DNA from: Escherichia phage T4
Direction: 5' to 3' (one strand)
Length of the DNA stretch: 64,000 nucleotides
Sequence record: NC_000866.4
Below are positions 1-64,000 of the stretch, one piece after another (the first letter of the stretch is position 1; each line of letters starts with the position of its first letter). The position numbers were made by a program, and so were the translations under genes. The notes under the pieces are model-generated. The model made no database searches, was not told where the DNA came from, and worked only from the letters and a program-made list of their open reading frames with translations.

Positions 1-2507
<2,507 letters not shown>

Positions 2508-2535
2508 TATTAAAGCATATTAAAGAGGATTAAAA

Positions 2536-4515
2536 ATGACTTTATTATCTCCGGGCATTGAGCTCAAAGAAACTACGGTTCAAAGCACCGTAGTTAATAA
2601 CTCTACTGGTACAGCAGCTTTGGCCGGTAAATTCCAGTGGGGTCCTGCTTTTCAGATTAAACAGGTTACAAATGAAGTAGATTTAGTTAATACTTTTGGT
2701 CAACCAACCGCTGAAACTGCTGACTATTTTATGTCTGCGATGAATTTCTTGCAGTACGGAAATGACTTACGAGTAGTTCGTGCTGTTGATAGAGATACCG
2801 CTAAAAACTCATCGCCAATTGCTGGTAATATTGATTACACAATTTCTACCCCAGGTAGTAACTATGCGGTTGGAGATAAAATCACGGTCAAATATGTTTC
2901 AGATGATATTGAAACTGAAGGTAAAATTACTGAAGTAGACGCAGATGGAAAAATTAAGAAAATTAATATTCCTACTGGCAAAAATTACGCTAAAGCGAAA
3001 GAAGTCGGTGAATATCCAACACTAGGTTCTAACTGGACTGCGGAAATTTCTTCATCTTCCTCTGGTTTAGCTGCAGTAATAACTCTTGGAAAAATTATTA
3101 CTGATTCTGGTATTTTATTAGCTGAAATTGAAAATGCTGAAGCTGCTATGACAGCGGTTGACTTTCAAGCAAATCTTAAAAAATATGGAATTCCAGGAGT
3201 AGTAGCGCTTTATCCAGGCGAATTAGGCGATAAAATTGAAATTGAAATCGTATCTAAAGCTGACTATGCAAAAGGAGCTTCTGCATTACTCCCAATTTAT
3301 CCAGGTGGTGGTACTCGTGCATCTACTGCTAAAGCAGTGTTTGGATATGGACCGCAAACTGATTCACAGTACGCTATTATAGTTCGTCGTAATGATGCTA
3401 TTGTTCAAAGCGTTGTTCTTTCAACTAAGCGTGGTGAAAAAGATATTTACGATAGTAACATCTATATCGATGACTTTTTCGCAAAAGGTGGTTCAGAATA
3501 TATTTTTGCAACTGCACAAAACTGGCCAGAAGGCTTCTCTGGAATTTTAACTCTGTCTGGTGGATTATCATCAAATGCTGAAGTAACAGCAGGAGATTTG
3601 ATGGAAGCTTGGGACTTCTTTGCTGACCGTGAATCTGTTGACGTTCAACTGTTTATTGCAGGTTCTTGTGCCGGTGAATCTTTAGAAACAGCATCTACTG
3701 TCCAAAAACACGTCGTTTCAATTGGGGATGCTCGCCAAGATTGCTTAGTATTGTGCTCTCCTCCGCGTGAAACTGTAGTTGGAATTCCTGTAACCCGTGC
3801 TGTTGATAACCTAGTCAATTGGAGAACTGCGGCAGGTTCATACACTGATAATAACTTTAATATCAGTTCAACCTATGCAGCAATTGATGGTAACCATAAG
3901 TATCAGTATGACAAATATAATGATGTGAATCGTTGGGTTCCATTAGCAGCTGATATTGCTGGTTTATGCGCAAGAACTGATAACGTATCTCAGACTTGGA
4001 TGTCTCCAGCTGGTTATAATCGTGGTCAGATTCTTAACGTTATTAAACTTGCTATTGAAACTCGCCAGGCTCAGCGCGACCGTTTATACCAAGAAGCTAT
4101 CAACCCGGTAACCGGTACAGGTGGTGATGGTTACGTATTGTATGGTGATAAAACAGCTACTTCTGTTCCTTCTCCATTTGATCGTATTAACGTTCGTCGT
4201 CTGTTTAATATGTTGAAAACGAATATCGGACGTAGTTCAAAATATCGTTTGTTCGAATTAAACAACGCGTTTACTCGTTCATCATTCCGCACAGAAACTG
4301 CCCAGTACTTACAAGGGAATAAAGCTCTCGGTGGAATTTATGAATATCGTGTAGTTTGCGATACAACAAATAACACTCCGTCAGTAATTGATAGAAATGA
4401 GTTTGTTGCAACATTCTACATCCAACCGGCTAGAAGCATTAACTACATTACCTTAAACTTCGTAGCAACTGCTACTGGTGCAGATTTCGATGAGTTAACT
4501 GGTCTTGCTGGTTAA
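2536..4515 (+). CDS. 18: Tail sheath protein
   Basis: 659-aa ORF, T4 gp18 length; preceded by TATAAATA late promoter. Confidence 0.95.
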   Translation: MTLLSPGIELKETTVQSTVVNNSTGTAALAGKFQWGPAFQIKQVTNEVDLVNTFGQPTAETADYFMSAMNFLQYGNDLRVVRAVDRDTAKNSSPIAGNIDYTISTPGSNYAVGDKITVKYVSDDIETEGKITEVDADGKIKKINIPTGKNYAKAKEVGEYPTLGSNWTAEISSSSSGLAAVITLGKIITDSGILLAEIENAEAAMTAVDFQANLKKYGIPGVVALYPGELGDKIEIEIVSKADYAKGASALLPIYPGGGTRASTAKAVFGYGPQTDSQYAIIVRRNDAIVQSVVLSTKRGEKDIYDSNIYIDDFFAKGGSEYIFATAQNWPEGFSGILTLSGGLSSNAEVTAGDLMEAWDFFADRESVDVQLFIAGSCAGESLETASTVQKHVVSIGDARQDCLVLCSPPRETVVGIPVTRAVDNLVNWRTAAGSYTDNNFNISSTYAAIDGNHKYQYDKYNDVNRWVPLAADIAGLCARTDNVSQTWMSPAGYNRGQILNVIKLAIETRQAQRDRLYQEAINPVTGTGGDGYVLYGDKTATSVPSPFDRINVRRLFNMLKTNIGRSSKYRLFELNNAFTRSSFRTETAQYLQGNKALGGIYEYRVVCDTTNNTPSVIDRNEFVATFYIQPARSINYITLNFVATATGADFDELTGLAG

Positions 4516-4550
4516 TACGGTGCATTCTAAAGGCCTGTTTCGGCAGGCCA

Positions 4551-4558
4551 TATAAATA
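4551..4558 (+). promoter_or_regulatory. Late promoter TATAAATA (gene 18-19 intergenic, first copy)
   Basis: Exact TATAAATA directly after a GC hairpin at 4532-4549. Confidence 0.55.
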
Positions 4559-4609
4559 CACTATATCCTTAATTCTTTAATTCTATATGCCCTAGGTTAA
4601 ACATAGGGA

Positions 4610-4617
4610 TATAAATA
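4610..4617 (+). promoter_or_regulatory. Late promoter TATAAATA (second copy, proximal to gene 19)
   Basis: Exact TATAAATA 15 nt upstream of the gene 19 ATG, preceded by a second hairpin. Confidence 0.5.
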
Positions 4618-4631
4618 CTACAGAGGCTAAT

Positions 4632-5123
4632 ATGTTTGTAGATGATGTAACACGAGCGTTTGAATCTGGTGATTTTGCTCGACCTAACTTATTCCAAGTA
4701 GAAATTTCTTATCTTGGACAAAATTTTACGTTCCAATGTAAAGCTACTGCTCTACCAGCTGGTATTGTAGAAAAAATTCCAGTCGGATTTATGAACCGTA
4801 AAATTAACGTAGCAGGCGATCGTACATTCGATGACTGGACTGTTACAGTAATGAACGATGAAGCTCATGATGCTCGTCAGAAGTTCGTTGATTGGCAAAG
4901 CATTGCTGCGGGGCAAGGAAACGAAATTACTGGTGGAAAACCTGCAGAGTATAAAAAGAGCGCTATCGTTCGTCAATATGCTCGTGACGCTAAAACAGTA
5001 ACAAAAGAAATTGAAATTAAAGGTCTGTGGCCTACTAACGTGGGTGAACTTCAATTAGATTGGGATTCAAACAATGAAATCCAAACTTTTGAAGTAACTC
5101 TTGCTCTCGATTATTGGGAATAA
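4632..5123 (+). CDS. 19: Tail tube protein
   Basis: 163-aa ORF following gp18; T4 gp19 length and position. Confidence 0.93.
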   Translation: MFVDDVTRAFESGDFARPNLFQVEISYLGQNFTFQCKATALPAGIVEKIPVGFMNRKINVAGDRTFDDWTVTVMNDEAHDARQKFVDWQSIAAGQGNEITGGKPAEYKKSAIVRQYARDAKTVTKEIEIKGLWPTNVGELQLDWDSNNEIQTFEVTLALDYWE

Positions 5124-5155
5124 AATGAATGGGGAGAAATCCCCATCCTGCTTAA

Positions 5156-6780
<1,625 letters not shown>

Positions 6781-6781
<1 letters not shown>

Positions 6782-7023
6782 TGGAAGGTTTAATTGAAGC
6801 TATTAAATCAAACGACCTCGTAGCCGCTCGTAAATTATTTGCTGAAGCCATGGCTGCAAGAACGATTGATTTAATTAAAGAAGAAAAAATCGCTATCGCT
6901 CGCAATTTCTTAATCGAAGGTGAAGAACCTGAAGACGAGGATGAAGATGAAGATGACGAAGATAGTGATGATAAAGACGACAAAAAAGACGAAGACTCTG
7001 ACGAAGACGAGGATGATGAATAA
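6781..7023 (+). CDS. 67: Prohead core protein with poly-acidic C-terminus
   Basis: 80-aa ORF; C-terminal 30 residues almost entirely D/E; position between portal and gp68. Confidence 0.9.
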
Positions 7024-7448
7024 TGCTTCTGATCCCTGAAACTCATGAATTAGTTCTCGAGAATGTCGAAGCACTTATTCCTGAAGCACAGGGTCGCTTT
7101 GACGAATTGTCTTCTGCTTTAAATAAAGACGATATAAATACAATTGTCGAGAATATGCTTGATGATGAAACTGATTTAGCGGTTGCATTAGCTTCTATTA
7201 ATGAAAATATGCCGTTAAATGAATTCATCGTTAAACATGTTTCTGCCCGTGGTGAAATTACTCGCACTAAAGACCGCAAAACGCGTGAACGAAATGCATT
7301 TCAAACCACTGGGCTGTCTAAAGCAAAACGTAGACAAATTGCTCGTAAAGCTACCAAAACGAAGATTGCCAATCCAGCAGGTCAATCTCGTGCTCAGCGT
7401 AAGCGTAAAAAAGCTCTTAAACGCCGTAAAGCATTAGGATTAAGCTAA
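7023..7448 (+). CDS. 68: Prohead core protein
   Basis: 141-aa ORF with basic C-terminus, overlapping start/stop with neighbours; T4 gene 68 position. Confidence 0.88.
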
Positions 7449-8086
7449 TGAATGAACCCCAATTACTAATTGAAACTTGGGGTCAACCTGGCGAAATTAT
7501 TGATGGCGTACCAATGCTTGAATCTCATGATGGAAAAGACTTAGGTTTAAAACCGGGTTTATACATCGAAGGAATATTCATGCAAGCGGAAGTCGTCAAT
7601 AGAAATAAACGTCTTTATCCAAAACGTATATTAGAAAAAGCGGTAAAAGACTATATTAATGAGCAAGTTTTAACTAAACAAGCTCTCGGAGAATTAAATC
7701 ATCCTCCACGCGCTAATGTTGACCCGATGCAAGCCGCTATCATTATAGAAGATATGTGGTGGAAAGGAAATGACGTATACGGACGAGCTCGTGTTATTGA
7801 AGGTGACCATGGTCCTGGAGATAAATTAGCAGCTAATATTCGTGCCGGATGGATTCCAGGAGTTTCTTCTCGTGGATTAGGTTCATTGACTGACACAAAT
7901 GAAGGTTATCGTATCGTAAACGAAGGATTCAAATTAACTGTAGGTGTTGATGCAGTATGGGGTCCAAGTGCTCCAGATGCATGGGTAACTCCTAAGGAAA
8001 TTACCGAATCACAGACGGCGGAAGCCGATACAAGTGCCGATGACGCCTATATGGCTCTCGCAGAGGCCATGAAAAAAGCGTTATAA
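7448..8086 (+). CDS. 21: Prohead core protease
   Basis: 212-aa ORF; length and position match T4 gp21. Confidence 0.93.
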   Translation: MNEPQLLIETWGQPGEIIDGVPMLESHDGKDLGLKPGLYIEGIFMQAEVVNRNKRLYPKRILEKAVKDYINEQVLTKQALGELNHPPRANVDPMQAAIIIEDMWWKGNDVYGRARVIEGDHGPGDKLAANIRAGWIPGVSSRGLGSLTDTNEGYRIVNEGFKLTVGVDAVWGPSAPDAWVTPKEITESQTAEADTSADDAYMALAEAMKKAL

Positions 8087-8089
8087 ATA
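8082..8089 (+). promoter_or_regulatory. Late promoter TATAAATA for gene 22
   Basis: Exact TATAAATA overlapping the gene 21 stop, 28 nt upstream of the gene 22 ATG. Confidence 0.7.
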
Positions 8090-8116
8090 TTATTATCTAA
8101 ACAACAGGACTACAAA

Positions 8117-8926
8117 ATGCTTAAAGAACAACTGATTGCCGAAGCGCAGAAAATTGATGCTTCCGTTGCTCTTGATAGTATTTTCGAATCAGTTAATATT
8201 TCTCCGGAAGCAAAAGAAACTTTCGGCACTGTATTCGAAGCTACCGTCAAGCAGCACGCCGTTAAATTAGCTGAATCTCATATCGCTAAAATTGCTGAAA
8301 AAGCAGAAGAAGAAGTAGAAAAAAATAAAGAAGAAGCCGAAGAAAAAGCTGAGAAGAAAATCGCTGAGCAAGCTTCTAAATTCATTGACCATCTTGCAAA
8401 AGAATGGCTCGCTGAAAATAAATTAGCAGTTGATAAAGGCATCAAAGCCGAACTGTTTGAATCCATGCTTGGTGGATTAAAAGAGCTCTTTGTTGAACAC
8501 AACGTTGTTGTTCCAGAAGAATCAGTTGATGTTGTAGCTGAAATGGAAGAAGAGCTGCAAGAACATAAAGAAGAATCGCCTCGTCTGTTCGAAGAACTGA
8601 ATATGCGCGACGCATATATCAATTATGTGCAGCGTGAAGTGGCATTGAGCGAAAGTACTAAAGATCTGACTGAGTCTCAAAAAGAAAAAGTCTCTGCTCT
8701 GGTCGAAGGTATGGATTATTCAGATGCATTCTCAAGTAAATTGAGTGCAATCGTAGAAATGGTGAAGAAATCTAATAAAGATGAAAGCACTATTACTGAG
8801 AGTATAAATACTCCTGATACTGAAGCAGCCGGACTGAATTTCGTCACTGAAGCTGTAGAAGATAAAGCTGCACAGGGTGCAGAAGATATTGTAAGTGTAT
8901 ATGCGAAAGTCGCATCTCGTTTCTAA
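8117..8926 (+). CDS. 22: Prohead core scaffold protein
   Basis: 269-aa acidic, coiled-coil-like ORF; TATAAATA upstream; T4 gp22 length. Confidence 0.93.
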   Translation: MLKEQLIAEAQKIDASVALDSIFESVNISPEAKETFGTVFEATVKQHAVKLAESHIAKIAEKAEEEVEKNKEEAEEKAEKKIAEQASKFIDHLAKEWLAENKLAVDKGIKAELFESMLGGLKELFVEHNVVVPEESVDVVAEMEEELQEHKEESPRLFEELNMRDAYINYVQREVALSESTKDLTESQKEKVSALVEGMDYSDAFSSKLSAIVEMVKKSNKDESTITESINTPDTEAAGLNFVTEAVEDKAAQGAEDIVSVYAKVASRF

Positions 8927-8944
8927 TTTTAAAGGTTAACACAA

Positions 8945-10510
8945 ATGACTATCAAAACTAAAGCTGAACTTTTGAACAAATGGAAGCCATTACTGGAAGG
9001 TGAAGGTTTACCGGAAATTGCTAATAGCAAACAAGCGATTATCGCTAAAATCTTTGAAAACCAGGAAAAAGATTTCCAGACAGCTCCGGAATATAAAGAC
9101 GAAAAAATTGCTCAGGCATTCGGTTCTTTCTTAACAGAAGCTGAAATCGGTGGTGACCACGGTTACAATGCTACCAACATCGCTGCAGGTCAGACTTCTG
9201 GCGCAGTAACTCAGATTGGCCCAGCTGTTATGGGTATGGTACGTCGTGCTATTCCTAACCTGATTGCTTTCGATATTTGTGGTGTTCAGCCGATGAACAG
9301 CCCGACTGGCCAGGTATTCGCACTGCGCGCAGTATATGGTAAAGACCCAGTGGCTGCCGGTGCTAAAGAAGCATTCCACCCAATGTATGGTCCAGATGCA
9401 ATGTTCTCTGGTCAGGGTGCTGCTAAGAAATTCCCAGCTCTGGCTGCTAGCACACAAACCACAGTAGGTGATATCTATACTCACTTCTTCCAGGAAACTG
9501 GTACTGTATATCTGCAAGCTTCTGTTCAAGTAACAATCGATGCTGGTGCGACTGATGCTGCTAAATTAGATGCTGAAATTAAGAAACAAATGGAAGCTGG
9601 TGCACTGGTAGAAATCGCTGAAGGTATGGCTACTTCTATCGCTGAACTCCAGGAAGGTTTCAATGGTTCTACCGATAACCCATGGAATGAAATGGGCTTC
9701 CGTATCGATAAGCAAGTTATCGAAGCTAAATCTCGTCAGCTGAAAGCTGCTTACTCTATTGAATTAGCACAAGACCTCCGCGCTGTTCACGGTATGGATG
9801 CTGATGCTGAACTGTCTGGTATTCTGGCTACAGAAATTATGCTGGAAATCAACCGTGAAGTTGTTGATTGGATTAACTACTCAGCTCAGGTTGGTAAATC
9901 TGGTATGACCCTGACTCCGGGTTCTAAAGCTGGTGTATTTGACTTCCAGGACCCAATTGATATTCGTGGTGCTCGCTGGGCGGGTGAATCCTTTAAAGCT
10001 CTGTTGTTCCAGATTGACAAAGAAGCAGTTGAAATTGCTCGTCAGACCGGTCGTGGTGAAGGTAACTTCATTATCGCTTCCCGTAACGTAGTTAACGTTT
10101 TGGCTTCAGTTGATACCGGCATTTCTTATGCTGCACAGGGTCTGGCTACCGGCTTTAGCACTGATACTACCAAGTCAGTATTTGCTGGTGTTCTGGGTGG
10201 TAAATACCGCGTATATATCGACCAGTATGCTAAACAGGATTATTTCACTGTAGGTTATAAAGGTCCGAACGAAATGGATGCTGGTATTTACTATGCTCCA
10301 TATGTAGCTCTGACTCCGCTGCGTGGTTCCGATCCGAAGAACTTCCAACCGGTAATGGGATTCAAAACTCGTTACGGTATCGGTATCAACCCATTTGCAG
10401 AATCCGCTGCTCAGGCTCCGGCTTCTCGCATCCAGAGCGGTATGCCTTCTATTCTGAATAGCCTTGGTAAAAACGCTTACTTTAGACGTGTATATGTTAA
10501 AGGTATCTAA
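8945..10510 (+). CDS. 23: Major capsid protein
   Basis: 521-aa ORF recognised as T4 gp23 (MTIKTKAELLNKWKPLLEGEGLPEIANSKQ...); hairpin terminator downstream. Confidence 0.98.
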   Translation: MTIKTKAELLNKWKPLLEGEGLPEIANSKQAIIAKIFENQEKDFQTAPEYKDEKIAQAFGSFLTEAEIGGDHGYNATNIAAGQTSGAVTQIGPAVMGMVRRAIPNLIAFDICGVQPMNSPTGQVFALRAVYGKDPVAAGAKEAFHPMYGPDAMFSGQGAAKKFPALAASTQTTVGDIYTHFFQETGTVYLQASVQVTIDAGATDAAKLDAEIKKQMEAGALVEIAEGMATSIAELQEGFNGSTDNPWNEMGFRIDKQVIEAKSRQLKAAYSIELAQDLRAVHGMDADAELSGILATEIMLEINREVVDWINYSAQVGKSGMTLTPGSKAGVFDFQDPIDIRGARWAGESFKALLFQIDKEAVEIARQTGRGEGNFIIASRNVVNVLASVDTGISYAAQGLATGFSTDTTKSVFAGVLGGKYRVYIDQYAKQDYFTVGYKGPNEMDAGIYYAPYVALTPLRGSDPKNFQPVMGFKTRYGIGINPFAESAAQAPASRIQSGMPSILNSLGKNAYFRRVYVKGI

Positions 10511-10536
10511 TCTCTAACGATAGAAACACAATTTTA

Positions 10537-10560
10537 GGGAACCTTCGGGTTCCCTTTTTT
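10537..10560 (+). terminator. Rho-independent terminator after gene 23
   Basis: GGGAACC-UUCG-GGUUCCC hairpin followed by a T6 tract. Confidence 0.8.
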
Positions 10561-11232
10561 CTATTTTATACGATAGCAATCAGGCATATCATCCGCATTT
10601 ATCCAATTGCGAATAGTTTTAGGACTAACTTTAAAATGCTCCGCTGCGTAATCAGGATTATCAAATTTAACGCCCTTTATACATATTGGAATAAATTTTT
10701 TAATACCACCAAGTTTTTCAGAAATAGCTTTACGATGTGAAATCGATATAGGTTTGTTTTTTCGTGGATGAACATGTGTTTTATAATATTCATTGCGCCC
10801 TTTAACTCGCTTCGCAATAGTTTCATCAGATTGCTTAACGCCTGTTTTTGCCTTTGATATTTTTCGTTTAGCTTCCACAGTCATTCCTTCTTTTGTTCGT
10901 ATTGATAACATATTACGATATGAAGGATCTTGCAAATGAACTATAACTGGATTTCCTCTGCCACCAATAGCAGCATTATAGGTATCAGTTCTCATAACGA
11001 ATTCCTCATTAACTAGTAAAGCTTCCATTTTATACATCTCCTCAGATGAGGAGAAAGAATAAAGAATTTCTTTTTTAAAGTTATGAATACCATATTTTTT
11101 GATGGATTTTTTGATGTTTACGCCAGAACCCATATAACCATCGTTTTCGTCAAGAGTAGCATGAGCTCCGATGTAAATTTTTCCATTGATGATATTAGTA
11201 ATTTGATATATTAAATATTTCATTTTAAACAT
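10561..11232 (-). CDS. segD: GIY-YIG homing endonuclease-like protein
   Basis: GIY-YIG motif (LIYQITNIINGKIYIG); ORF track starts at GTG 11235, first ATG at 11232 gives 223 aa; lies between genes 23 and 24 as T4 segD. Confidence 0.85.
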   Translation of the reverse strand: MFKMKYLIYQITNIINGKIYIGAHATLDENDGYMGSGVNIKKSIKKYGIHNFKKEILYSFSSSEEMYKMEALLVNEEFVMRTDTYNAAIGGRGNPVIVHLQDPSYRNMLSIRTKEGMTVEAKRKISKAKTGVKQSDETIAKRVKGRNEYYKTHVHPRKNKPISISHRKAISEKLGGIKKFIPICIKGVKFDNPDYAAEHFKVSPKTIRNWINADDMPDCYRIK

Positions 11233-11287
11233 CACTCCGTTTGTATATGATTATAATATCATATTACTTTGGTCTTGTAAATAACTT

Positions 11288-11295
11288 TATAAATA
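11288..11295 (+). promoter_or_regulatory. Late promoter TATAAATA for gene 24
   Basis: Exact TATAAATA 28 nt upstream of the gene 24 ATG. Confidence 0.7.
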
Positions 11296-11322
11296 GTATT
11301 ATATTTCAACAAGGAAAATACA

Positions 11323-12606
11323 ATGGCTAAAATCAACGAACTTCTGCGCGAATCAACCACAACGAATAGCAACTCAATCGGTCGCCCAAATCTCGTTGCT
11401 TTGACTCGCGCTACCACTAAATTAATATATTCTGACATTGTAGCAACGCAAAGAACTAATCAACCTGTTGCTGCTTTTTATGGTATCAAATACCTTAACC
11501 CAGACAACGAATTTACATTTAAAACTGGTGCTACTTACGCTGGCGAAGCTGGATATGTAGACCGAGAACAAATCACAGAATTAACAGAAGAGTCTAAATT
11601 AACTCTCAATAAAGGCGATTTATTCAAATATAATAATATCGTTTATAAAGTATTAGAAGATACTCCATTTGCTACTATCGAAGAAAGTGATTTAGAATTA
11701 GCTCTTCAGATTGCAATCGTTCTTTTAAAGGTTCGTCTATTTTCTGACGCAGCGTCAACAAGCAAATTTGAAAGCTCTGATAGTGAAATTGCGGATGCTA
11801 GATTCCAGATTAATAAATGGCAAACTGCAGTTAAATCTCGTAAACTTAAAACTGGCATCACAGTTGAATTAGCGCAAGATTTAGAAGCAAATGGATTCGA
11901 TGCTCCTAATTTCTTGGAAGATTTGCTTGCAACTGAAATGGCAGATGAAATCAATAAAGACATTCTGCAGTCTTTGATTACAGTGTCAAAACGCTATAAA
12001 GTTACAGGAATTACTGATAGTGGATTCATCGATTTGAGTTATGCATCTGCTCCTGAAGCTGGTCGTTCATTATACCGAATGGTATGTGAAATGGTTTCGC
12101 ATATCCAAAAAGAATCAACTTATACAGCAACGTTCTGTGTTGCTTCAGCTCGTGCCGCTGCGATTCTTGCTGCATCAGGCTGGTTAAAACATAAACCAGA
12201 AGATGACAAATATCTTTCACAAAATGCCTACGGGTTCTTAGCTAATGGTTTACCGCTTTATTGCGATACTAACAGCCCATTAGATTATGTAATCGTTGGC
12301 GTAGTAGAAAATATCGGTGAAAAAGAAATTGTTGGATCAATTTTCTATGCTCCGTATACAGAAGGTCTCGACTTAGATGACCCTGAACATGTAGGTGCAT
12401 TTAAAGTTGTTGTTGATCCAGAAAGCTTACAACCATCTATCGGTTTATTAGTTAGATATGCTTTATCAGCAAATCCTTATACTGTAGCAAAAGATGAAAA
12501 AGAAGCAAGAATAATTGACGGTGGAGACATGGATAAAATGGCAGGTCGTTCAGATTTGTCTGTTTTATTAGGTGTTAAGCTACCAAAAATTATCATTGAT
12601 GAATAA
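11323..12606 (+). CDS. 24: Capsid vertex protein
   Basis: 427-aa ORF; TATAAATA at 11288-11295; T4 gp24 length and position. Confidence 0.95.
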   Translation: MAKINELLRESTTTNSNSIGRPNLVALTRATTKLIYSDIVATQRTNQPVAAFYGIKYLNPDNEFTFKTGATYAGEAGYVDREQITELTEESKLTLNKGDLFKYNNIVYKVLEDTPFATIEESDLELALQIAIVLLKVRLFSDAASTSKFESSDSEIADARFQINKWQTAVKSRKLKTGITVELAQDLEANGFDAPNFLEDLLATEMADEINKDILQSLITVSKRYKVTGITDSGFIDLSYASAPEAGRSLYRMVCEMVSHIQKESTYTATFCVASARAAAILAASGWLKHKPEDDKYLSQNAYGFLANGLPLYCDTNSPLDYVIVGVVENIGEKEIVGSIFYAPYTEGLDLDDPEHVGAFKVVVDPESLQPSIGLLVRYALSANPYTVAKDEKEARIIDGGDMDKMAGRSDLSVLLGVKLPKIIIDE

Positions 12607-12612
12607 AACAAA

Positions 12613-12636
12613 GGGACCTTTCGGTCCCTTTTTATT
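12613..12636. terminator. Hairpin terminator between gene 24 and rnlB (convergent)
   Basis: GGGACC-UUUC-GGUCCC followed by TTTTTATTT on plus strand; sits between two convergent genes. Confidence 0.75.
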
Positions 12637-13640
12637 TAACTTACCAACTCAATCCAAGCTGGACGAAGTACATCTTGTACCATTTTAACTAATTCCTTTT
12701 TAATCAAAGAAGGATTATCTGCTTGAGTTAGAGTAATACCTTCACGAGAAGTTTCTTCCAAAATATCTTGAACAGTTAGCCCCATCACCTTTCCAAAATC
12801 CTTTGGACCAATTTCGCCAATTTTAGAAATAACGTTATTTACGCGGTTCAGTGTAACGTAACAAGCTAAAATTCCCACCAATTTGTTATCAGCTTCTGAT
12901 AGCTCAACTTTAGCTTTAATAGGCTTATCAGACTTTTTCTTTTCACTAAATTTAGAGTTCTTGCATTTAATCGCTACACGATTTCCATTACGAAGCCAAG
13001 AAGGATAACAAGGTTTCAATACATATCCTTCAGCAGTAAATACTTCGCCTTTTGCTTCGGCATTCCAAACGCATTTATTTGCATCAACTAATCCAGCATG
13101 GTCTACTGTAAAATTATAATCTTGGACGACAGAATCTAAATCATTTGGCAATTTAATAAGCTCTTCAAATTTACCGCGACCTAAAAGTGGAGCCATTTTA
13201 AATTTAAATGTATTACAGAATGATTCCATCATATAATCATCTACATAAGTCACATCACCGCTTTCTGTAGTAACAATAATGTCAAATACATAAAAATCTT
13301 TATCACAATAATCAACATTCTTCTGAATGCCAGGTCCAGCGAATTCGCCAAAGACTTGATAAGATACAACCGCTGAGGTTTCCATAATATCTTGTACAGC
13401 TTTAATGGAATCAGCATAATTCTTCAAAATAATTTCATACCCAAAGAAATCTTCAGCAGGAAGAATCGGTCCAGTGCGTTTAGCGCAAGTCACTTTATCA
13501 CGCTCAATAATCAATGAGAAATTTGTGCCGTGAATCTTTTCACGAGCTACCCACTCCCCACCAGTCAATCCCAAGCTATAAAGTTTTTCAATAAATTTAG
13601 AGTTGTAATGATTTTCAAGACTGCTATACTTTTTAAACAT
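12636..13640 (-). CDS. rnlB: RNA ligase 2
   Basis: 334-aa ORF with nucleotidyltransferase motif I (EKIHGTN); T4 Rnl2 length. Confidence 0.92.
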
Positions 13641-13649
13641 AATTAATCC

Positions 13650-13928
13650 TCAAAATGTAATTTCTAACCAATCACCATCACGCTGATCACTATTGACTTT
13701 AAAGCTGAATCCTTCTTTTCTCAGCCAATCACCAATTTCTTCTGTAATCAATTTATCACGAGCAATACAATAATAATTAAAATGTGTTTTACCTTGTTCA
13801 GCTGCTTTATTAGCAAGTTCTGAAAAATCTTTAATAAAACACTCTAGCTTAAACTGTTTACTTTTTAATGCTTTTTCGCGTAATTGATTAGCAAAAGATT
13901 CATTTTCATAAAGATCATACTGTTCCAT
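13650..13928 (-). CDS. 24.2: Hypothetical protein
   Basis: 92-aa ORF with ATG start between rnlB and hoc; name assigned by T4 synteny only. Confidence 0.7.
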   Translation of the reverse strand: MEQYDLYENESFANQLREKALKSKQFKLECFIKDFSELANKAAEQGKTHFNYYCIARDKLITEEIGDWLRKEGFSFKVNSDQRDGDWLEITF

Positions 13929-14097
13929 TTTTCACCTTTTTATTGATATGTCTTTTTCTATAGACAACTTTTTCTCGAGCCCATAATACAGCCACTTCTT
14001 TTGCCTGTAAGTTTAATTCACGAGCAATTTCAATGAATGACTTTCCAGACTCATGAAGAGTAAACACCACAACCTCAGTTCTCATAATCAATCTCAT
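13915..14097 (-). CDS. 24.3: Hypothetical protein
   Basis: 60-aa ORF with ATG start overlapping the downstream ORF; name by synteny only. Confidence 0.6.
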   Translation of the reverse strand: MRLIMRTEVVVFTLHESGKSFIEIARELNLQAKEVAVLWAREKVVYRKRHINKKVKNGTV

Positions 14098-14154
14098 GTT
14101 ATCGAGTTGGTGCCATTATATACATCATTTTCTGATTGTGTTTTGTGTGCTTTC

Positions 14155-14180
14155 AAAATGAAGAAAGGGGCCGAAGCCCC
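14155..14180 (-). terminator. Terminator after hoc
   Basis: Minus strand GGGGC-UUCG-GCCCC then UUUCUUCAUUUU. Confidence 0.65.
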
Positions 14181-14186
14181 TTATGA

Positions 14187-15317
14187 TTATGGATAGGTAT
14201 AGATGATACCAGTTTCTAAAGCAGTTTTATGAATGATGTATCCATTACGCGATTCTTGGACATCAACTTCTGGATAGTCTTTCATCATCTTCTGGAGAGT
14301 GTAACGATGCAGGTAATATTTACTATCTGGGTCGTCAGTTTTCCAATCTTTACCTTCTTCGGTCATTTTTTGGATTTCATCCATAACCCACCAACCGCAC
14401 CAGATGTAAGCTGAGCTACGGTGTGGAAGAGGATGAACATAAGGTAATTCACCTTCTGGTTCTGGAGCAACTTTAGCCGTGACTGTTACATTACCAGTTT
14501 TGGTAACGGTTACAGGGTTATAATCTGCAGCAGTAACAGTTGCAGTAACTTCAATAGTTTGACTTCCAACAGATGAGGTATCGACAGTATATACGTTAGT
14601 TGACCCTTCTACAGGAGAAGAATCTTTCTTCCATGAGTAAGTAATTTGTGCTTCTTCTGGAGCACCCGTAACATTAGCCGTAAATGTAGCCGAAGCATCT
14701 TGCTGAACATTAATAGAAGGAGGAGTCAATGTAACCTGTGGATTCATTGTCTTCTTATTAACCGTTAATGATACTTCATTAGAAGTAACGCTTAGTGCAT
14801 CATAATCTGTCGCGGTTACTTGGGCTACGCATTTAATTCTTTTTACTCCACTTGTAGTTGGAGTATAGCTAAATGTAGAGTTAGTTTCTCCACCAACTTG
14901 TGAATCATCTACATACCACTGATACGTAGCAGATGCTCCATCAGGTTGAGAAGCTAAGGCAGCAGTAAATTGAACTGGGGTTCCAATCACTCCAGCCGCA
15001 GGACTAGCAGGAGTTACGGCTAAGGTAGTCGTCTGTGTCTTATTTTTAACTGTGATAGTTGTTGTCGCTTCAGCCGTTTCCGGGCCTCCTTCAGAAAGTG
15101 TATTTGTTGCAACTACTTTAATAGTCTTTTGACCGGCAGGTCCTTTTAGTACATAACTAAAAGTTGCTTCAGCTCCATCTTGTGGAACATTATCTACGCT
15201 CCAAGCATATGTAATAGTTCCGCCTCCAGTTTGACCACTGGGTGTAGCAGTAAACTGCTTAGTTTCATCAATAACCCCTGTAGGTGTTTTAGGAGTTATA
15301 TCAACTGTAAAAGTCAT
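14187..15317 (-). CDS. hoc: Head outer capsid protein with three tandem Ig-like repeats
   Basis: 376-aa ORF; repeated blocks TITYAWSVD / ATYQWYVDD / QITYSWKKD; T4 Hoc length. Confidence 0.94.
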   Translation of the reverse strand: MTFTVDITPKTPTGVIDETKQFTATPSGQTGGGTITYAWSVDNVPQDGAEATFSYVLKGPAGQKTIKVVATNTLSEGGPETAEATTTITVKNKTQTTTLAVTPASPAAGVIGTPVQFTAALASQPDGASATYQWYVDDSQVGGETNSTFSYTPTTSGVKRIKCVAQVTATDYDALSVTSNEVSLTVNKKTMNPQVTLTPPSINVQQDASATFTANVTGAPEEAQITYSWKKDSSPVEGSTNVYTVDTSSVGSQTIEVTATVTAADYNPVTVTKTGNVTVTAKVAPEPEGELPYVHPLPHRSSAYIWCGWWVMDEIQKMTEEGKDWKTDDPDSKYYLHRYTLQKMMKDYPEVDVQESRNGYIIHKTALETGIIYTYP

Positions 15318-15326
15318 AAGTTATCC

Positions 15327-16007
15327 TTATTTTAATGTTACGAAAGAAGAGTTGCGTGTTTCACGAATTAAAACTGATCCATCGCGATTAATGTAATAAA
15401 TTAAGCTAAATAAAGTTTGGTGTGCTGACGCATGTTCAAAACTAGTTGGGTGAGATTTCCAATCAGGAGTTTCAGCAATCCATTGATAAATCCACCAAGG
15501 AACAGTACAGAATCCTAGATTTTTTCCAATCAGTTGAAGATTCGGACTAAAGTTTTCCGGAAGAGTAAATACAGACGGCTTTTCAGATTCAATAATCTCA
15601 GCTACAGCCTGTTCGAATTTTTCTTCAACAAAAGGAGTATCTTCAATCAAAACATCGGTATTTTCAGGAATTTTATCCGTTTCTACTACTTCAATTTTAA
15701 TGTCAGATTTAATCGGAGAATCAATCAGAAGTGCTGCTTCTGGATTGACTTCTTCATCGTCATATTTTAATCCCTCTGCGGCATCAGCAGCATCAATTAA
15801 GTCTTTAATAGATAACCCATCAGTCTCTGGCATAGGTTCACTAGCGAGCTTCTGGAGGGCTTCTTCAATATCAACAACGATATTATCAAAAGATTTATTC
15901 TTTTTGACCTTTATACCAAACTGTTCAGCATATTCAGCTAATTTAGCTTTAGCTTCTTTGTTATCATCAAGAGCCTTCAGCTCTGCAATATAATCTTTAT
16001 CTATCAT
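15327..16007 (-). CDS. inh: Inhibitor of prohead protease
   Basis: 226-aa acidic ORF adjacent to hoc; T4 inh position and length. Confidence 0.85.
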   Translation of the reverse strand: MIDKDYIAELKALDDNKEAKAKLAEYAEQFGIKVKKNKSFDNIVVDIEEALQKLASEPMPETDGLSIKDLIDAADAAEGLKYDDEEVNPEAALLIDSPIKSDIKIEVVETDKIPENTDVLIEDTPFVEEKFEQAVAEIIESEKPSVFTLPENFSPNLQLIGKNLGFCTVPWWIYQWIAETPDWKSHPTSFEHASAHQTLFSLIYYINRDGSVLIRETRNSSFVTLK

Positions 16008-16020
16008 AATATTTCCTCAG

Positions 16021-16028
16021 TATAAATA
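16021..16028 (+). promoter_or_regulatory. Late-promoter motif TATAAATA upstream of segE
   Basis: Exact TATAAATA 29 nt upstream of the segE ATG, in the inh-segE intergenic region. Confidence 0.5.
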
Positions 16029-16056
16029 TAGATATATTTATTACTCGGAAAATAGT

Positions 16057-16674
16057 ATGTACCACTTTGTATATGAAACAACAAATCTAATAAATGGTAA
16101 AAAGTATATAGGAAAGCACTCTACTGATGACTTGAATGATGGTTACCTTGGTTCCGGTAAGGCAATTCAGCAGGCTATAAAGAAATATGGTGAAAACAAT
16201 TTCTCTAGAACAATACTAAAAGAGTTTAAAACTTCCGAAGAAGCGTACATGTATGAAGAAGAAATTATAACTCCTGAACTAATAAAAAGCAAAAATTATT
16301 ATAATATGAAACCTGGTGGAATTGGTGGAATTGTTATGACTACAGATGTTATAGCAAAGATGAAAGAATCTTCCGCTAAAAGATTTGAAAACTCACCGGG
16401 CACGGTATTAGGTAAAACTTGTTATACTAATGGAACTAAAAATATTTTTATTAAACCTGGAGAACTTGTTCCAGAAGGATTTGTAAAAGGGATGGTTCAT
16501 CCTAATAGAAAGTCCAGAAAAGGATGTAAAGTCAAACCGACTACCACAGGAACTTTTTGGGTCAATAATGGCGCAATAAATAAATTAATACAACCAGACG
16601 GTATTATTCCCGACGGATTTATTAAAGGTCGTCTCATGAAAAGAGATTCTAAAGGCAAATTTAGTAAGGCATAA
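16057..16674 (+). CDS. segE: GIY-YIG homing endonuclease
   Basis: GIY-YIG motif (FVYETTNLINGKKYIG); 205 aa; between inh and uvsW as T4 segE. Confidence 0.88.
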   Translation: MYHFVYETTNLINGKKYIGKHSTDDLNDGYLGSGKAIQQAIKKYGENNFSRTILKEFKTSEEAYMYEEEIITPELIKSKNYYNMKPGGIGGIVMTTDVIAKMKESSAKRFENSPGTVLGKTCYTNGTKNIFIKPGELVPEGFVKGMVHPNRKSRKGCKVKPTTTGTFWVNNGAINKLIQPDGIIPDGFIKGRLMKRDSKGKFSKA

Positions 16675-16676
16675 TT

Positions 16677-18440
16677 ATGGATATTAAAGTACATTTTCAC
16701 GACTTCAGTCATGTACGCATCGATTGTGAAGAGAGCACGTTCCACGAATTAAGAGATTTCTTTTCGTTTGAGGCCGATGGATATAGATTTAATCCTCGCT
16801 TCAGATATGGCAACTGGGATGGACGAATCCGTCTTTTAGATTATAATCGTCTTCTTCCATTCGGCTTAGTCGGGCAAATTAAAAAATTCTGTGATAATTT
16901 TGGCTATAAAGCCTGGATTGACCCACAAATTAACGAAAAAGAAGAATTATCAAGAAAAGATTTTGATGAATGGCTTTCTAAATTAGAAATCTATTCAGGA
17001 AATAAAAGAATTGAACCGCACTGGTATCAAAAAGATGCAGTGTTCGAAGGATTAGTTAATCGTCGTAGAATTCTTAATCTTCCAACATCTGCAGGTAAAT
17101 CTTTAATTCAAGCTTTGCTTGCGCGATATTATTTGGAAAATTATGAAGGTAAAATTCTTATCATTGTTCCAACAACTGCTCTGACAACTCAGATGGCTGA
17201 TGACTTCGTCGACTATCGTTTATTCAGCCATGCAATGATAAAGAAAATTGGTGGCGGAGCATCAAAAGATGATAAATATAAAAATGATGCACCAGTCGTT
17301 GTTGGTACATGGCAAACTGTAGTAAAACAACCGAAAGAATGGTTCTCACAGTTTGGAATGATGATGAATGATGAATGCCATCTTGCTACAGGAAAAAGTA
17401 TTTCATCTATCATATCAGGTTTAAATAACTGCATGTTCAAATTCGGTTTGTCTGGTTCATTACGTGATGGCAAAGCCAATATCATGCAGTATGTTGGAAT
17501 GTTTGGTGAAATATTTAAACCAGTAACGACTTCTAAATTAATGGAAGATGGACAAGTAACTGAGCTAAAAATTAATAGTATTTTTCTTCGCTATCCCGAT
17601 GAGTTCACTACTAAATTAAAGGGAAAAACTTACCAAGAAGAAATAAAAATTATTACTGGGCTTAGTAAAAGAAATAAATGGATCGCTAAATTAGCTATTA
17701 AGCTTGCGCAAAAAGATGAAAACGCTTTTGTCATGTTTAAACATGTATCGCATGGTAAAGCTATTTTCGATTTAATTAAAAATGAATACGATAAAGTTTA
17801 TTACGTATCAGGGGAAGTTGATACCGAAACCCGCAATATAATGAAAACCTTAGCTGAAAATGGTAAAGGAATAATTATAGTAGCTAGTTATGGTGTATTT
17901 TCTACTGGTATTTCAGTTAAAAATCTGCATCACGTTGTTTTAGCGCACGGTGTTAAATCAAAAATCATTGTATTACAAACAATCGGTCGTGTATTACGTA
18001 AGCATGGTTCTAAGACAATAGCAACAGTCTGGGACCTCATAGATAGCGCAGGCGTCAAGCCAAAATCTGCTAATACGAAAAAGAAATATGTTCATTTGAA
18101 CTATCTTTTAAAACACGGCATTGATCGTATTCAGCGCTACGCAGATGAAAAATTTAATTACGTAATGAAAACAGTTAATTTAATAAGCTTCGGCCCTTTG
18201 GAGAAAAAGATGTTACTAGAATTTAAACAATTTCTTTATGAAGCTTCTATTGATGAATTTATGGGTAAAATTGCCTCTTGTCAAACATTAGAAGGTTTAG
18301 AAGAACTTGAAGCTTATTATAAGAAAAGAGTCAAAGAAACTGAATTAAAAGATACTGATGACATCTCTGTGAGAGATGCTTTGGCAGGAAAAAGAGCTGA
18401 ATTAGAAGATTCAGACGATGAAGTAGAAGAAAGCTTTTAA
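16677..18440 (+). CDS. uvsW: SF2 DNA/RNA helicase
   Basis: 587-aa ORF with Walker A (PTSAGKS) and DECH box; matches full-length T4 UvsW. Confidence 0.94.
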   Translation: MDIKVHFHDFSHVRIDCEESTFHELRDFFSFEADGYRFNPRFRYGNWDGRIRLLDYNRLLPFGLVGQIKKFCDNFGYKAWIDPQINEKEELSRKDFDEWLSKLEIYSGNKRIEPHWYQKDAVFEGLVNRRRILNLPTSAGKSLIQALLARYYLENYEGKILIIVPTTALTTQMADDFVDYRLFSHAMIKKIGGGASKDDKYKNDAPVVVGTWQTVVKQPKEWFSQFGMMMNDECHLATGKSISSIISGLNNCMFKFGLSGSLRDGKANIMQYVGMFGEIFKPVTTSKLMEDGQVTELKINSIFLRYPDEFTTKLKGKTYQEEIKIITGLSKRNKWIAKLAIKLAQKDENAFVMFKHVSHGKAIFDLIKNEYDKVYYVSGEVDTETRNIMKTLAENGKGIIIVASYGVFSTGISVKNLHHVVLAHGVKSKIIVLQTIGRVLRKHGSKTIATVWDLIDSAGVKPKSANTKKKYVHLNYLLKHGIDRIQRYADEKFNYVMKTVNLISFGPLEKKMLLEFKQFLYEASIDEFMGKIASCQTLEGLEELEAYYKKRVKETELKDTDDISVRDALAGKRAELEDSDDEVEESF

Positions 18441-18472
18441 ATTAAAAAAGGCCCAACCAAAAAGGAAGGGCC
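18440..18472 (-). terminator. Terminator-like hairpin after the small ORF downstream of uvsY
   Basis: Minus strand GGCCC...GGGCC stem with 13-nt loop followed by UUUUUUAAUUU. Confidence 0.5.
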
Positions 18473-18495
18473 AAAACTATAGACTAAAGGTCACA

Positions 18496-18663
18496 CTATA
18501 GCAAAAGTTGTGTTTCATTTAATTGTTCTTCCGAACTTTCTGAAACTGGTAGTTCTTTAATGTAATTATAGCAAGGCCCAGGATGTACAGGACCTTTGTC
18601 TGTTTCAACAACCAATGCAGAATCGATTGGAGTTTTACAGACAACACAAATCTTATCTGACAT
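18496..18663 (-). CDS. Small Cys-containing protein (55 aa), uvsY.-2-like by position
   Basis: ATG-initiated ORF below the ORF-track cutoff, translated by hand (MSDKICVVCKTPIDSALVVETDKGPVHPGPC...); followed on the minus strand by a hairpin and U-tract. Confidence 0.5.
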   Translation of the reverse strand: MSDKICVVCKTPIDSALVVETDKGPVHPGPCYNYIKELPVSESSEEQLNETQLLL

Positions 18664-18689
18664 GATTGTCTCCTCTGAATTATATCTAT

Positions 18690-18914
18690 TTATACAACTC
18701 TCATATGCATATCAATGCCCATATCTTTAGAATAAAAATATTCATCAAGATATCCGGCAAATTTTCCTTTAATATAAAGGACATCTTCACCACACGGGTG
18801 GTCGGCCAGGATACGAATATCCTGACGCTTAAGATTATGCTTTTTCATTAAGAATTGAATTTCCGTTTCAAATTCTTCTTCATAATTAAAAGCATCATCA
18901 ATGCTATATCTCAT
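18690..18914 (-). CDS. uvsY.-1: Hypothetical protein
   Basis: 74-aa ORF immediately downstream of uvsY on the minus strand with overlapping stop/start; name by synteny. Confidence 0.7.
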   Translation of the reverse strand: MRYSIDDAFNYEEEFETEIQFLMKKHNLKRQDIRILADHPCGEDVLYIKGKFAGYLDEYFYSKDMGIDMHMRVV

Positions 18915-19327
18915 TATTTTCCAGCCTCAAATGCTCGCATGTCTTGAATATGCTTAATAGCAAATCCACGTGATTTAATAGCATCAAGAGCTCCGCTACA
19001 GAAATCTAATAAAATCCCCCAATACTGCAACGAGGTATCAACCTTTAAAACATCCTTATCCGCTGATAGAACTGTCTTCATTTCTGATTTCTCGTAACGA
19101 TCCATACTAAATTCATCACCATCTCCTCGTCCCGAGTAGTAGTCTAATCTAGCTTTAAGAGCAACTTTTTTCTGTGCTTCAATTCTAAGCATTTCCTTTT
19201 TAATACTTGAATGCTTATTAAGCCATTTACTATATAACATCACATTATTAGCTGCTTCATACTGTAATTTAGTCGAATCTATAAACACATCTTTCTTCAA
19301 TTCTTCTTGAAGATCTTCTAATCTCAT
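18914..19327 (-). CDS. uvsY: Recombination mediator protein
   Basis: 137-aa ORF beginning MRLEDLQEEL, recognised as T4 UvsY; MotA-type middle promoter upstream. Confidence 0.95.
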   Translation of the reverse strand: MRLEDLQEELKKDVFIDSTKLQYEAANNVMLYSKWLNKHSSIKKEMLRIEAQKKVALKARLDYYSGRGDGDEFSMDRYEKSEMKTVLSADKDVLKVDTSLQYWGILLDFCSGALDAIKSRGFAIKHIQDMRAFEAGK

Positions 19328-19377
19328 ATTGTTCTCTATTCAATTGTTATTGGTTGTTATTGGATGGACTTAGATTC

Positions 19378-19405
19378 ATTATACCACGTTTTAACGTGAA
19401 GCATT
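19378..19405 (-). promoter_or_regulatory. MotA-dependent middle promoter for uvsY
   Basis: Minus strand AATGCTTCA (MotA box) - 13 nt - TATAAT, about 50 nt upstream of the uvsY ATG. Confidence 0.65.
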
Positions 19406-19802
19406 ATACTCTATTACTGGAAGCCAGCTGCAGTTTTATCTGCTCAATATCATCAGGATTATCGATGACCGAAAAGCGTATTTCTACTATCAGAGTATAA
19501 TCGTCATAAACGGGTATCACATTAACTGCTAATTTATCAATACGTGGCTCATAGTTTCTTACTGCGCTTTCGATATTGCGTTCAACCGTGTCAGCAGTAA
19601 GAGGAGTCATATTTTCAAAAAGCTGGTCTGATAAATCACATCCAAATTCAGGGTCAAACGGTCTTGAACCTTTTCTTGTTGTAATAATTCCCAAAAGACT
19701 GTTTTTAATTGACCTTAATCCAAGCGATCTGGAAACGTCTTTGTTCCAATCCATTTTCATTTCCGGGTCAATATCAGAATAAAGCTTATTAATATTTGCC
19801 AT
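19404..19802 (-). CDS. 25: Baseplate wedge protein
   Basis: 132-aa ORF; T4 gp25 length and position. Confidence 0.92.
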   Translation of the reverse strand: MANINKLYSDIDPEMKMDWNKDVSRSLGLRSIKNSLLGIITTRKGSRPFDPEFGCDLSDQLFENMTPLTADTVERNIESAVRNYEPRIDKLAVNVIPVYDDYTLIVEIRFSVIDNPDDIEQIKLQLASSNRV

Positions 19803-20428
19803 TATAGTAACTCAAAGAACTCTTTGAGGCCTCTTATTACGTGAGCATGGGTTTTTCCACACTCTGGACACTTAATTGGAACAGCCAAATAAACGGTAGG
19901 CTTTAAAAGCATATCTTTTATAGCTACAATATCTGACTCTGTGATGATAGAATATAAATCTTCTAGTTCCTTTTCATTTAAGTCTTCAACTGGAATGCTT
20001 TCCCCGTTAGCATGAATCGTTTCTATACATGATACTATCATGTGGGCTATATTTTTATCATCAAAAATTTTAGGGTATCGGAATTTAATTTTAATGTCAC
20101 CTAGTGTATACCAGAGGTCTTCTGGTGCATCTATTTGTGTATGTAATAGATTTATATGGGTTGGTATTTCAGTTCCACAGGTGCACTTCCAGGAGTTTTC
20201 GTGATTAACTTCACCGAGAGAATGTGCCCATAAATGAATCAACAATAGTTCTGATTCTTGGCGGTTTAAATCTTTTGCATTTGTGCAGTCTTTGATTAGC
20301 TTTTTAACAATTACTTCTACGGAACCATTATTTTTGGCAGTAATAAGTTCTAGATATTCTTTAAGCGTGAATGCGCGACAATTGATTATTTTAGAACCAA
20401 CTCTCACATCAAATTTGTATTCATACAT
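19802..20428 (-). CDS. 26: Baseplate hub protein
   Basis: 208-aa ORF; T4 gp26 length and position; TATAAATA on minus strand upstream. Confidence 0.9.
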
Positions 20429-20449
20429 ATTTAGCTCCTTTATTTATCA

Positions 20450-20461
20450 TATTTATAAATA
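20450..20461. promoter_or_regulatory. Overlapping divergent late promoters for gene 26 (minus) and gene 51 (plus)
   Basis: TATTTATAAATA reads TATAAATA on both strands (plus 20454-20461, minus 20450-20457), about 20 nt from each ATG. Confidence 0.6.
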
Positions 20462-20478
20462 GAATAAAAGGAGCATCT

Positions 20479-21228
20479 ATGGCAAACATTATTCGTTGTA
20501 AATTACCAGATGGTGTTCATCGTTTTAAACCATTTACGGTAGAAGATTATCGAGATTTTTTGTTAGTTCGAAACGATATAGAACATCGGTCACCACAAGA
20601 ACAAAAGCAAATAATTACTGATTTAATTGATGATTATTTTGGAGACTATCCGAAGACTTGGCAACCATTTATATTTTTGCAGGTATTTGTAGGGTCAATA
20701 GGTAAAACTAAAAGTACGGTCACATTTATATGTCCAAAATGTAAAAAAGAAAAGACAGTTCCATTTGAAATATATCAAAAAGAATTAAAGGACCTTGTTT
20801 TTGATGTAGCTAATGTTAAAATTAAATTAAAGTTTCCTTCTGAGTTTTATGAAAATAAAGCAAAGATGATTACTGAAAATATTCATTCTGTTCAAGTAGA
20901 TGAAATATGGTATGATTGGAAGGAAATTAGCGAGTCCAGTCAAATAGAACTAGTTGACGCCATCGAGATAGAAACATTAGAAAAAATTCTCGATGCAATG
21001 AATCCTATTAATTTAACTCTACACATGTCATGCTGTAATAAGTACATTAAAAAATACACTGATATAGTAGACGTGTTTAAGCTATTAGTTAACCCAGATG
21101 AGATATTTACTTTTTATCAAATTAATCACACACTCGTAAAAAGTAATTATAGCTTAAATTCAATAAGTAAAATGATTCCTGCCGAGCGCGGATTCGTATT
21201 AAAACTGATTGAGAAGGATAAACAATAA
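20479..21228 (+). CDS. 51: Baseplate hub assembly protein
   Basis: 249-aa ORF; TATAAATA at 20454-20461; T4 gp51 length. Confidence 0.92.
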
Positions 21229-22403
21229 TGAGTATGTTGCAACGCCCCGGATATCCAAATCTCAGCGTTAAATTATTTGATAGCTACGACGCTTGGAGTA
21301 ATAATAGATTTGTTGAATTAGCTGCTACTATTACCACATTAACTATGCGGGATTCTCTTTATGGCCGAAATGAAGGAATGCTGCAGTTTTATGATTCTAA
21401 AAACATCCATACAAAAATGGATGGAAATGAAATAATTCAGATTTCTGTAGCTAATGCAAATGATATTAATAATGTTAAAACACGAATTTATGGATGTAAG
21501 CATTTTTCCGTGTCAGTAGATTCAAAAGGTGATAACATCATTGCTATTGAATTGGGAACTATTCATTCTATAGAAAATCTTAAATTTGGTAGACCATTTT
21601 TCCCTGATGCAGGTGAATCTATAAAAGAAATGCTTGGTGTCATTTATCAGGATCGCACATTATTAACTCCAGCAATAAATGCTATAAATGCTTATGTTCC
21701 TGATATTCCATGGACTAGCACATTTGAAAACTATTTGTCATATGTAAGAGAAGTTGCTCTAGCTGTAGGAAGCGACAAATTTGTATTTGTATGGCAAGAC
21801 ATCATGGGCGTTAACATGATGGACTATGATATGATGATAAATCAAGAACCATATCCAATGATTGTCGGTGAGCCATCTTTAATAGGTCAATTCATCCAAG
21901 AATTAAAATATCCATTAGCATATGATTTCGTTTGGTTGACTAAATCGAATCCTCACAAACGTGACCCAATGAAAAACGCTACTATCTATGCGCATTCATT
22001 TTTAGATTCTTCAATACCAATGATTACTACAGGAAAGGGTGAAAACTCTATTGTGGTGTCAAGGTCAGGTGCTTATTCTGAAATGACTTATAGGAATGGA
22101 TATGAAGAAGCTATTCGTCTTCAAACTATGGCACAATATGACGGCTATGCTAAATGTTCTACTATCGGTAATTTTAACTTGACTCCTGGTGTTAAAATTA
22201 TTTTTAATGATAGTAAAAACCAATTTAAAACAGAATTTTACGTTGATGAAGTTATCCATGAATTATCCAATAATAATTCAGTAACTCATCTATATATGTT
22301 CACTAATGCAACGAAACTGGAAACAATAGACCCAGTTAAGGTTAAAAATGAATTTAAATCTGATACTACCACTGAAGAAAGTAGTTCTTCCAATAAGCAA
22401 TAA
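21228..22403 (+). CDS. 27: Baseplate hub protein
   Basis: 391-aa ORF; T4 gp27 length and position. Confidence 0.93.
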
Positions 22404-22881
22404 AGAAGTTTCTATTCCTAAAATGGGTCTTAAACATTATAACATTTTAAAAGATGTTAAAGGTCCTGATGAAAATTTAAAACTTCTCATTGATTCTATT
22501 TGTCCGAATTTATCACCGGCAGAAGTTGATTTCGTTTCTATTCATTTATTGGAATTTAATGGAAAGATTAAATCTCGTAAAGAAATAGATGGTTATACTT
22601 ATGACATTAATGATGTTTATGTATGCCAAAGATTGGAATTTCAATACCAAGGAAATACATTTTATTTTAGACCTCCTGGAAAATTTGAACAATTTTTAAC
22701 GGTGAGCGATATGTTATCTAAATGCTTACTTAGGGTCAACGATGAAGTTAAAGAAATTAATTTTCTTGAGATGCCAGCATTCGTTTTAAAATGGGCAAAT
22801 GATATTTTTACAACTTTAGCAATTCCTGGCCCTAATGGTCCAATAACTGGAATTGGCAATATTATTGGATTATTTGAATGA
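22348..22881 (+). CDS. 28: Baseplate hub distal subunit
   Basis: 177-aa ORF overlapping the 3' end of gene 27; T4 gp28 length. Confidence 0.9.
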
Positions 22882-24650
22882 AAAAGCCACAAGAAATGCA
22901 AACGATGCGTAGAAAAGTTATTTCAGATAATAAACCAACACAGGAAGCGGCTAAATCCGCTTCTAATACTTTATCTGGGCTTAATGACATATCTACGAAA
23001 TTGGATGATGCTCAAGCTGCTTCTGAATTAATAGCTCAAACTGTCGAAGAAAAATCGAATGAAATAATTGGAGCAATTGACAATGTAGAAAGCGCAGTGA
23101 GTGATACATCTGCCGGTTCTGAGTTAATTGCTGAAACTGTCGAAATTGGCAACAATATTAATAAAGAAATCGGTGAATCGCTCGGAAGCAAATTAGATAA
23201 ATTAACAAGTTTACTAGAGCAAAAAATCCAGACAGCTGGAATTCAACAGACTGGAACTAGTTTAGCTACGGTTGAAAGCGCTATTCCTGTTAAAGTCGTT
23301 GAGGATGATACTGCTGAATCTGTGGGTCCTTTATTACCAGCTCCTGAAGCAGTTAATAATGATCCTGACGCTGATTTTTTCCCTACCCCTCAGCCAGTTG
23401 AGCCAAAGCAAGAATCACCAGAAGAAAAACAGAAAAAAGAAGCATTTAACTTAAAATTATCTCAAGCTTTAGATAAATTAACGAAGACTGTTGATTTTGG
23501 ATTTAAAAAATCCATTTCAATTACTGATAAAATATCAAGCATGCTATTTAAGTACACCGTCAGTGCTGCTATTGAAGCTGCTAAAATGACTGCAATGATA
23601 TTGGCTGTTGTTGTTGGAATAGACCTTTTGATGATTCACTTTAAATACTGGTCAGATAAATTTTCAAAAGCCTGGGATTTGTTTAGTACAGACTTTACCA
23701 AATTCTCTAGCGAAACCGGAACTTGGGGTCCTTTATTACAGAGCATCTTTGATTCTATTGATAAAATTAAACAACTTTGGGAAGCGGGAGATTGGGGTGG
23801 ATTGACAGTAGCTATTGTTGAAGGGCTTGGAAAGGTTCTTTTTAATTTAGGTGAACTTATTCAATTAGGTATGGCTAAATTATCTGCAGCAATTCTTCGA
23901 GTCATTCCTGGTATGAAGGATACTGCTGATGAAGTAGAAGGAAGAGCATTAGAAAATTTCCAAAATTCTACTGGAGCATCTCTCAATAAAGAAGACCAAG
24001 AAAAAGTAGCAAATTATCAAGATAAACGAATGAATGGAGACCTTGGCCCAATAGCAGAAGGACTAGACAAAATCTCTAACTGGAAAACTCGTGCATCTAA
24101 CTGGATTCGTGGTGTAGATAATAAAGAAGCGCTGACTACCGACGAAGAGCGTGCGGCAGAAGAAGAAAAATTAAAGCAACTTTCACCGGAAGAAAGAAAA
24201 AATGCTTTAATGAAGGCTAATGAAGCTCGTGCTGCGATGATTCGTTTTGAAAAATATGCCGATTCAGCTGATATGAGTAAAGACTCAACGGTTAAATCAG
24301 TTGAAGCTGCCTATGAAGACCTTAAAAAACGGATGGATGACCCGGATTTAAATAATTCACCGGCAGTTAAAAAAGAACTTGCTGCTAGATTTTCTAAAAT
24401 TGATGCTACTTATCAAGAGCTCAAGAAAAATCAGCCTAATGCCAAACCTGAAACTTCTGCTAAATCACCAGAAGCGAAACAAGTCCAGGTGATTGAAAAG
24501 AACAAAGCACAGCAAGCTCCTGTTCAACAAGCATCTCCTTCGATCAATAATACTAATAATGTTATTAAGAAAAATACTGTCGTTCATAATATGACACCTG
24601 TAACGAGCACGACTGCTCCTGGTGTATTTGATGCGACTGGAGTTAATTAA
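22878..24650 (+). CDS. 29: Baseplate hub / tail length determinator
   Basis: 590-aa ORF with extended helical/coiled regions; T4 gp29 length. Confidence 0.93.
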   Translation: MKKPQEMQTMRRKVISDNKPTQEAAKSASNTLSGLNDISTKLDDAQAASELIAQTVEEKSNEIIGAIDNVESAVSDTSAGSELIAETVEIGNNINKEIGESLGSKLDKLTSLLEQKIQTAGIQQTGTSLATVESAIPVKVVEDDTAESVGPLLPAPEAVNNDPDADFFPTPQPVEPKQESPEEKQKKEAFNLKLSQALDKLTKTVDFGFKKSISITDKISSMLFKYTVSAAIEAAKMTAMILAVVVGIDLLMIHFKYWSDKFSKAWDLFSTDFTKFSSETGTWGPLLQSIFDSIDKIKQLWEAGDWGGLTVAIVEGLGKVLFNLGELIQLGMAKLSAAILRVIPGMKDTADEVEGRALENFQNSTGASLNKEDQEKVANYQDKRMNGDLGPIAEGLDKISNWKTRASNWIRGVDNKEALTTDEERAAEEEKLKQLSPEERKNALMKANEARAAMIRFEKYADSADMSKDSTVKSVEAAYEDLKKRMDDPDLNNSPAVKKELAARFSKIDATYQELKKNQPNAKPETSAKSPEAKQVQVIEKNKAQQAPVQQASPSINNTNNVIKKNTVVHNMTPVTSTTAPGVFDATGVN

Positions 24651-24658
24651 GGAATAAT

Positions 24659-25753
24659 ATGGCAATTGTTAAAGAAATAACTGCTGATTTAATTAAAAAG
24701 TCCGGTGAGAAAATTTCAGCCGGACAGAGTACTAAATCAGAAGTAGGAACTAAAACATACACAGCCCAGTTTCCAACTGGGCGTGCTAGTGGTAATGACA
24801 CTACAGAGGACTTCCAGGTAACAGATCTATATAAGAATGGATTATTATTTACTGCATACAATATGTCATCTAGGGATTCTGGAAGTCTTAGATCGATGAG
24901 ATCTAACTACTCTTCTTCATCTTCGAGTATTTTACGTACAGCTAGAAACACTATTAGTAGTACAGTATCAAAACTATCAAATGGATTAATATCAAATAAT
25001 AATTCAGGAACAATAAGTAAATCTCCTATCGCAAACATTCTTTTACCGAGATCTAAATCTGATGTTGATACATCATCACATAGATTTAATGATGTTCAAG
25101 AAAGCCTTATCAGTAGAGGCGGAGGTACTGCTACTGGTGTGCTAAGTAATATTGCTTCAACCGCAGTATTTGGGGCACTGGAAAGTATAACACAAGGTAT
25201 AATGGCTGATAATAATGAACAGATTTATACGACAGCCAGAAGTATGTATGGTGGTGCTGAAAATAGAACTAAAGTGTTTACATGGGATTTGACTCCACGT
25301 TCAACAGAAGATTTAATGGCTATTATTAATATCTATCAATATTTTAACTATTTTTCTTATGGTGAAACGGGTAAATCTCAATATGCTGCTGAAATAAAGG
25401 GGTATTTAGATGATTGGTATCGTTCTACGTTAATTGAACCTTTATCTCCGGAAGACGCAGCTAAAAATAAAACACTATTTGAGAAAATGACATCGAGTTT
25501 AACTAACGTTCTAGTAGTTTCAAACCCGACAGTTTGGATGGTGAAAAACTTTGGCGCAACATCTAAGTTTGATGGAAAAACGGAAATATTTGGTCCATGT
25601 CAAATACAGAGCATTAGATTTGATAAAACACCTAATGGTAACTTTAACGGATTAGCTATTGCTCCAAACCTCCCTAGTACATTTACTCTCGAGATTACTA
25701 TGAGAGAAATTATCACGTTAAACCGTGCTTCTTTATATGCGGGGACTTTTTAA
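24659..25753 (+). CDS. 48: Baseplate-tail tube junction protein
   Basis: 364-aa ORF; T4 gp48 length and position. Confidence 0.92.
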   Translation: MAIVKEITADLIKKSGEKISAGQSTKSEVGTKTYTAQFPTGRASGNDTTEDFQVTDLYKNGLLFTAYNMSSRDSGSLRSMRSNYSSSSSSILRTARNTISSTVSKLSNGLISNNNSGTISKSPIANILLPRSKSDVDTSSHRFNDVQESLISRGGGTATGVLSNIASTAVFGALESITQGIMADNNEQIYTTARSMYGGAENRTKVFTWDLTPRSTEDLMAIINIYQYFNYFSYGETGKSQYAAEIKGYLDDWYRSTLIEPLSPEDAAKNKTLFEKMTSSLTNVLVVSNPTVWMVKNFGATSKFDGKTEIFGPCQIQSIRFDKTPNGNFNGLAIAPNLPSTFTLEITMREIITLNRASLYAGTF

Positions 25754-26715
25754 TGTATTCTTTAGAGGAATTTAATAATCAAGCAATAAACGCAGATTTC
25801 CAACGTAATAATATGTTTAGCTGCGTTTTTGCGACAACTCCATCAACTAAAAGCTCTTCGTTGATAAGTTCAATTAGCAACTTTTCTTATAATAACTTGG
25901 GCCTAAATTCAGATTGGTTAGGATTAACTCAAGGTGATATTAATCAGGGAATTACCACGCTAATTACAGCTGGCACACAAAAACTGATAAGAAAATCAGG
26001 AGTCAGTAAATATCTTATTGGTGCCATGAGTCAACGTACAGTTCAAAGTTTATTAGGCTCATTTACAGTTGGTACATATTTAATTGACTTCTTTAACATG
26101 GCATATAACTCATCTGGATTGATGATATACTCTGTAAAAATGCCAGAGAATAGATTATCCTATGAAACTGACTGGAACTATAATTCTCCTAATATTCGTA
26201 TAACCGGAAGAGAATTAGACCCTTTGGTTATTTCATTTAGAATGGATTCAGAAGCTTGTAACTATCGTGCAATGCAAGACTGGGTTAACTCCGTTCAAGA
26301 CCCAGTAACTGGACTGCGTGCTTTGCCACAAGATGTCGAGGCAGATATTCAGGTTAATCTTCATTCTCGCAATGGATTACCTCATACTGCGGTGATGTTC
26401 ACGATGCATTCAATATCAGTGAGCGCTCCTGAGTTATCATATGATGGAGATAACCAAATAACTACATTTGATGTTACTTTTGCGTACAGAGTGATGCAGG
26501 CTGGAGCAGTTGATAGGCAACGTGCGCTTGAATGGCTTGAATCTGCTGCTATAAATGGTATTCAAAGCGTTCTCGGAAATAGTGGAGGTGTTACTGGACT
26601 ATCTAATTCGCTTTCACGACTTAGTAGATTAGGGGGAACTGCAGGAAGCATTTCAAACATTAATACTATGACAGGAATTGTCAATTCGCAGAGTAAAATA
26701 TTAGGAGCAATATAA
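25753..26715 (+). CDS. 54: Baseplate-tail tube initiator
   Basis: 320-aa ORF; T4 gp54 length; hairpin terminator downstream. Confidence 0.92.
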   Translation: MYSLEEFNNQAINADFQRNNMFSCVFATTPSTKSSSLISSISNFSYNNLGLNSDWLGLTQGDINQGITTLITAGTQKLIRKSGVSKYLIGAMSQRTVQSLLGSFTVGTYLIDFFNMAYNSSGLMIYSVKMPENRLSYETDWNYNSPNIRITGRELDPLVISFRMDSEACNYRAMQDWVNSVQDPVTGLRALPQDVEADIQVNLHSRNGLPHTAVMFTMHSISVSAPELSYDGDNQITTFDVTFAYRVMQAGAVDRQRALEWLESAAINGIQSVLGNSGGVTGLSNSLSRLSRLGGTAGSISNINTMTGIVNSQSKILGAI

Positions 26716-26720
26716 CAATG

Positions 26721-26747
26721 GGGACCGAAAGGTCCATATTTTTATTT
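26721..26747 (+). terminator. Terminator after gene 54
   Basis: GGACC-GAAA-GGUCC hairpin followed by a T-rich tract. Confidence 0.75.
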
Positions 26748-27032
26748 ACGGAATGAAATGAAAGCAGCAACTGAAGCAACTAAACTGTCTTCAATATAAA
26801 CTTCAATTTTTACAGGAGCTTCTGACTCAAATTTACCTGTTACTACACCCTGAAAAATACTTTCAGTCTGTTCTGGCTTTGAAAAATTTTCAGAAGGAAA
26901 AATTCCGAACTTTTTATCTGTTCCAAAAATTTTGATAAATTCATCGTAAACCGCTTCGTTAAAAGCATTATCAGCAGGAATAACGCCTTCAACTACAAGT
27001 TCTTGACCTAAAAAGCGTAAAGAAGATTTCAT
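26742..27032 (-). CDS. alt.-3: Hypothetical protein
   Basis: 96-aa ORF with ATG start and GAGGA RBS, downstream of an early promoter cassette; name by synteny. Confidence 0.7.
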   Translation of the reverse strand: MKSSLRFLGQELVVEGVIPADNAFNEAVYDEFIKIFGTDKKFGIFPSENFSKPEQTESIFQGVVTGKFESEAPVKIEVYIEDSLVASVAAFISFRK

Positions 27033-27063
27033 TTTGTGTTCCTCATGTTATGTTAGTAAGACT

Positions 27064-27093
27064 ACTATAACACAACACGAGGGACTTGTAAAC
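27064..27093 (-). promoter_or_regulatory. Early sigma70-like promoter upstream of alt.-3
   Basis: Minus strand GTTTACA - 17 nt - TATAGT, then leader with GAGGA RBS; part of a duplicated 52-bp cassette. Confidence 0.6.
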
Positions 27094-27268
27094 TACATTT
27101 TGAACTTTTTAGTACGCGTAATAGGCATGCGTCGATTTTATACTGTTTCATTGTTTGAAGAGCAGTATCAAAAACAGCATTAATGACACCAATTGGATTT
27201 CCACCCAAGTTTTTAAGCTTAACTAATGATAGTTTCTCATTAACACCTATCATTACGATATGCATCAT
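27065..27268 (-). CDS. alt.-2: Alt N-terminal paralogue fragment (matches Alt residues ~64-128)
   Basis: 67-aa ORF MMHIVMIGVN...KQYKIDACLLRVLK aligns to Alt MMHIVPFTLT...RQYKIDACMLRILK. Confidence 0.75.
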   Translation of the reverse strand: MMHIVMIGVNEKLSLVKLKNLGGNPIGVINAVFDTALQTMKQYKIDACLLRVLKSSKCSLQVPRVVL

Positions 27269-27450
27269 TTTATCGCCTGGTTTAACGTTTTATTTGTATC
27301 ACCGCCAGAGGTGTATGTACAAAATCTAAATCCAGGAAGTACACTTTCTTCACCGGCTTGAATAGCAAAAATTTGTGGTATTTTATGCTTAGGATTTAAT
27401 GTAACAACCGGCGCCGAAGCGCCGTCAAATAATTCTGTAATAAGTTCCAT
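27265..27450 (-). CDS. alt.-1: Alt N-terminal paralogue fragment (matches Alt residues ~1-61)
   Basis: 61-aa ORF MELITELFD...PGFRFCTYTSGGDTN aligns to Alt MMELITELFD...PGFRLCTYTSGGDTN; stop overlaps the start of the next fragment. Confidence 0.75.
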   Translation of the reverse strand: MELITELFDGASAPVVTLNPKHKIPQIFAIQAGEESVLPGFRFCTYTSGGDTNKTLNQAIK

Positions 27451-27453
27451 GAT

Positions 27454-29505
27454 TTATCCTTGAACGAACTTGTAAGGCATGTTTGCAATATCTATGCAAG
27501 ACGCAATAATTCCAAGAGATGATTCTACTTTCTGTTTAACATTTGATGAAACAAATGATGCAAAGTCAACTCTATCTTCTATATCACCTGTCATTGTAAC
27601 CAATTCACCAGTTTCCATTAAATGGTCTCCGTCATAGATTACCGATTCGGTGAGTTCTTCTGTGGTCATAACTTCAGCTTGAATAAGCTTGTTGTTAGTT
27701 TTAACTGTTCCATCATTGTAAGATGCATCGGTTATTTTATTAACTTTGACCATTAATCCACGTGGCAAAATGACTTCCATTTCATTTGAAGGCGCTAAAC
27801 TTCCACCGGGTAAAACAACATTGACCTTATCAGCCCCAGTAATAACCCATCCAATTCCAACTAAATTATCGCTAGAATTTACAAGTCCTTCATCAGTTTT
27901 ATCAATAGAAACGCTTAAACGCTTTTCGTCTGGTAAAACACCTATAGATGAATCAGTCATCCAAGTACCAAAAATATTTGGATATAATGATGTTGACACA
28001 AAGTTTCTAAAATAAAAAACTCGATTTTTTACCATTGCTTCGTATATTGAAGGTAACATTCGTTGTGAACGATACAAAGTAATACCTTTTGGTAATCGTT
28101 CACCATTTTTAAAGGCTGAATCTAAATTATCAATAGCTTTTTCTATGTCAGATGCTGTCAAAATACTTGTACGCTCATCTGGATTATATAATCCCAAAAG
28201 AGCATTATTTATGTCTACATATCCTGAACCTACGTATTCACGAATTCCGCGTTTTTGCGCTGGTGTGTATTTAGATGAATCTTTATTTTCGACTATAGGA
28301 TGTAATGACCATCCAGCGGTAAGAGCATATCCACGTAATTCTCTTCGAATAATCTTTGTTTTTATTGCATTCCAAGAATTTTGTACTAACTCATTTGCAG
28401 CATCTTGGTTTAAATGCGAATGTTTGTTAATATTTCTTTCAAACCAAGCACCCTTATATTTTTCTAAAGTATCATCGACGATAGAAGCAATAGTTTCTAA
28501 GGTTTTTATTGAAGTAATAGATTCTTTTCGTAATCTTTCTAAAGCTTTATTTTTTATTTCTGCGTTAATAATGGATTCTTTATCTTCAGGAATTATAGAA
28601 GCTTCTCTGAATGCCATCCCAGCTGTAACACTGCTAAGAGCATTCTCTAGTGCAAATCCTGAAGTAGAAATTACCGTTAATTCATTAGAATCAGAAATTA
28701 AAGGCGCGTCCGCTGGTTTATTTAATTCGGCCGCTGAAGCCTCAAATTTTTGAAACATTGGTGTTTCAAATCTAGAAGATTCCAATGACTGACTTTGCGC
28801 AATTGCTCTACGGGAAATTTTAACTTTAACGATTACAGCTTGGTCAGAACGTTTATCATTTTCTTGCGCAATAGATGCTGCAATTGCCTCATTTTTAGTT
28901 ACTTGAGCCCCAGTATCTTTATTGATATAAACATCACCGACCTTCGATTCAACTTTAGTAAAGAGCTCGGTACTAATTTCCGGAACTCCTGGAATGTCTT
29001 CTAGTGATACATTTTTGCGATGTATAAGAATATATGCATACTTTTTATCGTAATCCCAGAGTTCCTTAAGAAGGACGTATCTACCACCTGAACGACTACG
29101 GATAAGTCTATCAGCAATAACTTGAATTTGTCGAGCTTGGCCAGCAGTTTTAGACTTAAGAATACGGAGCATACAGGCATCAATTTTATACTGGCGCATT
29201 GTTTGCATTGCAACAGTAAAAACTGAATTGATATAATTAATTGGGCTTGGACCAAGACCTTTTAATTTAGCAATTGAACCTTTAGCAGTTAATGTAAAAG
29301 GAACAATATGCATCATTTTATCGCCCATCTTTAAATCACGATTAGTATCACCTCCAGATGTATAGGTACATAAACGAAAGCCTGGTTGTTCAATTGCATC
29401 ATCAACATGAACTGAAAAAATTTGCGGTATTTTCTTCTTTGGATATAAGTTTGTAATTGGAAGAGTAGTATCTTCGTCAAATAATTCTGTAATAAGTTCC
29501 ATCAT
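27454..29505 (-). CDS. alt: ADP-ribosyltransferase, packaged head protein
   Basis: 683-aa ORF (two consecutive ATG; the second at 29502 gives 682 aa); R / STS / E-x-E triad elements (YRSQR, FVSTSL, NEMEV); TATAAATA on minus strand upstream. Confidence 0.93.
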   Translation of the reverse strand: MMELITELFDEDTTLPITNLYPKKKIPQIFSVHVDDAIEQPGFRLCTYTSGGDTNRDLKMGDKMMHIVPFTLTAKGSIAKLKGLGPSPINYINSVFTVAMQTMRQYKIDACMLRILKSKTAGQARQIQVIADRLIRSRSGGRYVLLKELWDYDKKYAYILIHRKNVSLEDIPGVPEISTELFTKVESKVGDVYINKDTGAQVTKNEAIAASIAQENDKRSDQAVIVKVKISRRAIAQSQSLESSRFETPMFQKFEASAAELNKPADAPLISDSNELTVISTSGFALENALSSVTAGMAFREASIIPEDKESIINAEIKNKALERLRKESITSIKTLETIASIVDDTLEKYKGAWFERNINKHSHLNQDAANELVQNSWNAIKTKIIRRELRGYALTAGWSLHPIVENKDSSKYTPAQKRGIREYVGSGYVDINNALLGLYNPDERTSILTASDIEKAIDNLDSAFKNGERLPKGITLYRSQRMLPSIYEAMVKNRVFYFRNFVSTSLYPNIFGTWMTDSSIGVLPDEKRLSVSIDKTDEGLVNSSDNLVGIGWVITGADKVNVVLPGGSLAPSNEMEVILPRGLMVKVNKITDASYNDGTVKTNNKLIQAEVMTTEELTESVIYDGDHLMETGELVTMTGDIEDRVDFASFVSSNVKQKVESSLGIIASCIDIANMPYKFVQG

Positions 29506-29525
29506 ATCCTCTCTAGTGTTTATTC

Positions 29526-29533
29526 TATTCTAT
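29526..29533 (-). promoter_or_regulatory. Late promoter TATAAATA for alt
   Basis: Minus-strand TATAAATA about 21 nt upstream of the alt ATG, after a CGAA-loop hairpin. Confidence 0.65.
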
Positions 29534-29559
29534 TTATAAAATTAAAGGCCCGAAGGCCT

Positions 29560-29748
29560 TTAATAATCTATTGGTAAGAGAGTACGATATATTTCAAACT
29601 TTGGACCTTTTTCATAAGCATCAAATGTTTCTGTGAATTTATTATAAGCATATGCATCTATAAATTCAATCATGATTTGTGATACAGAAGTAGAAACATC
29701 TCCACCTTCTTTTTGAGCCACGACAATTGTTTCTAAGTAAGCTTTCAT
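29560..29748 (-). CDS. Hypothetical protein (62 aa) between DNA ligase and alt
   Basis: ATG overlaps the ligase stop; no recognisable motif. Confidence 0.6.
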   Translation of the reverse strand: MKAYLETIVVAQKEGGDVSTSVSQIMIEFIDAYAYNKFTETFDAYEKGPKFEIYRTLLPIDY

Positions 29749-31208
29749 AGACCAGTTACCTCATGAAAATCACCAAATACATCTTCGAATGTATTAGCTT
29801 TAGTTTTATCTTCACGTAAACGAATCGCAATCGGAAGAAATAATTTAACGTAATCAGTGCGGCCATCAGATTTTAACCAACCGTTGCATTCGCACTCTAG
29901 AATTTTTCCAATATAATAATTTTGGTTTTCCATAATGCGAGTACGGTCAAGTTCATGCGATTTTACACCGGCTTTATCTTTTAAGCCTGAACCAGCATTT
30001 ACCTTAATTTTTCCACACTCTGACTCAAGAATAAATCCACCCGCTTTAGTAGGGTCTTTACGGTGAGGATAAATTCCTACAATTTTTAAATCAACATCAA
30101 TTACTTCTTTAAATTTATAAAGATTTTTTGAACGAGCATTTTCCCATAATCCATCGATATTTTTGAGAATAATACCTTCAAGACCTTGGTCAATATACTT
30201 TTTATAAATTACCTTAGCTTCATCTAGGTTATTTACTACCTGGTTTTCAATTAAAATTACTTTATCATATCCAGATGTCATTTGTTCTAGTTTAGAAAAA
30301 CGTACATCATATTTCAAACGAAATGCAGGAAGACTGTATATTTCTACCAACGGGACATAATCCCAGACCTGAAACTTCATGCATTGTGCTTCTTTTTCAG
30401 AAATGGTTCCCTTTAAAGATTTATTGGCGATTCCATTAGAAGCAGTACGTGATTCAGCTACTTCGGCGAATTCTTTAGCTTTACTGTTTTCAGGATAAGC
30501 ATCAAAAAGAAAATCTAGGCCTTCTGGCTCCTTTTTAACTTGCTCATGGTATACCAATTCGCCATCAATCAACACACCTTCTGGATGAATCTGGCGGGCT
30601 TCAGCGGTCATTTTAATTAACTCTTCCTTAAGAAGATCTAATCCTAGATATTCATTACCAGCTCGTGATAAAAGACGAACATCATCTAATTCATCACCTC
30701 TAACTTCAGCAAAACACCGAGCTCCATCAGCTTTTAACTGAGCAAAGGCTGGAAATTTGATATTCTTATTAATGCCTTTTTCATCATAAGAACTTGCGAG
30801 CATTTGAGGTTGTTCAGGAATTAAACCTGGCCAAACTTTGTTTGCAATAGATACTGAAGCACCACATTCAAGGTCTCGCATCATCACTCGACGCAAAACT
30901 TCAACATCATCTTTTTTACCATCGGTGATATATCCAGTTAATTCCTCAATTGCTGCATTTCCAGTCAATTTCCGAGTAGCTAATGTGAATTCAATGAAGT
31001 CAAGCATATCGGTAAGAGTCAACATTCCAAAACTCTGGGTAGCAATACCAGGTTTAGGCCATTTCTTGATATAATACTGTAACCCACGAGAATAAGTCAG
31101 ACGATATACTCGTTTAAGCAATTCATTATCTTTATTCTTTTCAAGAATTGCTTGCTTCTGTTTAGTTGAACCAATAGATGCTATTTCGTTCAGAATTTTA
31201 AGAATCAT
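29745..31208 (-). CDS. 30: ATP-dependent DNA ligase
   Basis: 487-aa ORF with adenylation motif I (LKADG); T4 DNA ligase length. Confidence 0.96.
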   Translation of the reverse strand: MILKILNEIASIGSTKQKQAILEKNKDNELLKRVYRLTYSRGLQYYIKKWPKPGIATQSFGMLTLTDMLDFIEFTLATRKLTGNAAIEELTGYITDGKKDDVEVLRRVMMRDLECGASVSIANKVWPGLIPEQPQMLASSYDEKGINKNIKFPAFAQLKADGARCFAEVRGDELDDVRLLSRAGNEYLGLDLLKEELIKMTAEARQIHPEGVLIDGELVYHEQVKKEPEGLDFLFDAYPENSKAKEFAEVAESRTASNGIANKSLKGTISEKEAQCMKFQVWDYVPLVEIYSLPAFRLKYDVRFSKLEQMTSGYDKVILIENQVVNNLDEAKVIYKKYIDQGLEGIILKNIDGLWENARSKNLYKFKEVIDVDLKIVGIYPHRKDPTKAGGFILESECGKIKVNAGSGLKDKAGVKSHELDRTRIMENQNYYIGKILECECNGWLKSDGRTDYVKLFLPIAIRLREDKTKANTFEDVFGDFHEVTGL

Positions 31209-31474
31209 TGTTCATCCTTTAGAGTTTGGTTTACAGCTCTATTATAAATCAATTCATCATTAAGCTCAGTCAAAGACCTGTGGTACGTGGTTCTAACTTT
31301 ATTTCCTTGCATCCAGTGCTTGATATAAATGAAACCTTGCTCTACACATTTTTTAAAAATTCGTTCGTCTTTTTGAGCTCGGAATTCTGGATTGCATCTA
31401 AAAAATTGATTTACGTGACCGTAATCACGTGTAGTATTACCTTCATTTTCATAAATAGTGTGAACAACAAACAT
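31205..31474 (-). CDS. Hypothetical protein (T4 30.x cluster)
   Basis: 89-aa ORF with ATG start overlapping neighbour. Confidence 0.65.
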   Translation of the reverse strand: MFVVHTIYENEGNTTRDYGHVNQFFRCNPEFRAQKDERIFKKCVEQGFIYIKHWMQGNKVRTTYHRSLTELNDELIYNRAVNQTLKDEQ

Positions 31475-32310
31475 TAGAATGCTCCTTGGAAAATATTATC
31501 ACCACAAGTAGGTCTATTATACAAATACTCTATACCGCCGGGCTTAATATAGTTCCATGTCTGAAACGGATGCGTCTGATATGGATGATATGGATTATAA
31601 GGATTAAATCCAGGAGTTCTCCAGGTAGTGTTCCAAGGAAAAGAATCGTTTTTAATCATCTTTTCAATTACATCTTTTATAGCTTTTTCACTATCAAAAC
31701 TTTCTTTATTTTCCTTTGGTGAAAAAAGCTTATTCTCTACATCGTTCCATGTATAAACTCGCTGAGCAGTTTTTGGAATATTGTCACGCTCTCCTCGAGC
31801 CATCCAATACACAGGAACACGTAATATTTCACTCGCGTGATCGCAGTGGTGAGCGAGATCGTCAATATAACAAATTACGTTATATTTCTCTTTTGCTTTT
31901 TTGAACAACTCTTCTTTTGAAGAATCATGACTACACATCAGTACTTCTGAGAAAGCACCAGGAAAAAGAGCATTCAAATTAAATTGACGATTTAATAGAG
32001 CGTCAATAGAATCACCCAATGCTGTAACAGCAACAAAATTATAATCTTCTTTTAATTTGTTAATTACACACAGAGCATCTTTATATGGAGACAAGTAACG
32101 AATAAAATCCGAACGATTGTATTTTTCAATTAACTTGACGCCAAGTTCTTCATCACAGTTAAAGAGTTTACCAGGAGAAATAAATTTCTCATCTTGGATC
32201 ATTTTTAAAATATGTTCTAACGGAAGATTATATTTCTGAGCAAAATAAGGAAGGCCTGATTGCCAGCTTAAACATACTCCATCAATATCAGTTAAAATAG
32301 TAGGCTTCAT
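31474..32310 (-). CDS. HAD-superfamily phosphatase / nucleotidase-like protein (T4 30.x cluster)
   Basis: 278 aa; N-terminal ILTDIDGV matches the HAD motif I (DxDGx); later acidic YIDD resembles the metal-binding motif. Confidence 0.75.
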   Translation of the reverse strand: MKPTILTDIDGVCLSWQSGLPYFAQKYNLPLEHILKMIQDEKFISPGKLFNCDEELGVKLIEKYNRSDFIRYLSPYKDALCVINKLKEDYNFVAVTALGDSIDALLNRQFNLNALFPGAFSEVLMCSHDSSKEELFKKAKEKYNVICYIDDLAHHCDHASEILRVPVYWMARGERDNIPKTAQRVYTWNDVENKLFSPKENKESFDSEKAIKDVIEKMIKNDSFPWNTTWRTPGFNPYNPYHPYQTHPFQTWNYIKPGGIEYLYNRPTCGDNIFQGAF

Positions 32311-32771
32311 AGAGAGTCTCTTAATAGGTTTAACACATCAATAAATTCAGCTTCGGTTAGTATTGTATCATCTTTTGTTAGACCACTAGCAATGCTGTGC
32401 TTCAAAACTTTTCCTTTCGAGGCTTGTAATGCATCACGAAAGCCCTTGTTTTGAATCGCTGCTTCAAAATATGCATTTGTGTATAATTCTTTCCACGCCG
32501 GGGAGTATCTTGAAAACGGAACTCCAAGCCAAAAGAGGGTCCCACGGTCCTGAGCTCTAGCATAAGACCTTCCAGCTTGTTGGGCGGCAAGCCCGGATAA
32601 CCCAAATATACGACGTTGTTGTTCAACATTTTTCACCTTACACCCTTGGAGGAATCCTTCAAGACCTCCAAATTGAATACCATCCATAACGAAAGGCCAT
32701 TGGGCGAAATTACTTAATGCACATGATGGCCACCTAAAATTGCTTCTAATCTCTAACTCAGACATTTTCAA
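32307..32771 (-). CDS. NADAR (YbiA/DUF1768)-like protein (T4 30.x cluster)
   Basis: 154 aa; LSNFAQWPFVMDGIQF...EGFLQGCK resembles the YbiA-family core FSNFAAWPIKVDGKTW...EHYFQAQK. Confidence 0.7.
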   Translation of the reverse strand: MKMSELEIRSNFRWPSCALSNFAQWPFVMDGIQFGGLEGFLQGCKVKNVEQQRRIFGLSGLAAQQAGRSYARAQDRGTLFWLGVPFSRYSPAWKELYTNAYFEAAIQNKGFRDALQASKGKVLKHSIASGLTKDDTILTEAEFIDVLNLLRDSL

Positions 32772-32964
32772 TGCTTATAATTTCAACATCAGCCCAATGA
32801 CCATAGCAAGGAAGACGAAATTCAACTGGCCAGTTAGGGTCCCTTTCTAATATAATAGACTCAACTTGTGGTTCTTCGTGTTCATCAGTATACGGATTTT
32901 TATCTGTTACTTTATATGTGACCTTAATGTACTGAATTCCAAAAATCTTATTAATTATATTCAT
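32758..32964 (-). CDS. Hypothetical protein (T4 30.x cluster)
   Basis: 68-aa ORF, overlapping neighbours. Confidence 0.55.
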   Translation of the reverse strand: MNIINKIFGIQYIKVTYKVTDKNPYTDEHEEPQVESIILERDPNWPVEFRLPCYGHWADVEIISIENV

Positions 32965-33158
32965 ACTAATTCCTTTAATCCGTAGATAGGAGATAATTCA
33001 TCACCCATACGAAGGTCTTCATTTCCATCTACCCAGGAAACAATATAAGCCTCTTTTATTTGAATACCACTCCATTTAAATGGAGGTAGAACCTTAGAAA
33101 TTAATCCAGGTATACCAACTCCCTTTAATTCAACAGTTTGACCTAAAAAGAATTTCAT
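32961..33158 (-). CDS. Hypothetical protein (T4 30.x cluster)
   Basis: 65-aa ORF, overlapping neighbours. Confidence 0.55.
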   Translation of the reverse strand: MKFFLGQTVELKGVGIPGLISKVLPPFKWSGIQIKEAYIVSWVDGNEDLRMGDELSPIYGLKELV

Positions 33159-33445
33159 TAGAACCTCATCTGAAAACCGTGCGATTTAACATTACCGCCG
33201 CCAATATCAGAAATGTTAATTTCACGCGCAATTGAAGGGTCAATGTCAATTTCACGATTGAGTTTAGTGATAGCTAAAGTATCACGCCCATTTACAGTAC
33301 GGAACTCTAAAGGACAAACCACATCAACGTAGTTTTTAATCGATTCGCTAGTAAGTTGCAAATGTGCAGGAAGGTCTTTAGGTGCCTTTGAGAAAACCAC
33401 TTCACAGAAATTTTTGCGGGTATCAAAATAAGTAGTCATAAACAT
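33158..33445 (-). CDS. Hypothetical protein (T4 30.x cluster)
   Basis: 95-aa ORF; AGGAAAA RBS; hairpin upstream. Confidence 0.6.
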   Translation of the reverse strand: MFMTTYFDTRKNFCEVVFSKAPKDLPAHLQLTSESIKNYVDVVCPLEFRTVNGRDTLAITKLNREIDIDPSIAREINISDIGGGNVKSHGFQMRF

Positions 33446-33486
33446 AATATTTTCCTCAGTAAGGGGCTGAAGCCCCTCATTTTATT

Positions 33487-33852
33487 TTAAATATCAAATT
33501 CATTAAGAACTACATCAAAGATTGCTTCAAGATGCTCAGGTTTAGCTCTGTTACTCAGAATATGACGAATCCAAGTTTTAACTAAGAGTTTACGATTAGC
33601 ACCATTCCAGCAAGGATGAGTCCCTAAATCGCGTTGGCGGAAATCATCATCCAGAGCGATTTTGAAGTTGGAACCTTTCATCGTGATTGAAACCGTGATA
33701 CCGTTTTCAAATCGCATATAAACGTAGTTAGGAGTCATATACTGTTCAATTTCGCATACTGATCCATTTTGATGTTTCCAGAGGCAAATAGTATCAATAG
33801 AACCTGCAATACCATTAGAAACATATTTACGTTCAAAGTTAATGTAGTTCAT
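33487..33852 (-). CDS. Hypothetical protein (T4 30.x cluster)
   Basis: 121-aa ORF with ATG start. Confidence 0.6.
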   Translation of the reverse strand: MNYINFERKYVSNGIAGSIDTICLWKHQNGSVCEIEQYMTPNYVYMRFENGITVSITMKGSNFKIALDDDFRQRDLGTHPCWNGANRKLLVKTWIRHILSNRAKPEHLEAIFDVVLNEFDI

Positions 33853-33920
33853 TTTTATTCTCCGAGATGTTTAATTGCGGTACAGGTATATAATATCATA
33901 TCCTGTACCAAAGTAAACAA

Positions 33921-34253
33921 TTATTTTACTACTTTCCAATGCTGCATGTCAAGTTTACCAACTTTTTTCATCTTCTCAATTAAGCGTTCTGCACGTTGGC
34001 GAGCTGTAACATAATGCCATTCGCCTAATTCATTTTGTTCAATTTTTCCAACGATTACTGTATTCAATTCATAAATCCAACCAGTAAAGAAATTATGAAC
34101 TTGAATTGTAAAGGTGAAATCTGTTCCCATACCTTCTGTTGTTTCTACTTCAATAATATCACCTTCAACTGCCATTAAGAACCACATAGTTTCATCATAT
34201 TTACCATTGAAGCATTTAGTTTTAACTGCAGCGTTCAGATTAATCGTTTTCAT
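33921..34253 (-). CDS. Hypothetical protein (T4 30.x cluster)
   Basis: 110-aa ORF with AAGGAG RBS, just downstream of an early promoter. Confidence 0.65.
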   Translation of the reverse strand: MKTINLNAAVKTKCFNGKYDETMWFLMAVEGDIIEVETTEGMGTDFTFTIQVHNFFTGWIYELNTVIVGKIEQNELGEWHYVTARQRAERLIEKMKKVGKLDMQHWKVVK

Positions 34254-34281
34254 TTTATTCTCCTTTGTTTGTGTAAGATAA

Positions 34282-34311
34282 TACTATCACAAAGGAACTA
34301 TACTGTAAACA
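34282..34311 (-). promoter_or_regulatory. Early sigma70-like promoter in the 30.x cluster
   Basis: Minus strand GTTTACA - 17 nt - TAGTAT, upstream of the 110-aa ORF (AAGGAG RBS). Confidence 0.55.
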
Positions 34312-34329
34312 ACTTTGTGCAATCTTTGG

Positions 34330-34358
34330 AAAATAAAAAAGGACTCCCGAAGGAGTCC
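34330..34358 (-). terminator. Terminator at the end of the 30.x cluster
   Basis: Minus strand GGACUCC-UUCG-GGAGUCC then UUUUUUAUUUU. Confidence 0.75.
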
Positions 34359-34363
34359 TCAAC

Positions 34364-34540
34364 TTATGCTTTCTGCTTACCAAAACGAGAAGCATCATCT
34401 CGAAGAACCGCACGTGCTCGGCGCATGATCTTCTCAACAGTTTGATTGATACGAGAGTTCGACCCACGCTTGTAGCCAGCGCGTTTAGAATCACCAACTT
34501 TCTTTTCAACTGCTTTCTTTGCTTTAGCTTGTTTTGCCAT
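34364..34540 (-). CDS. Small basic protein (58 aa, T4 30.x cluster)
   Basis: Taken from the first ATG (MAKQAKAKK...); Lys/Arg-rich; hairpin terminator immediately downstream. Confidence 0.5.
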   Translation of the reverse strand: MAKQAKAKKAVEKKVGDSKRAGYKRGSNSRINQTVEKIMRRARAVLRDDASRFGKQKA

Positions 34541-34784
34541 TATAAATTCTCTTTTAAATGAAAATGCAGGACTTATTGGCATTGCCTGCGCAAGCCCTCA
34601 AGGGGAACATAGGTTTTTGGATATTTAACGACCAGGATAACCATAAACCCGTCATCATTCACATTCAAGAGGTACACCGTAAAACTGTCGGGGTCTTAAA
34701 ACTATAATGATTCGCAAATCATTAATCAGACAGTTCGACGGCTCCTCGATTTAGCTCACACTAAGGCAGTGAATCTCCAATAAA

Positions 34785-35033
34785 TTACTTCAGTGTTACC
34801 ACAAAGTGACGAACTGCTTTTCGTGCAGCAGAAGCCAGAGGCTTAGCATATTTAAGTTCATCTTTTTCCTGAAGCTCAGCAGCTAATGCAGTTTGAGCAG
34901 GATTCAGATGTTTGAAATAACGCAGGATTTCAAGAGCTTCGGCTTCAACATCAATAGATGCGCCATAGTTTTCGTGACCATTATTCCATGCGTTTCGTTG
35001 CAGTTCAAGAGCGTGTTGTAATTGTTTAATCAT
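34785..35033 (-). CDS. rIII: Lysis inhibition accessory protein
   Basis: 82-aa ORF; T4 rIII length and position. Confidence 0.88.
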   Translation of the reverse strand: MIKQLQHALELQRNAWNNGHENYGASIDVEAEALEILRYFKHLNPAQTALAAELQEKDELKYAKPLASAARKAVRHFVVTLK

Positions 35034-35180
35034 TTAAAAATTCTCGTTAGAGATTAAAACTCGGTAGTCACGTTCTTCTGAATTTCATCTTCTTTCGACA
35101 GATCTCTCAGTTGTAGACTACCACATAGAATTGTTCGGTTAACTTATTATTCCGACACCCAATTCATATTATTATTTATA

Positions 35181-35516
35181 TCACTTATAAAGACACGGAA
35201 TAGCTTTATAGTGACAGGTAACGAATTTTTGTTTAATTTCTTTTGGCTGCTTAAGACCCAGAGCTACAAAAGGATGCGGAACATTTCGAATTTGACCAAC
35301 TGGAAGAGAAGTCAAATCACCAACTTCGCAGAAACCTTCAGGAACATCAGGACCGACAGAGTGAACTACACACAGTTCAGGAACTTCACCTTGAACACGT
35401 TTACCGATAATAAGTCCTGATTCTGTAACTTCTTCATCACCGGCTTGTGCAGGTTCAGAAACTAAAATAACATATTCACCGACAGCACGAATTGGTAGCT
35501 GTTGTACTTCAGACAT
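35181..35516 (-). CDS. 31: GroES-like co-chaperonin for capsid folding
   Basis: 111-aa ORF beginning [22 protein letters not shown], recognised as T4 gp31. Confidence 0.95.
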
Positions 35517-35546
35517 CGTTTTTCCTTTTTGTTAACAGATGAATTA

Positions 35547-35573
35547 ATAATAACAAATAGTTCTTAAAGCATT
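35547..35573 (-). promoter_or_regulatory. MotA-type middle promoter candidate for gene 31
   Basis: Minus strand AATGCTTTA - 12 nt - TATTAT, upstream of the gene 31 ATG. Confidence 0.5.
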
Positions 35574-35881
35574 TATTTACCAATAAATTGAAGCAAATGC
35601 TCAACTTTCATACCATTAACGGAAATCAATTTGTCAATAGAAAAACCTCGCCACGCACCAAGCTCAACATCAAATACTGGAATCATGTCAGTAGATTCTT
35701 TCCGAGTAGATTCAGTCAATTTGCCAGTTTGCATGGTTGGCATAAAGTCTGCATCACGAGTACCTTTCATAGTACGAATAGTACCATCAGACTTTTCAAA
35801 AACTACGTTTGAAACACCCATGGACAATTTAGTTTTCAAAATTTCACGAATTGCTACTTTCTGCTCAGTTGTCAGTTTCAT
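35573..35881 (-). CDS. 31.1: Hypothetical protein
   Basis: 102-aa ORF; name by synteny. Confidence 0.7.
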   Translation of the reverse strand: MKLTTEQKVAIREILKTKLSMGVSNVVFEKSDGTIRTMKGTRDADFMPTMQTGKLTESTRKESTDMIPVFDVELGAWRGFSIDKLISVNGMKVEHLLQFIGK

Positions 35882-36118
35882 TTATTTACCTATTACAGTT
35901 TTAATATGAGTTGTTCCACGTTCTTTAAGGGTGGAAAGTAATTTTTGGCATTTTTCTAAATCAGATTTCCAACTATATGGTCTATCAATACAAACCCAAT
36001 TTGTCTTATAATACTGTTTCCATTTAGAGAAAAAATATTTCTTATACTCTACAGCAAATGAGATGTTCTCGTTAGAATAAGAACTAATTGCTGTGAGTTT
36101 TACCAAACGAAATTTCAT
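35882..36118 (-). CDS. 31.2: Hypothetical protein
   Basis: 78-aa ORF abutting cd; name by synteny. Confidence 0.65.
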   Translation of the reverse strand: MKFRLVKLTAISSYSNENISFAVEYKKYFFSKWKQYYKTNWVCIDRPYSWKSDLEKCQKLLSTLKERGTTHIKTVIGK

Positions 36119-36699
36119 TATTCACCACAGAATTCGTTGATATTTTCCCAGTTTAACTTATTCAAGTTTTTCTTAGGAACATTAAACACTTCAATACCTG
36201 CATTTCGCAGAATATCATCCCAACCGGGTTTATTTTTGTCGTATGTTTCACAATAAACCAGCTTTTTAATACCAGATTGAGCTATCGCTTTTGCGCAATC
36301 TGGACAAGGAGAAAGTGTTACATACATAGTAGCACCTTCAATAGAAGAACCATTTCGTGCAGCAAACAAAATTGCATTTAGTTCAGCATGAATTTCATTT
36401 TTAGATGACCATTCCGAGTGAGCACTACGATGTTCTTTCGCCAAAACAAAACGATCAGTTGAACCAAATGATACGCATTCAGGCTTATGACCTTGAATGA
36501 TAGCATGTTTAGGCTTATTCAACAACCATCCTTGCTCAGCAGCATAATCACAACAGTTCACACCCCCTGCGGGTGAACCATTATACCCAGTAGAAATAAT
36601 ACGTCCATTCTTTTCAATTACTGCTCCTACCTTCCAGGAGCAACATTTTGATTCCTGCGATACTAAATATGCAATTTGAAGTACTGTACTCGCTTTCAT
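36118..36699 (-). CDS. cd: dCMP deaminase
   Basis: 193-aa ORF with zinc-deaminase motifs HAE and PCPDC; T4 cd length. Confidence 0.95.
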   Translation of the reverse strand: MKASTVLQIAYLVSQESKCCSWKVGAVIEKNGRIISTGYNGSPAGGVNCCDYAAEQGWLLNKPKHAIIQGHKPECVSFGSTDRFVLAKEHRSAHSEWSSKNEIHAELNAILFAARNGSSIEGATMYVTLSPCPDCAKAIAQSGIKKLVYCETYDKNKPGWDDILRNAGIEVFNVPKKNLNKLNWENINEFCGE

Positions 36700-37034
36700 T
36701 TCATAATCACCAGATAAGCAGATTTAGCAGTTTCAACACGATAAATTTCGTGACGAAGTTTAGTTATACTTTTAATAACAGAACTAATTATATTCTGCCC
36801 ATCTTTAAAGCGGTTTTTCTTATCAATAAAAACTGCGCCAGTCATCTTTTTGTGAAGCTCAACTGGATACTTCGTCACAATAATAGCATCATACACAGAA
36901 GGATGAATACTATTCACCAGAGTATCATTCATTAAAGTTATTCTAATGAACTGTGCTGTTTCAGAATCAAGCGCTCTATGATCGCCAGTATCATTTTCAA
37001 GACAATTATCAATTATATCAGTTAAATTCATCAT
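36696..37034 (-). CDS. cd.1: Hypothetical protein
   Basis: 112-aa ORF; name by synteny. Confidence 0.65.
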   Translation of the reverse strand: MMNLTDIIDNCLENDTGDHRALDSETAQFIRITLMNDTLVNSIHPSVYDAIIVTKYPVELHKKMTGAVFIDKKNRFKDGQNIISSVIKSITKLRHEIYRVETAKSAYLVIMK

Positions 37035-37261
37035 AGTACGCCATACACCCTTTGTGCTTCAACTAATCCATCAAAATCCAGTTTAAGATGCGATATTTGA
37101 TCGCCATCACCTGGATTCACAATTACTAATACTGAACGAGGAGTTTCGGTAATAACACGAACCGATGTTTCAGGAAATCGTTCAGAAACCTTATTTACTA
37201 ATTCCTGCGCAAATAGTTTAACTTTTTCTTGGAATTCCTTTAACAGTAATCGGTTTTTCAC
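37031..37261 (-). CDS. cd.2: Hypothetical protein
   Basis: 76-aa ORF; ORF-track start is GTG directly after a stop, so the true start is uncertain; early promoter upstream. Confidence 0.55.
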   Translation of the reverse strand: MKNRLLLKEFQEKVKLFAQELVNKVSERFPETSVRVITETPRSVLVIVNPGDGDQISHLKLDFDGLVEAQRVYGVL

Positions 37262-37301
37262 TTAGCAACATTTTGTTTTCCTCATTTGTTTTGGTAGAGC
37301 T

Positions 37302-37331
37302 ATAATATCACAACTCTACCGTAAAGTAAAC
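37302..37331 (-). promoter_or_regulatory. Early sigma70-like promoter upstream of cd.2
   Basis: Minus strand GTTTACT - 17 nt - TATTAT. Confidence 0.5.
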
Positions 37332-37333
37332 CA

Positions 37334-37609
37334 TTAAATCGCTTTGAATTCCGCAGTTTGAGATTCAAAGCGAATATCGCCTTTGATAACAAGCTCAGCA
37401 TCAAGACCAAATACGACAATGATATGCGCGGAACCTGGATACAGTGTAATGGCAATAGAATCCACCTGGTCTGGAAGCAAAGTGTTCAATACATGAGTCA
37501 CTTGAGCATGGATTCGAAGCTCAGCTGCGTTATCAAGTTTTTCAAACATATTATTAGCGATAATTTGGCTAAACACTACTTCTACGATTTTAGAGTAAGT
37601 CGGAAACAT
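37334..37609 (-). CDS. cd.3: Hypothetical protein
   Basis: 91-aa ORF; name by synteny. Confidence 0.65.
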   Translation of the reverse strand: MFPTYSKIVEVVFSQIIANNMFEKLDNAAELRIHAQVTHVLNTLLPDQVDSIAITLYPGSAHIIVVFGLDAELVIKGDIRFESQTAEFKAI

Positions 37610-37611
37610 AT

Positions 37612-37804
37612 TTACCTCACATAATTTTCTTCAAGCCAATCAATAACATCCAACGCATTATCAAAAGTTGAACCATCTACTCTGTCTTCTGTTTCATAAT
37701 CAAGAACATCTAGGCCTACTCTTCCGTCAACAATAGGCCATAGACAAAATAGATATTTCTTTTCTTTTTCAATTTTATCACAAAGACGATAAATCTTTTC
37801 TAGG

Positions 37805-37812
<8 letters not shown>
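37612..37812 (-). CDS. cd.4: Hypothetical protein
   Basis: 66-aa ORF; name by synteny. Confidence 0.6.
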
Positions 37813-39131
<1,319 letters not shown>

Positions 39132-39135
<4 letters not shown>

Positions 39136-39431
39136 TTACATTTATCCTCTTTTAGCTCTTGACGATAATAACATATCATAGTTTTCTGGTCATGTACATA
39201 TCGTTTTACATCATTAAGCCAAATACGAAATTCCTGAGAATCTTCAAATGGCATACCGACCCAGGCTTTACCATCAATAACTTTAACTTGCCAAGATAGT
39301 TTAGCTTCATCATATGACTTTATTTGCACAGGCCAATTAGGATGAACTGTTTCTTTCTTTACTTCTAGAGGCTTTGTCGAACAACCAACTAGAAGACCAA
39401 TAGATAATATTACTGCTGATAGTTTAATCAT
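39132..39431 (-). CDS. pseT.2: Outer-membrane lipoprotein, o-spanin (Rz1 equivalent)
   Basis: 99 aa; signal peptide with lipobox LLVGC; overlaps the upstream i-spanin-like ORF by 4 nt. Confidence 0.8.
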
Positions 39432-39781
39432 TTAGAAAGGTCCTGGATGTCTTCTGCGAACTTGTTGAAGGAGTTGTTGATTTGTTTTTCAACCAATCCT
39501 GGCTTATGAGCCACCACATCCGCCTTCTTTGCATCTTTGCGCAGTTTTTCATTTTCACGCTCAATAGCAGCAATTGCCTCACGATTTTTATTATTCATCG
39601 CATCAATATAATTATACTGAATTCGCAAATTATTTAATGCTAAGGCGTTTTCATTGGCCGTTTTTGTAATTTCAGTAACTGATGTTTCTAATCTTTCTAC
39701 CTTATGTTTTAAAATAATAGATGTTCCGCCAAATGCTATTACAAGTAATAGCAATCCAGCTGTAAAATTACTTACATGCAT
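39428..39781 (-). CDS. pseT.3: Inner-membrane i-spanin (Rz equivalent)
   Basis: 117 aa; N-terminal transmembrane segment (LLLLVIAFGGTSIIL) followed by a charged helical region. Confidence 0.8.
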   Translation of the reverse strand: MHVSNFTAGLLLLVIAFGGTSIILKHKVERLETSVTEITKTANENALALNNLRIQYNYIDAMNNKNREAIAAIERENEKLRKDAKKADVVAHKPGLVEKQINNSFNKFAEDIQDLSK

Positions 39782-40278
39782 AAAGTTTTAATAACCTCTA
39801 CAATATCGTCTTGAGAAAGACCGTTAATTAAAATATGATGTTCAGCTGGAGATTTAGAAATTTTAAAGCATGCCTCAACATCTTCTGCCATATCCGATGC
39901 ACTACGATTTGGATTACTAATACCAAGGCGATGTTTTCCCGTCAAAGGATTAACGATGATATAGCATTTGCAGCTATTGATATGAACATTGGGTTGAGTC
40001 TGATTAATGAACACTTCACAATCATACTTAGCAAGTTGATTTTCTAAAAAGACTTTCATCTCTTCAACCGCATCAGGAAGCATATCACGGGCTTGCTCAA
40101 GACGACGATTTCGATATTCTTTAATGGTCGTTTTCCGCTTGACTTGCTTAGCTAAATCTTTCTTAAGACCAGTGATATATCCAACTCGACGATTTCCTTT
40201 GAATACAGAAATCCCATCTGTAGTATCACCGTATGCTTCAACGACCATTTCAGTAGTAATAAGTTGTAAATCCATCAT
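39772..40278 (-). CDS. alc: Alc, inhibitor of host transcription on cytosine-containing DNA
   Basis: 168-aa ORF (two consecutive ATG); lies between the spanin pair and rnlA as in T4. Confidence 0.85.
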   Translation of the reverse strand: MMDLQLITTEMVVEAYGDTTDGISVFKGNRRVGYITGLKKDLAKQVKRKTTIKEYRNRRLEQARDMLPDAVEEMKVFLENQLAKYDCEVFINQTQPNVHINSCKCYIIVNPLTGKHRLGISNPNRSASDMAEDVEACFKISKSPAEHHILINGLSQDDIVEVIKTLCM

Positions 40279-40306
40279 AAAGTCCTCATGTTATGTCAGT
40301 AAGACT

Positions 40307-40336
40307 ACTATAACACAACACGAGGGACTTGTAAAC
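40307..40336 (-). promoter_or_regulatory. Early sigma70-like promoter upstream of alc
   Basis: Minus strand GTTTACA - 17 nt - TATAGT, then leader with GAGGA RBS; second copy of the duplicated cassette. Confidence 0.6.
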
Positions 40337-40339
40337 AAC

Positions 40340-41927
<1,588 letters not shown>

Positions 41928-41949
41928 AATAAAATGGGCCTTGCGGCCC
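41928..41949 (-). terminator. Hairpin between nrdB and denA
   Basis: Minus strand GGGCC-GCAA-GGCCC then AUUUUAUU, immediately before the denA AUG. Confidence 0.55.
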
Positions 41950-41954
41950 ACTCC

Positions 41955-42457
41955 TTAAAAGTATTTTTTAAAACTCATCATAACTTTATCATCAACATCA
42001 TTATCAATCTGTGCAACAAGGTAAGATGACAGTTCTACTTCTTGCGGCGCGGATTGAACATTATCAGAATTAAGATATTCACGAATCCAAGGATATGGAT
42101 GTTTAACCGGAGCATCGGTAATTGGGCATGGAAGACCGCACTGTTTCATACGAGATACAGTTAAGTAATCAATAAAGCTCCACATGCTATTTGTATTTAA
42201 TCCAGGAACATCACCATCTTTAAATAAATGAACTGCCCAGTCTTTTTCCTGGCGGTTAACTTCCATGAAAATATCAACTGCTTCTTGTTCACACTCTTGG
42301 GCAATTTTAACCCATTCATCACCATCAGTACCGGATTGAAGTTGACGAATAATATATTGGGTGCCTTTAAGGTGAAGCTGTTCATCACGTGCAATGAACT
42401 TCATAATCTTGGCATTACCTTCCATGATTTCCATGTTCTTATGGAAGTTAAAGGTAC
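41955..42457 (-). CDS. nrdB: Ribonucleotide reductase small subunit, exon 2
   Basis: Continues exon 1 after a group I intron; contains the second iron-ligand motif (ARDEQLHL); boundary inferred from the E. coli R2 sequence recalled from memory. Confidence 0.8.
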
Positions 42458-43055
42458 CGTATGTTCGATTGAGCTCGCTAATTCTCAACCCGTTCTCTTA
42501 TGAACTGCTGCATGTTACCATGCAGTCCAGACTATATCACAATCCCGGAGGGATTCTCCCCATTTCGAGTCGCTTGACCCTACGTCCGAAGACTAGTCGT
42601 TGAACCTTGTTTTGCAATTGTCGCCGTGCCATCGTTTATATGTTGATGGTGATAAATCTTTCTTATCACAATATGGACAATTCAATTGAATTCTATTTGG
42701 ATTTAATTTACATCTGTCATTATGTTTTAGATAAAATCCAGGACCTTTACCAATGTGACCACAGAAATCACATGTGATTTCTTTTTGTGCAGGATGGGTC
42801 CCGTTCTTAACCATTTCTAATGTTTTTGCTGATGTTCTTTTCTTATGTTCTTCCATCAGAATCTTTAGGTATAGGTCCGTTAGCATCTATCCAAATTTTT
42901 CTATAGTTCAATTGTGCATCCTCTTAAAAGTATAATCATATTTATATTATACTAATTAAAGGTGCAAGCAAAACCTTGGCTGCTAGTTTTCCATAAAGGA
43001 CTTTCCAGCAATTAAAGGAGTTTTCGATAAACGTTACCGTTTAAAGGCGCATTTT
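42458..43055 (-). mobile_element. Group I self-splicing intron in nrdB (598 nt)
   Basis: Interrupts nrdB; shares core blocks with the td intron (CATG.ACCATGCAG..CAGACTATATC and TTTCGAGTC.CTTGACCCTAC); exon 1 ends in U and the intron ends in G at the inferred junctions. Confidence 0.8.
42593..42886 (-). pseudogene. I-TevIII: Truncated intron-encoded endonuclease remnant (I-TevIII-like)
   Basis: 97-aa ORF inside the nrdB intron with Cys/His zinc-finger-like motifs (CDFCGH, CPYCDK) but no N-terminal catalytic domain. Confidence 0.7.
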
Positions 43056-43719
43056 ACGCAAAAGATACATAAAAACGAATAGCTTCTAAGGCATTAATAA
43101 CGTGCAAACAGAGGTAAAGAGATTTCATCAGATCTCGTTTAGCTCTTTGCTCAACGTCTTTATCAGCTAGAATTAGACCTTGGTCTTTATAATATTCAAC
43201 CATGTCTTTAGCATTTTCCCATTCACGGGTTTTAACCAAGACATCATCGTAATATCGCCCAATGGACTCAGCACGTTTCATAATAGCTTCATCTAATACA
43301 ATCTCATCAAACACCTTCGATGGATCAGTATAAAGATTTCGCATGATATGAGTATATGAACGACTGTGAATAGTTTCACTAAAAGTCCATGTAGCAACCC
43401 ATGTATCAAGGCTTGGGTCTGAAATTAATGACATAAGTACAGCAGATGGCGCACGACCCTGAATGCTATCCAAAAGTGATTGATACTTCAGGTTGTTAGT
43501 AAAAATATTTTGCTGATACTGAGGAAGCTTATTAAATTGCGCAGCATCCATCATTAAGTTTACTTCTTCAGGACGCCAAAAAAAACTGATCTGCCGCTCA
43601 ATGAGTTCTTCAAATACTCGATGTCGTTGAATATCATATCGAGCTAAACCTAATCCAGAACCAAAGAACATCGGTTCATTCAAAACATCAACTGGATTTG
43701 TATTAAAAACTGTACTCAT
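43056..43719 (-). CDS. nrdB: Ribonucleotide reductase small subunit, exon 1
   Basis: Contains the first iron-ligand motif (ETIHSRSYTH) and ends ...FYVSFA plus the first nt of a split Cys codon. Confidence 0.8.
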
Positions 43720-44415
43720 TTAGAATCCTTAAATTTACATTTATCATAATGCCATCTTAAAGCATTGCCTTTATTAACTTTCTTACCACAGTGCGGGCAA
43801 GGTGGATACTCTGCTCCTTGTTTAGTTCTCAAAGAAATCAAATCACGGGTTTCTTTAGTATGAGGAACATCTCTTGTCGGAGAAATTGTACCATACATCG
43901 GATTAAGCACGCCGACTTTAGCAGCAGCTATATTCTTTTTAGCTTCTTCAGTTTTAGGCTTTCTCATCTTTTTCTTAGGTTTCTTCGCTTTTAGCCCTTC
44001 CTTTGGTTGCCGCCGATATTTTGTGTTTGGTTTCTTCTGTTAAACGCAGACCTGTTTTCGCTTTTTGACATTTTCAGTCTCGTTTCTTCAGAAATGACCG
44101 TACCTTTGCGAAATTGCGAATTTAACTTCTTTGCATGGGCATATATTTTAGAATGAACTTTATAATGACGTTTCTTAGTTCCTTTCATATTGCACATCAT
44201 GAAAAATGCGAATATAACAGATTTTACCGGATAAATCTTTGATAAAATAGCATGCGCTATAAAATGCTCTCTAGCTGTTAATTCAACTAAATTTTCTTTA
44301 TCATCAGAACCTCCCATGCATCTAGGGATTATATGATGTGTCTCTTTATATTCGGATAAAGGTTCCCGAGCCTGAGCTCGGGAAATTAGGTCGTTATAGA
44401 TTTTTTGATAATTCA

Positions 44416-46680
44416 TTACAATTTACACGCTGCACAATCATCGGCTTTAGGAGTTTCTATTTCATAATCATCAGTACCAGAACCATCACGGGTATTATGA
44501 TAATAGAAATTTTTAATGCCATAATACCATCCGTATAGCATGTCATCAATCATTATTGACATTGGAACCTTTCCTTTTGGAAAAATCTGCGGGTCATAAT
44601 ATGTATTCGCTGAAGCTGATTGACATACCCATTTCAGCATAATAGCTACCTGCGTAAGATAAGGTTTATTACCTTTCTTAGCTAATTTCCATGTATAATC
44701 ATAGAGGTCTATGTTATGCTCAATATTGGGCACGACTTGATTAAAGGAACCCTCTTTTGATTCTTTAACACTTACCGGTCCACGTGGAGGCTCGTAGCCG
44801 TTTGTACTGTTAGAAACTTGGGAAGATGACTCACATGGCATAAGTGCTGATAATGTGCTATTACGGATGCCAAATAGCTTAAGGTCTTCCCGCAGCGCCG
44901 ACCAGTCACAAACGTATTTTGGAGCTGCGATTTGGTCAATCTTTTTATTGTACCAGTCGATAGGTAATTCGCCTCGAGACCAACGAGTGTCTGAATAATA
45001 TTCCGAAGGTCCTTTTTCTTTGGCGAGCTTAATGGATGCTTTAATGAGTCCATACTGTAATCTCTCAAATAGTTCATGTGTTAAATCGTTAGCATCTTCA
45101 TAAGAAGCAAAGTTACTTGCCAGCCAAGCTGCATAGTTGGTAACACCTACACCGAGGTTACGACGCTTTTTAGCTTTTTCTGCTTCAGGAACCGGATATC
45201 CTTGGTAATCCAACAGATTATCAAGAGCACGAACTTGAACTTCTGCCAATTCATTAATTTTATCTTGGTCTTGCCAGTCAAAATTATCTAATACGAATGC
45301 AGAGAGAGTACACAATCCAATTTCAGCATCAGGGCTATTCACATCATTTGTTGGAATAGCAATTTCACAGCACAAGTTACTCTGACGAATAGGTGCCTTT
45401 TCACGAATAAACGGAGTATAGTTATTCGTATTATCAATGAACTGCACATAAATCCTTGCTGTTCCTGAACGTTCAGTCATGAGCAATTCAAATAGTTCAC
45501 GGGCTTTAATACGCTTTTTACGAATATTAGGGTCTTTTTCTGCTGCTTCGTATAATTCACGGAAACGGTCTTGGTCTTTAAAATAAGAATAATAAAGCTC
45601 GCCACCCATTTCATGCGGACTGAACAAAGTAATGTAATCGTTTTTTCCAAAACGTTCCATCATCAAATCATTCAGTTGAACACCATAATCCATATGACGA
45701 ATGCGGTTTTCTTCTACGCCTTTGTTATTTTTCAAAACGAGAAGATTTTCAACTTCCAAATGCCAAATAGGATAATAAGCAGTAGCAGCGCCGCCACGAA
45801 TTCCACCCTGTGAACATGATTTAACTGCAGTCTGAAAATGTTTCCAAAAAGGAATAACACCAGTATGGCGTACTTCACCCATGCCAATCTTAGAACCTTC
45901 GGCACGAATCATACCAACGTTAATACCAATTCCAGCGCGTTTAGAGATATATTCAACAATTGAAGCAGAAGCCTTATTGATAGACTTCAATGAATCTCCT
46001 GCCTCAATAACAACACATGAACTAAACTGTCGAGTCGGAGTACGACAACCAGCCATAATAGGAGTTGGCAATGAAATCTGTCGAGTTGATACTGCTTCAT
46101 AAAAACGGATAACATGTTTTAATCTATCAACAGGTTCATCTTGATGCAGTGCCATTCCAATAGTCATAAATGCAAACTGTGGAGTTTCATAAATTTGACC
46201 AGTGGTTTTATCTTTAACTAGATATTTTTCTTTTAATTGCATTGCCCCGGAATAAGTAAATTCCATATCCCGTTCGTGCTTAATTTTTGATTCTAAAAAT
46301 GTAATTTCTTCTGCTGAATATTTTGACAATAATTCAGGGTCGTATTTACCTGCATTTACACAATAAGAAATATGGTCAATAAATGAACGTGGTTCATACT
46401 GCCCATAAACATGCTTACGAAGAGCAAACATTAAACAGCGTGCAGCTACATATTGATAATCAGGTTCTTCAACCGAAATAGAATTCGCAGCAGCCTTAAT
46501 GACAATAGTCTGAATATCATCAGTTGTCATTCCATCACGGAGATAAGATTTAATATTTTCATATAATTCATAAGGATCTACTGATGTTCCTTCAGCTGCC
46601 CAAGATAAAACTTTAATAATTTTTTGTGGGTCAAAGCTCTGAGAAACACCACTACTTTTGATAACATTAATTAATTGCAT
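44416..46680 (-). CDS. nrdA: Ribonucleotide reductase large subunit
   Basis: 754-aa ORF with the class I active-site motif SNLCCEI; T4 NrdA length. Confidence 0.96.
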   Translation of the reverse strand: MQLINVIKSSGVSQSFDPQKIIKVLSWAAEGTSVDPYELYENIKSYLRDGMTTDDIQTIVIKAAANSISVEEPDYQYVAARCLMFALRKHVYGQYEPRSFIDHISYCVNAGKYDPELLSKYSAEEITFLESKIKHERDMEFTYSGAMQLKEKYLVKDKTTGQIYETPQFAFMTIGMALHQDEPVDRLKHVIRFYEAVSTRQISLPTPIMAGCRTPTRQFSSCVVIEAGDSLKSINKASASIVEYISKRAGIGINVGMIRAEGSKIGMGEVRHTGVIPFWKHFQTAVKSCSQGGIRGGAATAYYPIWHLEVENLLVLKNNKGVEENRIRHMDYGVQLNDLMMERFGKNDYITLFSPHEMGGELYYSYFKDQDRFRELYEAAEKDPNIRKKRIKARELFELLMTERSGTARIYVQFIDNTNNYTPFIREKAPIRQSNLCCEIAIPTNDVNSPDAEIGLCTLSAFVLDNFDWQDQDKINELAEVQVRALDNLLDYQGYPVPEAEKAKKRRNLGVGVTNYAAWLASNFASYEDANDLTHELFERLQYGLIKASIKLAKEKGPSEYYSDTRWSRGELPIDWYNKKIDQIAAPKYVCDWSALREDLKLFGIRNSTLSALMPCESSSQVSNSTNGYEPPRGPVSVKESKEGSFNQVVPNIEHNIDLYDYTWKLAKKGNKPYLTQVAIMLKWVCQSASANTYYDPQIFPKGKVPMSIMIDDMLYGWYYGIKNFYYHNTRDGSGTDDYEIETPKADDCAACKL

Positions 46681-46997
46681 AAGTCCTCAACTTGAAAATC
46701 GTCTTTAAACAATCGGTTAACTATATGAGCTATTATATCACCATGACACGGCTTTGGTTTACATGTGCATCCTAGCCTCATTCCACGTAAAGGCTCTAAA
46801 TGTGCTTTAGTTATTTCTCCGGATTTAATTCGACGTATAAAATCTTTTTTGAATAATTCAATGGCAGCCTCCCGGCTGCCAGCATCTTTACCGACGTAAT
46901 TTCCCCAAAATGTACCGCGGTGAATATTAACATCAAAGTCGGATTTATATTTATTCACTACCCGGCATAGACGGCCCACGCTGGAATAATTCGTCAT
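46671..46997 (-). CDS. nrdA.1: Hypothetical protein with Cys/His cluster
   Basis: 108-aa ORF containing [12 protein letters not shown]; name by synteny. Confidence 0.65.
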
Positions 46998-47226
46998 ATT
47001 GTTTTTCCGTTAAAACAGTAATATCGTAGTAACAGTCAGAAGAAGTTTTAACTGTGGAAATTTTATTATCAAAATACTCACGAGTCATTTTATGAGTATA
47101 GTATTTTTTACCATAAATGGTAATAGGCTGTTCTGGTCCTGGAACTTCTAACTCGCTTGGGTTAGGAAGTGTAAAAAGAACTACACCAGAAGTATCTTTA
47201 AATCGTAAAATCATATATCCTCGCAA
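46951..47226 (-). CDS. nrdA.2: Hypothetical protein
   Basis: 91-aa ORF; name by synteny. Confidence 0.6.
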
Positions 47227-47234
47227 TAATAAAA

Positions 47235-47546
47235 TTACACCGCCATCTTTCCTTTAATAGGAGGGTGTGATACATAGTTGTTAAGAACGAAATCTTTAGG
47301 CCTAAGTTTAAGAACATATTTTAATTGTTCTTTAGTAGAAAGATATCGGAATTTATAAGGTAGACCACTTATTACCAGCTCACAAAGCTCTTTAGGTTCA
47401 CGCCTCAAAATTTCTTTACATTGTTCTACGTGATTCATATAGATATGAGTATTACCACCAGAAAATATCAAATCCCCTGGAATAAGATTACACATCTTAG
47501 CTACAATATGAACTAACGTAGCATATGACGCAATATTAAACGGTAG
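47235..47546 (-). CDS. td: Thymidylate synthase, exon 2
   Basis: Begins [12 protein letters not shown] immediately after the intron-terminal G at 47547; the ORF-track ATG at 47549-47547 is intron sequence. Confidence 0.9.
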
Positions 47547-48563
47547 CATTATGTTCAGATAAGGTCGTTAATCTTACCCCGGAATTATATCCAGCTGCAT
47601 GTCACCATGCAGAGCAGACTATATCTCCAACTTGTTAAAGCAAGTTGTCTATCGTTTCGAGTCACTTGACCCTACTCCCCAAAGGGATAGTCGTTAGGCA
47701 TTTATGTAGAACCAATTCCATTTATCAGATTTTACACGATAAGTAACTAATCCAGACGAAATTTTAAAATGTCTAGCTGCATCTGCTGCACAATCAAAAA
47801 TAACCCCATCACATGAAATCTTTTTAATATTACTAGGCTTTTTACCTTTCATCTTTTCTGATATTTTAGATTTAGTTATGTCTGAATGCTTATGATTAAA
47901 GAATGAATTATTTTCACCTGAACGATTTCTGCATTTACTACAAGTATAAGCAGAAGTTTGTATGCGAACACCGCACTTACAAAACTTATGGGTTTCTGGA
48001 TTCCAACGCCCGTTTTTACTTCCGGGTTTACTGTAAAGAGCTTTCCGACCATCAGGTCCAAGTTTAAGCATCTTAGCTTTAACAGTTTCAGAACGTTTCT
48101 TAATAATTTCTTCTTTTAATGGATGCGTAGAACATGTATCACCAAACGTTGCATCAGCAATATTGTATCCATTAATTTTAGAATTAAGCTCTTTAATCCA
48201 AAAATTTTCTCGTTCAATAATCAAATCTTTCTCATATGGAATTTCTTCCAAAATAGAACATTCAAACACATTACCATGTTTGTTAAAAGACCTCTGAAGT
48301 TTTATAGAAGAATGGCATCCTTTTTCTAAATCTTTAAAATGCCTCTTCCATCTCTTTTCAAAATCTTTAGCACTTCCTACATATACTTTATTGTTTAAAG
48401 TATTTTTAATCTGATAAATTCCGCTTTTCATAAATACCTCTTTAAATATAGAAGTATTTATTAAAGGGCAAGTCCTACAATTTAGCACGGGATTGTCTAC
48501 TAGAGAGGTTCCCCGTTTAGATAGATTACAAGTATAAGTCACCTTATACTCAGGCCTCAATTA
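47547..48563 (-). mobile_element. Group I self-splicing intron in td (about 1.0 kb) carrying I-TevI
   Basis: Exon 1 ends ...TTGGGT followed by intron TAATTGAGGCC; intron ends ...ATAATG before exon 2; conserved core shared with the nrdB intron. Confidence 0.92.
47694..48431 (-). CDS. I-TevI: Intron-encoded GIY-YIG homing endonuclease
   Basis: 245 aa from ATG at 48431 (MKSGIYQIKNTLNNKVYVGSAKD...), recognised as I-TevI; the ORF track extends 43 codons upstream by in-frame read-through. Confidence 0.95.
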   Translation of the reverse strand: MKSGIYQIKNTLNNKVYVGSAKDFEKRWKRHFKDLEKGCHSSIKLQRSFNKHGNVFECSILEEIPYEKDLIIERENFWIKELNSKINGYNIADATFGDTCSTHPLKEEIIKKRSETVKAKMLKLGPDGRKALYSKPGSKNGRWNPETHKFCKCGVRIQTSAYTCSKCRNRSGENNSFFNHKHSDITKSKISEKMKGKKPSNIKKISCDGVIFDCAADAARHFKISSGLVTYRVKSDKWNWFYINA

Positions 48564-49705
<1,142 letters not shown>

Positions 49706-49761
49706 TTAATTGAAAACGAATGCTTACTTGGATAATTTCAATGACATACATAATATTTTCC

Positions 49762-50004
49762 TCAAACAGACTTTTTCACAATTTTCCAATCAGCTTTAAA
49801 CTGCTCGACGTCAGAATGGTAAATCCAAAATCCTGCGCTTTCTCCGTCTTCATAAAGAGGACATCCATCGCATTCATCTTCCCATCCCATATCACGTAAA
49901 AGATGTTCAGCTTTTTCAACAAGTTCAGAATCTTTACCGATGATATTAAAATACCATTTACCTCTAACTTCTGAATCTTTGATGCTCTGGCGTTGTAATC
50001 TCAT
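49762..50004 (-). CDS. frd.1: Hypothetical protein
   Basis: 80-aa ORF with AAGGAG RBS; name by synteny. Confidence 0.7.
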   Translation of the reverse strand: MRLQRQSIKDSEVRGKWYFNIIGKDSELVEKAEHLLRDMGWEDECDGCPLYEDGESAGFWIYHSDVEQFKADWKIVKKSV

Positions 50005-50113
50005 TTTATTCTCCTTAGCAAGCTTTAATCAAAAGATATAAACAGACCAACATAACTGCTGCCATAATATAAGGTGCGAACATTTTCTTTTCTCCATTAG
50101 TTTTGATAGGGTA

Positions 50114-50143
50114 ATAGTATCACACTACTACCCTGATGTAAAC
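50114..50143 (-). promoter_or_regulatory. Early sigma70-like promoter upstream of frd.1
   Basis: Minus strand GTTTACA - 17 nt - TACTAT, overlapping the frd.2 stop. Confidence 0.5.
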
Positions 50144-50544
50144 TACTTTTTGAAAGTTTTTCGCAAAAGTTCAATGATTTCATCTACATTGTTTTCGTCA
50201 ACAATGCAGTGAATTTTTGTTACGCCAGAAACCTTGTCTTTGACTTCATCTTCTTCAGAAGTCGGTTCTTTATATTCGCGGAAACAATAAAACTCTTCTT
50301 CACTAAGTTCAAAATAATCATCACCCATACCATCATCATTATAGATTTCACCATTAGCACAAATGATTTCGGTTACATAATCAAAGCCATCTAAACTTGA
50401 TATTGATTTAACTTCAAACCAACCGCCATTTTCTTGAATGATGCCGACCATACTAGCATTTGATGAACTAATATCAATGAAAGATTTAATACGATGTGGA
50501 TTTAACTCGTATTTTTTGCCGATTTCCATTTTGATTTTCCTCAT
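50143..50544 (-). CDS. frd.2: Hypothetical protein
   Basis: 133-aa acidic ORF with GAGGAAAA RBS; name by synteny. Confidence 0.7.
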   Translation of the reverse strand: MRKIKMEIGKKYELNPHRIKSFIDISSSNASMVGIIQENGGWFEVKSISSLDGFDYVTEIICANGEIYNDDGMGDDYFELSEEEFYCFREYKEPTSEEDEVKDKVSGVTKIHCIVDENNVDEIIELLRKTFKK

Positions 50545-50574
50545 TTTAATAGGGGCTTGATAGCCCCTTGATAA

Positions 50575-50802
50575 TTATTGTTCAATCAGTCCCATGTAAA
50601 ATTCTGCGTCTTCAGAATCCATGCCATCACAATATTCATTAGCCATAAAGCGGGTGAGGTCTTCAAGAGGACCTTCAATAACGATTTGAATACTCCAAAA
50701 CTTAGAATCTTGCACGCTTGTGATACTAAGTTCAGGATAACGATTACGAATAATCTCTTCAATATATTCAAAATCAACGATGTCAATATCAACTTTAGCC
50801 AT
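50575..50802 (-). CDS. frd.3: Hypothetical protein
   Basis: 75-aa ORF; name by synteny. Confidence 0.65.
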
Positions 50803-50889
50803 ATTATTTTCCTCTTTAATTATTAGCAGTATTGCCGATAGTTGTATAGTACCATAAAGCTTTATGCTTGTAAACCGTTTTGTGAAAAA

Positions 50890-50925
50890 ATTTTTAAAAT
50901 AAAAAAGGGGACCTCTAGGGTCCCC
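50890..50925 (-). terminator. Terminator after gene 32
   Basis: Minus strand GGGGACC-CUAGA-GGUCCCC followed by a long U-rich tract. Confidence 0.8.
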
Positions 50926-50947
50926 AATTAATTAGTAATATAATCTA

Positions 50948-51853
50948 TTAAAGGTCATTCAAAAGGTCATCCAGGTCCGTGTCATCAGCACTAGATGAAC
51001 TACCAGAGCTTGAGCTCATAAAATCATCTTCAGTTTTTGTATTGAAGTCATCAACATTGAATGCATCCAAATCATCAGCCACTTTATCAGCTTTCTTAGC
51101 AGCAGTTGCAGCAGCACCGCCCATCACAGCAGTTCCCATAACTTGACCGAATTTAGTATTAAGTTCTTCAAACGATTTGAATTTATCTTTAGAAGTCATT
51201 TCAGAAAGGTCAACCATTTGTTCGAACAGTTCTTTCTGGAAAGATTCATCGTCAATGTTTGGAATCGCAGATTGATTCAGGAATTTAGATTCATCGTAGT
51301 TACTAAATCCAGAAACTTGTTTAACTTTCAGTACAAAGTTAGCACCTTCCCACGGACAAGTTACATCAACTGGAGTTTCACCCATTTCAACATCAACCGC
51401 AATCATTGCATTGATTTTATCCCAGATTTTCTTACCAAAGCGGTATTTAAATACTTTACCTTCGTTTTCTGGAGCAGCTGGGTCTTTTACTACAAGAATG
51501 TTAGCCCAGTAAGAAGTTTTACGTTTAACAAGACTGTACTCTTTATTGTCAGTGTTGTATAGATCATTTTTACTGATGTATTGACATACTGGGCAAGAAT
51601 CGTAATCACCATGGGTAGATGAACATGTTTCAATATACCATTTACCATTTTTCTTGAAACCGTGATTTACAAGAATTGCGAATGGTGCTTGTTCATCATT
51701 TTTAGACGGAAGAAAACGAATTACTGCTTGACCGTTACCCGCATTATCGAGTTTCAGTTTCCACTCGCCTTTATCTTCAGAAGAAAAACCTTTATTGCCA
51801 TTCAGTTTAGCCATTTGTGCAGCGAGTTCAGCAGTAGATTTACGTTTAAACAT
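50948..51853 (-). CDS. 32: Single-stranded DNA-binding protein
   Basis: 301-aa ORF with zinc site ([14 protein letters not shown]) and acidic C-terminus; recognised as T4 gp32. Confidence 0.97.
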
Positions 51854-51920
51854 TTTTATTTCCTTTTTAATTTAATTTAATTAACAGTTGGTGCTATGAC
51901 ACTTTACCTCATAGCTGGCA
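51854..51920 (-). promoter_or_regulatory. Gene 32 translational operator (5' leader)
   Basis: Leader reads GCCAGCUAUGAGGUAAAGUGUCAUAGCACCAACUGUUAAUUAAAUUAAAUUAAAAAGGAAAUAAAA-AUG: hairpin GCUAUGA/UCAUAGC followed by an unstructured UUAAA-repeat tract. Confidence 0.75.
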
Positions 51921-52541
51921 TAATTCGCAATACTCTGGGTCTTCGAGAGGTATCCAACCTGAGTTGAAATACTTTACCATCGATTTAGCAGTTGTATCAG
52001 TTATATTTATATTACCTTTAACTCTTCGCCATCCAGGAGTTTTACCGTACAGATTAGAGGATAATAATAACACATAATTCTCGTAAGCAATATGAGATAA
52101 TTTCCAAGACTCTATATTAGCTCGTGATGTTTTCCAAGGTCTAAAATCGTCACGGTTCATATAATTAGCCAATCTCATATGCTCTCTAACTTCCGGGTCT
52201 TTGGCTGGATGAGTTTCACCACTCACACCAAATCCACCACCAGCATATACCAGATTAAAATAGTCTGGATTATCTCTGGCATTTACTTCAAGTTGGTATT
52301 TTCGTTCTGCTTCAATAACATCCAAGTCATCATCAATTTGAATTATTTTAACGCTCGGTTTTTGAAGCATTAGCGCATTCAAAAATCTTTTTTGTTTACA
52401 TGAGCTCCAGTATTCCTTTCCGGAAGAGTCATATATTATTCCGTTCTCAAATGAGCAATTTAATTTACTACCGATATAGTAGTATGGCGGAGTCTTATTT
52501 TTGACACGGTCTTCAAATGTAAACCAATATACTATATTCAT
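51909..52541 (-). CDS. segG: GIY-YIG-like homing endonuclease
   Basis: 210-aa ORF with a degenerate GIY-YIG N-terminus (VYWFTFEDRVKNKTPPYYYIG); lies between genes 32 and 59 as T4 segG. Confidence 0.7.
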   Translation of the reverse strand: MNIVYWFTFEDRVKNKTPPYYYIGSKLNCSFENGIIYDSSGKEYWSSCKQKRFLNALMLQKPSVKIIQIDDDLDVIEAERKYQLEVNARDNPDYFNLVYAGGGFGVSGETHPAKDPEVREHMRLANYMNRDDFRPWKTSRANIESWKLSHIAYENYVLLLSSNLYGKTPGWRRVKGNINITDTTAKSMVKYFNSGWIPLEDPEYCELCQL

Positions 52542-52542
52542 A

Positions 52543-53196
52543 TCAATACTTGCAAGATTTCACAGTTTCAATGAAAACATTTTTAGCTTTCTGTGAATCA
52601 ATATTTAAAATTTTTCTATAAGCCTTTAACTTTATAGAATAATTATTCCAGACTAAATTATCAGTCTGTTCATCATGTTTATCAATTATATTTAAAAACG
52701 AATCAAGCAAGATAAACGTCTCAAACGAAATTATGTTCGATTGCAGAAGTTTAAAAATATAACTTGATTGAACTTTTGGATTATACTCAAAAATTTCTTT
52801 AAAAGCAGAAACTTCAACTTTTTTACTAAAATAATAAATGTTGCGAATATCTTCTTCAAACTTAAATTTAATTTGCTTTAAGCGTCCGATATATTCACGA
52901 TAAAACACAAGTGCATCAGCGTCAGAGATGTCACCAATCCAAGCATCTTGGTTAGCAACCAAATTGCTTATAAAGATTAAAGCAAGTTCCTTTAATTTAT
53001 ATTTTTCTGATAACTTCTGGAAAAAATACTTATCCCTTCGCTTTTGATAAGCGGCATCAGACACCCGCATGCACCAATTATACTTAATTACATCATACTT
53101 TCCATTCATATGTTGTTTTATCATTAAGTATAATTTATAAACTGATTTACCATCAATGTATCTTTCACCACCAGCAGGCATGCGGAGTTTAATCAT
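52543..53196 (-). CDS. 59: Helicase loader
   Basis: 217-aa ORF; T4 gp59 length and position. Confidence 0.92.
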   Translation of the reverse strand: MIKLRMPAGGERYIDGKSVYKLYLMIKQHMNGKYDVIKYNWCMRVSDAAYQKRRDKYFFQKLSEKYKLKELALIFISNLVANQDAWIGDISDADALVFYREYIGRLKQIKFKFEEDIRNIYYFSKKVEVSAFKEIFEYNPKVQSSYIFKLLQSNIISFETFILLDSFLNIIDKHDEQTDNLVWNNYSIKLKAYRKILNIDSQKAKNVFIETVKSCKY

Positions 53197-53531
53197 AGTA
53201 GAAAATCTAATGTATTAGTTTTTTCACAACGAACAACAGAAGGACGTAAAAGATTTTCGTCAATAGCTTCTGACTGAATTTTTTCAATTATACCCGAAGG
53301 AATAAATTTAGCAAATTGAGTTTCAGGAATAGAATTTTCTTCTAAGAATGCTGTTGTAGCTTCAAGATAACTCATTCCAAACTCTTCTACCATTTTTTCA
53401 ATAATAAATCCATTTTCTTGGCGGTCAAGAAGCTTTGCTATTTCATCCTTTTCTTTCTTAATTGAAAGTTCTTTTTCTGAAAGACCGGTCTCATCGACCG
53501 GACGAATATCATTTAGAGAAAACTGTGTCAT
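53193..53531 (-). CDS. 33: Late transcription co-activator
   Basis: 112 aa from ATG at 53531 (MTQFSLNDIRP...); ORF track extends 3 codons upstream. Confidence 0.9.
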   Translation of the reverse strand: MTQFSLNDIRPVDETGLSEKELSIKKEKDEIAKLLDRQENGFIIEKMVEEFGMSYLEATTAFLEENSIPETQFAKFIPSGIIEKIQSEAIDENLLRPSVVRCEKTNTLDFLL

Positions 53532-53778
53532 AAAGTTCAACTACCTCTTCAGTTTCAGCTTCAAACACATCACGGTTATCTTTATGATACAAAGCTAATA
53601 GACGATTAAACATCTTACCATCAACGCCAAGTTCATCTTTAGCACGAATTCGAATATCTTTAATCAGTTCATTATAACCGGAAATTTTCAGTTTATGATC
53701 AGATGCTTCTTTAATAAATTTAGCCAAGTCTTCGCCATGGATAGCTTCATCAAATTCAACCATTTCTTTTTTAGCCAT
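53509..53778 (-). CDS. dsbA: Double-stranded DNA-binding protein
   Basis: 89-aa ORF overlapping the start of gene 33; T4 dsbA length. Confidence 0.88.
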   Translation of the reverse strand: MAKKEMVEFDEAIHGEDLAKFIKEASDHKLKISGYNELIKDIRIRAKDELGVDGKMFNRLLALYHKDNRDVFEAETEEVVELYDTVFSK

Positions 53779-53786
53779 TATTCACC

Positions 53787-54704
53787 TCAAAATTCATTAA
53801 TGCTATTAGTTAATTTAGAAAGACCCGCTTTTACAAAATATGAATAAATTTTGCCACGCGGTGGTAATTTATATGAATTATAGTAATTCACAATGTTTGA
53901 AGCAATATTATCAGGAATATAATCAAAATCAATTAGAACTAAATTTTCTTTATAACGATTATATTCAGATTCAGTGAGAAGCACCTTAGCTTGCTCACGG
54001 TCATTAGCAATAGCTTCAACGATTGAAGTTTTCATTGAAGGAGTTCGTTCACCTTCAACTCTGGTAAACCAAAAGTCAGATCGTACTTTAACTGAAGCAA
54101 CGTTATCCTTTTTGTCGCCTTTAAGGATTTTAGTCATACAGTCAATTTCAGCAGAACCGCTTTTAATTTTAACCCATTTCTTATGCATCGGAGACCATTG
54201 CTTAACATTTGGATATTTGTGAAGCTGAGTAAAGTCACCATCTGACGAAATGATTAAAATCTTATGTCCTTCTAAAGAGAACTTTTTAACAAGAACAGCA
54301 ATGTGGTCATCTGCTTCATACTTATCAATATCCATAACAATGTATGGCATATAAGCTTTCAATTCATCTATAACTTTATGGCTGGATTCAAAATAACCTT
54401 CCCAGTCCCAAGTAGATTCTTCTCGTGCTTTTCCACGGTTTTTCTTATAATAATAAGCGAAATCACGACGCCAATATCCAGATTTCGCGTTATCAATACA
54501 CAGTACAATTTTAGTGTATCCAAGCGTTTTTGCTTTTTTGACATTAAACTTAATTGAGTTCAATATCAAATGACGAACCATTGATAAATTAATTTTTTCT
54601 TTATCTGGGAAGTTTACCAAAGCAGTTGAAAGCGCAATTTGACTAAAGTCAATTAAGCAGATTCCTTCTTTGTAATCTTCATCCAACATCATTTCTAAAT
54701 CCAT
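53787..54704 (-). CDS. rnh: RNase H / 5'-3' exonuclease (FEN family)
   Basis: 305 aa from ATG at 54704 (MDLEMMLDEDYKEG...); ORF-track start at 54719 is TTG. Confidence 0.93.
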   Translation of the reverse strand: MDLEMMLDEDYKEGICLIDFSQIALSTALVNFPDKEKINLSMVRHLILNSIKFNVKKAKTLGYTKIVLCIDNAKSGYWRRDFAYYYKKNRGKAREESTWDWEGYFESSHKVIDELKAYMPYIVMDIDKYEADDHIAVLVKKFSLEGHKILIISSDGDFTQLHKYPNVKQWSPMHKKWVKIKSGSAEIDCMTKILKGDKKDNVASVKVRSDFWFTRVEGERTPSMKTSIVEAIANDREQAKVLLTESEYNRYKENLVLIDFDYIPDNIASNIVNYYNSYKLPPRGKIYSYFVKAGLSKLTNSINEF

Positions 54705-54733
54705 ATGAACCTCGTTCAATTAGTGAGATTTCT

Positions 54734-54763
54734 ATTATATACCATCCAAATCTTAAAGTAAAC
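54734..54763 (-). promoter_or_regulatory. Early sigma70-like promoter for rnh
   Basis: Minus strand GTTTACT - 17 nt - TATAAT, about 30 nt upstream of the rnh ATG; back-to-back with the gene 34 late promoter. Confidence 0.55.
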
Positions 54764-54766
54764 AAG

Positions 54767-54774
54767 TATAAATA
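54767..54774 (+). promoter_or_regulatory. Late promoter TATAAATA for gene 34
   Basis: Exact TATAAATA 35 nt upstream of the gene 34 ATG. Confidence 0.7.
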
Positions 54775-54808
54775 CTTATTATTGAAAACACAATAGGAGC
54801 CCGGGAGA

Positions 54809-57800
54809 ATGGCCGAGATTAAAAGAGAATTCAGAGCAGAAGATGGTCTGGACGCAGGTGGTGATAAAATAATCAACGTAGCTTTAGCTGATCGTACCGT
54901 AGGAACTGACGGTGTTAACGTTGATTACTTAATTCAAGAAAACACAGTTCAACAGTATGATCCAACTCGTGGATATTTAAAAGATTTTGTAATCATTTAT
55001 GATAACCGCTTTTGGGCTGCTATAAATGATATTCCAAAACCAGCAGGAGCTTTTAATAGCGGACGCTGGAGAGCATTACGTACCGATGCTAACTGGATTA
55101 CGGTTTCATCTGGTTCATATCAATTAAAATCTGGTGAAGCAATTTCGGTTAACACCGCAGCTGGAAATGACATCACGTTTACTTTACCATCTTCTCCAAT
55201 TGATGGTGATACTATCGTTCTCCAAGATATTGGAGGAAAACCTGGAGTTAACCAAGTTTTAATTGTAGCTCCAGTACAAAGTATTGTAAACTTTAGAGGT
55301 GAACAGGTACGTTCAGTACTAATGACTCATCCAAAGTCACAGCTAGTTTTAATTTTTAGTAATCGTCTGTGGCAAATGTATGTTGCTGATTATAGTAGAG
55401 AAGCTATAGTTGTAACACCAGCGAATACTTATCAAGCGCAATCCAACGATTTTATCGTACGTAGATTTACTTCTGCTGCACCAATTAATGTCAAACTTCC
55501 AAGATTTGCTAATCATGGCGATATTATTAATTTCGTCGATTTAGATAAACTAAATCCGCTTTATCATACAATTGTTACTACATACGATGAAACGACTTCA
55601 GTACAAGAAGTTGGAACTCATTCCATTGAAGGCCGTACATCGATTGACGGTTTCTTGATGTTTGATGATAATGAGAAATTATGGAGACTGTTTGACGGGG
55701 ATAGTAAAGCGCGTTTACGTATCATAACGACTAATTCAAACATTCGTCCAAATGAAGAAGTTATGGTATTTGGTGCGAATAACGGAACAACTCAAACAAT
55801 TGAGCTTAAGCTTCCAACTAATATTTCTGTTGGTGATACTGTTAAAATTTCCATGAATTACATGAGAAAAGGACAAACAGTTAAAATCAAAGCTGCTGAT
55901 GAAGATAAAATTGCTTCTTCAGTTCAATTGCTGCAATTCCCAAAACGCTCAGAATATCCACCTGAAGCTGAATGGGTTACAGTTCAAGAATTAGTTTTTA
56001 ACGATGAAACTAATTATGTTCCAGTTTTGGAGCTTGCTTACATAGAAGATTCTGATGGAAAATATTGGGTTGTACAGCAAAACGTTCCAACTGTAGAAAG
56101 AGTAGATTCTTTAAATGATTCTACTAGAGCAAGATTAGGCGTAATTGCTTTAGCTACACAAGCTCAAGCTAATGTCGATTTAGAAAATTCTCCACAAAAA
56201 GAATTAGCAATTACTCCAGAAACGTTAGCTAATCGTACTGCTACAGAAACTCGCAGAGGTATTGCAAGAATAGCAACTACTGCTCAAGTGAATCAGAACA
56301 CCACATTCTCTTTTGCTGATGATATTATCATCACTCCTAAAAAGCTGAATGAAAGAACTGCTACAGAAACTCGTAGAGGTGTCGCAGAAATTGCTACGCA
56401 GCAAGAAACTAATGCAGGAACCGATGATACTACAATCATCACTCCTAAAAAGCTTCAAGCTCGTCAAGGTTCTGAATCATTATCTGGTATTGTAACCTTT
56501 GTATCTACTGCAGGTGCTACTCCAGCTTCTAGCCGTGAATTAAATGGTACGAATGTTTATAATAAAAACACTGATAATTTAGTTGTTTCACCTAAAGCTT
56601 TGGATCAGTATAAAGCTACTCCAACACAGCAAGGTGCAGTAATTTTAGCAGTTGAAAGTGAAGTAATTGCTGGACAAAGTCAGCAAGGATGGGCAAATGC
56701 TGTTGTAACGCCAGAAACGTTACATAAAAAGACATCAACTGATGGAAGAATTGGTTTAATTGAAATTGCTACGCAAAGTGAAGTTAATACAGGAACTGAT
56801 TATACTCGTGCAGTCACTCCTAAAACTTTAAATGACCGTAGAGCAACTGAAAGTTTAAGTGGTATAGCTGAAATTGCTACACAAGTTGAATTCGACGCAG
56901 GCGTCGACGATACTCGTATCTCTACACCATTAAAAATTAAAACCAGATTTAATAGTACTGATCGTACTTCTGTTGTTGCTCTATCTGGATTAGTTGAATC
57001 AGGAACTCTCTGGGACCATTATACACTTAATATTCTTGAAGCAAATGAGACACAACGTGGTACACTTCGTGTAGCTACGCAGGTCGAAGCTGCTGCGGGA
57101 ACATTAGATAATGTTTTAATAACTCCTAAAAAGCTTTTAGGTACTAAATCTACTGAAGCGCAAGAGGGTGTTATTAAAGTTGCAACTCAGTCTGAAACTG
57201 TGACTGGAACGTCAGCAAATACTGCTGTATCTCCAAAAAATTTAAAATGGATTGCGCAGAGTGAACCTACTTGGGCAGCTACTACTGCAATAAGAGGTTT
57301 TGTTAAAACTTCATCTGGTTCAATTACATTCGTTGGTAATGATACAGTCGGTTCTACCCAAGATTTAGAACTGTATGAGAAAAATAGCTATGCGGTATCA
57401 CCATATGAATTAAACCGTGTATTAGCAAATTATTTGCCACTAAAAGCAAAAGCTGCTGATACAAATTTATTGGATGGTCTAGATTCATCTCAGTTCATTC
57501 GTAGGGATATTGCACAGACGGTTAATGGTTCACTAACCTTAACCCAACAAACGAATCTGAGTGCCCCTCTTGTATCATCTAGTACTGGTGAATTTGGTGG
57601 TTCATTGGCCGCTAATAGAACATTTACCATCCGTAATACAGGAGCCCCGACTAGTATCGTTTTCGAAAAAGGTCCTGCATCCGGGGCAAATCCTGCACAG
57701 TCAATGAGTATTCGTGTATGGGGTAACCAATTTGGCGGCGGTAGTGATACGACCCGTTCGACAGTGTTTGAAGTTGGCGATGACACATCTCATCACTTTT

Positions 57801-58678
57801 ATTCTCAACGTAATAAAGACGGTAATATAGCGTTTAACATTAATGGTACTGTAATGCCAATAAACATTAATGCTTCCGGTTTGATGAATGTGAATGGCAC
57901 TGCAACATTCGGTCGTTCAGTTACAGCCAATGGTGAATTCATCAGCAAGTCTGCAAATGCTTTTAGAGCAATAAACGGTGATTACGGATTCTTTATTCGT
58001 AATGATGCCTCTAATACCTATTTTTTGCTCACTGCAGCCGGTGATCAGACTGGTGGTTTTAATGGATTACGCCCATTATTAATTAATAATCAATCCGGTC
58101 AGATTACAATTGGTGAAGGCTTAATCATTGCCAAAGGTGTTACTATAAATTCAGGCGGTTTAACTGTTAACTCGAGAATTCGTTCTCAGGGTACTAAAAC
58201 ATCTGATTTATATACCCGTGCGCCAACATCTGATACTGTAGGATTCTGGTCAATCGATATTAATGATTCAGCCACTTATAACCAGTTCCCGGGTTATTTT
58301 AAAATGGTTGAAAAAACTAATGAAGTGACTGGGCTTCCATACTTAGAACGTGGCGAAGAAGTTAAATCTCCTGGTACACTGACTCAGTTTGGTAACACAC
58401 TTGATTCGCTTTACCAAGATTGGATTACTTATCCAACGACGCCAGAAGCGCGTACCACTCGCTGGACACGTACATGGCAGAAAACCAAAAACTCTTGGTC
58501 AAGTTTTGTTCAGGTATTTGACGGAGGTAACCCTCCTCAACCATCTGATATCGGTGCTTTACCATCTGATAATGCTACAATGGGGAATCTTACTATTCGT
58601 GATTTCTTGCGAATTGGTAATGTTCGCATTGTTCCTGACCCAGTGAATAAAACGGTTAAATTTGAATGGGTTGAATAA
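54809..58678 (+). CDS. 34: Long tail fibre proximal subunit
   Basis: 1289-aa ORF with internal repeats; TATAAATA at 54767-54774; T4 gp34 length. Confidence 0.96.
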   Translation: MAEIKREFRAEDGLDAGGDKIINVALADRTVGTDGVNVDYLIQENTVQQYDPTRGYLKDFVIIYDNRFWAAINDIPKPAGAFNSGRWRALRTDANWITVSSGSYQLKSGEAISVNTAAGNDITFTLPSSPIDGDTIVLQDIGGKPGVNQVLIVAPVQSIVNFRGEQVRSVLMTHPKSQLVLIFSNRLWQMYVADYSREAIVVTPANTYQAQSNDFIVRRFTSAAPINVKLPRFANHGDIINFVDLDKLNPLYHTIVTTYDETTSVQEVGTHSIEGRTSIDGFLMFDDNEKLWRLFDGDSKARLRIITTNSNIRPNEEVMVFGANNGTTQTIELKLPTNISVGDTVKISMNYMRKGQTVKIKAADEDKIASSVQLLQFPKRSEYPPEAEWVTVQELVFNDETNYVPVLELAYIEDSDGKYWVVQQNVPTVERVDSLNDSTRARLGVIALATQAQANVDLENSPQKELAITPETLANRTATETRRGIARIATTAQVNQNTTFSFADDIIITPKKLNERTATETRRGVAEIATQQETNAGTDDTTIITPKKLQARQGSESLSGIVTFVSTAGATPASSRELNGTNVYNKNTDNLVVSPKALDQYKATPTQQGAVILAVESEVIAGQSQQGWANAVVTPETLHKKTSTDGRIGLIEIATQSEVNTGTDYTRAVTPKTLNDRRATESLSGIAEIATQVEFDAGVDDTRISTPLKIKTRFNSTDRTSVVALSGLVESGTLWDHYTLNILEANETQRGTLRVATQVEAAAGTLDNVLITPKKLLGTKSTEAQEGVIKVATQSETVTGTSANTAVSPKNLKWIAQSEPTWAATTAIRGFVKTSSGSITFVGNDTVGSTQDLELYEKNSYAVSPYELNRVLANYLPLKAKAADTNLLDGLDSSQFIRRDIAQTVNGSLTLTQQTNLSAPLVSSSTGEFGGSLAANRTFTIRNTGAPTSIVFEKGPASGANPAQSMSIRVWGNQFGGGSDTTRSTVFEVGDDTSHHFYSQRNKDGNIAFNINGTVMPININASGLMNVNGTATFGRSVTANGEFISKSANAFRAINGDYGFFIRNDASNTYFLLTAAGDQTGGFNGLRPLLINNQSGQITIGEGLIIAKGVTINSGGLTVNSRIRSQGTKTSDLYTRAPTSDTVGFWSIDINDSATYNQFPGYFKMVEKTNEVTGLPYLERGEEVKSPGTLTQFGNTLDSLYQDWITYPTTPEARTTRWTRTWQKTKNSWSSFVQVFDGGNPPQPSDIGALPSDNATMGNLTIRDFLRIGNVRIVPDPVNKTVKFEWVE

Positions 58679-58686
58679 GAGGTATT

Positions 58687-59805
58687 ATGGAAAAATTTAT
58701 GGCCGAGTTTGGACAAGGATATGTCCAAACGCCATTTTTATCGGAAAGTAATTCAGTAAGATATAAAATAAGTATAGCGGGTTCTTGCCCGCTTTCTACA
58801 GCAGGACCATCATATGTTAAATTTCAGGATAATCCTGTAGGAAGTCAAACATTTAGCGCAGGCCTCCATTTAAGAGTTTTTGACCCTTCCACCGGAGCAT
58901 TAGTTGATAGTAAGTCATATGCCTTTTCGACTTCAAATGATACTACATCAGCTGCTTTTGTTAGTTTCATGAATTCTTTGACGAATAATCGAATTGTTGC
59001 TATATTAACTAGTGGAAAGGTTAATTTTCCTCCTGAAGTAGTATCTTGGTTAAGAACCGCCGGAACGTCTGCCTTTCCATCTGATTCTATATTGTCAAGA
59101 TTTGACGTATCATATGCTGCTTTTTATACTTCTTCTAAAAGAGCTATCGCATTAGAGCATGTTAAACTGAGTAATAGAAAAAGCACAGATGATTATCAAA
59201 CTATTTTAGATGTTGTATTTGACAGTTTAGAAGATGTAGGGGCTACCGGGTTTCCAAGAGGAACGTATGAAAGTGTTGAGCAATTCATGTCGGCAGTTGG
59301 TGGAACTAATGACGAAATTGCGAGATTGCCAACTTCAGCTGCTATAAGTAAATTATCTGATTATAATTTAATTCCTGGAGATGTTCTTTATCTTAAAGCT
59401 CAGTTATATGCTGATGCTGATTTACTTGCTCTTGGAACTACAAATATATCTATCCGTTTTTATAATGCATCTAACGGATATATTTCTTCAACACAAGCTG
59501 AATTTACTGGGCAAGCTGGGTCATGGGAATTAAAGGAAGATTATGTAGTTGTTCCAGAAAACGCAGTAGGATTTACGATATACGCACAGAGAACTGCACA
59601 AGCTGGCCAAGGTGGCATGAGAAATTTAAGCTTTTCTGAAGTATCAAGAAATGGCGGCATTTCGAAACCTGCTGAATTTGGCGTCAATGGTATTCGTGTT
59701 AATTATATCTGCGAATCCGCTTCACCCCCGGATATAATGGTACTTCCTACGCAAGCATCGTCTAAAACTGGTAAAGTGTTTGGGCAAGAATTTAGAGAAG
59801 TTTAA
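58687..59805 (+). CDS. 35: Long tail fibre hinge connector
   Basis: 372-aa ORF; T4 gp35 length; terminator downstream. Confidence 0.93.
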   Translation: MEKFMAEFGQGYVQTPFLSESNSVRYKISIAGSCPLSTAGPSYVKFQDNPVGSQTFSAGLHLRVFDPSTGALVDSKSYAFSTSNDTTSAAFVSFMNSLTNNRIVAILTSGKVNFPPEVVSWLRTAGTSAFPSDSILSRFDVSYAAFYTSSKRAIALEHVKLSNRKSTDDYQTILDVVFDSLEDVGATGFPRGTYESVEQFMSAVGGTNDEIARLPTSAAISKLSDYNLIPGDVLYLKAQLYADADLLALGTTNISIRFYNASNGYISSTQAEFTGQAGSWELKEDYVVVPENAVGFTIYAQRTAQAGQGGMRNLSFSEVSRNGGISKPAEFGVNGIRVNYICESASPPDIMVLPTQASSKTGKVFGQEFREV

Positions 59806-59810
59806 ATTGA

Positions 59811-59834
59811 GGGACCCTTCGGGTTCCCTTTTTC
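59811..59834 (+). terminator. Terminator after gene 35
   Basis: GGGACCC-UUCG-GGUUCCC hairpin then TTTTTC, immediately upstream of the gene 36 late promoter. Confidence 0.8.
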
Positions 59835-59836
59835 TT

Positions 59837-59844
59837 TATAAATA
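59837..59844 (+). promoter_or_regulatory. Late promoter TATAAATA for gene 36
   Basis: Exact TATAAATA directly after the gene 35 terminator, 24 nt upstream of the gene 36 ATG. Confidence 0.7.
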
Positions 59845-59867
59845 CTATTCAAATAAAGGGGCATACA

Positions 59868-60533
59868 ATGGCTGATTTAAAAGTAGGTTCAACAACTGGA
59901 GGCTCTGTCATTTGGCATCAAGGAAATTTTCCATTGAATCCAGCCGGTGACGATGTACTCTATAAATCATTTAAAATATATTCAGAATATAACAAACCAC
60001 AAGCTGCTGATAACGATTTCGTTTCTAAAGCTAATGGTGGTACTTATGCATCAAAGGTAACATTTAACGCTGGCATTCAAGTCCCATATGCTCCAAACAT
60101 CATGAGCCCATGCGGGATTTATGGGGGTAACGGTGATGGTGCTACTTTTGATAAAGCAAATATCGATATTGTTTCATGGTATGGCGTAGGATTTAAATCG
60201 TCATTTGGTTCAACAGGCCGAACTGTTGTAATTAATACACGCAATGGTGATATTAACACAAAAGGTGTTGTGTCGGCAGCTGGTCAAGTAAGAAGTGGTG
60301 CGGCTGCTCCTATAGCAGCGAATGACCTTACTAGAAAGGACTATGTTGATGGAGCAATAAATACTGTTACTGCAAATGCAAACTCTAGGGTGCTACGGTC
60401 TGGTGACACCATGACAGGTAATTTAACAGCGCCAAACTTTTTCTCGCAGAATCCTGCATCTCAACCCTCACACGTTCCACGATTTGACCAAATCGTAATT
60501 AAGGATTCTGTTCAAGATTTCGGCTATTATTAA
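59868..60533 (+). CDS. 36: Long tail fibre distal subunit (small)
   Basis: 221-aa ORF; TATAAATA at 59837-59844; T4 gp36 length. Confidence 0.93.
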
Positions 60534-60541
60534 GAGGACTT

Positions 60542-63500
60542 ATGGCTACTTTAAAACAAATACAATTTAAAAGAAGCAAAATCGCAGGAACACGTCCTGC
60601 TGCTTCAGTATTAGCCGAAGGTGAATTGGCTATAAACTTAAAAGATAGAACAATTTTTACTAAAGATGATTCAGGAAATATCATCGATCTAGGTTTTGCT
60701 AAAGGCGGGCAAGTTGATGGCAACGTTACTATTAACGGACTTTTGAGATTAAATGGCGATTATGTACAAACAGGTGGAATGACTGTAAACGGACCCATTG
60801 GTTCTACTGATGGCGTCACTGGAAAAATTTTCAGATCTACACAGGGTTCATTTTATGCAAGAGCAACAAACGATACTTCAAATGCCCATTTATGGTTTGA
60901 AAATGCCGATGGCACTGAACGTGGCGTTATATATGCTCGCCCTCAAACTACAACTGACGGTGAAATACGCCTTAGGGTTAGACAAGGAACAGGAAGCACT
61001 GCCAACAGTGAATTCTATTTCCGCTCTATAAATGGAGGCGAATTTCAGGCTAACCGTATTTTAGCATCAGATTCGTTAGTAACAAAACGCATTGCGGTTG
61101 ATACCGTTATTCATGATGCCAAAGCATTTGGACAATATGATTCTCACTCTTTGGTTAATTATGTTTATCCTGGAACCGGTGAAACAAATGGTGTAAACTA
61201 TCTTCGTAAAGTTCGCGCTAAGTCCGGTGGTACAATTTATCATGAAATTGTTACTGCACAAACAGGCCTGGCTGATGAAGTTTCTTGGTGGTCTGGTGAT
61301 ACACCAGTATTTAAACTATACGGTATTCGTGACGATGGCAGAATGATTATCCGTAATAGCCTTGCATTAGGTACATTCACTACAAATTTCCCGTCTAGTG
61401 ATTATGGCAACGTCGGTGTAATGGGCGATAAGTATCTTGTTCTCGGCGACACTGTAACTGGCTTGTCATACAAAAAAACTGGTGTATTTGATCTAGTTGG
61501 CGGTGGATATTCTGTTGCTTCTATTACTCCTGACAGTTTCCGTAGTACTCGTAAAGGTATATTTGGTCGTTCTGAGGACCAAGGCGCAACTTGGATAATG
61601 CCTGGTACAAATGCTGCTCTCTTGTCTGTTCAAACACAAGCTGATAATAACAATGCTGGAGACGGACAAACCCATATCGGGTACAATGCTGGCGGTAAAA
61701 TGAACCACTATTTCCGTGGTACAGGTCAGATGAATATCAATACCCAACAAGGTATGGAAATTAACCCGGGTATTTTGAAATTGGTAACTGGCTCTAATAA
61801 TGTACAATTTTACGCTGACGGAACTATTTCTTCCATTCAACCTATTAAATTAGATAACGAGATATTTTTAACTAAATCTAATAATACTGCGGGTCTTAAA
61901 TTTGGAGCTCCTAGCCAAGTTGATGGCACAAGGACTATCCAATGGAACGGTGGTACTCGCGAAGGACAGAATAAAAACTATGTGATTATTAAAGCATGGG
62001 GTAACTCATTTAATGCCACTGGTGATAGATCTCGCGAAACGGTTTTCCAAGTATCAGATAGTCAAGGATATTATTTTTATGCTCATCGTAAAGCTCCAAC
62101 CGGCGACGAAACTATTGGACGTATTGAAGCTCAATTTGCTGGGGATGTTTATGCTAAAGGTATTATTGCCAACGGAAATTTTAGAGTTGTTGGGTCAAGC
62201 GCTTTAGCCGGCAATGTTACTATGTCTAACGGTTTGTTTGTCCAAGGTGGTTCTTCTATTACTGGACAAGTTAAAATTGGCGGAACAGCAAACGCACTGA
62301 GAATTTGGAACGCTGAATATGGTGCTATTTTCCGTCGTTCGGAAAGTAACTTTTATATTATTCCAACCAATCAAAATGAAGGAGAAAGTGGAGACATTCA
62401 CAGCTCTTTGAGACCTGTGAGAATAGGATTAAACGATGGCATGGTTGGGTTAGGAAGAGATTCTTTTATAGTAGATCAAAATAATGCTTTAACTACGATA
62501 AACAGTAACTCTCGCATTAATGCCAACTTTAGAATGCAATTGGGGCAGTCGGCATACATTGATGCAGAATGTACTGATGCTGTTCGCCCGGCGGGTGCAG
62601 GTTCATTTGCTTCCCAGAATAATGAAGACGTCCGTGCGCCGTTCTATATGAATATTGATAGAACTGATGCTAGTGCATATGTTCCTATTTTGAAACAACG
62701 TTATGTTCAAGGCAATGGCTGCTATTCATTAGGGACTTTAATTAATAATGGTAATTTCCGAGTTCATTACCATGGCGGCGGAGATAACGGTTCTACAGGT
62801 CCACAGACTGCTGATTTTGGATGGGAATTTATTAAAAACGGTGATTTTATTTCACCTCGCGATTTAATAGCAGGCAAAGTCAGATTTGATAGAACTGGTA
62901 ATATCACTGGTGGTTCTGGTAATTTTGCTAACTTAAACAGTACAATTGAATCACTTAAAACTGATATCATGTCGAGTTACCCAATTGGTGCTCCGATTCC
63001 TTGGCCGAGTGATTCAGTTCCTGCTGGATTTGCTTTGATGGAAGGTCAGACCTTTGATAAGTCCGCATATCCAAAGTTAGCTGTTGCATATCCTAGCGGT
63101 GTTATTCCAGATATGCGCGGGCAAACTATCAAGGGTAAACCAAGTGGTCGTGCTGTTTTGAGCGCTGAGGCAGATGGTGTTAAGGCTCATAGCCATAGTG
63201 CATCGGCTTCAAGTACTGACTTAGGTACTAAAACCACATCAAGCTTTGACTATGGTACGAAGGGAACTAACAGTACGGGTGGACACACTCACTCTGGTAG
63301 TGGTTCTACTAGCACAAATGGTGAGCACAGCCACTACATCGAGGCATGGAATGGTACTGGTGTAGGTGGTAATAAGATGTCATCATATGCCATATCATAC
63401 AGGGCGGGTGGGAGTAACACTAATGCAGCAGGGAACCACAGTCACACTTTCTCTTTTGGGACTAGCAGTGCTGGCGACCATTCCCACTCTGTAGGTATTG

Positions 63501-63622
63501 GTGCTCATACCCACACGGTAGCAATTGGATCACATGGTCATACTATCACTGTAAATAGTACAGGTAATACAGAAAACACGGTTAAAAACATTGCTTTTAA
63601 CTATATCGTTCGTTTAGCATAA
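60542..63622 (+). CDS. 37: Long tail fibre distal subunit / receptor-binding adhesin
   Basis: 1026-aa ORF with C-terminal His-x-His repeats; T4 gp37 length. Confidence 0.96.
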
Positions 63623-63651
63623 GGAGAGGGGCTTCGGCCCTTCTAAATATG
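63623..63651 (+). promoter_or_regulatory. Gene 38 translation initiation region with hairpin between SD and AUG
   Basis: GGAG is 22 nt upstream of the ATG; a GGGC-UUCG-GCCC tetraloop hairpin lies between them. Confidence 0.65.
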
Positions 63652-64000
63652 AAAATATATCATTATTATTTTGACACTAAAGAATTTTACAAAGAAGAAA
63701 ATTACAAACCGGTTAAAGGCCTCGGTCTTCCTGCTCATTCAACAATTAAAAAACCTTTAGAACCTAAAGAAGGATACGCGGTTGTATTTGATGAACGTAC
63801 TCAGGATTGGATTTATGAAGAAGACCATCGCGGAAAACGCGCATGGACTTTTAATAAAGAAGAAATTTTTATAAGTGACATTGGAAGCCCGGTTGGTATA
63901 ACTTTCGATGAGCCCGGCGAATTTGATATATGGACTGATGACGGTTGGAAAGAAGACGAAACATATAAGCGAGTTTTAATTCGTAATAGAAAAATTGAAG
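63649..64000 (+). CDS. 38: Tail fibre assembly chaperone, 5' partial
   Basis: ATG at 63649 opens MKIYHYYFDTKEFYKEENYKPVKG..., recognised as the T4 gp38 N-terminus; runs off the window edge. Confidence 0.88.
   Translation, partial: MKIYHYYFDTKEFYKEENYKPVKGLGLPAHSTIKKPLEPKEGYAVVFDERTQDWIYEEDHRGKRAWTFNKEEIFISDIGSPVGITFDEPGEFDIWTDDGWKEDETYKRVLIRNRKIE

What the first reader, a model, noticed from the sequence alone, without database searches (positions are those of the whole stretch)
34282..34311. Family of minus-strand early promoters with fixed GTTTAC(A/T) - 17 nt - TAnnnT architecture
At least six sites share this layout: 27064-27093, 34282-34311, 37302-37331, 40307-40336, 50114-50143 and 54734-54763. 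Each sits upstream of a gene start in the early block, often with GAGGA or AAGGAG at matching distance, showing how the 27-kb early region is divided into transcription units.
Basis: seen in the sequence. Interest (0 to 1): 0.3.

Follow-up and report, generated by a model that had tools for sequence, protein, structure and literature searches.

The report
Phage T4 early promoters, rediscovered
The motif family is real, but it is the long-known set of strong "early" promoters that phage T4 uses to capture the E. coli RNA polymerase right after infection, so the finding is correct but ordinary; a less documented extra is that about half of these promoters sit inside a hairpin-forming inverted repeat.

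Summary
The window is phage T4 itself (NC_000866 positions 96001-160000). The pattern GTTTACW-N17-TANNNT occurs 8 times, all on the minus strand, against 0.5 expected.

A weight matrix trained only on T4 sites outside the window recovers seven of the eight. It adds 33890-33918 (gene 30.7, 16-nt spacer) and 11253-11282 (segD). It rejects 55262-55291, antisense inside gene 34, as a likely chance match.

These are the classical sigma-70 T4 early promoters: UP element, -35 GTTTAC, TGn, -10. The published PST/T4 consensus is TTTACW-N17-TAYWAT. For the rnh site, the published Pe148.6 transcript start at map unit 150,727 lies exactly 7 nt after its TATAAT. The genes downstream of the eight block promoters are early-class in published RNA-seq.

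The picture of transcription units is incomplete. It misses two early promoters, twelve published MotA-dependent middle promoters and two terminators.

One feature was not found described for T4. In 17 of 40 T4 early promoters the spacer is complementary to the start of the leader, often the Shine-Dalgarno sequence. The resulting hairpin can form only in read-through RNA.

Verdict: already known, low interest.

The parts
27064..27093 (-). Early promoter upstream of alt.-3: GTTTACA, 17 nt, TGt, TATAGT. Predicted start near 27057.
   Evidence: Exact pattern match; 28.9 bits in the hold-out matrix; alt.-3 is early-class RNA; a 30-nt promoter feature is annotated at the orthologous place in phage Lutter.
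33890..33918 (-). Early promoter upstream of 30.7, with a 16-nt spacer (GTTTACT...TGa TATTAT). Predicted start near 33883.
   Evidence: 31.5 bits in the hold-out matrix; conserved in 14 IMG/VR contigs and in Dhakavirus and Mosigvirus phages; a 29-nt promoter feature is annotated in Lutter.
34281..34310 (-). The focal site: early promoter upstream of 30.8 (GTTTACA...TGa TAGTAT). Predicted start near 34274; SD AAGGAG; ATG at 34253.
   Evidence: (26.0 bits).
34339..34360 (-). Intrinsic terminator hairpin (GAGGACTCC TTCG GGAGTCCTT plus a T-run) just upstream of the 30.8 promoter. Together they form a terminator-plus-promoter (PeSL-type) cassette.
   Evidence: Terminator scan; annotated as a terminator in relatives; matches the AGNA-loop-TCNT stem-loop described for PST/T4 PeSLs (PMC4122927).
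37302..37331 (-). Early promoter upstream of cd.2 (GTTTACT...TGa TATTAT). Predicted start near 37295; SD GAGGA; ATG at 37271.
   Evidence: (29.7 bits).
40307..40336 (-). Early promoter upstream of alc. Its 30-nt core is identical to the alt.-3 promoter. Predicted start near 40300.
   Evidence: (22.4 bits).
50114..50143 (-). Early promoter downstream of frd.2 (GTTTACA...TGa TACTAT). Predicted start near 50107. It is followed first by a 22-codon ORF, then by frd.1.
   Evidence: (39.4 bits).
50846..50875 (-). Early promoter upstream of frd.3 (GTTTACA...TGg TACTAT). Predicted start near 50839. Probably the published Pe144.6 (inferred from the map-unit offset).
   Evidence: (49.2 bits, the best in the window).
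50907..50925 (-). Intrinsic terminator after gene 32, immediately upstream of the frd.3 promoter.
   Evidence: Terminator scan; annotated as a terminator in relatives.
54734..54763 (-). Early promoter upstream of rnh, the published Pe148.6 (GTTTACT...TATAAT, no TGn). Start at 54727, which is NC_000866 150,727.
   Evidence: 17.2 bits. PMC6024815 reports primer extension showing activity at 1 min after infection and gives the transcribed region as map units 150,727 to 146,948. The start predicted 7 nt after TATAAT is 150,727.
11253..11282 (-). Early-promoter-like site (ATTTACA-17-TGa TATTAT) upstream of the homing endonuclease gene segD, between late genes 23 and 24.
   Evidence: 27.6 bits in the hold-out matrix; gene context.
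55262..55291 (-). Exact pattern match lying antisense inside late gene 34. It has no UP element, no TGn and no downstream ORF with a Shine-Dalgarno. Most likely a chance match.
   Evidence: The leave-one-out score of its non-anchor positions is -22.2 against a background of -27.2 +/- 10. It is below 8 bits in the hold-out scan. About 0.5 chance matches are expected per window.
27038..27085 (-). Inverted repeat spanning the alt.-3 promoter. The spacer (CCTCGTGTTGTGTTAT) pairs with the leader, including the SD (ATAACATGAGG); the -10 lies in the apical part. Predicted -23.0 kcal/mol.
   Evidence: z = -5.9 against dinucleotide shuffles. The native partner is more stable than all 38 swapped partners.
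40280..40330 (-). The same kind of promoter-spanning, SD-masking hairpin at alc (-23.9 kcal/mol).
   Evidence: z = -5.0. The SD region is less accessible in read-through RNA than in own-promoter RNA (0.21 vs 0.47). The Dhakavirus C6 ortholog keeps the pairing with different arms (TCTCCTCAT / ATGAGGAGA).
34260..34297 (-). Spacer-to-SD hairpin at the focal 30.8 promoter (TTCCTTTGT / ACAAAGGAG).
   Evidence: z about -2.7 to -2.9. Probability that the SD region is unpaired: 0.40 in read-through RNA, 0.85 in own-promoter RNA.
37293..37320 (-). Compact palindrome centred on the first bases of the -10 hexamer of the cd.2 promoter (GGTAGAGTTGTG / TATAGCTCTACC).
   Evidence: z = -4.6 to -5.5. The Mosigvirus G53 ortholog keeps the pairing through wobble-to-Watson-Crick changes.
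33878..33910 (-). Compact palindrome across the 30.7 promoter (GGTACAGG...CCTGTACC).
   Evidence: z = -3.8 to -3.95. The arms are invariant in three genera while the flanks diverge. The one variant found (C to T) keeps a G-U pair.
50108..50134 (-). Compact palindrome across the promoter at 50114-50143 (GGGTAGTAGT / ACTATTACCC).
   Evidence: z = -3.0. A relative variant, AGGCTATGGTA / TACTATAGCCT, keeps an 11-bp stem with different arms.
40283..40339 (-). One of two copies of a 57-nt duplicated promoter-leader-SD cassette (55 of 57 bases identical). The other copy is 27040-27096.

Best explanation
The sites are the early promoters (Pe) of bacteriophage T4. Unmodified E. coli sigma-70 RNA polymerase recognises them immediately after DNA injection. 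The recognition elements are an A/T-rich UP element, a -35 element GTTTAC (sigma-70 hexamer TTTACW), a 17-bp spacer (16 bp at one site), an extended -10 TGn at most sites, and a -10 hexamer TAnnnT. Transcription starts about 7 nt after the hexamer and runs leftward on the minus strand. Each transcript has a 20-37 nt leader with a strong Shine-Dalgarno sequence. The promoters head eight early transcription units between gene 54 and gene 34. Shown here: the motif, its enrichment, its strand bias, its positions relative to genes, and the identity of the sequence with T4. Taken from the literature: sigma-70 dependence, activity at 1 min for the rnh promoter, and the early RNA class of the downstream genes. 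Inferred: the exact start sites of the other seven promoters. In addition, at six of the nine promoters in the window the spacer is complementary to the first nucleotides of the leader or to the Shine-Dalgarno sequence. Such a hairpin cannot form in RNA started at that promoter. It can form in RNA reading through from upstream. There it most likely masks the ribosome-binding site or provides a stable intercistronic stem. This last step is inference.
For: The window is 100% identical to T4. It maps to NC_000866 with an offset of exactly 96000 (gene coordinates; 17 published middle-promoter starts checked, most landing on a MotA box plus -10). There are 8 exact matches against 0.51 expected, all on the minus strand. 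Genome-wide there are 38 matches with N17, all on the minus strand. The hold-out matrix finds 9 sites against 0-1 in shuffles. [quoted passage not shown] For Pe148.6 upstream of rnh, primer extension shows activity at 1 min and the transcribed region starts at map unit 150,727 (PMC6024815), which equals the predicted start. The first genes downstream are all early-class RNA (PMC9697503 supplement). RefSeq phage Lutter carries 29- or 30-nt promoter features at seven orthologous places. Hairpins: 17 of 40 T4 sites have z < -3, against 7 of 150 random windows. Native spacer-leader pairs average -12.5 kcal/mol and swapped pairs -7.7 (Mann-Whitney p = 3e-5). Changes that keep the pairing are seen between genera. 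The sense strand folds 5.2 kcal/mol better than the antisense strand, against a background difference of 1.3-2.5, and carries 41 G-U pairs against 8.
Against: Only one of the nine promoters in the window could be tied to a published 5' end with the sources available. Neither the T4 dRNA-seq start-site table (GSE255091) nor the promoter table of Miller et al. 2003 could be read. Site 54734-54763 lacks TGn and has a weak UP region. Site 55262-55291 fits the pattern but nothing else. For the hairpins there is no experimental evidence, covariation rests on a handful of genomes, and about half of T4 early promoters have no such hairpin.
Confidence: 0.95

Rival explanations
1. The matches are chance sigma-70-like sequences in an AT-rich genome and have no function.
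For: A generic TTGACA/TATAAT scan finds as many sites as in shuffled sequence (57 vs 53 and 71 vs 61). One exact match, 55262-55291, looks like background in every other respect.
Against: The specific pattern occurs 8 times against 0.51 expected. There are 38 exact N17 matches genome-wide, all on one strand. The non-anchor positions (UP region, TGn, leader) also score far above background at seven of the eight sites. The sites lie 20-37 nt upstream of SD-plus-start codons of early genes. A 5' end is published for one of them.
Confidence: 0.02
2. The sites are MotA/AsiA-dependent middle promoters rather than early promoters.
For: RNA from Pe148.6 (rnh) is reduced in a motA amber infection (PMC6024815). 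The block contains twelve published middle promoters.
Against: Middle promoters carry a MotA box (tGCTT) centred at -30 in place of a -35 element. This is seen at most of the published positions. None of the GTTTAC sites has one, and none coincides with a listed middle-promoter start. [quoted passage not shown]
Confidence: 0.02
3. The promoter-spanning inverted repeats are duplex-DNA elements: an operator for a dimeric repressor that shuts off early transcription, or cruciforms used in recombination. On this reading they are not RNA structures.
For: Six T4 promoters have a palindrome centred exactly between the first two bases of the -10 hexamer, against 0.56 expected. The mechanism of early-promoter shut-off is described as not completely understood (PMC3014915). 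PeSL stem-loops have been proposed as recombination sites (PMC2839356).
Against: The arm sequences differ completely between promoters (GGTACAGG, GGTAGAG, GGGTAGTAGT, GACAAGACT and others), so there is no common protein-binding sequence. The stems hold 41 G-U pairs on the sense strand, which would be C-A mismatches on the other strand. The sense strand is more stable in 18 of 20 cases, beyond the compositional bias. Nine of the strong hairpins pair the spacer with a Shine-Dalgarno 25-35 nt away, which makes sense only at the RNA level.
Confidence: 0.12
4. The repeated motif mainly reflects mobile promoter-plus-stem-loop cassettes (PeSLs) that spread by recombination, so the similarity between sites is due to common descent rather than to selection on each promoter.
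For: A 57-nt cassette is duplicated at alt.-3 and alc (55 of 57 identical). The frd.3 cassette is nearly identical to one upstream of nrdC.10. Klebsiella phages share only the terminator-plus-promoter segment of the 30.8 region at 76-91% identity. The PeSL concept is published for RB49/phi1 and PST/T4.
Against: This complements promoter function rather than replacing it. The spacers and leaders of most sites are unrelated to one another, while the -35, TGn and -10 are kept.
Confidence: 0.3

Closest known systems
Bacteriophage T4 early promoters (Pe), as reviewed by Hinton 2010 (PMC2988021). From my own knowledge, they were catalogued by Liebig & Ruger 1989, Wilkens & Ruger 1994 and Miller et al. 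2003.
   Same: Same genome, same sequences, same consensus (UP element, GTTTAC at -36 to -31, TGn, TAnnnT), same strand and same gene context. One site is the published Pe148.6.
   Different: Nothing differs.
PeSL cassettes (promoter-early stem-loop) of T4-like phages (Arbiol et al. 2010, PMC2839356; Comeau et al. 2014, PMC4122927).
   Same: An early promoter is combined with a stem-loop, and the cassettes are repeated between loci. The promoters of 30.8 and frd.3 have the upstream terminator stem-loop described for PST/T4. In RB49/phi1 the stem-loops commonly lie between -35 and -10 or overlap the -10.
   Different: For the PST/T4 pair the published figure legend places the stem-loops 'just upstream' of the promoter. 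The -10-spanning and SD-pairing stems seen here in T4 lack a U-run, so they are not intrinsic terminators. I did not find them described for T4.
Ribosome-binding-site masking hairpins with an internal promoter at T4 genes e, soc, 49 and I-TevI (reviewed in PMC3014915).
   Same: The SD or AUG is paired in long read-through transcripts. The gene's own promoter lies within or after the 5' arm, so its transcripts lack the inhibitory arm. The geometry at alt.-3, alc and 30.8 is the same.
   Different: In the known cases the internal promoter is a late promoter and the hairpin delays expression. Here the internal promoter is an early one. No translation data exist for these genes.
Strong sigma-70 phage promoters such as T7 A1 and lambda PL, and the E. 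coli UP/-35/TGn/-10 architecture.
   Same: The same holoenzyme and the same element layout with a 17-bp spacer.
   Different: T4 prefers T rather than G at the third position of the -35 hexamer (TTTACA rather than TTGACA), preceded by a conserved G. It favours -10 hexamers such as TACTAT and TATAGT.

Membership tests
T4 early promoter (Pe) | -35 element GTTTAC (-36 to -31) | tested here: met
   Exact at all eight pattern matches and at 33918. ATTTAC at the segD site. Consensus taken from PMC1524935.
T4 early promoter (Pe) | 17 +/- 1 bp between the sigma-70 -35 hexamer (TTTACW) and the -10 hexamer TAnnnT | tested here: met
   17 bp at eight sites and 16 bp at the 30.7 site.
T4 early promoter (Pe) | Extended -10 (TGn) immediately upstream of the -10 hexamer | tested here: met
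   Present at 27093, 33918, 34310, 37331, 40336, 50143, 50875 and 11282. Absent at 54763 and 55291.
T4 early promoter (Pe) | A/T-rich UP-like region upstream of -35 (consensus near ttTCACAAAgtt) | tested here: met
   Leave-one-out scores of the non-anchor positions are 10 to 27.5 at six of the window's eight exact matches and 0.3 at 54763 (weak), against a background of -27 +/- 10. Site 55291 fails with -22.2.
T4 early promoter (Pe) | Oriented toward an early gene, with a leader and Shine-Dalgarno sequence | tested here: met
   Gene context and leader lengths. The genes downstream of the eight block promoters are early-class RNA. Site 55291 is the exception.
T4 early promoter (Pe) | Primary 5' ends appear immediately after infection without phage protein synthesis, using sigma-70 holoenzyme alone | not testable with these tools
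   Published for the rnh site only: Pe148.6, primer extension at 1 min and in vitro transcription (PMC6024815). The dRNA-seq start-site table for T4 was not readable.
T4 early promoter (Pe) | Stimulation of some members by Alt-mediated ADP-ribosylation of the RNA polymerase alpha subunit | not testable with these tools
   Literature only (PMC2988021).
PeSL cassette | An early promoter physically combined with a stable stem-loop | tested here: met
   Upstream terminator hairpins at 34339-34360 and 50907-50925. Promoter-spanning stems with z < -2.5 at six window sites.
PeSL cassette | The stem-loop acts as a terminator or attenuator of upstream transcription | not testable with these tools
   The two upstream hairpins have T-runs. 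The promoter-spanning stems have none.
PeSL cassette | Cassettes are repeated between loci and associated with gene shuffling | tested here: met
   57-nt duplicate at alt.-3 and alc. The frd.3 cassette recurs upstream of nrdC.10. Only the 30.8 cassette is shared with Klebsiella phages.
Promoter-in-hairpin translational masking (e / soc / 49 / I-TevI type) | SD or AUG paired in read-through RNA but free in RNA from the proximal promoter | tested here: inconclusive
   Predicted probability that the SD region is unpaired, read-through vs own-promoter RNA: alt.-3 0.39 vs 0.60, 30.8 0.40 vs 0.85, alc 0.21 vs 0.47. There is no difference for 30.7, frd.1 and rnh. This is prediction only.
Promoter-in-hairpin translational masking (e / soc / 49 / I-TevI type) | A measured difference in translation between long and short transcripts | not testable with these tools
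   No data found.

The most novel reading that the evidence does not exclude
About half of T4's early promoters are built inside a selected RNA hairpin. The promoter spacer forms the 5' arm. The 3' arm is either the Shine-Dalgarno region (class II, for example alt.-3, alc and 30.8) or the -10/discriminator/+1 region (class I, a palindrome centred at -12/-11, for example 30.7, cd.2 and the promoter at 50114-50143). The structure therefore exists only in transcripts that read through from an upstream promoter. This would be a genome-wide device that separates promoter-proximal expression from read-through expression. It would generalise to early promoters the mechanism known for the late genes e, soc, 49 and I-TevI. 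I did not find it described for T4.
Probability: 0.35. Interest if true: 0.45.

Novelty: already known. Interest (0 to 1): 0.12.

Why it matters
As stated, the finding adds nothing to T4 biology. The early promoters and their consensus have been in the literature for decades. Its value is as a positive control: a reader working from raw sequence recovered a true regulatory motif family with correct strand, spacing and gene context. The side observation could matter more. If the promoter-embedded hairpins work as proposed, they would explain how tightly packed tandem early units keep promoter-proximal and read-through expression distinct. They could also explain the stable 3' ends of early RNAs that are not true terminators. 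They would be useful insulator parts for engineered phage or synthetic operons.

Tried and rejected
- The reference T4 records AF158101 and NC_000866, which might carry promoter features, are not in the phage collection. The T4, T4T and R5505 records that are held carry no promoter features.
- Miller et al. 2003 (PMC150520) is not held.
- A T4 dRNA-seq study exists (bioRxiv 10.1101/2024.04.04.588121; 150 T4 start sites; GSE255091), but its start-site table is not among the held supplements and the text names none of these genes.
- A generic sigma-70 scan does not discriminate in this AT-rich DNA.
- The search for related loci with the small proteins Cd.2 and Frd.1 returned only 5 close relatives each. 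Covariation was therefore judged from three 40-kb regions of Tequatrovirus, Dhakavirus and Mosigvirus phages. I did not run a formal covariation count, because register shifts between variants prevent a gap-free alignment.
- Rejected: 55262-55291 as a family member.
- Rejected: the second 'promoter' feature that phage Lutter annotates directly upstream of frd.1. It has no convincing -10.
- Rejected: a link between 55262-55291 and the ori34 middle promoter P34i, which lies 1.7 kb away at window 57011.
- An exact look-up of the 22-residue peptide found nothing.

Full report
**Identity of the window.** A 3-kb segment around the focal site is 100% identical to several phage T4 records. Gene coordinates listed for NC_000866 in a published supplement (alt.-3 at 122742-123032, 30.8 at 129921-130253) equal the window ORFs plus exactly 96000. 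As a check, I placed the 17 published middle-promoter start sites of this region on the window with that offset. Most land on a MotA box (tGCTT) near -30 plus a -10 hexamer. The window is therefore NC_000866 96001-160000. The minus-strand block at 26.7-54.8 kb runs from alt.-3 to rnh.

**The observation.** GTTTACW-N17-TANNNT occurs 8 times, all on the minus strand, against 0.51 expected from shuffles. The focal one is 34281-34310, off by one base. Two exact matches were not listed: 50846-50875 and 55262-55291.

I stitched the rest of the T4T genome to the window. Genome-wide there are 38 N17 matches, all on the minus strand, plus two with N16 on the minus strand and two with N18 on the plus strand.

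To avoid circularity I trained a weight matrix on the 30 sites outside the window and scanned the window. It gives nine hits of at least 8 bits, all on the minus strand, against 0-1 per shuffle. The nine are seven of the eight exact matches, the 30.7 promoter at 33890-33918 (16-nt spacer), and an ATTTACA variant at 11253-11282 upstream of segD.

The eighth exact match, 55262-55291, lies antisense inside gene 34. It has no TGn, no A-rich upstream region and no downstream SD or ORF. Its non-anchor positions score -22, against a background of -27 +/- 10 and 0.3 to 27.5 for the other window sites. With 0.5 chance matches expected per window, it is best read as chance.

A generic TTGACA/TATAAT scan is not enriched at all. 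The signal is the T4-specific form of the promoter.

**What the sites are.** The literature gives the same consensus.
- GTTTAC at -36 to -31 for T4 early promoters (PMC1524935).
- 'Uber' UP/-35/TGn/-10 promoters that outcompete host promoters and are in part stimulated by the injected Alt ADP-ribosyltransferase (PMC2988021).

The genes downstream of the eight block promoters are alt.-3, 30.7, 30.8, cd.2, alc, frd.1, frd.3 and rnh. All are classed as early at the RNA level in a time-resolved transcriptome. A RefSeq relative, phage Lutter (97.5% identical), carries 29- or 30-nt promoter features at the orthologous positions of seven of them.

One site has direct experimental support. Patterson-West et al. 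2018 describe Pe148.6 upstream of rnh. It is active at 1 min after infection by primer extension and is transcribed in vitro. Its transcribed region is given as map units 150,727 to 146,948. The start predicted from site 54734-54763, 7 nt after TATAAT, is window 54727, which is 150,727. Pe144.6, also assayed there, is probably the frd.3 promoter; this rests only on the map-unit offset.

**Transcription units.** The predicted early starts are at window positions 54727, 50839, 50107, 40300, 37295, 34274, 33883 and 27057. They give eight early units:
- rnh to gene 32
- frd.3 and frd.2
- small ORF, frd.1 and on to rnlA
- alc to cd.3
- cd.2 to 30.9
- 30.8
- 30.7 to alt.1
- alt.-3

Strong intrinsic terminators lie at 50907-50925 (after gene 32) and 34339-34360 (after 30.9). 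Twelve published MotA-dependent middle promoters lie in the same block: P30, P30.2, P31, Pcd, PI-TevIII, PnrdB+, PnrdA, Ptd, P32, PsegG and two PdsbA.

- Behind 50114-50143, the SD (GGAG) and ATG 'at matching distance' belong to an unannotated 22-codon ORF at 50015-50083 (MFAPYIMAAVMLVCLYLLIKAC). The frd.1 start lies 103 nt from the predicted transcription start.
- Behind 37302-37331, the SD-served ATG is at 37271. In this sequence it is out of frame with the annotated cd.2, which starts at GTG 37261. The cause is an extra G at 37237-37238 relative to T4T. T4T and a Mosigvirus have an intact ATG-start ORF.

**Beyond the finding: promoter-spanning hairpins.** While aligning the sites I saw that the spacer is complementary to sequence just downstream of the -10. 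Folding the segment from just after GTTTAC to 35 nt past the -10 gives these z-scores against dinucleotide shuffles:

| Promoter | z-score |
|---|---|
| alt.-3 | -5.9 |
| alc | -5.0 |
| cd.2 | -4.6 |
| 30.7 | -3.8 |
| 50114-50143 | -3.0 |
| 30.8 | -2.9 |

Genome-wide, 17 of 40 early promoters have z < -3 and 20 have z < -2, against 7 and 17 of 150 random windows. Native spacer-leader combinations fold to -12.5 kcal/mol on average and swapped combinations to -7.7 (p = 3e-5). At 16 sites the native partner is more stable than every swapped one.

Two geometries appear.
- **Class II.** The spacer pairs with the Shine-Dalgarno region 25-35 nt downstream. Examples are alt.-3, alc and 30.8, and elsewhere the promoters of dexA, modA.2, nrdC.9, regB, ipII and ndd.4.
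- **Class I.** A compact palindrome of 8-15 bp ends near +1 to +3. In six promoters it is centred exactly between the first two bases of the -10 hexamer, against 0.56 expected.

In both classes the 5' arm lies upstream of the transcription start. The hairpin therefore cannot form in RNA from that promoter, only in read-through RNA or in single-stranded DNA.

Comparison with Dhakavirus C6 and Mosigvirus G53 shows pairing kept through sequence change:

| Promoter | T4 arms | Relative's arms |
|---|---|---|
| alc | GTCCCTCGT / ATGAGGAC | TCTCCTCAT / ATGAGGAGA |
| frd.1-type | GGGTAGTAGT / ACTATTACCC | AGGCTATGGTA / TACTATAGCCT |
| motB.1-type | GGGACC / GGTCCC | GGGAGC / GCTCCT |
| dmd vs mobD.2 (T4 paralogues) | GCTGACAAGACT / AGTCTTGTCGGT | GTTGACAAGATT / AATCTTGTCAAC |

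The arm sequences differ between promoters, which argues against a common protein operator. The stems carry 41 G-U pairs on the sense strand against 8 on the antisense strand. The sense strand is more stable in 18 of 20 cases, by 5.2 kcal/mol, against a compositional background of 1.3-2.5. This points to selection at the level of sense RNA.

Predicted accessibility of the SD region is lower in read-through RNA than in own-promoter RNA for alc (0.21 vs 0.47), 30.8 (0.40 vs 0.85) and alt.-3 (0.39 vs 0.60).

**How the hairpins relate to what is known.** Arbiol et al. 2010 described PeSL cassettes in RB49/phi1 whose stem-loops often lie between -35 and -10 or overlap the -10. They proposed terminator/attenuator and recombination roles. 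For PST/T4, Comeau et al. 2014 place the stem-loops just upstream of the promoter. That fits the terminators at 34339-34360 and 50907-50925, not the stems described here.

The review of T4 post-transcriptional control lists SD-masking hairpins with an internal late promoter only for e, soc, 49 and I-TevI. Patterson-West et al. note that many mapped 3' ends of early RNAs are thought to be ends of stable RNA rather than termination sites. That is compatible with class I stems acting as decay barriers.

I found no description of this architecture for T4 early promoters in the searchable library. The older T4 literature could not be searched, so I rate the novelty of this side observation cautiously.

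**Verdict.** The finding is the textbook set of T4 early promoters: already known, low interest. The promoter-embedded hairpins are a statistically solid, possibly under-described feature that deserves a test against existing 5'- and 3'-end sequencing data.

Noticed in passing
window 27038-27085, 33878-33910, 34260-34297, 37293-37320, 40280-40330, 50108-50134 (and 11 further T4 early promoters outside the window): The promoter spacer is complementary to the start of the leader or to the Shine-Dalgarno sequence, giving hairpins with z of -3 to -7. They can form only in read-through RNA. There are two geometric classes, strand-asymmetric G-U content, and changes that keep the pairing between genera.
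   Followed up: yes
window 27040-27096 and 40283-40339: A 57-nt direct repeat (55 of 57 identical) covers the -35, spacer, -10, leader and Shine-Dalgarno of the alt.-3 and alc promoters. The two promoters differ from each other in Dhakavirus C6 and Mosigvirus G53, so the duplication or conversion appears specific to the T4 lineage.
   Followed up: partly
window 50015-50083 (-): An unannotated 22-codon ORF (MFAPYIMAAVMLVCLYLLIKAC, hydrophobic) has a GGAG Shine-Dalgarno sequence 9 nt upstream. It lies directly behind the early promoter at 50114-50143 and ahead of frd.1. It is present unchanged in phage Lutter. It is absent from relatives in which a variant promoter sits directly before frd.1. 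The exact peptide is not in the protein collection.
   Followed up: partly
window 37237-37238 (-), within cd.2: This sequence has GG where T4T has a single G. The ATG at 37271, which is served by the GAGGA Shine-Dalgarno, is thereby put out of frame, and the reference annotation starts cd.2 at GTG 37261. T4T and a Mosigvirus encode an intact ATG-start protein (MLLSEKPITVKEFQ...). This is a likely sequencing error or strain polymorphism in the reference.
   Followed up: partly
window 11253-11282 (-): An early-promoter-like site (ATTTACA-17-TGa TATTAT, 27.6 bits) lies upstream of the homing endonuclease gene segD. It is embedded between late genes 23 and 24 on the opposite strand.
   Followed up: partly
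window 55262-55291 (-): An exact match to the promoter pattern lies antisense inside late gene 34, without any of the auxiliary promoter features. It is probably chance. If active it would make an antisense RNA to the gene 34 mRNA. It is distinct from the ori34 middle promoter P34i at window 57011.
   Followed up: partly
window 50846-50925 (-) and T4 near 55.3 kb (upstream of nrdC.10); also window 34215-34399: The terminator-UP-promoter cassette of frd.3 recurs almost identically upstream of nrdC.10. In the 30.8 region, only the terminator-plus-promoter segment is shared with Klebsiella phages (76-91% identity) while the flanking genes are not. This is consistent with mobile regulatory cassettes.
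   Followed up: no
L032 37509-37538 (phage Lutter): The RefSeq record annotates a second 'promoter' directly upstream of frd.1, inside the small ORF. It has GTTTAT and no convincing -10, so it looks like an over-prediction.
   Followed up: partly

What the first reader, a model, noticed from the sequence alone, without database searches (positions are those of the whole stretch)
39132..39781. Overlapping spanin pair encoded far from the tail-fibre and lysis region
An ORF with an N-terminal transmembrane helix and charged periplasmic domain (i-spanin-like) overlaps by 4 nt an ORF with a signal peptide and lipobox LLVGC (o-spanin-like). They are embedded among RNA-repair genes.
Basis: partly seen in the sequence, partly recalled or inferred. 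Interest (0 to 1): 0.3.

Follow-up and report, generated by a model that had tools for sequence, protein, structure and literature searches.

The report
Phage T4 spanin genes pseT.3/pseT.2

Summary
The window is bacteriophage T4. It is 99.9% identical to T4 records and matches NC_000866 positions 96001-160000 by coordinate offset. The two minus-strand ORFs are exactly as described. 39428..39781 encodes a 117-aa protein with one N-terminal transmembrane helix and a helical, charged remainder. 39132..39431 encodes a 99-aa protein with a lipoprotein signal (lipobox LVGC, Cys17). The two genes share the 4 nt ATGA. Their DNA is identical to T4 pseT.3 and pseT.2, the type example of "separated" two-component spanins.

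The cloned pair complements a lambda Rz/Rz1 amber lysogen in 10 mM MgCl2, and PseT.2 Cys87 and Cys98 are essential (Kongari et al. 2018, PMC6139136). A T4 transposon screen scores pseT.3 "essential" and pseT.2 "strong fitness defect", while flanking pseT and pseT.1 are dispensable.

My own checks agree. This is the only lipoprotein-signal ORF of 161 in the window, and it lies next to one of only two ORFs with an N-terminal TM helix. The gene order, the ATGA junction, the lipobox and both C-terminal cysteines are kept in six diverged Straboviridae.

Two minor corrections apply. The field calls this architecture "separated", not "overlapped". T4 has no lysis cassette, so the remote location is normal.

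Verdict: already known; low interest.

The parts
39428..39781 (-). pseT.3, the i-spanin (117 aa): an N-terminal transmembrane helix followed by a helical periplasmic domain.
   Evidence: ORF. DNA identical to T4T pseT.3. phrog_739 'Rz-like spanin' 1.3e-37. AF2 model has helix 4-92, a break at Pro94, then helix 94-116, mean pLDDT 80.6.
39710..39766 (-). Codons 6-24 of pseT.3, the predicted transmembrane helix FTAGLLLLVIAFGGTSIIL.
   Evidence: Highest 19-residue Kyte-Doolittle window, 2.24. One of only two such N-terminal segments among 161 ORFs in the window.
39428..39431 (-). ATGA junction: the pseT.2 start codon overlaps the pseT.3 stop codon by 4 nt.
   Evidence: Read directly from the sequence. 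The same 4-nt overlap is present in JS98, CC31, X20, PSTCR6, Assk and KP15.
39132..39431 (-). pseT.2, the o-spanin precursor (99 aa; 83 aa after cleavage before Cys17).
   Evidence: ORF. DNA identical to T4T pseT.2. phrog_812 'Rz-like spanin' 3.5e-43. AF2 model has a signal helix 3-14, an unstructured linker, a beta hairpin 48-59 and a helix 62-89, mean pLDDT 76.7.
39381..39431 (-). Lipoprotein signal peptide of PseT.2 (residues 1-17). Lipobox LVGC lies at 39381-39392 and the lipidated Cys17 codon at 39381-39383. The next residue is Ser.
   Evidence: Regex and hydrophobicity check. Cys17 is invariant in 7 homologues, and the +2 residue is Ser or Ala, never Asp.
39138..39173 (-). Codons Cys87 (39171-39173) to Cys98 (39138-39140) of PseT.2, the two periplasmic cysteines.
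   Evidence: Positions. Both are invariant in the 7-sequence alignment. [quoted passage not shown]
40307..40335 (-). Sigma-70-like promoter match (TTTACA, 17 nt, TATAGT, with an upstream TG) between rnlA and alc. It is a candidate early promoter for alc-pseT.3-pseT.2-pseT.1-pseT. This is inferred, not shown.
   Evidence: Consensus scan; such matches are not enriched over shuffles. No TATAAATA late-promoter motif lies on the minus strand between 42939 and the spanin genes. Published omics class both genes as early RNA.

Best explanation
The two genes are bacteriophage T4 pseT.3 and pseT.2, a two-component spanin.

PseT.3 is anchored in the inner membrane by its N-terminal helix and extends a long alpha-helical domain into the periplasm. 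PseT.2 is exported, lipidated on Cys17, cleaved by signal peptidase II and delivered to the inner leaflet of the outer membrane. Its C-terminal domain (beta hairpin plus helix, with Cys87 and Cys98) meets the C-terminal part of PseT.3, so the complex bridges the periplasm through the peptidoglycan mesh.

The complex stays inert until holin T and endolysin E remove the peptidoglycan. It can then oligomerise and change shape, and it removes the outer-membrane barrier, most likely by fusing it with the inner membrane, which releases the progeny.

Shown by published experiments: the pair substitutes for lambda Rz/Rz1; both PseT.2 cysteines are required; disulfide-linked PseT.2 dimers form only when PseT.3 is present; insertions in either gene are strongly depleted in T4.

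Inferred: topology, lipidation and outer-membrane sorting, from sequence rules. The membrane-fusion step itself is inferred by analogy with lambda.
For: - Identity: 99.9% over 1601 nt to 13 T4 records, with 495 phage records covering at least 80% of the query. There is no difference from T4T within 39132-39781.
- Annotation in T4-like records: 'Rz-like spanin', 'i-spanin'/'o-spanin', 'outer membrane lipoprotein Rz1'.
- PHROG lysis families: phrog_739 1.3e-37 and phrog_812 3.5e-43.
- Sequence anatomy: TM helix, lipobox LVGC with Cys17, Ser at +2, Cys87 and Cys98.
- AF2 models agree with the published secondary-structure picture (PMC6139136).
- Conservation: tblastn finds the o-spanin in 1240 phage records. 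In six diverged Straboviridae (35-70% identity for the o-spanin, 20-42% for the i-spanin) the following are all kept: gene order, ATGA overlap, lipobox Cys, both C-terminal Cys, and a K-P-x-L motif at the break between the i-spanin's two helices.
- Experiments: complementation of lambda RzamRz1am and the Cys mutants (PMC6139136).
- HIDEN-SEQ supplement: pseT.3 had 5 of 28 TA sites hit ('Essential') and pseT.2 had 6 of 30 ('Strong fitness defect'). By contrast pseT had 68 of 70 and pseT.1 had 17 of 17 (both 'Non-essential').
Against: Nothing contradicts the spanin reading. The gaps are these:
- No detectable sequence relationship to lambda Rz or Rz1. There are no PF03245 or PF06085 hits. BLASTP gives E = 2.4 for the i-spanin and E = 0.071 for the o-spanin, the latter covering only the signal peptide.
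- No solved structure or fold match.
- Lipidation, topology and membrane fusion have not been shown directly for the T4 proteins in anything I read.
- The N-terminus of T4 PseT.3 has no Lys or Arg before the TM helix, so the positive-inside rule gives no support for its N-in orientation. All six homologues do have one.
- Both genes are classed as early RNA (protein early for PseT.2, middle for PseT.3). This is unlike the late spanin genes of lambda. It is compatible with the model, because the complex is harmless until the peptidoglycan is removed.
Confidence: 0.97

Rival explanations
1. The pair is an early-expressed envelope function such as superinfection exclusion or receptor masking (like T4 Imm/Sp or the T5 Llp lipoprotein), not a lysis function. 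On this view its spanin-like anatomy is coincidental.
For: Both genes are classed as early RNA in published T4 omics. They lie on the early/middle strand with no TATAAATA late-promoter motif upstream until 42939. A sigma-70-like promoter match lies upstream of alc. Small early membrane proteins and lipoproteins of phages often act in exclusion; this last point is general knowledge and was not tested here.
Against: The cloned pair restores lysis to a lambda spanin-null lysogen, and Cys mutants abolish that activity (PMC6139136). Exclusion genes are dispensable in single-phage lab growth, yet both genes are strongly depleted for insertions in T4. The two genes co-occur with a conserved coupling junction in every lineage examined, as expected of two subunits of one complex.
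Confidence: 0.02
2. The genes work with the flanking RNA-repair enzymes (Pnk, Rnl1), for example by tethering tRNA repair to the membrane. Their conserved position in the rnlA-pseT block would then reflect shared function.
For: The order rnlA-(alc)-pseT.3-pseT.2-...-pseT is conserved in JS98, CC31, X20, PSTCR6 and KP15. The gene names derive from pseT.
Against: The names are positional only. pseT is non-essential on lab hosts whereas the two spanin genes are not, so the phenotypes are uncoupled. In Aeromonas phage Assk none of the five annotated upstream genes is named RNA ligase or alc; all are 'hypothetical protein'. A lipoprotein signal places PseT.2 outside the cytoplasm, away from tRNA. 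T4 genes are commonly arranged by expression timing rather than by pathway (general knowledge).
Confidence: 0.01

Closest known systems
Bacteriophage T4 PseT.3/PseT.2, the 'separated' two-component spanin (Summer et al. 2007 J Mol Biol 373:1098, as cited in PMC6139136; Kongari et al. 2018, PMC6139136)
   Same: It is the same thing. The DNA is identical across both genes, with the same lengths (117 aa; 99-aa precursor, 83 aa mature) and the same Cys87/Cys98. The peptide epitopes used to raise the published antibodies (ERENEKLRKDAKKA and WLNDVKRYVHDQKT) are both present in the ORFs.
   Different: Nothing within the two genes. Nearby, the window differs from resequenced T4 strains by one base in alc and a 1-nt indel in cd.2.
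Lambda Rz/Rz1, the 'embedded' two-component spanin
   Same: The functional plan is the same: a type II inner-membrane protein with a helical periplasmic domain, plus an outer-membrane lipoprotein. The two systems are functionally interchangeable (PMC6139136). Both need homotypic disulfide links.
   Different: - No detectable sequence homology.
- Rz1 lies wholly inside Rz in another reading frame, whereas the T4 genes are tandem and share only ATGA.
- Rz1 is short (60 aa), proline-rich and unstructured. PseT.2 has a predicted beta hairpin plus a long helix.
- Rz carries cysteines; PseT.3 has none, and both PseT.2 cysteines are essential.
- Lambda's spanin genes are late genes inside a lysis cassette. 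T4's are early-class and stand apart from t and e.
P2 LysB/LysC, the 'overlapped' two-component spanin
   Same: A two-component spanin with the i-spanin gene upstream of the o-spanin gene.
   Different: In the overlapped class the o-spanin gene begins well inside the i-spanin gene (tens to more than 100 bp) and extends past it. The 4-nt ATGA here is only a start/stop coupling and is classed as separated.
T1 gp11, a unimolecular spanin
   Same: The same final step of lysis, and an outer-membrane lipoprotein signal.
   Different: T1 gp11 is a single polypeptide with an N-terminal lipobox and a C-terminal TM helix. Here the two anchors are on two separate proteins.

Membership tests
Two-component spanin (functional class) | The i-spanin is a small protein with a single N-terminal transmembrane helix and a mostly alpha-helical or coiled-coil periplasmic domain. 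| tested here: met
   TM window at residues 6-24, KD 2.24. AF2 helices 4-92 and 94-116. All six homologues have an N-terminal hydrophobic segment. The N-in/C-out orientation was not tested.
Two-component spanin (functional class) | The o-spanin has a signal peptidase II signal with a lipobox and invariant Cys, and no Asp at +2 (outer-membrane sorting). | tested here: met
   K3, hydrophobic core, LVGC, Cys17, Ser18. Cys is invariant, and +2 is Ser or Ala in 7 of 7 sequences. Actual lipidation is not testable here.
Two-component spanin (functional class) | The two genes are adjacent on the same strand, with the i-spanin gene first. | tested here: met
   The same order and the ATGA junction occur in six other Straboviridae.
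Two-component spanin (functional class) | Periplasmic cysteine(s) are available for homotypic intermolecular disulfide bonds. | tested here: met
   PseT.2 Cys87 and Cys98 are present and invariant in the alignment. Their requirement is shown in PMC6139136.
Two-component spanin (functional class) | The pair is required for, or sufficient to restore, outer-membrane disruption at lysis (for example by complementing lambda RzamRz1am in Mg2+). | not testable with these tools
   Published as positive for exactly these genes (PMC6139136 Fig. 8b). T4 insertion mutants are strongly depleted (bioRxiv 10.1101/2025.11.20.689424, supplementary file 7).
Two-component spanin (functional class) | Physical i-spanin/o-spanin complex and fusion of inner and outer membranes. 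| not testable with these tools
   Indirect only. The PseT.2 disulfide dimer is seen only when PseT.3 is present. Spheroplast fusion has been shown for lambda Rz/Rz1, and I found no such report for T4.
T4 PseT.3 / PseT.2 sequence families (phrog_739 / phrog_812) | Significant full-length match to the family profiles. | tested here: met
   phrog_739 at 1.3e-37 over residues 1-117; phrog_812 at 3.5e-43 over residues 1-99. DNA identical to T4T.
Lambda Rz (Pfam PF03245 Phage_lysis) / Rz1 (PF06085) | Sequence match to the Pfam models. | tested here: not met
   No hit for either T4 protein at E <= 0.01. Lambda Rz and Rz1 themselves score 2.6e-54 and 2.9e-20. Pairwise BLASTP is not significant. The T4 pair works like Rz/Rz1 but is not a member of those sequence families.
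'Overlapped' spanin gene architecture (P2 LysB/LysC type) | The o-spanin reading frame starts well inside the i-spanin gene and extends beyond it. | tested here: not met
   The overlap is 4 nt (ATGA). The field classes T4 as 'separated' and treats even an 8-bp overlap as separated.

The most novel reading that the evidence does not exclude
T4-type spanins are made from early or middle transcripts, in a conserved block with alc and the RNA-repair genes, rather than as late genes. The envelope-spanning complex may therefore have a second role before lysis. Candidates are stabilising the envelope during lysis inhibition, or affecting superinfecting phage. My evidence shows only the timing class, the absence of a canonical late promoter and the conserved synteny. 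It does not show any second role.
Probability: 0.05. Interest if true: 0.4.

Novelty: already known. Interest (0 to 1): 0.05.

Why it matters
It matters little as a discovery. These are the textbook T4 spanins, first identified bioinformatically in 2007 and validated genetically by 2018.

The result is still useful as a calibration point. A reader working from raw sequence alone correctly recognised a spanin pair from a TM helix, a lipobox and the gene adjacency.

It also highlights annotation gaps. Many T4 and T4-like GenBank records still label these genes 'hypothetical protein'. At least one record (CC31) gives a truncated o-spanin start that removes the lipoprotein signal.

Tried and rejected
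- Sequence searches of PDB with both proteins found nothing below E = 0.17.
- A Foldseek search of PDB with the PseT.2 model gave no match with E <= 0.001 (best 0.87). No structural relative can be named.
- NCBIfam gave no hits. Pfam gave only sub-threshold hits of the helical i-spanin (Crescentin rod domain, DUF4446). I treat these as compositional, not as family membership.
- I looked for a T4 late promoter (TATAAATA) upstream of the pair. None lies on the minus strand between 42939 and the genes; there are only one-mismatch variants, which I do not trust.
- From the two-piece alignments I suspected that relatives carry an insertion between the two spanin genes. In AndreasVesalius the approximately 300-bp insertion (a putative homing endonuclease) lies between pseT and pseT.1, and the spanin junction is intact.

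Full report
**1. What is in the sequence**

The interval holds two tandem ORFs on the minus strand.

ORF 39428..39781 encodes 117 aa, beginning MHVSNFTAGLLLLVIAFGGTSIILKHKVERLE... Its most hydrophobic 19-residue window is residues 6-24 (mean Kyte-Doolittle 2.24). The rest is rich in charged residues (17 K+R, 15 D+E) and contains no cysteine.

ORF 39132..39431 encodes 99 aa, beginning MIKLSAVILSIGLLVGCSTKP... It has a basic residue (K3), a hydrophobic core, the lipobox LVGC with Cys17, and Ser at +2. Two further cysteines lie at positions 87 and 98.

The downstream ATG (39431-39429) and the upstream TGA (39430-39428) share the tetranucleotide ATGA, a 4-nt overlap. The downstream gene in turn overlaps the next ORF (38908..39135, pseT.1) by 4 nt.

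**2. More than chance?**

I scanned all 161 ORFs of at least 60 aa in the window with simple rules. Exactly one ORF has a lipoprotein signal (this one). Only two have a strongly hydrophobic N-terminal 19-mer, and one of those is the ORF immediately upstream. Thirty shuffled windows gave no lipoprotein-signal ORF. A TM-anchored protein directly followed by a lipoprotein is not a chance arrangement here.

**3. Identity of the locus**

Megablast of 38800-40400 finds 13 T4 records at 99.9% identity over the full 1601 nt, and 495 records that cover at least 80% of the query.

In phage T4T (HM137666) the ORFs are annotated pseT.2 and pseT.3. They are flanked by pseT.1 and pseT (polynucleotide kinase/phosphatase) on one side and by alc, rnlA (RNA ligase 1), denA and nrdB on the other.

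Base-by-base comparison shows no difference from T4T inside 39132-39781. The only nearby differences are one base in alc and a 1-nt indel in cd.2.

The gene coordinates in the supplement of PMC9697503 are pseT.2 135132..135431, pseT.3 135428..135781 and cd.2 133031..133261. They are exactly 96000 higher than the window coordinates. By inference from that offset, the window is the T4 reference genome NC_000866, positions 96001-160000.

**4. Family evidence**

PHROGs places the two proteins in lysis families annotated 'Rz-like spanin': phrog_739 at 1.3e-37 and phrog_812 at 3.5e-43, both full length.

Pfam and NCBIfam have no model for either protein.

Lambda Rz and Rz1 score strongly on PF03245 and PF06085. 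The T4 proteins do not hit these models. Pairwise BLASTP is insignificant apart from the signal peptide and lipobox.

The T4 pair therefore works like Rz/Rz1 but is not a detectable sequence homologue.

**5. Published experiments on exactly these genes**

Kongari et al. 2018 (PMC6139136) report the following:

- T4 PseT.3/PseT.2 is the paradigm of the 'separated' two-component spanin architecture.
- A plasmid carrying pseT.3-pseT.2 complements the lysis defect of a lambda RzamRz1am lysogen in 10 mM MgCl2.
- The C87S, C98S and double mutants of PseT.2 are lysis-defective.
- PseT.3 forms no disulfide dimer.
- A disulfide-linked PseT.2 dimer appears only when PseT.3 is present.

A 2025 preprint that maps T4 gene essentiality by transposon insertion (10.1101/2025.11.20.689424, supplementary file 7) gives these figures:

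| Gene | TA sites hit | Class |
|---|---|---|
| pseT.3 | 5 of 28 | Essential |
| pseT.2 | 6 of 30 | Strong fitness defect |
| pseT | 68 of 70 | Non-essential |
| pseT.1 | 17 of 17 | Non-essential |

The two genes thus matter in T4 itself, and their phenotype is separate from that of the RNA-repair genes around them.

**6. Conservation**

tblastn with the o-spanin finds 1240 phage records, in phages of Escherichia, Klebsiella, Shigella, Enterobacter, Aeromonas, Yersinia, Salmonella, Citrobacter, Proteus and others.

I fetched six diverged loci: JS98, CC31, Serratia X20, Providencia PSTCR6, Aeromonas Assk and Klebsiella KP15. All six share these features:

- an i-spanin-like ORF with an N-terminal hydrophobic segment;
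- the same ATGA junction, followed by an o-spanin-like ORF;
- a lipobox (LVGC, LAGC, MIGC, LTGC, LAAC or LVGC) with Cys at position 14-17.

In the alignments the lipid Cys and both C-terminal Cys are invariant in the o-spanin. A K-P-x-L motif (K93, P94, L96 in T4) is invariant in the i-spanin.

The order rnlA-(alc)-pseT.3-pseT.2-...-pseT holds in the five enterobacterial phages. KP15 lacks alc. In Assk none of the annotated upstream genes is named RNA ligase or alc.

**7. Structure predictions**

AlphaFold2 on these shallow alignments gives usable models.

- PseT.3: one long helix (4-92) covering the TM segment and the first periplasmic helix, a break at Pro94, then a second helix (94-116). 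Mean pLDDT is 80.6.
- PseT.2: a signal-peptide helix, an unstructured linker, a beta hairpin (48-59) and a long helix (62-89). Mean pLDDT is 76.7, rising to 90-95 in the hairpin and helix.

This largely agrees with the secondary-structure description in PMC6139136: two helices with a very short linker for PseT.3, and beta-alpha-beta for PseT.2. My PseT.2 model shows the hairpin and the helix but not the short C-terminal strand that paper describes.

No solved structure resembles either protein by sequence. For PseT.2, none resembles it by fold either.

**8. Expression**

The T4 late-promoter motif TATAAATA occurs 19 times in the window against 8.4 expected. None lies on the minus strand between 42939 and the spanin genes.

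A sigma-70-like match (TTTACA, 17 nt, TATAGT, with an upstream TG) sits between rnlA and alc at 40335-40307. It is only a consensus match.

The supplement of PMC9697503 classes pseT.2 as early RNA and early protein, and pseT.3 as early RNA and middle protein.

So the T4 spanins appear to be made well before lysis. This fits the accepted model, in which spanin complexes are held inactive by the peptidoglycan mesh until the endolysin removes it (PMC6139136). It contrasts with lambda, where Rz/Rz1 are late genes in the lysis cassette.

**9. Position relative to other lysis genes**

| Feature | Position | Distance from the spanin pair |
|---|---|---|
| Window end | T4T 160014, inside gene 38 | n/a |
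| Holin gene t | T4T 160235-160891, about 220 nt beyond the window | about 24 kb |
| Tail-fibre genes 34-38 | from window position about 54.8 kb | about 15 kb |
| rIII (lysis-inhibition accessory gene) | window about 34785-35033 | about 4 kb |

From general knowledge of T4, the endolysin gene e lies far outside the window.

Scattered lysis genes are the known T4 arrangement, so the remote position is not an anomaly.

**10. Verdict**

Both the observation and the interpretation are right, with two small corrections. The field's name for this architecture is 'separated'. The location is the known T4 arrangement.

The feature is already known and experimentally characterised, so interest is low.

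The only mildly open point is why T4-type spanins are early or middle genes in a conserved block with alc and the RNA-repair genes. I see no evidence for a second function and give that idea about 5%.

Noticed in passing
window 40168-40170 (minus strand, alc codon 37): The window has GGT (Gly) where T4T HM137666 has GAT (Asp). I checked the base only against T4T. The other 12 best T4 records show the same 99.9% identity, so they may share the T4T base. The window appears to be the composite reference NC_000866, so this is probably a reference-versus-resequenced-strain difference.
   Followed up: partly
window about 37238; ORF 37031..37261 (minus strand, cd.2): The window has one extra base relative to T4T, which changes the N-terminus of cd.2. 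In the window it is 76 aa with a GTG start (MKNRLLLKEFQ...). In T4T it is 79 aa with an ATG start (MLLSEKPITVKEFQ...). One of the two records probably has a sequencing or strain indel.
   Followed up: partly
L006 (Enterobacter phage CC31, GU323318) 2492-2794: The annotated pseT.2 starts at locus position 2579 and so lacks the signal peptide and lipobox. The full ORF with MKLLVATVLSIGLLAGC starts at 2492 and overlaps pseT.3 by ATGA, as in T4. The database start is likely wrong.
   Followed up: yes
L002 (Escherichia phage AndreasVesalius, MZ501050) 608-910; also the two-piece matches of the RB3-like records: A gene of about 300 bp annotated 'putative homing endonuclease' is inserted between pseT and pseT.1 in these T4 relatives. 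The spanin pair and its junction are untouched.
   Followed up: partly
L009 (Aeromonas phage Assk) 2112-2489: The i-spanin homologue ends in ...MDCLTLGECK, with two C-terminal cysteines. T4 PseT.3 has no cysteine. This suggests a different disulfide arrangement in that lineage.
   Followed up: no
L010 (Klebsiella phage KP15) 1027-2815: KP15 has no alc gene. rnlA is followed directly by pseT.3 (4-nt overlap) and pseT.2, so the spanin pair abuts the RNA ligase gene.
   Followed up: no
window, whole; TATAAATA sites listed: The T4 late-promoter motif TATAAATA occurs 19 times against 8.4 expected from shuffles. It is mostly on the plus strand in the first 16 kb (the structural-gene region). One site lies at 42939-42946 (minus strand), inside the nrdB intron upstream of I-TevIII.
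   Followed up: no
window 50586..50792 (minus strand): This 68-aa ORF ([32 protein letters not shown]...) is the only other ORF in the window with a strongly hydrophobic N-terminal segment. I did not check whether it is a real gene.
   Followed up: no

Follow-up and report, generated by a model that had tools for sequence, protein, structure and literature searches.

The group I intron of bacteriophage T4 nrdB: splice junction, ribozyme fold and endonuclease remnant

In phage T4 the gene nrdB, which encodes the β subunit of class Ia ribonucleotide reductase (RNR), is interrupted within codon 222 by a well-known 598-nt self-splicing group I intron of the IA2 type, a reading that we regard as virtually certain. 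The analysis covered a window of 64,000 nucleotides of the T4 genome (record NC_000866.4), in which nrdB occupies 41955..43719 on the minus strand, and it followed up an earlier note that had proposed the intron and its junction from the letters of the DNA. The intron itself is a classic, fully characterised element, said to have been discovered by Sjoberg et al. in 1986 (EMBO J 5:2031) and by Gott, Shub & Belfort in the same year (Cell 47:81), and reportedly self-splicing.

Identity of the region

Over its 1765 nt the nrdB region shows 100% identity with genomes of Escherichia phage T4, OZ209023.1 among them, and the 2801 nt of 41455..44255 likewise show 100% identity with GenBank X04140.1, the nrdB record of 1986, titled 'Bacteriophage T4 gene nrdB for ribonucleotide reductase small subunit (B2)'. 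In both X04140.1 and MT984581.1 the nrdB CDS is joined from two pieces, and the join spans these 1765 nt; a 97-aa URF, I-TevIII (defective), lies within it, denA and rnlA downstream, and mobE and nrdA upstream. The element is the same as the T4 nrdB intron of X04140.1 (Sjoberg et al. 1986; Gott, Shub & Belfort 1986; Eddy & Gold 1991): the same 598-nt intron, 97-aa URF and 388-aa product, with no difference in intron or exons. Differences from newer T4 genomes lie solely outside nrdB, in mobE.

Exons, splice junction and protein product

As open reading frames, nrdB appears on the minus strand in two pieces, one (43719..43054) that runs for 221 aa and then stops, and a 3' piece ending at 41955. 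That these are parted by a 598-nt element, as the earlier note had it, is confirmed in coordinates and length:

43056..43719, minus strand: nrdB exon 1, 664 nt (codons 1-221, then the U that opens Cys222); X04140.1 and MT984581.1 have it as the first part of their joined CDS
42458..43055, minus strand: group I (IA2-type) intron of nrdB, 598 nt, starting AAAAUGCGCC and ending ...GAACAUACG, with its terminal G at 42458
41955..42457, minus strand: nrdB exon 2, 503 nt (the GU that finishes Cys222, codons 223-388 and the stop TAA at 41957..41955)
Minus strand: ligated nrdB junction as predicted, exon 1 end ...UUUGCGU joined to exon 2 start GUACCUUU

Exon 1 ends ...UUUGCGU and exon 2 begins GUACCUUUAAC. 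Joined, the exons come to 664 + 503 = 1167 nt, which is 389 codons with the stop, or 388 aa, and the codon rebuilt at the junction from U + GU is UGU, Cys222. The spliced 388-aa translation is, letter for letter in an exact-sequence look-up, the deposited T4 NrdB (AAD42624.1; UniProt RIR2_BPT4), which bears out both the split Cys codon and the 388 codons that had been anticipated. It carries the Pfam family Ribonuc_red_sm (PF00268, 128 bits), and in a phmmer search of PDB chains its residues 3-384 match E. coli R2 with E = 1.5e-127. The homology to the class Ia RNR R2 protein is full-length in these alignments, and the rebuilt Cys222 stands under an E. coli R2 Cys with no break across the junction (FAC-SFAF in E. 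coli), so that the likeness of the junction to E. coli R2 claimed in the earlier note holds column for column. The helix just upstream of the junction, with its iron-ligand Glu (E204 in E. coli R2), is conserved.

The position of the junction is fixed independently by comparison with an intron-less allele, a check that the earlier note had suggested. In phage RB32 nrdB is continuous (1179 nt), and at the insertion site its sequence is TTT GCA TGT ACC TTT (F A C T F); its alignment with T4 contains one 598-nt gap, with borders at exactly 43056 and 42457, which places the splice sites after U43056 and after G42458, just where they had been predicted. The placement of this gap is unique, since the flanks differ (GCGT/AAAA ... 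ACG/GTAC in T4 vs GCAT/GTAC in RB32). Sequence alone may leave intron borders ambiguous, and it is conceivable that the intron is real and that its true junction lies one or a few nucleotides away. When both borders were moved together from -6 to +6 nt, shifts of +2 to +6 ran into a stop, whereas shifts of -1 to -6 kept the frame open and are to that extent permissive. Only register 0, however, combines a U at -1, an intron-final G and a junction Cys, as in RB32 (TGT) and E. coli R2; the deposited T4 NrdB has Cys at this position, and the RB32 DNA alignment permits no other placement of the gap. We consider an offset junction extremely improbable. With the junction at register 0, removal of the intron restores the host frame as it stands in the intron-less allele, as the RB32 gap, the identity with RIR2_BPT4 and the colinearity with E. 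coli R2 all indicate.

A stop codon (U/AA) straddles the 5' splice site in frame with exon 1, and unspliced nrdB RNA should therefore yield only a truncated 221-aa product. Translational bypassing across a 50-nt gap is established for T4 gene 60, and one may ask whether the nrdB gap could similarly be bridged at the level of translation or, by an intein, at the level of protein. The nrdB insert cannot be an intein, because the stop spans the 5' junction and there is no continuous frame through the insert; its gap of 598 nt exceeds that of gene 60 more than tenfold, and the insert contains a ribozyme core. Of the readings entertained here we give this one the very least credence, and the sections that follow treat the insert as an intron removed from RNA.

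The ribozyme fold

The earlier note had made a group I fold one touchstone of its reading. Such a fold is found, with helices located from P1 to P9.2 and the core, P3 to P9, in canonical order; P3 and P7, which cross each other, are at their canonical places. All features below are on the minus strand, and intron positions count from the first intron nucleotide:

43047..43059: P1, exon GCGU (43059..43056) and intron A1 with intron U5-GCGC9 (43051..43047), the internal guide; AAA loop
42968..43043: 5' half of the ribozyme core, P2 to the 5' strand of P6a
Intron 13-18/23-28: P2, with a GUAA loop
Intron 36-41: P3, 5' strand CUCCUU
Intron 46-51/70-75: P4, UGCUGG/CUAGCA
Intron 56-58/64-66: P5, UCC/GGA
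Intron 76-77 and 451-452: P6 (GC) and P6' (GU)
Intron 82-88/441-447: P6a, GUUUUGC/GCAAAAC
42458..42615: 3' half of the ribozyme core, P6a' to the terminal G598
Intron 458-462/522-526: P7, GACUA/UAGUC
Intron 463-465/470-472: P7.1, GUC-UUCG-GAC, with a UUCG loop
Intron 476-480/485-489: P7.2, GGGUC-AAGC-GACUC
Intron 495-500: P3', GGGGAG
Intron 501-506/510-515: P8
Intron 531-537/542-548: P9, with a GUAA loop
Intron 551-554/561-564: P9.1
Intron 566-572/583-589: P9.2

P1 places a U43056•G43050 wobble at the 5' splice site. It was recovered independently in the minimum-free-energy and centroid folds, and homologues of it are present in the td, phiTE, Staphylococcus and Bacillus phage introns. P10, the pairing of the 3' exon with the guide, amounts to 2 bp at best. 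The terminal nucleotide, at 42458, is G598; the T4 intron ends ...ACAUACG and the RB6 and Bp7 copies end ...AUAACG. Since P7.1 and P7.2, the hallmark of subgroup IA between P7 and P3', are present, the nrdB intron belongs, like that of td, to the IA2-type group.

Support for the fold

Folding was done on an ORF-deleted construct consisting of 9 exon nucleotides, intron 1-88, GAAA and intron 441-598. Its unconstrained fold recovered P1, P2, P4/P5, P6a, P7.1, P7.2, P8, P9, P9.1 and P9.2 (z = -2.3); P3 (CUCCUU/GGGGAG) and P7 (GACUA/UAGUC) can be drawn at their canonical positions.

Evidence from covariation is strongest for the 3' half. A distant BLAST search with the 3' core (165-nt query) reached 870 phage records, six of which were fetched. 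In the 3' core helices of eight phage introns, 97.2% of cells are paired, a figure that drops to 32-42% if the partners are displaced by 1-3 columns; 18 of the 37 pairs are changed on both sides, and not one of 500 shuffles reaches any of the observed measures. Compensatory changes across the eight introns are found in P7.1 and P7.2, while P7, being invariant, is uninformative in this respect. For the 5' half, a MAFFT alignment of the full ORF-deleted introns misaligned P4-P6 of td and PcaP1EGY, and this alignment was kept out of the pair counting; the helices P1-P6a were instead followed with a per-sequence script in the six introns where they were drawn. They are fully complementary in each, with differing sequences, the exceptions being a single P5 pair that is mismatched in PcaP1EGY and a bulge in P1 of the Staphylococcus intron, a check that is weaker than the 3' core count because it is hand-guided. 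The P3 pairs of the six are CUCCUU/GGGGAG, UCUAUC/GAUAGA, UCCAUU/GGUGGA, CCUAUC/GGUAGG, CCCAUC/GGUGGG and CCUCUU/GGGAGG.

The covariance search that had also been suggested came out with a divided answer. Rfam at its gathering thresholds, run over the whole window, returned zero matches. In E-value mode the intron does match RF00028, at 42508..42748 with E = 2.8e-7, but at 35.7 bits it falls short of the threshold of 50, and only the 3' half (J6/7-P7-P3'-P8-P7'-P9) is sensibly aligned. Matches to rseX and emrB-Lactobacillus in the same scan (E = 4-9) were dismissed as chance. The gathering threshold is an operational criterion, not a biological one. The td intron scores 40.3 bits against the same model, also under 50, and since both introns lie below the gathering score a standard Rfam scan reports no intron in the window. 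ORF-less relatives do pass (103.7 bits for the Staphylococcus phage intron, 95.2 bits for that of Bacillus phage BSTP3). The low score of nrdB is thus plausibly explained by its ORF insert of about 350 nt, which lies within the fold, in the P6a loop, and separates the two halves of the core.

These observations bear on the suggestion that nrdB is truly split or decayed, into two polypeptides or a pseudogene, by an unrelated insertion that involves no RNA splicing. Automatic annotations that show two nrdB CDSs (OZ209023.1, Bp7, AKM_NP4) might be read in this sense, as might the failure to reach the curated Rfam threshold. The insertion, however, is a complete group I fold with covariation, and it ends precisely where intron-less alleles run continuous; at the junction the second piece lacks a proper start, the TTG listed as its start lying inside the intron; and in curated records and literature the CDS is joined and the insert is a group I intron. 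A truly split gene seems to us even less credible than an offset junction. The assignment of the element to the group I introns, as it stood in the earlier note, has the architecture and the covariation behind it and accords with its published description (PMC1865063, PMC2790892). Every number in that note proved correct.

As to the annotations themselves, OZ209023.1, AKM_NP4 and Bp7 leave the split nrdB unjoined, with two or three CDSs each called 'aerobic NDP reductase small subunit', and in Bp7 exon 1 is further divided into nrdB and nrdB'.

Related introns

The closest relatives are the RB3-type nrdB introns (RB3, RB6, Bp7 and S16-like phages), which have the insertion site and local exon context of T4 (ATGTATCTTTTGCGT before the intron, GTACCTTTAAC after it). 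The RB3-type intron is 1091 nt long and encodes an active 269-aa HNH endonuclease, I-TevIII, whereas 491 nt of that ORF are missing from T4; relative to the RB6 record, T4 also shows a 1-nt indel at each of the intron positions 63 and 595. The ribozyme parts of RB6 and Bp7 are 98-99.5% identical to those of T4, and those of an S16-like phage about 91%. Conservation of intron and exons was compared by setting Bp7, AKM_NP4 and RB6 against 41955..43719. Bp7, with 98-99.5% identity in the intron, has 77-83% in the exons, and the S16-like phage, with about 91% in the intron, has 72-76% in the exons; the exon bases directly adjoining the insertion site do not differ between T4 and the compared phages. 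An intron so much more conserved than its exons across genera is consistent with recent horizontal homing and co-conversion, of which this pattern would be the signature. Matches to nrdB were found in 868 phage records, only 119 of them with at least 80% query coverage; at about 66% coverage or below the intron portion is absent (in sampled rows, with RB32 checked directly).

The second T4 intron in the window, that of td (thymidylate synthase), lies at 47547..48563 on the minus strand, 4.5 kb upstream, and is 1017 nt long by our count. It shares with nrdB the IA2-type architecture, the looping of the ORF out of P6a, and long identical core blocks (P7, P7.2, J8/7 and P9). The earlier note had seen core blocks common to the two introns, and several do align: AACGACTA, GTAGGGTCAAG-GACTCGAAA, GATATAGTCTG, CTGCATGGT-ACATGCAGC and GAACATA. 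Both introns have a stop codon at the 5' splice site, although in td the UAA follows immediately after the site and in nrdB the stop spans it. The td intron differs in its host gene and in its endonuclease, which is of the GIY-YIG family (I-TevI) rather than HNH, and P1, P2, P3, P7.1 and P8 differ in sequence between the two, with compensatory changes.

Further IA2-type introns with the same helices, structurally close to the nrdB/td core, are found in unrelated phages: in the DNA polymerase genes of phiTE, KP12 and VTCCBPA_211, in a PcaP1EGY gene annotated as hypothetical, in an nrd gene of Bacillus phage BSTP3 and in Staphylococcus phage PG-2021_29. The 3' cores of phiTE, PG-2021_29 and PcaP1EGY are homologous, at 72-76% identity with 85-90% coverage of the 165-nt query; coverage is 70-76% for VTCCBPA_211 and KP12 and 63% for BSTP3. 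Host genes and insertion sites differ from those of nrdB, and some of the introns are ORF-less; several have an HNH ORF ending, as in I-TevIII, at the P6a'/P7 region. In each of phiTE, KP12 and PG-2021_29 a stretch of about 1 kb contains two group I introns. The introns of many relatives are unannotated in their records ('none' or 'hypothetical protein').

The intron ORF

What T4 retains of the endonuclease gene is a C-terminal piece and a short N-terminal stub:

42593..42886, minus strand: 97-aa ORF, the defective I-TevIII remnant, a C-terminal zinc-finger DNA-binding part that is out of frame behind the 491-nt deletion
42843..42911, minus strand: orphaned N-terminal I-TevIII fragment, starting with TTG at 42911..42909 and reading (M)NYRKIWIDANGPIPKDSDGRT, then stop
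42939..42946, minus strand: TATAAATA, situated upstream of the intron ORF and matching the late-promoter consensus of T4, with a Shine-Dalgarno-like AAGAGGA after it

By exact-sequence match the 97-aa ORF is the 'Defective intron-associated endonuclease 3' of T4; the stub has 22 codons and ends ...DSDGRT before its stop. Mapped against the 1091-nt RB6 intron and its 269-aa ORF, the deletion joint comes after intron position ~208, at about 42848 of the window; it lies between two imperfect repeats of RB6, GAAGAaCA and GAAGAcCA. Pfam finds HNH_3 in the RB6 protein (1.9e-11) and no domain, HNH included, in the 97-aa ORF of T4. Hence, with no Pfam domain in the C-terminal piece and a 491-nt deletion parting it from the stub, so that the HNH motif and the C-terminal zinc finger do not stand in a single ORF, the T4 copy is a defective remnant. 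The 3' end of the 97-aa ORF overlaps the ribozyme at P6a', P6', J6/7 and the 5' strand of P7, its stop being the UAG of GACUAG.

The deletion of 491 nt was described by Eddy & Gold 1991, as they are cited in PMC1865063 and PMC2790892. I-TevIII is defunct in T4 and active in RB3 (PMC1865063), and the T4 nrdB intron is mobilised in trans by MobE and inherited through MobE-dependent gene conversion (PMC2790892). What the intron carries is a dead homing-endonuclease gene, an I-TevIII that has lost most of its HNH nuclease region through the 491-nt internal deletion. Since I-TevIII is dead, the T4 intron would, on published crosses, spread only by hitch-hiking on gene conversion begun by the neighbouring free-standing endonuclease MobE.

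That the intron of T4 should do more than travel as a neutral passenger seems to us very unlikely. In one speculative version the 97-aa zinc-finger fragment, preceded by TATAAATA at 42946..42939, which by established knowledge of T4 would be a late promoter, is still made and binds the nrdB homing site; it might, for example, aid MobE-driven homing in trans or modulate nrdB expression. In the other, equally speculative, the efficiency of splicing would tie the expression of nrdB to the infected cell's state.

Neighbouring genes

In the sequence analysed, mobE (43716..44416, minus strand) is split into a 141-aa ORF with the HNH domain and an 83-aa ORF with NUMOD3. In MT984581.1 and OZ209023.1 two bases are missing, a G at 43978 and a T at 44062, and MobE is a single 232-aa HNH+NUMOD3 protein. 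Because the window is exactly X04140.1 of 1986 here and newer genomes differ, the two extra bases are probably either old sequencing errors carried over or a strain difference. PMC2790892 was examined for any remark on how long MobE is or how it is annotated, and it makes none.

On the other side of nrdB (41925..41957, minus strand) a hairpin, GGGCC-GCAA-GGCCC, comes directly after the stop TAA, followed by AUUUUAUU and then by the denA ATG at 41927. From this ATG denA is given as 411 nt in X04140.1, RB6 and OZ209023.1; MT984581.1 and RB32 have instead 435 nt from a GTG at 41951, beside the hairpin.

Splicing and significance

From established group I chemistry and the anatomy found here we infer the course of splicing. 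In the folded pre-mRNA the last bases of exon 1, GCGU, would pair with the internal guide, GCGC, as P1, in which cleavage would fall at the U•G wobble. Exogenous guanosine sitting in P7 would attack after U43056; the terminal G42458 would then take over the guanosine site in P7, and the freed 3'-OH of exon 1 would attack after G42458. Ligation of the exons would bring U and GU together as UGU (Cys222) and restore the 388-aa frame.

What is established about the nrdB intron is left unchanged by the present analysis. Its practical value is as a positive control: whereas Rfam at curated thresholds is silent on both T4 introns in the window, and recent automatic annotations split nrdB, the junction of this intron could be predicted to the nucleotide from sequence alone.

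What the first reader, a model, noticed from the sequence alone, without database searches (positions are those of the whole stretch)
42593..42886. Truncated endonuclease ORF inside the nrdB intron
The intron ORF is only 97 aa and retains Cys/His zinc-finger-like motifs and a basic tail but no catalytic N-terminal domain. It looks like a decaying homing endonuclease, meaning this intron is probably no longer mobile.
Basis: partly seen in the sequence, partly recalled or inferred. Interest (0 to 1): 0.35.

Follow-up and report, generated by a model that had tools for sequence, protein, structure and literature searches.

The report
Dead I-TevIII gene in T4 nrdB intron
This is the well-known broken copy of the homing endonuclease gene I-TevIII inside the self-splicing intron of phage T4's nrdB gene: an internal 491-base deletion removed its DNA-cutting domain, so it is an ordinary, already described gene remnant.

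Summary
The window is phage T4 (100% identity). The 97-aa ORF at 42593..42886 (-) is real. GenBank annotates it as "I-TevIII, defective homing endonuclease", inside the 598-nt group I intron of nrdB (42458..43055).

Aligned to the intact 269-aa I-TevIII of phage RB3, T4 lacks 491 nt. The deletion lies between imperfect 8-bp direct repeats, GAAGA[A/C]CA. It removes the HNH catalytic motif and the linker, and it shifts the frame.

So the 97-aa ORF is a chimera. Its first 13 codons are read out of frame. Its last 84 codons are the true C-terminus (residues 186-269), which carries both CX2CX12-13HX3C zinc fingers.

The native late promoter, the ribosome-binding site sequestered in an RNA hairpin, the TTG start and the first 22 codons all survive in another frame. 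That frame stops at a TAA created at the junction. Residues 25-180 are found nowhere in the 64-kb window.

Two refinements apply. The lesion is an internal frameshifting deletion, not an N-terminal truncation. And published crosses show the dead intron is still inherited at high frequency in trans, through MobE, which is encoded 0.8 kb upstream in this window.

All of this was published in 1986-2009, so the finding is already known and of low interest. A side result: other wild phages show the same and independent deletions, a visible decay series.

The parts
42593..42886 (-). Annotated 97-aa ORF ('I-TevIII, defective'). It is a chimera of 13 out-of-frame codons plus 84 genuine C-terminal codons and the stop.
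42596..42847 (-). Genuine I-TevIII C-terminal coding segment (RB3 residues 186-269). It holds the protease-resistant core, the mapped dimer interface (194-241) and both zinc fingers.
   Evidence: domain map from PMC1865063
42710..42772 (-). Zinc finger 1, CX2CX12HX3C (ORF aa 39-59)
42614..42679 (-). Zinc finger 2, CX2CX13HX3C (ORF aa 70-91)
   Evidence: resembles the MobE C-terminal finger
42849..42853 (-). Deletion junction: the surviving GAAGA core of the imperfect 8-bp direct repeat GAAGA[A/C]CA. 491 nt of the RB3-type intron (RB3 intron positions 210-700) are missing here.
42843..42911 (-). Remnant of the native I-TevIII reading frame: TTG start at 42911, 22 codons (LNYRKIWIDANGPIPKDSDGRT), then a TAA stop at 42845..42843 created by the frameshifting deletion.
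   Evidence: tblastn RB3 aa 1-24 = 42911..42840
42919..42925 (-). Shine-Dalgarno AAGAGGA of the native I-TevIII start, paired inside a hairpin (42915..42966).
   Evidence: fold, z = -2.31; model described in PMC2988022
42939..42946 (-). T4 late-promoter consensus TATAAATA, located in the loop of the hairpin that sequesters the ribosome-binding site.
   Evidence: PMC2988022
42458..43055 (-). nrdB group I intron, 598 nt. The ORF sits in the P6 loop region.
42916..43055 (-). 5' ribozyme half (P1 to the 5' side of P6), conserved in all alleles including the ORF-less ones.
42458..42621 (-). 3' ribozyme half (3' side of P6, P7-P9). It overlaps the last 9 codons and the stop of the ORF.
43056..43719 (-). 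nrdB exon 1
41955..42457 (-). nrdB exon 2
43716..44416 (-). mobE, a free-standing HNH endonuclease gene and the published trans-mobiliser of this intron. In this window it appears split into 141-aa and 83-aa ORFs by two extra bases (43978, 44062).
   Evidence: PMC2790892
43589..43606 (-). nrdB nt 114-131, the region where MobE-dependent nicks were mapped in T2. T4 has CGG at codon 42, as the paper reports for mobE-carrying phages. It lies about 540 nt from the intron insertion site.
   Evidence: read; mapping from PMC2790892

Best explanation
The ORF is the dead remnant of the HNH homing endonuclease gene I-TevIII in the P6 loop of the phage T4 nrdB group I intron.

An ancestral RB3-type intron of about 1.09 kb, encoding a 269-aa enzyme, lost 491 nt. 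The loss came from recombination or replication slippage between two imperfect 8-bp direct repeats, GAAGAACA and GAAGACCA. It removed the HNH catalytic motif (residues about 23-52) and the linker up to residue 185. Because 491 is not a multiple of three, it also shifted the frame.

Ribosomes that load at the preserved ribosome-binding site and TTG start would make a 22-residue peptide and stop at a TAA at the junction (inferred). The annotated 97-aa ORF exists only because an out-of-frame ATG 25 nt downstream happens to open the frame that, after the junction, is the true C-terminal frame.

That C-terminal piece (residues 186-269) keeps the two zinc fingers and the dimer interface. It starts 20 residues short of the smallest fragment shown to bind DNA (166-269). 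It therefore cannot cut DNA and probably binds poorly.

The ribozyme halves on each side are intact, so the intron still splices and nrdB still works. The intron cannot home by itself. It persists because splicing makes it nearly neutral, and because MobE, encoded 0.8 kb upstream, nicks intronless nrdB about 540 nt from the insertion site. Repair of that nick co-converts the intron (trans homing, published).

Shown here: the identity, the deletion endpoints, the frame structure, the loss of HNH, the retained regulatory elements, and the decay series in other phages. From the literature: lack of activity, splicing, and trans homing. Inferred: which peptides are actually made.
For: - Identity: 100% to T4 genome records, with GenBank annotation 'defective/truncated homing endonuclease I-TevIII'.
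- Deletion: the T4/RB3 alignment shows a single 491-nt gap flanked by GAAGA[A/C]CA repeats. The exact T4 junction is reproduced by deleting RB3 intron positions 210-700.
- Lost domain: RB3 I-TevIII carries EIHHKDGNRENNDLDNLMCLSIQEHYDIH and matches PF13392 HNH_3 at residues 4-48. The T4 ORF has no HNH hit.
- What survives: tblastn of RB3 I-TevIII against the whole window finds only residues 1-24 (42911..42840) and 181-269 (42862..42596), in different frames.
- Frame structure: the native frame is 22 codons then a stop, and the C-terminal frame is open for 97 aa.
- Regulation: the ribosome-binding site sits in a hairpin with TATAAATA in the loop, matching the published regulatory design (PMC2988022).
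- Intron: RF00028 scores 35.7 bits in T4. ORF-less alleles of the same intron score 68.6 and 74.1 bits against a cutoff of 50. The spliced CDS is intact.
- Decay in other phages: T4-type alleles carry further frameshifts and have lost the late promoter. Independent deletions are also seen: 504 nt in AV109, about 671 nt in SG1, and 785 nt in the ORF-less PD112.
- Literature: the T4 nrdB intron is not mobile and RB3 I-TevIII is an active dimeric HNH enzyme; fragment 166C binds DNA and 194C does not (PMC1865063). mobE-dependent inheritance is shown in PMC2790892. [quoted passage not shown]
Against: Nothing contradicts it. Three minor open points remain.

1. In the seven deletion alleles inspected, all five secondary indels fall upstream of the zinc-finger coding part and none inside it. 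AV109 shows 5 synonymous changes against 1 non-synonymous change there. This could hint at residual constraint. The numbers are tiny, several indels sit in homopolymer runs, alleles recombine, and the last 29 nt are ribozyme core.

2. Whether any protein is made from the 97-aa frame was not testable here.

3. Two carriers of the same dead allele, AV109 and 215Ecol030PP, have no endonuclease gene between nrdA and nrdB. MobE-type trans homing therefore cannot explain persistence everywhere.
Confidence: 0.95

Rival explanations
1. The remnant is not junk. The surviving double-zinc-finger and dimerisation module is translated, for example from Met11 at 42856, which lies 10 nt upstream of the stop of the 22-codon native frame and could be reached by termination-reinitiation. 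It would then act as a DNA-binding protein. It could be an autorepressor at the operator-like site that overlaps the intron late promoter. Or it could be a dominant-negative partner that poisons full-length dimeric I-TevIII from a co-infecting phage.
For: - The module keeps residues 194-241, which were mapped as the dimer interface, and both zinc fingers.
- The promoter, hairpin and ribosome-binding site are intact in T4.
- No secondary indel hits the zinc-finger coding part in seven deletion alleles. A naive probability of 0 out of 5 there is about 0.016.
- AV109 shows 5 synonymous changes against 1 non-synonymous change in that part, and in AV109 a separate 504-nt deletion fuses the native start in frame to the same module.
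- The review PMC2988022 proposes operator sites for I-TevIII.
Against: - The fragment starts at residue 186. Fragment 166C is the smallest shown to bind DNA and 194C does not bind.
- The native ribosome-binding site feeds a different frame that stops after 22 codons.
- The annotated ATG has no good Shine-Dalgarno sequence (read).
- The late promoter is lost in F26, LH2, 215Ecol030PP and SG1. Frameshifts upstream of the fingers occur in ESh36 and 215Ecol030PP. SG1 has lost finger 1, and PD112 and DCP80 have lost the whole ORF.
- T4 already carries the intron, so it is not a target of I-TevIII and has no obvious need for an inhibitor.
Confidence: 0.04
2. The apparent deletion is a sequencing or assembly artefact of the old T4 reference sequence, and real T4 carries a full-length I-TevIII.
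For: The same window does contain legacy errors. Two extra bases split mobE, and only the 1986 record X04140 shares them.
Against: The 701-nt segment that includes the 598-nt intron is 100% identical in more than 12 independent T4 genome records, including recent resequencing (KJ477684-6, MT984581, OZ209023, OL964735). The same junction is present in wild isolates from several countries.
Confidence: 0.005
3. The 97-aa ORF is a chance ORF unrelated to any endonuclease.
For: 2.5% of shuffled introns contain an ORF this long.
Against: It shows 95.5% identity over 89 aa to RB3 I-TevIII, E=2e-56. It matches positions 180-269 of PHROG 12324 at E=4.5e-61.
Confidence: 0.005

Closest known systems
I-TevIII of phage RB3 (269-aa HNH homing endonuclease of the nrdB group I intron; Eddy & Gold 1991; Robbins et al. 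2007, PMC1865063)
   Same: - Same host gene, same intron insertion site and same loop of the intron.
- Same promoter, ribosome-binding-site hairpin and start.
- The first 22 codons match RB3 (RB3 residues 1-24 align to the window at 92% identity).
- The last 84 codons are about 98% identical and include both CX2CX12-13HX3C zinc fingers.
   Different: T4 lacks 491 nt, covering codons 23-185. That is the whole HNH motif, the linker and the first 20 residues of the minimal DNA-binding domain. The frame is broken, so no catalytic protein can be made.
T4 I-TevIII 'defective homing endonuclease' as annotated in T4 genome records (X04140 'URF aa 1-97'; KJ477684; HM137666; MT984581)
   Same: It is the same object: identical sequence and coordinates.
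   Different: None.
MobE-driven trans homing of a defunct intron (Wilson & Edgell 2009, PMC2790892), and the related 'collaborative homing' of endonuclease-less introns
   Same: The window holds the published arrangement. mobE lies directly upstream of nrdB. The mapped nick region sits about 540 nt from the intron insertion site, inside the roughly 2-kb co-conversion range.
   Different: This is a property of the neighbourhood, not of the 97-aa ORF. In the window's sequence version, mobE looks split by two legacy extra bases.
Homing-endonuclease gene life cycle: invasion, fixation, degeneration, loss (general model; from my own knowledge, Goddard & Burt 1999)
   Same: The phage collection shows all stages for this one intron: 85 full-length alleles, about 30 T4-type 491-nt deletions, an in-frame 504-nt deletion, a 420-nt intron, ORF-less introns of 304-309 nt, and many intronless nrdB genes.
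   Different: In T4 the degenerate stage is propped up by a neighbouring free-standing endonuclease.

Membership tests
I-TevIII orthologue (nrdB-intron endonuclease gene) | Located in the nrdB group I intron at the same insertion site and in the same intron loop as RB3 I-TevIII | tested here: met
   The T4 and RB3 introns are collinear outside one 491-nt gap. Splice junctions are identical.
I-TevIII orthologue (nrdB-intron endonuclease gene) | Sequence orthology to RB3 I-TevIII | tested here: met
   Residues 181-269 are 95.5% identical, E=2e-56. Residues 1-24 are 92% identical in another frame. PHROG 12324 positions 180-269 match at E=4.5e-61.
I-TevIII orthologue (nrdB-intron endonuclease gene) | Two CX2CX12-13HX3C zinc fingers in the C-terminal domain | tested here: met
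   aa 39-59 and aa 70-91 of the ORF. The motif is defined in PMC1865063.
I-TevIII orthologue (nrdB-intron endonuclease gene) | Complete minimal DNA-binding domain (residues 166-269; fragment 194-269 does not bind) | tested here: not met
   The T4 segment starts at residue 186. Boundaries are from Robbins et al. 2007.
HNH (beta-beta-alpha-Me) endonuclease | HNH catalytic motif present in the product | tested here: not met
   No HNH family matches the ORF at E<=1 in Pfam or in PHROGs. The RB3 protein matches PF13392 at E=1.9e-11. Residues 25-180 are absent from the whole window.
Active homing endonuclease | Site-specific cleavage of the intronless allele and autonomous intron homing | not testable with these tools
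   The literature reports that the T4 intron is not mobile and the enzyme is defunct (PMC1865063; PMC2790892).
Group I intron (Rfam RF00028) | Covariance-model match to the catalytic core | tested here: inconclusive
   The T4 copy scores 35.7 bits, E=2.8e-7, below the 50-bit cutoff because the ORF splits the core. ORF-less alleles of the same intron score 68.6 and 74.1 bits.
Group I intron (Rfam RF00028) | Removing it restores an intact host reading frame; U before the 5' splice site and G at the 3' end of the intron | tested here: met
   The spliced product is 1167 nt and 388 aa with no stop. Exon 1 ends in T and the intron ends in G. Pfam Ribonuc_red_sm matches both exons.
Group I intron (Rfam RF00028) | Self-splicing activity | not testable with these tools
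   The intron is described as self-splicing in PMC2790892.
MobE trans-homing arrangement | A free-standing HNH endonuclease gene within co-conversion distance (<2 kb) that targets the same host gene | tested here: met
   mobE lies at 43716..44416 with a Pfam HNH hit and NUMOD3. The nick region, nrdB nt 114-131, is about 540 nt from the insertion site. The activity itself comes from the literature only.

The most novel reading that the evidence does not exclude
The surviving zinc-finger and dimerisation module (I-TevIII residues 186-269) may still be expressed. It could act as a repressor at the intron's late-promoter operator, or as a dominant-negative partner of full-length dimeric I-TevIII during mixed infections. 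That would explain why the zinc-finger coding part is intact in every deletion allele inspected, and why an independent in-frame deletion (AV109 type) produced a similar mini-protein.
Probability: 0.05. Interest if true: 0.45.

Novelty: already known. Interest (0 to 1): 0.08.

Why it matters
This locus is a textbook case, not a discovery. The T4 nrdB intron ORF was reported as a 97-aa URF in 1986 (record X04140). It was explained as a deletion derivative of the RB3 gene in 1991 (Eddy & Gold). The intact enzyme was characterised in 2007, and the persistence of the dead copy through MobE trans homing was shown in 2009.

The only added value of this check is descriptive:
- It fixes the exact anatomy in window coordinates: an internal frameshifting deletion at a short direct repeat, with a fortuitous ATG and a surviving 22-codon native frame.
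- It shows that the same deletion allele, and at least three other independent deletions at short direct repeats, circulate in present-day environmental isolates.
- Some of those isolates have no mobE next to nrdB.

Tried and rejected
- Rfam at gathering threshold on 41500..44500 found nothing. The intron appears only below threshold, because the ORF splits the core. Scanning ORF-less alleles resolved this.
- Pfam on the 97-aa ORF gave only chance-level zinc-ribbon hits.
- A PDB sequence search with full-length RB3 I-TevIII found no solved relative, so no structural comparison was attempted.
- Eddy & Gold 1991, Gott et al. 1988 and Sandegren et al. 2005 are not held in the paper library. They are cited only through the reference lists of papers that are held.
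- I first placed the native TTG start at 42898. tblastn corrected it to 42911.
- Artefact hypothesis: I considered that the deletion might be a legacy sequencing error, as the two extra bases in mobE are. I rejected this because all modern T4 genomes share the 598-nt intron.
- I did not run the large protein-database searches or a structure prediction. The identity was already settled and they would not change the verdict.
- I worked around this through DNA alignment.

Full report
**1. Identity of the window and of the ORF**

A 701-nt query around the finding is 100% identical to more than a dozen phage T4 genome records. GenBank annotates the ORF under it as "I-TevIII: defective/truncated homing endonuclease", and as "URF (aa 1-97)" in the 1986 record X04140.

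Its neighbours on the same strand are:
- nrdA (44416..46680)
- mobE (43716..44416)
- nrdB exon 1 (43056..43719)
- the intron
- nrdB exon 2 (41955..42457)
- denA and rnlA

**2. The intron**

Removing 42458..43055 (598 nt) joins the two Ribonuc_red_sm-matching ORFs into a 1167-nt, 388-aa frame with no stop, reading ...FYVSFA-C-TFNFHK.... Exon 1 ends in U and the intron ends in G.

Rfam's group I model RF00028 matches the T4 copy only below threshold (35.7 bits, E=2.8e-7, cutoff 50). The reason is that the ORF splits the core. Naturally ORF-less alleles of the same intron, in phages PD112 and DCP80 (304 and 309 nt), score 68.6 and 74.1 bits. They place the ORF insertion in the P6 loop region.

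The last 9 codons and the stop of the ORF (42593..42621) are part of the conserved 3' ribozyme half. They are retained even in the ORF-less introns.

**3. What was lost**

Phage RB3 (KM606994) carries a 1091-nt intron with a 269-aa I-TevIII. The T4/RB3 alignment is collinear except for one 491-nt gap. Deleting RB3 intron positions 210-700 reproduces the T4 junction exactly.

The endpoints are two copies of an imperfect 8-bp direct repeat: GAAGAACA at RB3 intron position 204 and GAAGACCA at position 695. One copy survives in T4 at 42849..42853.

The deleted segment encodes residues 23-185. It includes EIHHKDGNRENNDLDNLMCLSIQEHYDIH, the HNH motif. Pfam HNH_3 matches RB3 residues 4-48 at E=1.9e-11, and six HNH PHROGs match residues 4-64. 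The T4 ORF matches no HNH family.

**4.

491 is not a multiple of 3. The genuine start (TTG at 42911), its Shine-Dalgarno AAGAGGA (42919..42925) and the first 22 codons (LNYRKIWIDANGPIPKDSDGRT) are all still present. This frame now runs into a TAA at 42845..42843, immediately after the junction.

The annotated ORF starts at an ATG 25 nt downstream, in another frame. Its first 13 residues (MLTDLYLKILMEE) are therefore not I-TevIII sequence. From His14 on, it is the true frame of residues 186-269.

tblastn of RB3 I-TevIII against all 64 kb finds only residues 1-24 and 181-269. Residues 25-180 are nowhere, in any frame.

**5. What was kept**

- Zinc fingers: both are present, CX2CX12HX3C at aa 39-59 and CX2CX13HX3C at aa 70-91.
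- Published domain map: Robbins et al. 2007 mapped the protease-resistant core to residues 194-269 and the dimer interface to 194-241. They found that 166-269 binds the homing site but 194-269 does not. The T4 piece starts at 186, inside that gap. DNA binding is therefore doubtful and catalysis is impossible.
- Regulatory design: this is intact. The ribosome-binding site is paired in a hairpin (42915..42966; -22.1 kcal/mol for the folded 111-nt segment 42880..42990, z = -2.31). The late-promoter consensus TATAAATA (42939..42946) sits in its loop, as described for the three T4 intron endonucleases (PMC2988022).

**6. Mobility**

The literature states that the T4 nrdB intron is not mobile, whereas the RB3 intron homes through I-TevIII, a dimeric HNH enzyme that cuts 14 and 16 bp upstream of the insertion site (PMC1865063).

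Wilson & Edgell 2009 showed that the dead intron is nevertheless inherited at high frequency in T4 x T2 crosses, and that this depends on an intact mobE. MobE-dependent nicks map to nrdB nt 114-131. In the window that region is 43589..43606. Codon 42 is CGG, as the paper reports for mobE-bearing phages. The region lies about 540 nt from the insertion site, within the reported co-conversion range. So "no longer mobile" is true only for autonomous homing.

**7. Decay series in other phages**

Of 127 phage records matched by the RB3 intron query (two of them Pseudoalteromonas phages, only a ~90-nt partial match in the one listed), 85 cover at least 80% of it. Roughly 30 are T4-type, and a few are shorter. 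726 records match the exon flanks, so most relatives are intronless.

Wild isolates from several countries (Manna, F26, ESh36, 215Ecol030PP, LH2) share the T4-type 491-nt junction and show further damage:
- F26 and LH2 have a 2-nt deletion in the 22-codon remnant.
- F26, LH2, 215Ecol030PP and SG1 have lost TATAAATA.
- ESh36 and 215Ecol030PP carry 1-nt frameshifts.

Independent deletions at other short direct repeats also exist:
- AV109: 504 nt, in frame, between AAGAACA repeats, giving a 101-aa fusion from the native start.
- SG1: about 671 nt at AGATG.
- PD112: 785 nt between ACAATTG repeats, which is ORF-less.

This is the expected degeneration of a homing endonuclease gene once it no longer drives its own spread.

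One small oddity: none of the five secondary indels hits the zinc-finger coding part, and AV109 shows 5 synonymous changes against 1 non-synonymous change there. I treat this as too weak to overturn the remnant reading. The sample is small, several indels lie in homopolymer runs, the alleles recombine, and part of the region overlaps the ribozyme core. I keep it as the basis of the low-probability novel case.

**8. Verdict**

First, the lesion is an internal frameshifting deletion, with the native N-terminus surviving in another frame. Second, the intron is mobilised in trans by MobE. The feature has been known since 1986-1991 and was explained mechanistically by 2009. Novelty: already known. 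Interest: low.

Noticed in passing
window 43716..44416 (-), extra bases at 43978 and 44062: mobE appears split into a 141-aa HNH ORF and an 83-aa NUMOD3/zinc-finger ORF. Two single extra bases cause this. They are absent from MT984581 (continuous 232-aa MobE) and from all modern T4 genomes, and only the 1986 record X04140 shares them. They are probably legacy sequencing errors in the composite T4 reference. The window also differs from MT984581 by TA/AT (44795-6) and CG/GC (45004-5) swaps in nrdA and by C/T at 40169.
   Followed up: yes
window 43725..43799 (-) versus 42614..42679 (-): The C-terminal zinc finger of MobE (CPHCGKKVNKGNALRWHYDKC) resembles I-TevIII finger 2: 48% identity over 23 aa, E=2e-4 pairwise. 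The two neighbouring HNH endonucleases seem to share a DNA-binding module type.
   Followed up: partly
L001 4325..5056 (RB3 mobE) versus window 43716..44416: RB3 'mobE' (243 aa) shares only about the first 55 residues, the HNH part, with T4 MobE. The C-terminal halves are unrelated. This looks like domain shuffling between free-standing endonucleases at the same locus.
   Followed up: no
L013 704..2296, L014 742..2310, L015 1414..2982, L017 750..2384: In Manna, F26, LH2 and ESh36, which carry the T4-type dead intron, the nrdA-nrdB gap holds a 522-544-aa ORF instead of mobE. In the three scanned with Pfam (Manna, F26, ESh36) it has a sub-threshold Vsr-like nuclease hit (PF18741, about 21-22 bits against a cutoff of 38.2). 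It may be a Hef-type endonuclease, which the literature says also cleaves nrdB.
   Followed up: partly
L016 (AV109) and L018 (215Ecol030PP): These two phages carry a dead I-TevIII intron but have nrdA and nrdB directly adjacent, with no free-standing endonuclease between them. Trans homing by a neighbour cannot explain persistence there.
   Followed up: partly
L009 437..742 (AV109; also AV115 and AV118 by coverage): An independent 504-nt in-frame deletion between perfect AAGAACA repeats fuses the native TTG start and 21 codons to the zinc-finger module, giving a 101-aa ORF.
   Followed up: yes
L011 (PD112), L012 (DCP80), L010 (SG1): These are shorter alleles of the same intron. ORF-less versions of 304 and 309 nt are bounded by ACAATTG repeats that flank the ORF in RB3. 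A 420-nt version keeps only finger 2. The ACAATTG repeats could mark either ORF loss or the original ORF insertion.
   Followed up: partly
one search hit H100, Pseudoalteromonas phage pYD6-A 16993..17079: An 86.5% match to about 90 nt of the intron's 3' core lies inside a gene annotated 'ATPase' in an unrelated marine phage. It may be a related group I intron.
   Followed up: no
one search hits H156-H160 (PSD2001, NHEP10, F2, vB_YenM_P8, pzk-kv8): 17 phage records match the double-zinc-finger module at below 60% identity; the five listed (37-42%) lie outside the nrdB intron. Four of those five are annotated 'homing endonuclease', so the module is reused with other endonucleases.
   Followed up: no

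What the first reader, a model, noticed from the sequence alone, without database searches (positions are those of the whole stretch)
50029..50082. 17-codon hydrophobic micro-ORF with a strong RBS between frd.2 and frd.1
Downstream of the early promoter at 50114-50143 and before frd.1 there is GGAG - 8 nt - ATG opening MFAPYIMAAVMLVCYIF. It is short enough to be missed by ORF callers and could be a small membrane peptide or a coupling ORF for frd.1.
Basis: seen in the sequence. Interest (0 to 1): 0.3.

Follow-up and report, generated by a model that had tools for sequence, protein, structure and literature searches.

The report
Unannotated 22-codon membrane-peptide gene in T4
Between phage T4 genes frd.2 and frd.1 lies an unannotated 22-codon reading frame for a very hydrophobic peptide; it evolves like a real gene and occurs as a small add-on cassette at two different places in related phages, so it is probably T4's smallest protein-coding gene, though translation and function are untested.

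Summary
The window is phage T4. The start is right (GGAG 50095-50092, 8 nt, ATG 50083-50081). The frame is 22 codons, MFAPYIMAAVMLVCLYLLIKAC, at 50015-50083 on the minus strand, not 17. Its TAA is fused to the frd.1 Shine-Dalgarno (TAAGGAG).

All 199 GenBank phage records with alignable DNA keep the frame intact, and no listed record annotates it. It is absent from a 15-billion-protein collection and matches no Pfam, PHROG or NCBIfam family.

Twelve haplotypes show coding-type evolution: 13 of 21 minimum changes fall at third codon positions, 12 are synonymous and 9 are not (P = 3e-4), dN/dS is 0.04-0.21 (similar to frd.1), and there are no indels.

The ORF with its own Shine-Dalgarno is a presence/absence cassette behind homologous early promoter/stem-loop (PeSL-type) elements at two loci. 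These are frd.2|frd.1 in Tequatrovirus and Mosigvirus, and motB|cef in three Dhakaviruses. Sister genomes lack it cleanly.

The mRNA is unstructured, there is no terminator and no Rfam match.

Best reading: an accessory, early-expressed small inner-membrane peptide gene. The coupling-ORF reading is weaker. Translation and function are untested. Moderate interest.

The parts
50114..50142 (-). T4 early-type promoter: -35 TTTACA (50142-50137), 17-nt spacer, TG-extended -10 TACTAT (50119-50114). It starts directly after the frd.2 stop TAG (50145-50143). The predicted transcription start is near A50107 (inferred).
   Evidence: Consensus scan. It fits the published T4/PST PeSL promoter consensus TTTACW-N17-TAYWAT (PMC4122927). 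The homologous site is annotated as a T4-like early promoter in phages SA21RB and Lutter. Not experimentally verified here.
50108..50134 (-). 12-bp stem-loop (AGGGUAGUAGUG-UGA-UACUAUUACCCU) overlapping the promoter spacer and -10. Together they form a composite terminator/promoter of PeSL type.
   Evidence: dG -15.2 kcal/mol, z = -3.5, 0 of 200 shuffles fold as well. The same site is annotated as a rho-independent terminator in SA21RB. Terminator activity was not tested, and no T-run terminator was found by the scan.
50084..50107 (-). Short unstructured 5' leader with the micro-ORF Shine-Dalgarno GGAG (50095-50092), 8 nt before the ATG.
   Evidence: leader plus ORF folds less well than all 200 shuffles, z = +2.38. 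An SD is retained in all lineages although the leader sequence differs: GGAG-8-ATG in T4, GGAG-7-ATG in Dhakavirus, GAGG-8-ATG in ESh15.
50015..50083 (-). Micro-ORF of 22 codons plus TAA: MFAPYIMAAVMLVCLYLLIKAC. It has an 18-residue hydrophobic core (F2-I19), then K20, and invariant P4, Y5, C14, Y16, K20 and C22.
50005..50017 (-). Junction: the stop TAA (50017-50015) is fused to the next gene's Shine-Dalgarno GGAG (50014-50011), 6 nt before the frd.1 ATG (50004-50002). The same TAAGGAG junction precedes cef in the Dhakavirus copies.
50090..50100 (-). Upstream copy (CTAATGGAGAA) of a short direct repeat. The downstream copy (CTAAGGAGAA, 50018-50009) lies at the other edge of the roughly 83-bp segment missing in Shfl2 and CrRp10, so this is a plausible recombination site for loss or gain of the cassette.
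   Evidence: Alignments. PeSL crossovers have been mapped between the -10 box and the SD/ATG in RB49/phi1 (PMC2839356). The recombination itself is inferred.
49762..50004 (-). frd.1 (80 aa, DUF5417), the downstream gene on the same early transcript. It is context only and not part of the cassette.
   Evidence: Its dN/dS against the same phages is 0.02-0.085.

Best explanation
The interval holds a real but unannotated accessory micro-gene of phage T4.

Proposed mechanism:
- It is transcribed immediately after infection from the early promoter/stem-loop (PeSL-type) element that follows frd.2.
- It is translated from GGAG-8 nt-AUG on an unstructured leader.
- The product is a 22-residue peptide that is essentially one hydrophobic helix (F2-I19) with a C-terminal Lys-Ala-Cys.
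- At 22 residues it is released while still inside the ribosomal exit tunnel, so it would enter the host inner membrane post-translationally.
- There it most likely acts as a small single-helix membrane peptide that modulates or perturbs a membrane target.
- Its stop codon is fused to a second Shine-Dalgarno, so terminating ribosomes are delivered to the next gene. The roughly 83-88-bp cassette can therefore sit between a promoter and any gene without polar effects.
- This fits its presence/absence behind homologous promoters at two unrelated loci: frd.2|frd.1 and motB|cef.

Shown here: the anatomy, the conservation of the frame, the coding-type substitution pattern, the retention of the SD, the two-locus presence/absence pattern and the lack of RNA structure.

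Inferred: promoter activity, translation, membrane insertion, the target, and PeSL- or SD-repeat-mediated movement.
For: Frame conservation:
- All 199 phage records whose DNA aligns over the region also give a full-length 22-aa tblastn match. None is interrupted.
- 25 copies read directly give 12 haplotypes and 10 peptides, with no indel or stop.

Coding-type substitutions:
- Minimum changes by codon position are 6/2/13 (chi-square P = 0.012).
- There are 12 synonymous and 9 non-synonymous changes, although only 13.3 of 63 sites are synonymous (binomial P = 3.4e-4).
- Pairwise dN/dS is 0.04-0.21, comparable to the flanking gene frd.1 at 0.02-0.085.
- T4 and UP19 differ at 12 of 66 nt but at only 4 residues (simulation P = 0.008).
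- All replacements stay within A/T/V/I/M/L/F. MFAPYIM and CLYLLIK.C are invariant despite synonymous changes.
- The other two frames carry stops in every haplotype and change more residues per nucleotide change (0.59 and 0.64, against 0.39).

Translation signals and context:
- An SD is kept at 7-8 nt in three genera despite different leader sequences.
- The same ORF lies ahead of a different gene (cef) and behind a different gene (motB) in MN04, UP19 and Esco_phi_B-01. It is cleanly absent from JS98-type Dhakaviruses and from Shfl2 and CrRp10.

Chance and RNA-level checks:
- 2% of shuffles give such an ORF and 0 of 20,000 give one as hydrophobic. It is the only hydrophobic SD-preceded micro-ORF in the window.
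- The mRNA is unstructured, with no Rfam family and no terminator.

Internal contrast:
- A true gene remnant 250 nt downstream (49701-49751) shows an indel and heavy amino-acid decay.
Against: - There is no direct evidence of transcription start, translation or a peptide. No T4 ribosome-profiling or peptide data were found in the held literature.
- The statistics rest on only 19 variable sites in 12 haplotypes. These are not phylogenetically independent, and recombination could have spread blocks.
- About two thirds of relatives with this promoter lack the ORF (575 records against 199), so it is dispensable.
- T-rich sequence tends to encode hydrophobic peptides.
- The SD and ATG belong to the conserved PeSL 3' end and could be conserved for that reason.
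- No homologue exists outside these 199 close relatives, in IMG/VR or metagenomes beyond T4-like copies, in E. coli genomes or in plasmids, so there is no deep conservation.
- Membrane insertion and any target are pure inference.
Confidence: 0.65

Rival explanations
1. It is a translated upstream ORF whose act of translation is what matters, and the peptide is incidental. Ribosomes terminating at the TAA fused to the SD re-initiate on, or otherwise tune, frd.1 (or cef). Alternatively, its translation protects the early mRNA 5' end.
For: The stop is fused to the next SD (TAAGGAG) and lies 10 nt before the next ATG in every copy at both loci. It is the first ORF on the predicted early transcript. 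Tight coupling of this kind is common in T4-like genomes (general knowledge).
Against: The amino-acid sequence is itself constrained: dN/dS is 0.04-0.21 and the termini are invariant despite synonymous change. Sister phages drive frd.1 (Shfl2, CrRp10) and cef (JS98) directly from the homologous promoter and SD without it. The downstream SD is not sequestered, and the RNA is less structured than shuffles. The downstream genes at the two loci are unrelated. This explanation is not exclusive of the best one; coupling may be how the cassette avoids polarity.
Confidence: 0.14
2. It is a non-functional sequence: a chance ORF in a spacer that hitch-hikes with the promoter cassette, or a frozen N-terminal remnant of a longer gene lost by deletion.
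For: It is absent from about two thirds of relatives. The family is narrow and shallow, at 12 haplotypes. Deletions that leave N-terminal stubs do occur next door, at 49701-49751. No known family matches.
Against: The frame is intact in 199 of 199 records, with no indels. There is an excess of synonymous and third-position changes. The SD is retained despite leader divergence. The same 22-codon length is kept in three genera and at two loci. tblastn found no longer homologue in 50,697 phage records at E <= 10. The shuffle test gives 0 of 20,000. The neighbouring true remnant looks quite different, with a 9-nt deletion and many replacements.
Confidence: 0.14
3. It is a DNA- or RNA-level element rather than a coding one, for example a small RNA, a terminator or attenuator, a second promoter for frd.1, or a protein-binding site.
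For: A weak promoter-like match lies in the ORF's 3' end (50032-50003, TTGATT-18-TAAAAT) and is annotated as a predicted promoter in phage Lutter. A weak antisense promoter-like match also exists (50039-50068 on the plus strand).
Against: There is no Rfam match and no terminator. The RNA is less structured than every shuffle (z = +2.38). Three-base periodicity of substitutions is not expected of a non-coding element. The promoter-like matches score 9 of 12, in a region where 12 such matches were found against 4.4 expected. A transcript starting from the internal one would lack the frd.1 SD.
Confidence: 0.04

Closest known systems
PeSL (promoter-early stem-loop) regulatory cassettes of T4-type phages and their small ORF cargo (Arbiol et al. 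2010, PMC2839356; Comeau et al. 2014, PMC4122927)
   Same: - The promoter fits the T4/PST PeSL consensus TTTACW-N17-TAYWAT.
- It is associated with a strong stem-loop and ends in an SD plus a start codon.
- It marks an insertion/deletion difference between very close relatives.
- Homologous elements at different loci carry the same cargo.
- The indel borders lie between the -10 box and the SD/ATG, the zone where PeSL crossovers were mapped.
   Different: - The stem-loop overlaps the promoter spacer and -10, rather than lying just upstream of the promoter.
- Only one PeSL flanks the cargo. The other border is a short SD-like direct repeat (CTAA(T)GGAGAA).
- The cargo is 22 codons, smaller than any annotated T4 or PST ORF; the published size ranges start at 26 and 34 aa.
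- Mini-circle formation was not tested.
Small hydrophobic membrane peptides of enterobacteria: type I toxins (Ibs, 18-19 aa; ShoB; Ldr; TisB) and small membrane-protein modulators (KdpF, AcrZ, MgtS/MgtR class). Named from general knowledge.
   Same: The size range (about 20-30 aa), a single hydrophobic helix, and a charged residue near one end. Such genes are routinely missed by gene callers.
   Different: There is no sequence match to any Pfam or NCBIfam model, which include these toxin families. No related DNA was found in 5,426 complete E. coli genomes or in plasmids. There is no evidence of an antisense RNA partner. Toxicity and any binding partner are untested.
T4 Stp, the 26-residue peptide that is the smallest annotated T4 gene product. 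The role of Stp is from general knowledge; the 26-aa lower bound of T4 ORF sizes is from PMC4122927.
   Same: A tiny, early, non-essential T4 peptide gene of accessory character.
   Different: Stp is not a hydrophobic membrane peptide, and the two sequences are unrelated. This ORF would be four residues shorter and is unannotated.
Bacterial leader or upstream ORFs (attenuation leader peptides, coupling uORFs)
   Same: A short ORF that comes first on the transcript and terminates immediately before the next gene's start.
   Different: There are no terminator/antiterminator alternatives and the RNA is unstructured. The peptide sequence is conserved. The ORF is dispensable for expression of the downstream gene in sister phages.

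Membership tests
Protein-coding gene (generic criteria) | The reading frame is intact in all homologous copies, with no frameshifting indels | tested here: met
   199 of 199 alignable records give a full 22-aa match. 25 copies read directly show no indel or stop. The other two frames have stops in all haplotypes.
Protein-coding gene (generic criteria) | Purifying selection at the amino-acid level (excess of synonymous and third-position change) | tested here: met
   Changes by codon position are 6/2/13 (P = 0.012). There are 12 synonymous and 9 non-synonymous changes with 21% synonymous sites (P = 3.4e-4). dN/dS is 0.04-0.21, similar to frd.1. The sample is small: 19 variable sites.
Protein-coding gene (generic criteria) | A ribosome-binding site at functional spacing, conserved across copies | tested here: met
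   GGAG-8-ATG (T4), GGAG-7-ATG (Dhakavirus) and GAGG-8-ATG (ESh15), despite divergent leaders.
Protein-coding gene (generic criteria) | Direct evidence of translation or of the product | not testable with these tools
   No T4 ribosome-profiling or peptide data are in the held literature. The peptide is not in the 15-billion-protein collection.
PeSL-associated mobile ORF cassette | Early promoter matching the lineage's PeSL consensus (TTTACW-N17-TAYWAT for T4/PST) | tested here: met
   TTTACA-17-TACTAT at 50142-50114, against the consensus quoted in PMC4122927.
PeSL-associated mobile ORF cassette | A stable stem-loop (terminator) joined to the promoter | tested here: inconclusive
   There is a strong 12-bp stem-loop (dG -15.2, z = -3.5). 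However, it overlaps the spacer and -10 rather than lying just upstream, and it has no T-run by the scan. SA21RB's annotators call it a terminator.
PeSL-associated mobile ORF cassette | An SD and start codon of the cargo at the 3' end of the element | tested here: met
PeSL-associated mobile ORF cassette | The cargo differs (indel or replacement) between close relatives at the element, and homologous elements recur at other loci | tested here: met
   Present in T4, absent in Shfl2 and CrRp10. Present in MN04, UP19 and Esco_phi_B-01, absent in JS98. The promoters at frd.2|frd.1 and motB|cef are homologous. Matches to the promoter occur at 1,149 places in 575 records.
PeSL-associated mobile ORF cassette | The cargo is flanked by two PeSLs and excised as a mini-circle | tested here: not met
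   Only one PeSL flanks it, on the upstream side. The downstream border is just an SD-like repeat, and there is only one copy of the element in the 64-kb window. Mini-circles cannot be tested with these tools.
Type I toxin / known small membrane protein families (Ibs, Ldr, ShoB, TisB and others) | Sequence match to the family model | tested here: not met
   No Pfam, NCBIfam or PHROG hits at E <= 10. No related DNA in E. coli genomes or plasmids.
Type I toxin / known small membrane protein families (Ibs, Ldr, ShoB, TisB and others) | A cis-antisense RNA antitoxin, and toxicity on expression | not tested
   Only a weak antisense promoter-like match (9 of 12). There are no expression data.
Lipoprotein signal peptide (considered because of the C-terminal ...LLIKAC) | A positively charged n-region and the lipobox [LVI][ASTVI][GAS]C followed by a mature protein | tested here: not met
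   There is no basic residue before the hydrophobic core. Lys sits at position -2, and Thr at -1 in RB32. The ORF ends at the Cys, so no mature chain follows.
Attenuator leader peptide | Alternative terminator/antiterminator RNA structures downstream of the leader ORF | tested here: not met
   No terminator was found. The RNA is less structured than all shuffles.

The most novel reading that the evidence does not exclude
A self-contained mobile micro-gene of roughly 85 bp: its own SD, 22 codons for a one-helix membrane peptide, and a stop fused to a replacement SD for the downstream gene. It moves between homologous early promoter/stem-loop elements of different loci and genera of T4-like phages. 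Its peptide would be a host-directed effector acting in the inner membrane, such as an anti-defence factor, an exclusion factor or a mild type-I-toxin-like depolariser. That would make it the smallest protein-coding gene of T4 and one of the smallest mobile protein-coding units described in a phage.
Probability: 0.2. Interest if true: 0.6.

Novelty: new member of a known kind. Interest (0 to 1): 0.4.

Why it matters
T4 is the reference phage for annotation, and its gene list is copied into hundreds of related genomes. A conserved 22-codon gene sitting in a "non-coding" gap would therefore be missing from all of them. None of the listed records among the 199 carriers annotates it.

If translated, it would be the smallest T4 protein. 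It would also be a compact example of how PeSL-type regulatory cassettes carry very small cargo between loci without disturbing downstream expression.

Small hydrophobic early peptides are plausible host-takeover or anti-defence effectors, and this one is easy to test by editing the start codon. On the other hand it is dispensable, narrowly distributed and of unknown function. The finding is therefore an annotation-level addition with some mechanistic interest and does not answer an open question.

Tried and rejected
Rejected as a one-base misreading.
- **Overlapping ORF 50029..50097 (MEKRK...).** Rejected. Its frame relative to the conserved part changes in the Dhakavirus copies, and frames +1 and +2 carry stops in all haplotypes.
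- **Curated T4 records NC_000866 and AF158101.** Not in the collection. I relied instead on other T4 records (OZ209023, OL964735, KJ477684/5, MT984581), which have no feature under the ORF, and on the published T4 ORF size range of 26-1289 aa.
- **Miller et al. 2003 review.** Not held.
- **Wider sampling.** Degenerate-pattern scans of IMG/VR (two scans) and of JGI metagenomes found only T4-identical copies.
- **Host or plasmid counterpart.** None found in E. coli genomes or plasmids.
- **Family searches.** Pfam, PHROGs and NCBIfam gave nothing. The search for homologous proteins refuses queries under 40 aa, and structure prediction needs at least 30 aa, so neither was possible.
- **Exact look-up in the 15-billion-protein collection.** Absent.
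- **Literature.** Searches for T4 ribosome profiling, small proteins, frd.1/frd.2 and the peptide string found nothing relevant.
- **RNA-element reading.** Rejected.
- **Lipoprotein signal-peptide reading of ...LLIKAC.** Rejected on lipobox and n-region rules.
- **RB32 orf231c as the source of T4's frd.1-frd stub.** Rejected. The stub derives from a different 110-aa gene.

Full report
**What the window is.** The region is 100% identical to Escherichia phage T4. On the minus strand the order is:
- gene 32 (50948-51853)
- frd.3 (50575-50802)
- frd.2 (50143-50544)
- a 138-nt gap
- frd.1 (49762-50004)
- frd (49109-49690)
- td exon 1

**Checking the observation.**
- The promoter-like site (TTTACA-17-TACTAT with an upstream TG, 50142-50114), the GGAG at 50095-50092, the 8-nt spacer and the ATG at 50083-50081 are all present.
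It has 22 codons, MFAPYIMAAVMLVCLYLLIKAC, then TAA, at 50015..50083.
That slipped into the frame whose TGA ends at 50029, giving a spurious ...VCYIF.
- The true stop, TAA (50017-50015), is fused to the frd.1 Shine-Dalgarno GGAG (50014-50011), six nucleotides before the frd.1 ATG.
- On chance: 2.0% of 20,000 dinucleotide shuffles of the gap give an SD-preceded ATG ORF of at least 22 codons, and none gives one as hydrophobic (GRAVY 2.05).
- Among 20 SD-preceded ORFs of 20-40 codons on both strands of the 64-kb window, this is the only strongly hydrophobic one.

**Is it annotated or known?**
- None of the T4 or T4-like records examined has a feature under it. One record has only a predicted promoter there.
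- The published size range of T4 ORFs starts at 26 aa (PMC4122927).
- The peptide is not in a 15-billion-protein collection.
- It matches no Pfam, PHROG or NCBIfam model at E <= 10.
- The string is not in the paper library.
- I found no ribosome-profiling or small-protein study of T4.

**Conservation.**
- blastn with the 171-nt interval finds the promoter part in 575 phage records, but the full interval in only 199.
- tblastn with the peptide finds exactly 199 records, every one with an uninterrupted 22-residue match. Every alignable copy is therefore intact.
- Reading 25 copies directly gives 12 haplotypes and 10 peptides, with no indel and no stop.
- The 19 variable sites imply at least 21 changes, distributed 6/2/13 over codon positions 1/2/3 (P = 0.012).
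- Twelve changes are synonymous and nine are not, although only 13.3 of 63 sites are synonymous (binomial P = 3.4e-4).
- Pairwise dN/dS is 0.04-0.21. That is the same range as the neighbouring gene frd.1 between the same phages, 0.02-0.085.
- T4 and the Dhakavirus UP19 differ at 12 of 66 nucleotides but at only four residues. Random placement of the same changes does as well in 0.8% of trials.
- Replacements are confined to residues 2, 8, 9, 11-13 and 21 and stay within A/T/V/I/M/L/F. P4, Y5, C14, Y16, K20 and C22 are invariant, several of them across synonymous codons.
- The other two frames contain stops in all haplotypes and change more residues per nucleotide change.
- These statistics are consistent with each other but rest on few, non-independent sites.

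**A presence/absence cassette at two loci.**
- In Tequatroviruses Shfl2 and CrRp10 the same promoter runs straight into CTAAGGAGAATAAAA-ATG of frd.1, and about 83 bp, the micro-ORF with its SD, is missing.
- The missing segment is bounded in T4 by the short repeats CTAATGGAGAA and CTAAGGAGAA.
- The Mosigvirus ESh15 has the ORF at the frd locus with a different leader and a GAGG SD.
- Three Dhakaviruses (MN04, UP19, Esco_phi_B-01) carry the ORF at a different locus, between motB and cef. It sits behind a homologous promoter and leader and ahead of TAAGGAG-ATG of cef.
- JS98 and most other Dhakaviruses have the same locus without the roughly 88-bp cassette.
- The unit [SD-22 codons-TAA fused to a second SD] therefore behaves as cargo that can sit between an early promoter and any gene.

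**The promoter element.**
- It fits the T4/PST PeSL consensus TTTACW-N17-TAYWAT and ends, as described for PeSLs, in an SD and a start codon (PMC4122927).
- A 12-bp stem-loop overlaps its spacer and -10 (dG -15.2 kcal/mol, z = -3.5).
- Annotators of phage SA21RB marked the same site both as a T4-type early promoter and as a rho-independent terminator.
- In RB49/phi1, PeSL crossovers were mapped between the -10 box and the SD/ATG (PMC2839356). That is where the cassette borders lie here.
- Differences from the published definition: the stem-loop overlaps the promoter instead of preceding it, only one PeSL flanks the cargo, and there is only one copy of the element in this window.

**RNA-level rivals.**
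- The predicted leader plus ORF plus frd.1 start folds less well than all 200 shuffles (z = +2.38).
- No terminator-like site exists.
- Rfam gives only a meaningless sub-threshold hit elsewhere.
- So there is no support for a structured RNA, an attenuator, or a sequestered frd.1 ribosome-binding site that upstream translation would have to open.

**Mechanism proposed.** Steps 1 to 3 are inferred from sequence. Step 4 is speculative.
1. Immediate-early transcription starts near A50107.
2. Initiation is efficient at an open SD-AUG.
3. A 22-residue peptide is released. It is too short to emerge from the exit tunnel before termination, so it partitions post-translationally into the inner membrane as a single helix, with K20 at the interface.
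4. It acts on a membrane target.
5. Ribosomes terminate on the SD of the next gene, which avoids polarity. The sequence junction is shown; the effect is inferred.

The gene is accessory, because two thirds of relatives lack it. Both SDs are GGAG, the motif cut by T4 RegB in early mRNAs (general knowledge), which would fit early-only expression. I did not test this.

**Comparison with known things.**
- *What it works like:* the small hydrophobic membrane peptides of enterobacteria (type I toxins, small membrane-protein modulators), and the small ORFan cargo of PeSL cassettes.
- *Membership in peptide families:* it is not a member of any known peptide family, since the family models were tested and gave no match.
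- *Membership as a PeSL cassette:* it meets most but not all features. The two-PeSL flank is not met and the stem-loop geometry differs.
- *Lipoprotein signal peptide:* the lipobox rule is not met.
- *Attenuator leader:* there are no alternative RNA structures.

**Internal contrast.** Just downstream, the frd.1-frd gap of T4 holds a 16-codon stub (49701-49751, [16 protein letters not shown]). It is the decayed 5' end of a 110-aa gene that is intact in CrRp10 and in an IMG/VR contig, and it shows a 9-nt deletion and many replacements. That is what a remnant looks like in this genome, and the micro-ORF does not look like one.

**Verdict.**
- Most likely (about 0.65) this is a genuine, unannotated, accessory early micro-gene for a 22-residue membrane peptide, carried as a tiny cassette behind PeSL-type promoters.
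- A pure coupling uORF (0.14), a non-functional spacer or remnant (0.14) and an RNA or DNA element (0.04) are less likely.
- It is a new member of known kinds of things, of moderate interest (0.4), and readily testable.

Noticed in passing
window 49701-49751 (- strand), between frd.1 and frd: A 16-codon stub, [16 protein letters not shown], with its own SD. It is the decayed 5' remnant of a 110-aa gene (MSDIHVTGI.QVNIRCQFKT...) that is intact in Citrobacter phage CrRp10 (L007 1226-1558) and in an IMG/VR contig (L009). It carries a 9-nt deletion and many replacements, and then the rest of the gene is deleted. RB32 and Shfl2 carry yet another, unrelated 81-aa ORF at this position, so the site is a small hyperplastic spot.
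   Followed up: partly
window 50108-50134 (- strand): A strong 12-bp stem-loop (dG -15.2 kcal/mol, z = -3.5) overlaps the spacer and -10 of the early promoter after frd.2. The homologous site in phage SA21RB is annotated both as a T4-type early promoter and as a rho-independent terminator. Homologous promoter/stem-loops occur at motB|cef and at internal-protein loci in related phages (1,149 places in 575 records).
   Followed up: partly
window 50029-50097 (- strand): An overlapping 22-codon ORF in another frame (MEKRKCSHLILWQQLCWSVYIF) starts at the ATG inside CTAATGGAG. It is not conserved: its phase relative to the conserved segment changes in the Dhakavirus copies, and that frame carries stops in all haplotypes over the shared region.
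   Followed up: yes
window 50003-50032 (- strand) and 50039-50068 (+ strand): Weak sigma-70-like matches (9 of 12) lie inside the micro-ORF. A sense match (TTGATT-18-TAAAAT) is annotated as a predicted promoter in phage Lutter, and there is an antisense match with an extended -10. The region has 12 such matches against 4.4 expected, so these are probably AT-richness noise. An antisense transcript would matter for a type-I-toxin-like reading.
   Followed up: no
L011 (phage AR1) 1-238 and L013 (phage PYPS2T) 1-241, upstream of the promoter: In AR1 and PYPS2T the gene upstream of the promoter/micro-ORF/frd.1 unit is not frd.2 but a different small ORF. AR1's is described by its annotators as best matching a JS98 protein. 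The upstream neighbour of the element is therefore also swapped between close relatives.
   Followed up: no
L004/L016 (MN04, UP19) against L014/L015 (JS98, Esco_phi_B-01), start of cef: The first codons of cef differ between Dhakaviruses: MTTKITANST in MN04 and UP19, against MAKV.VNST in JS98 and Esco_phi_B-01. This does not track whether the micro-ORF cassette is present, which suggests separate recombination events at this junction.
   Followed up: no
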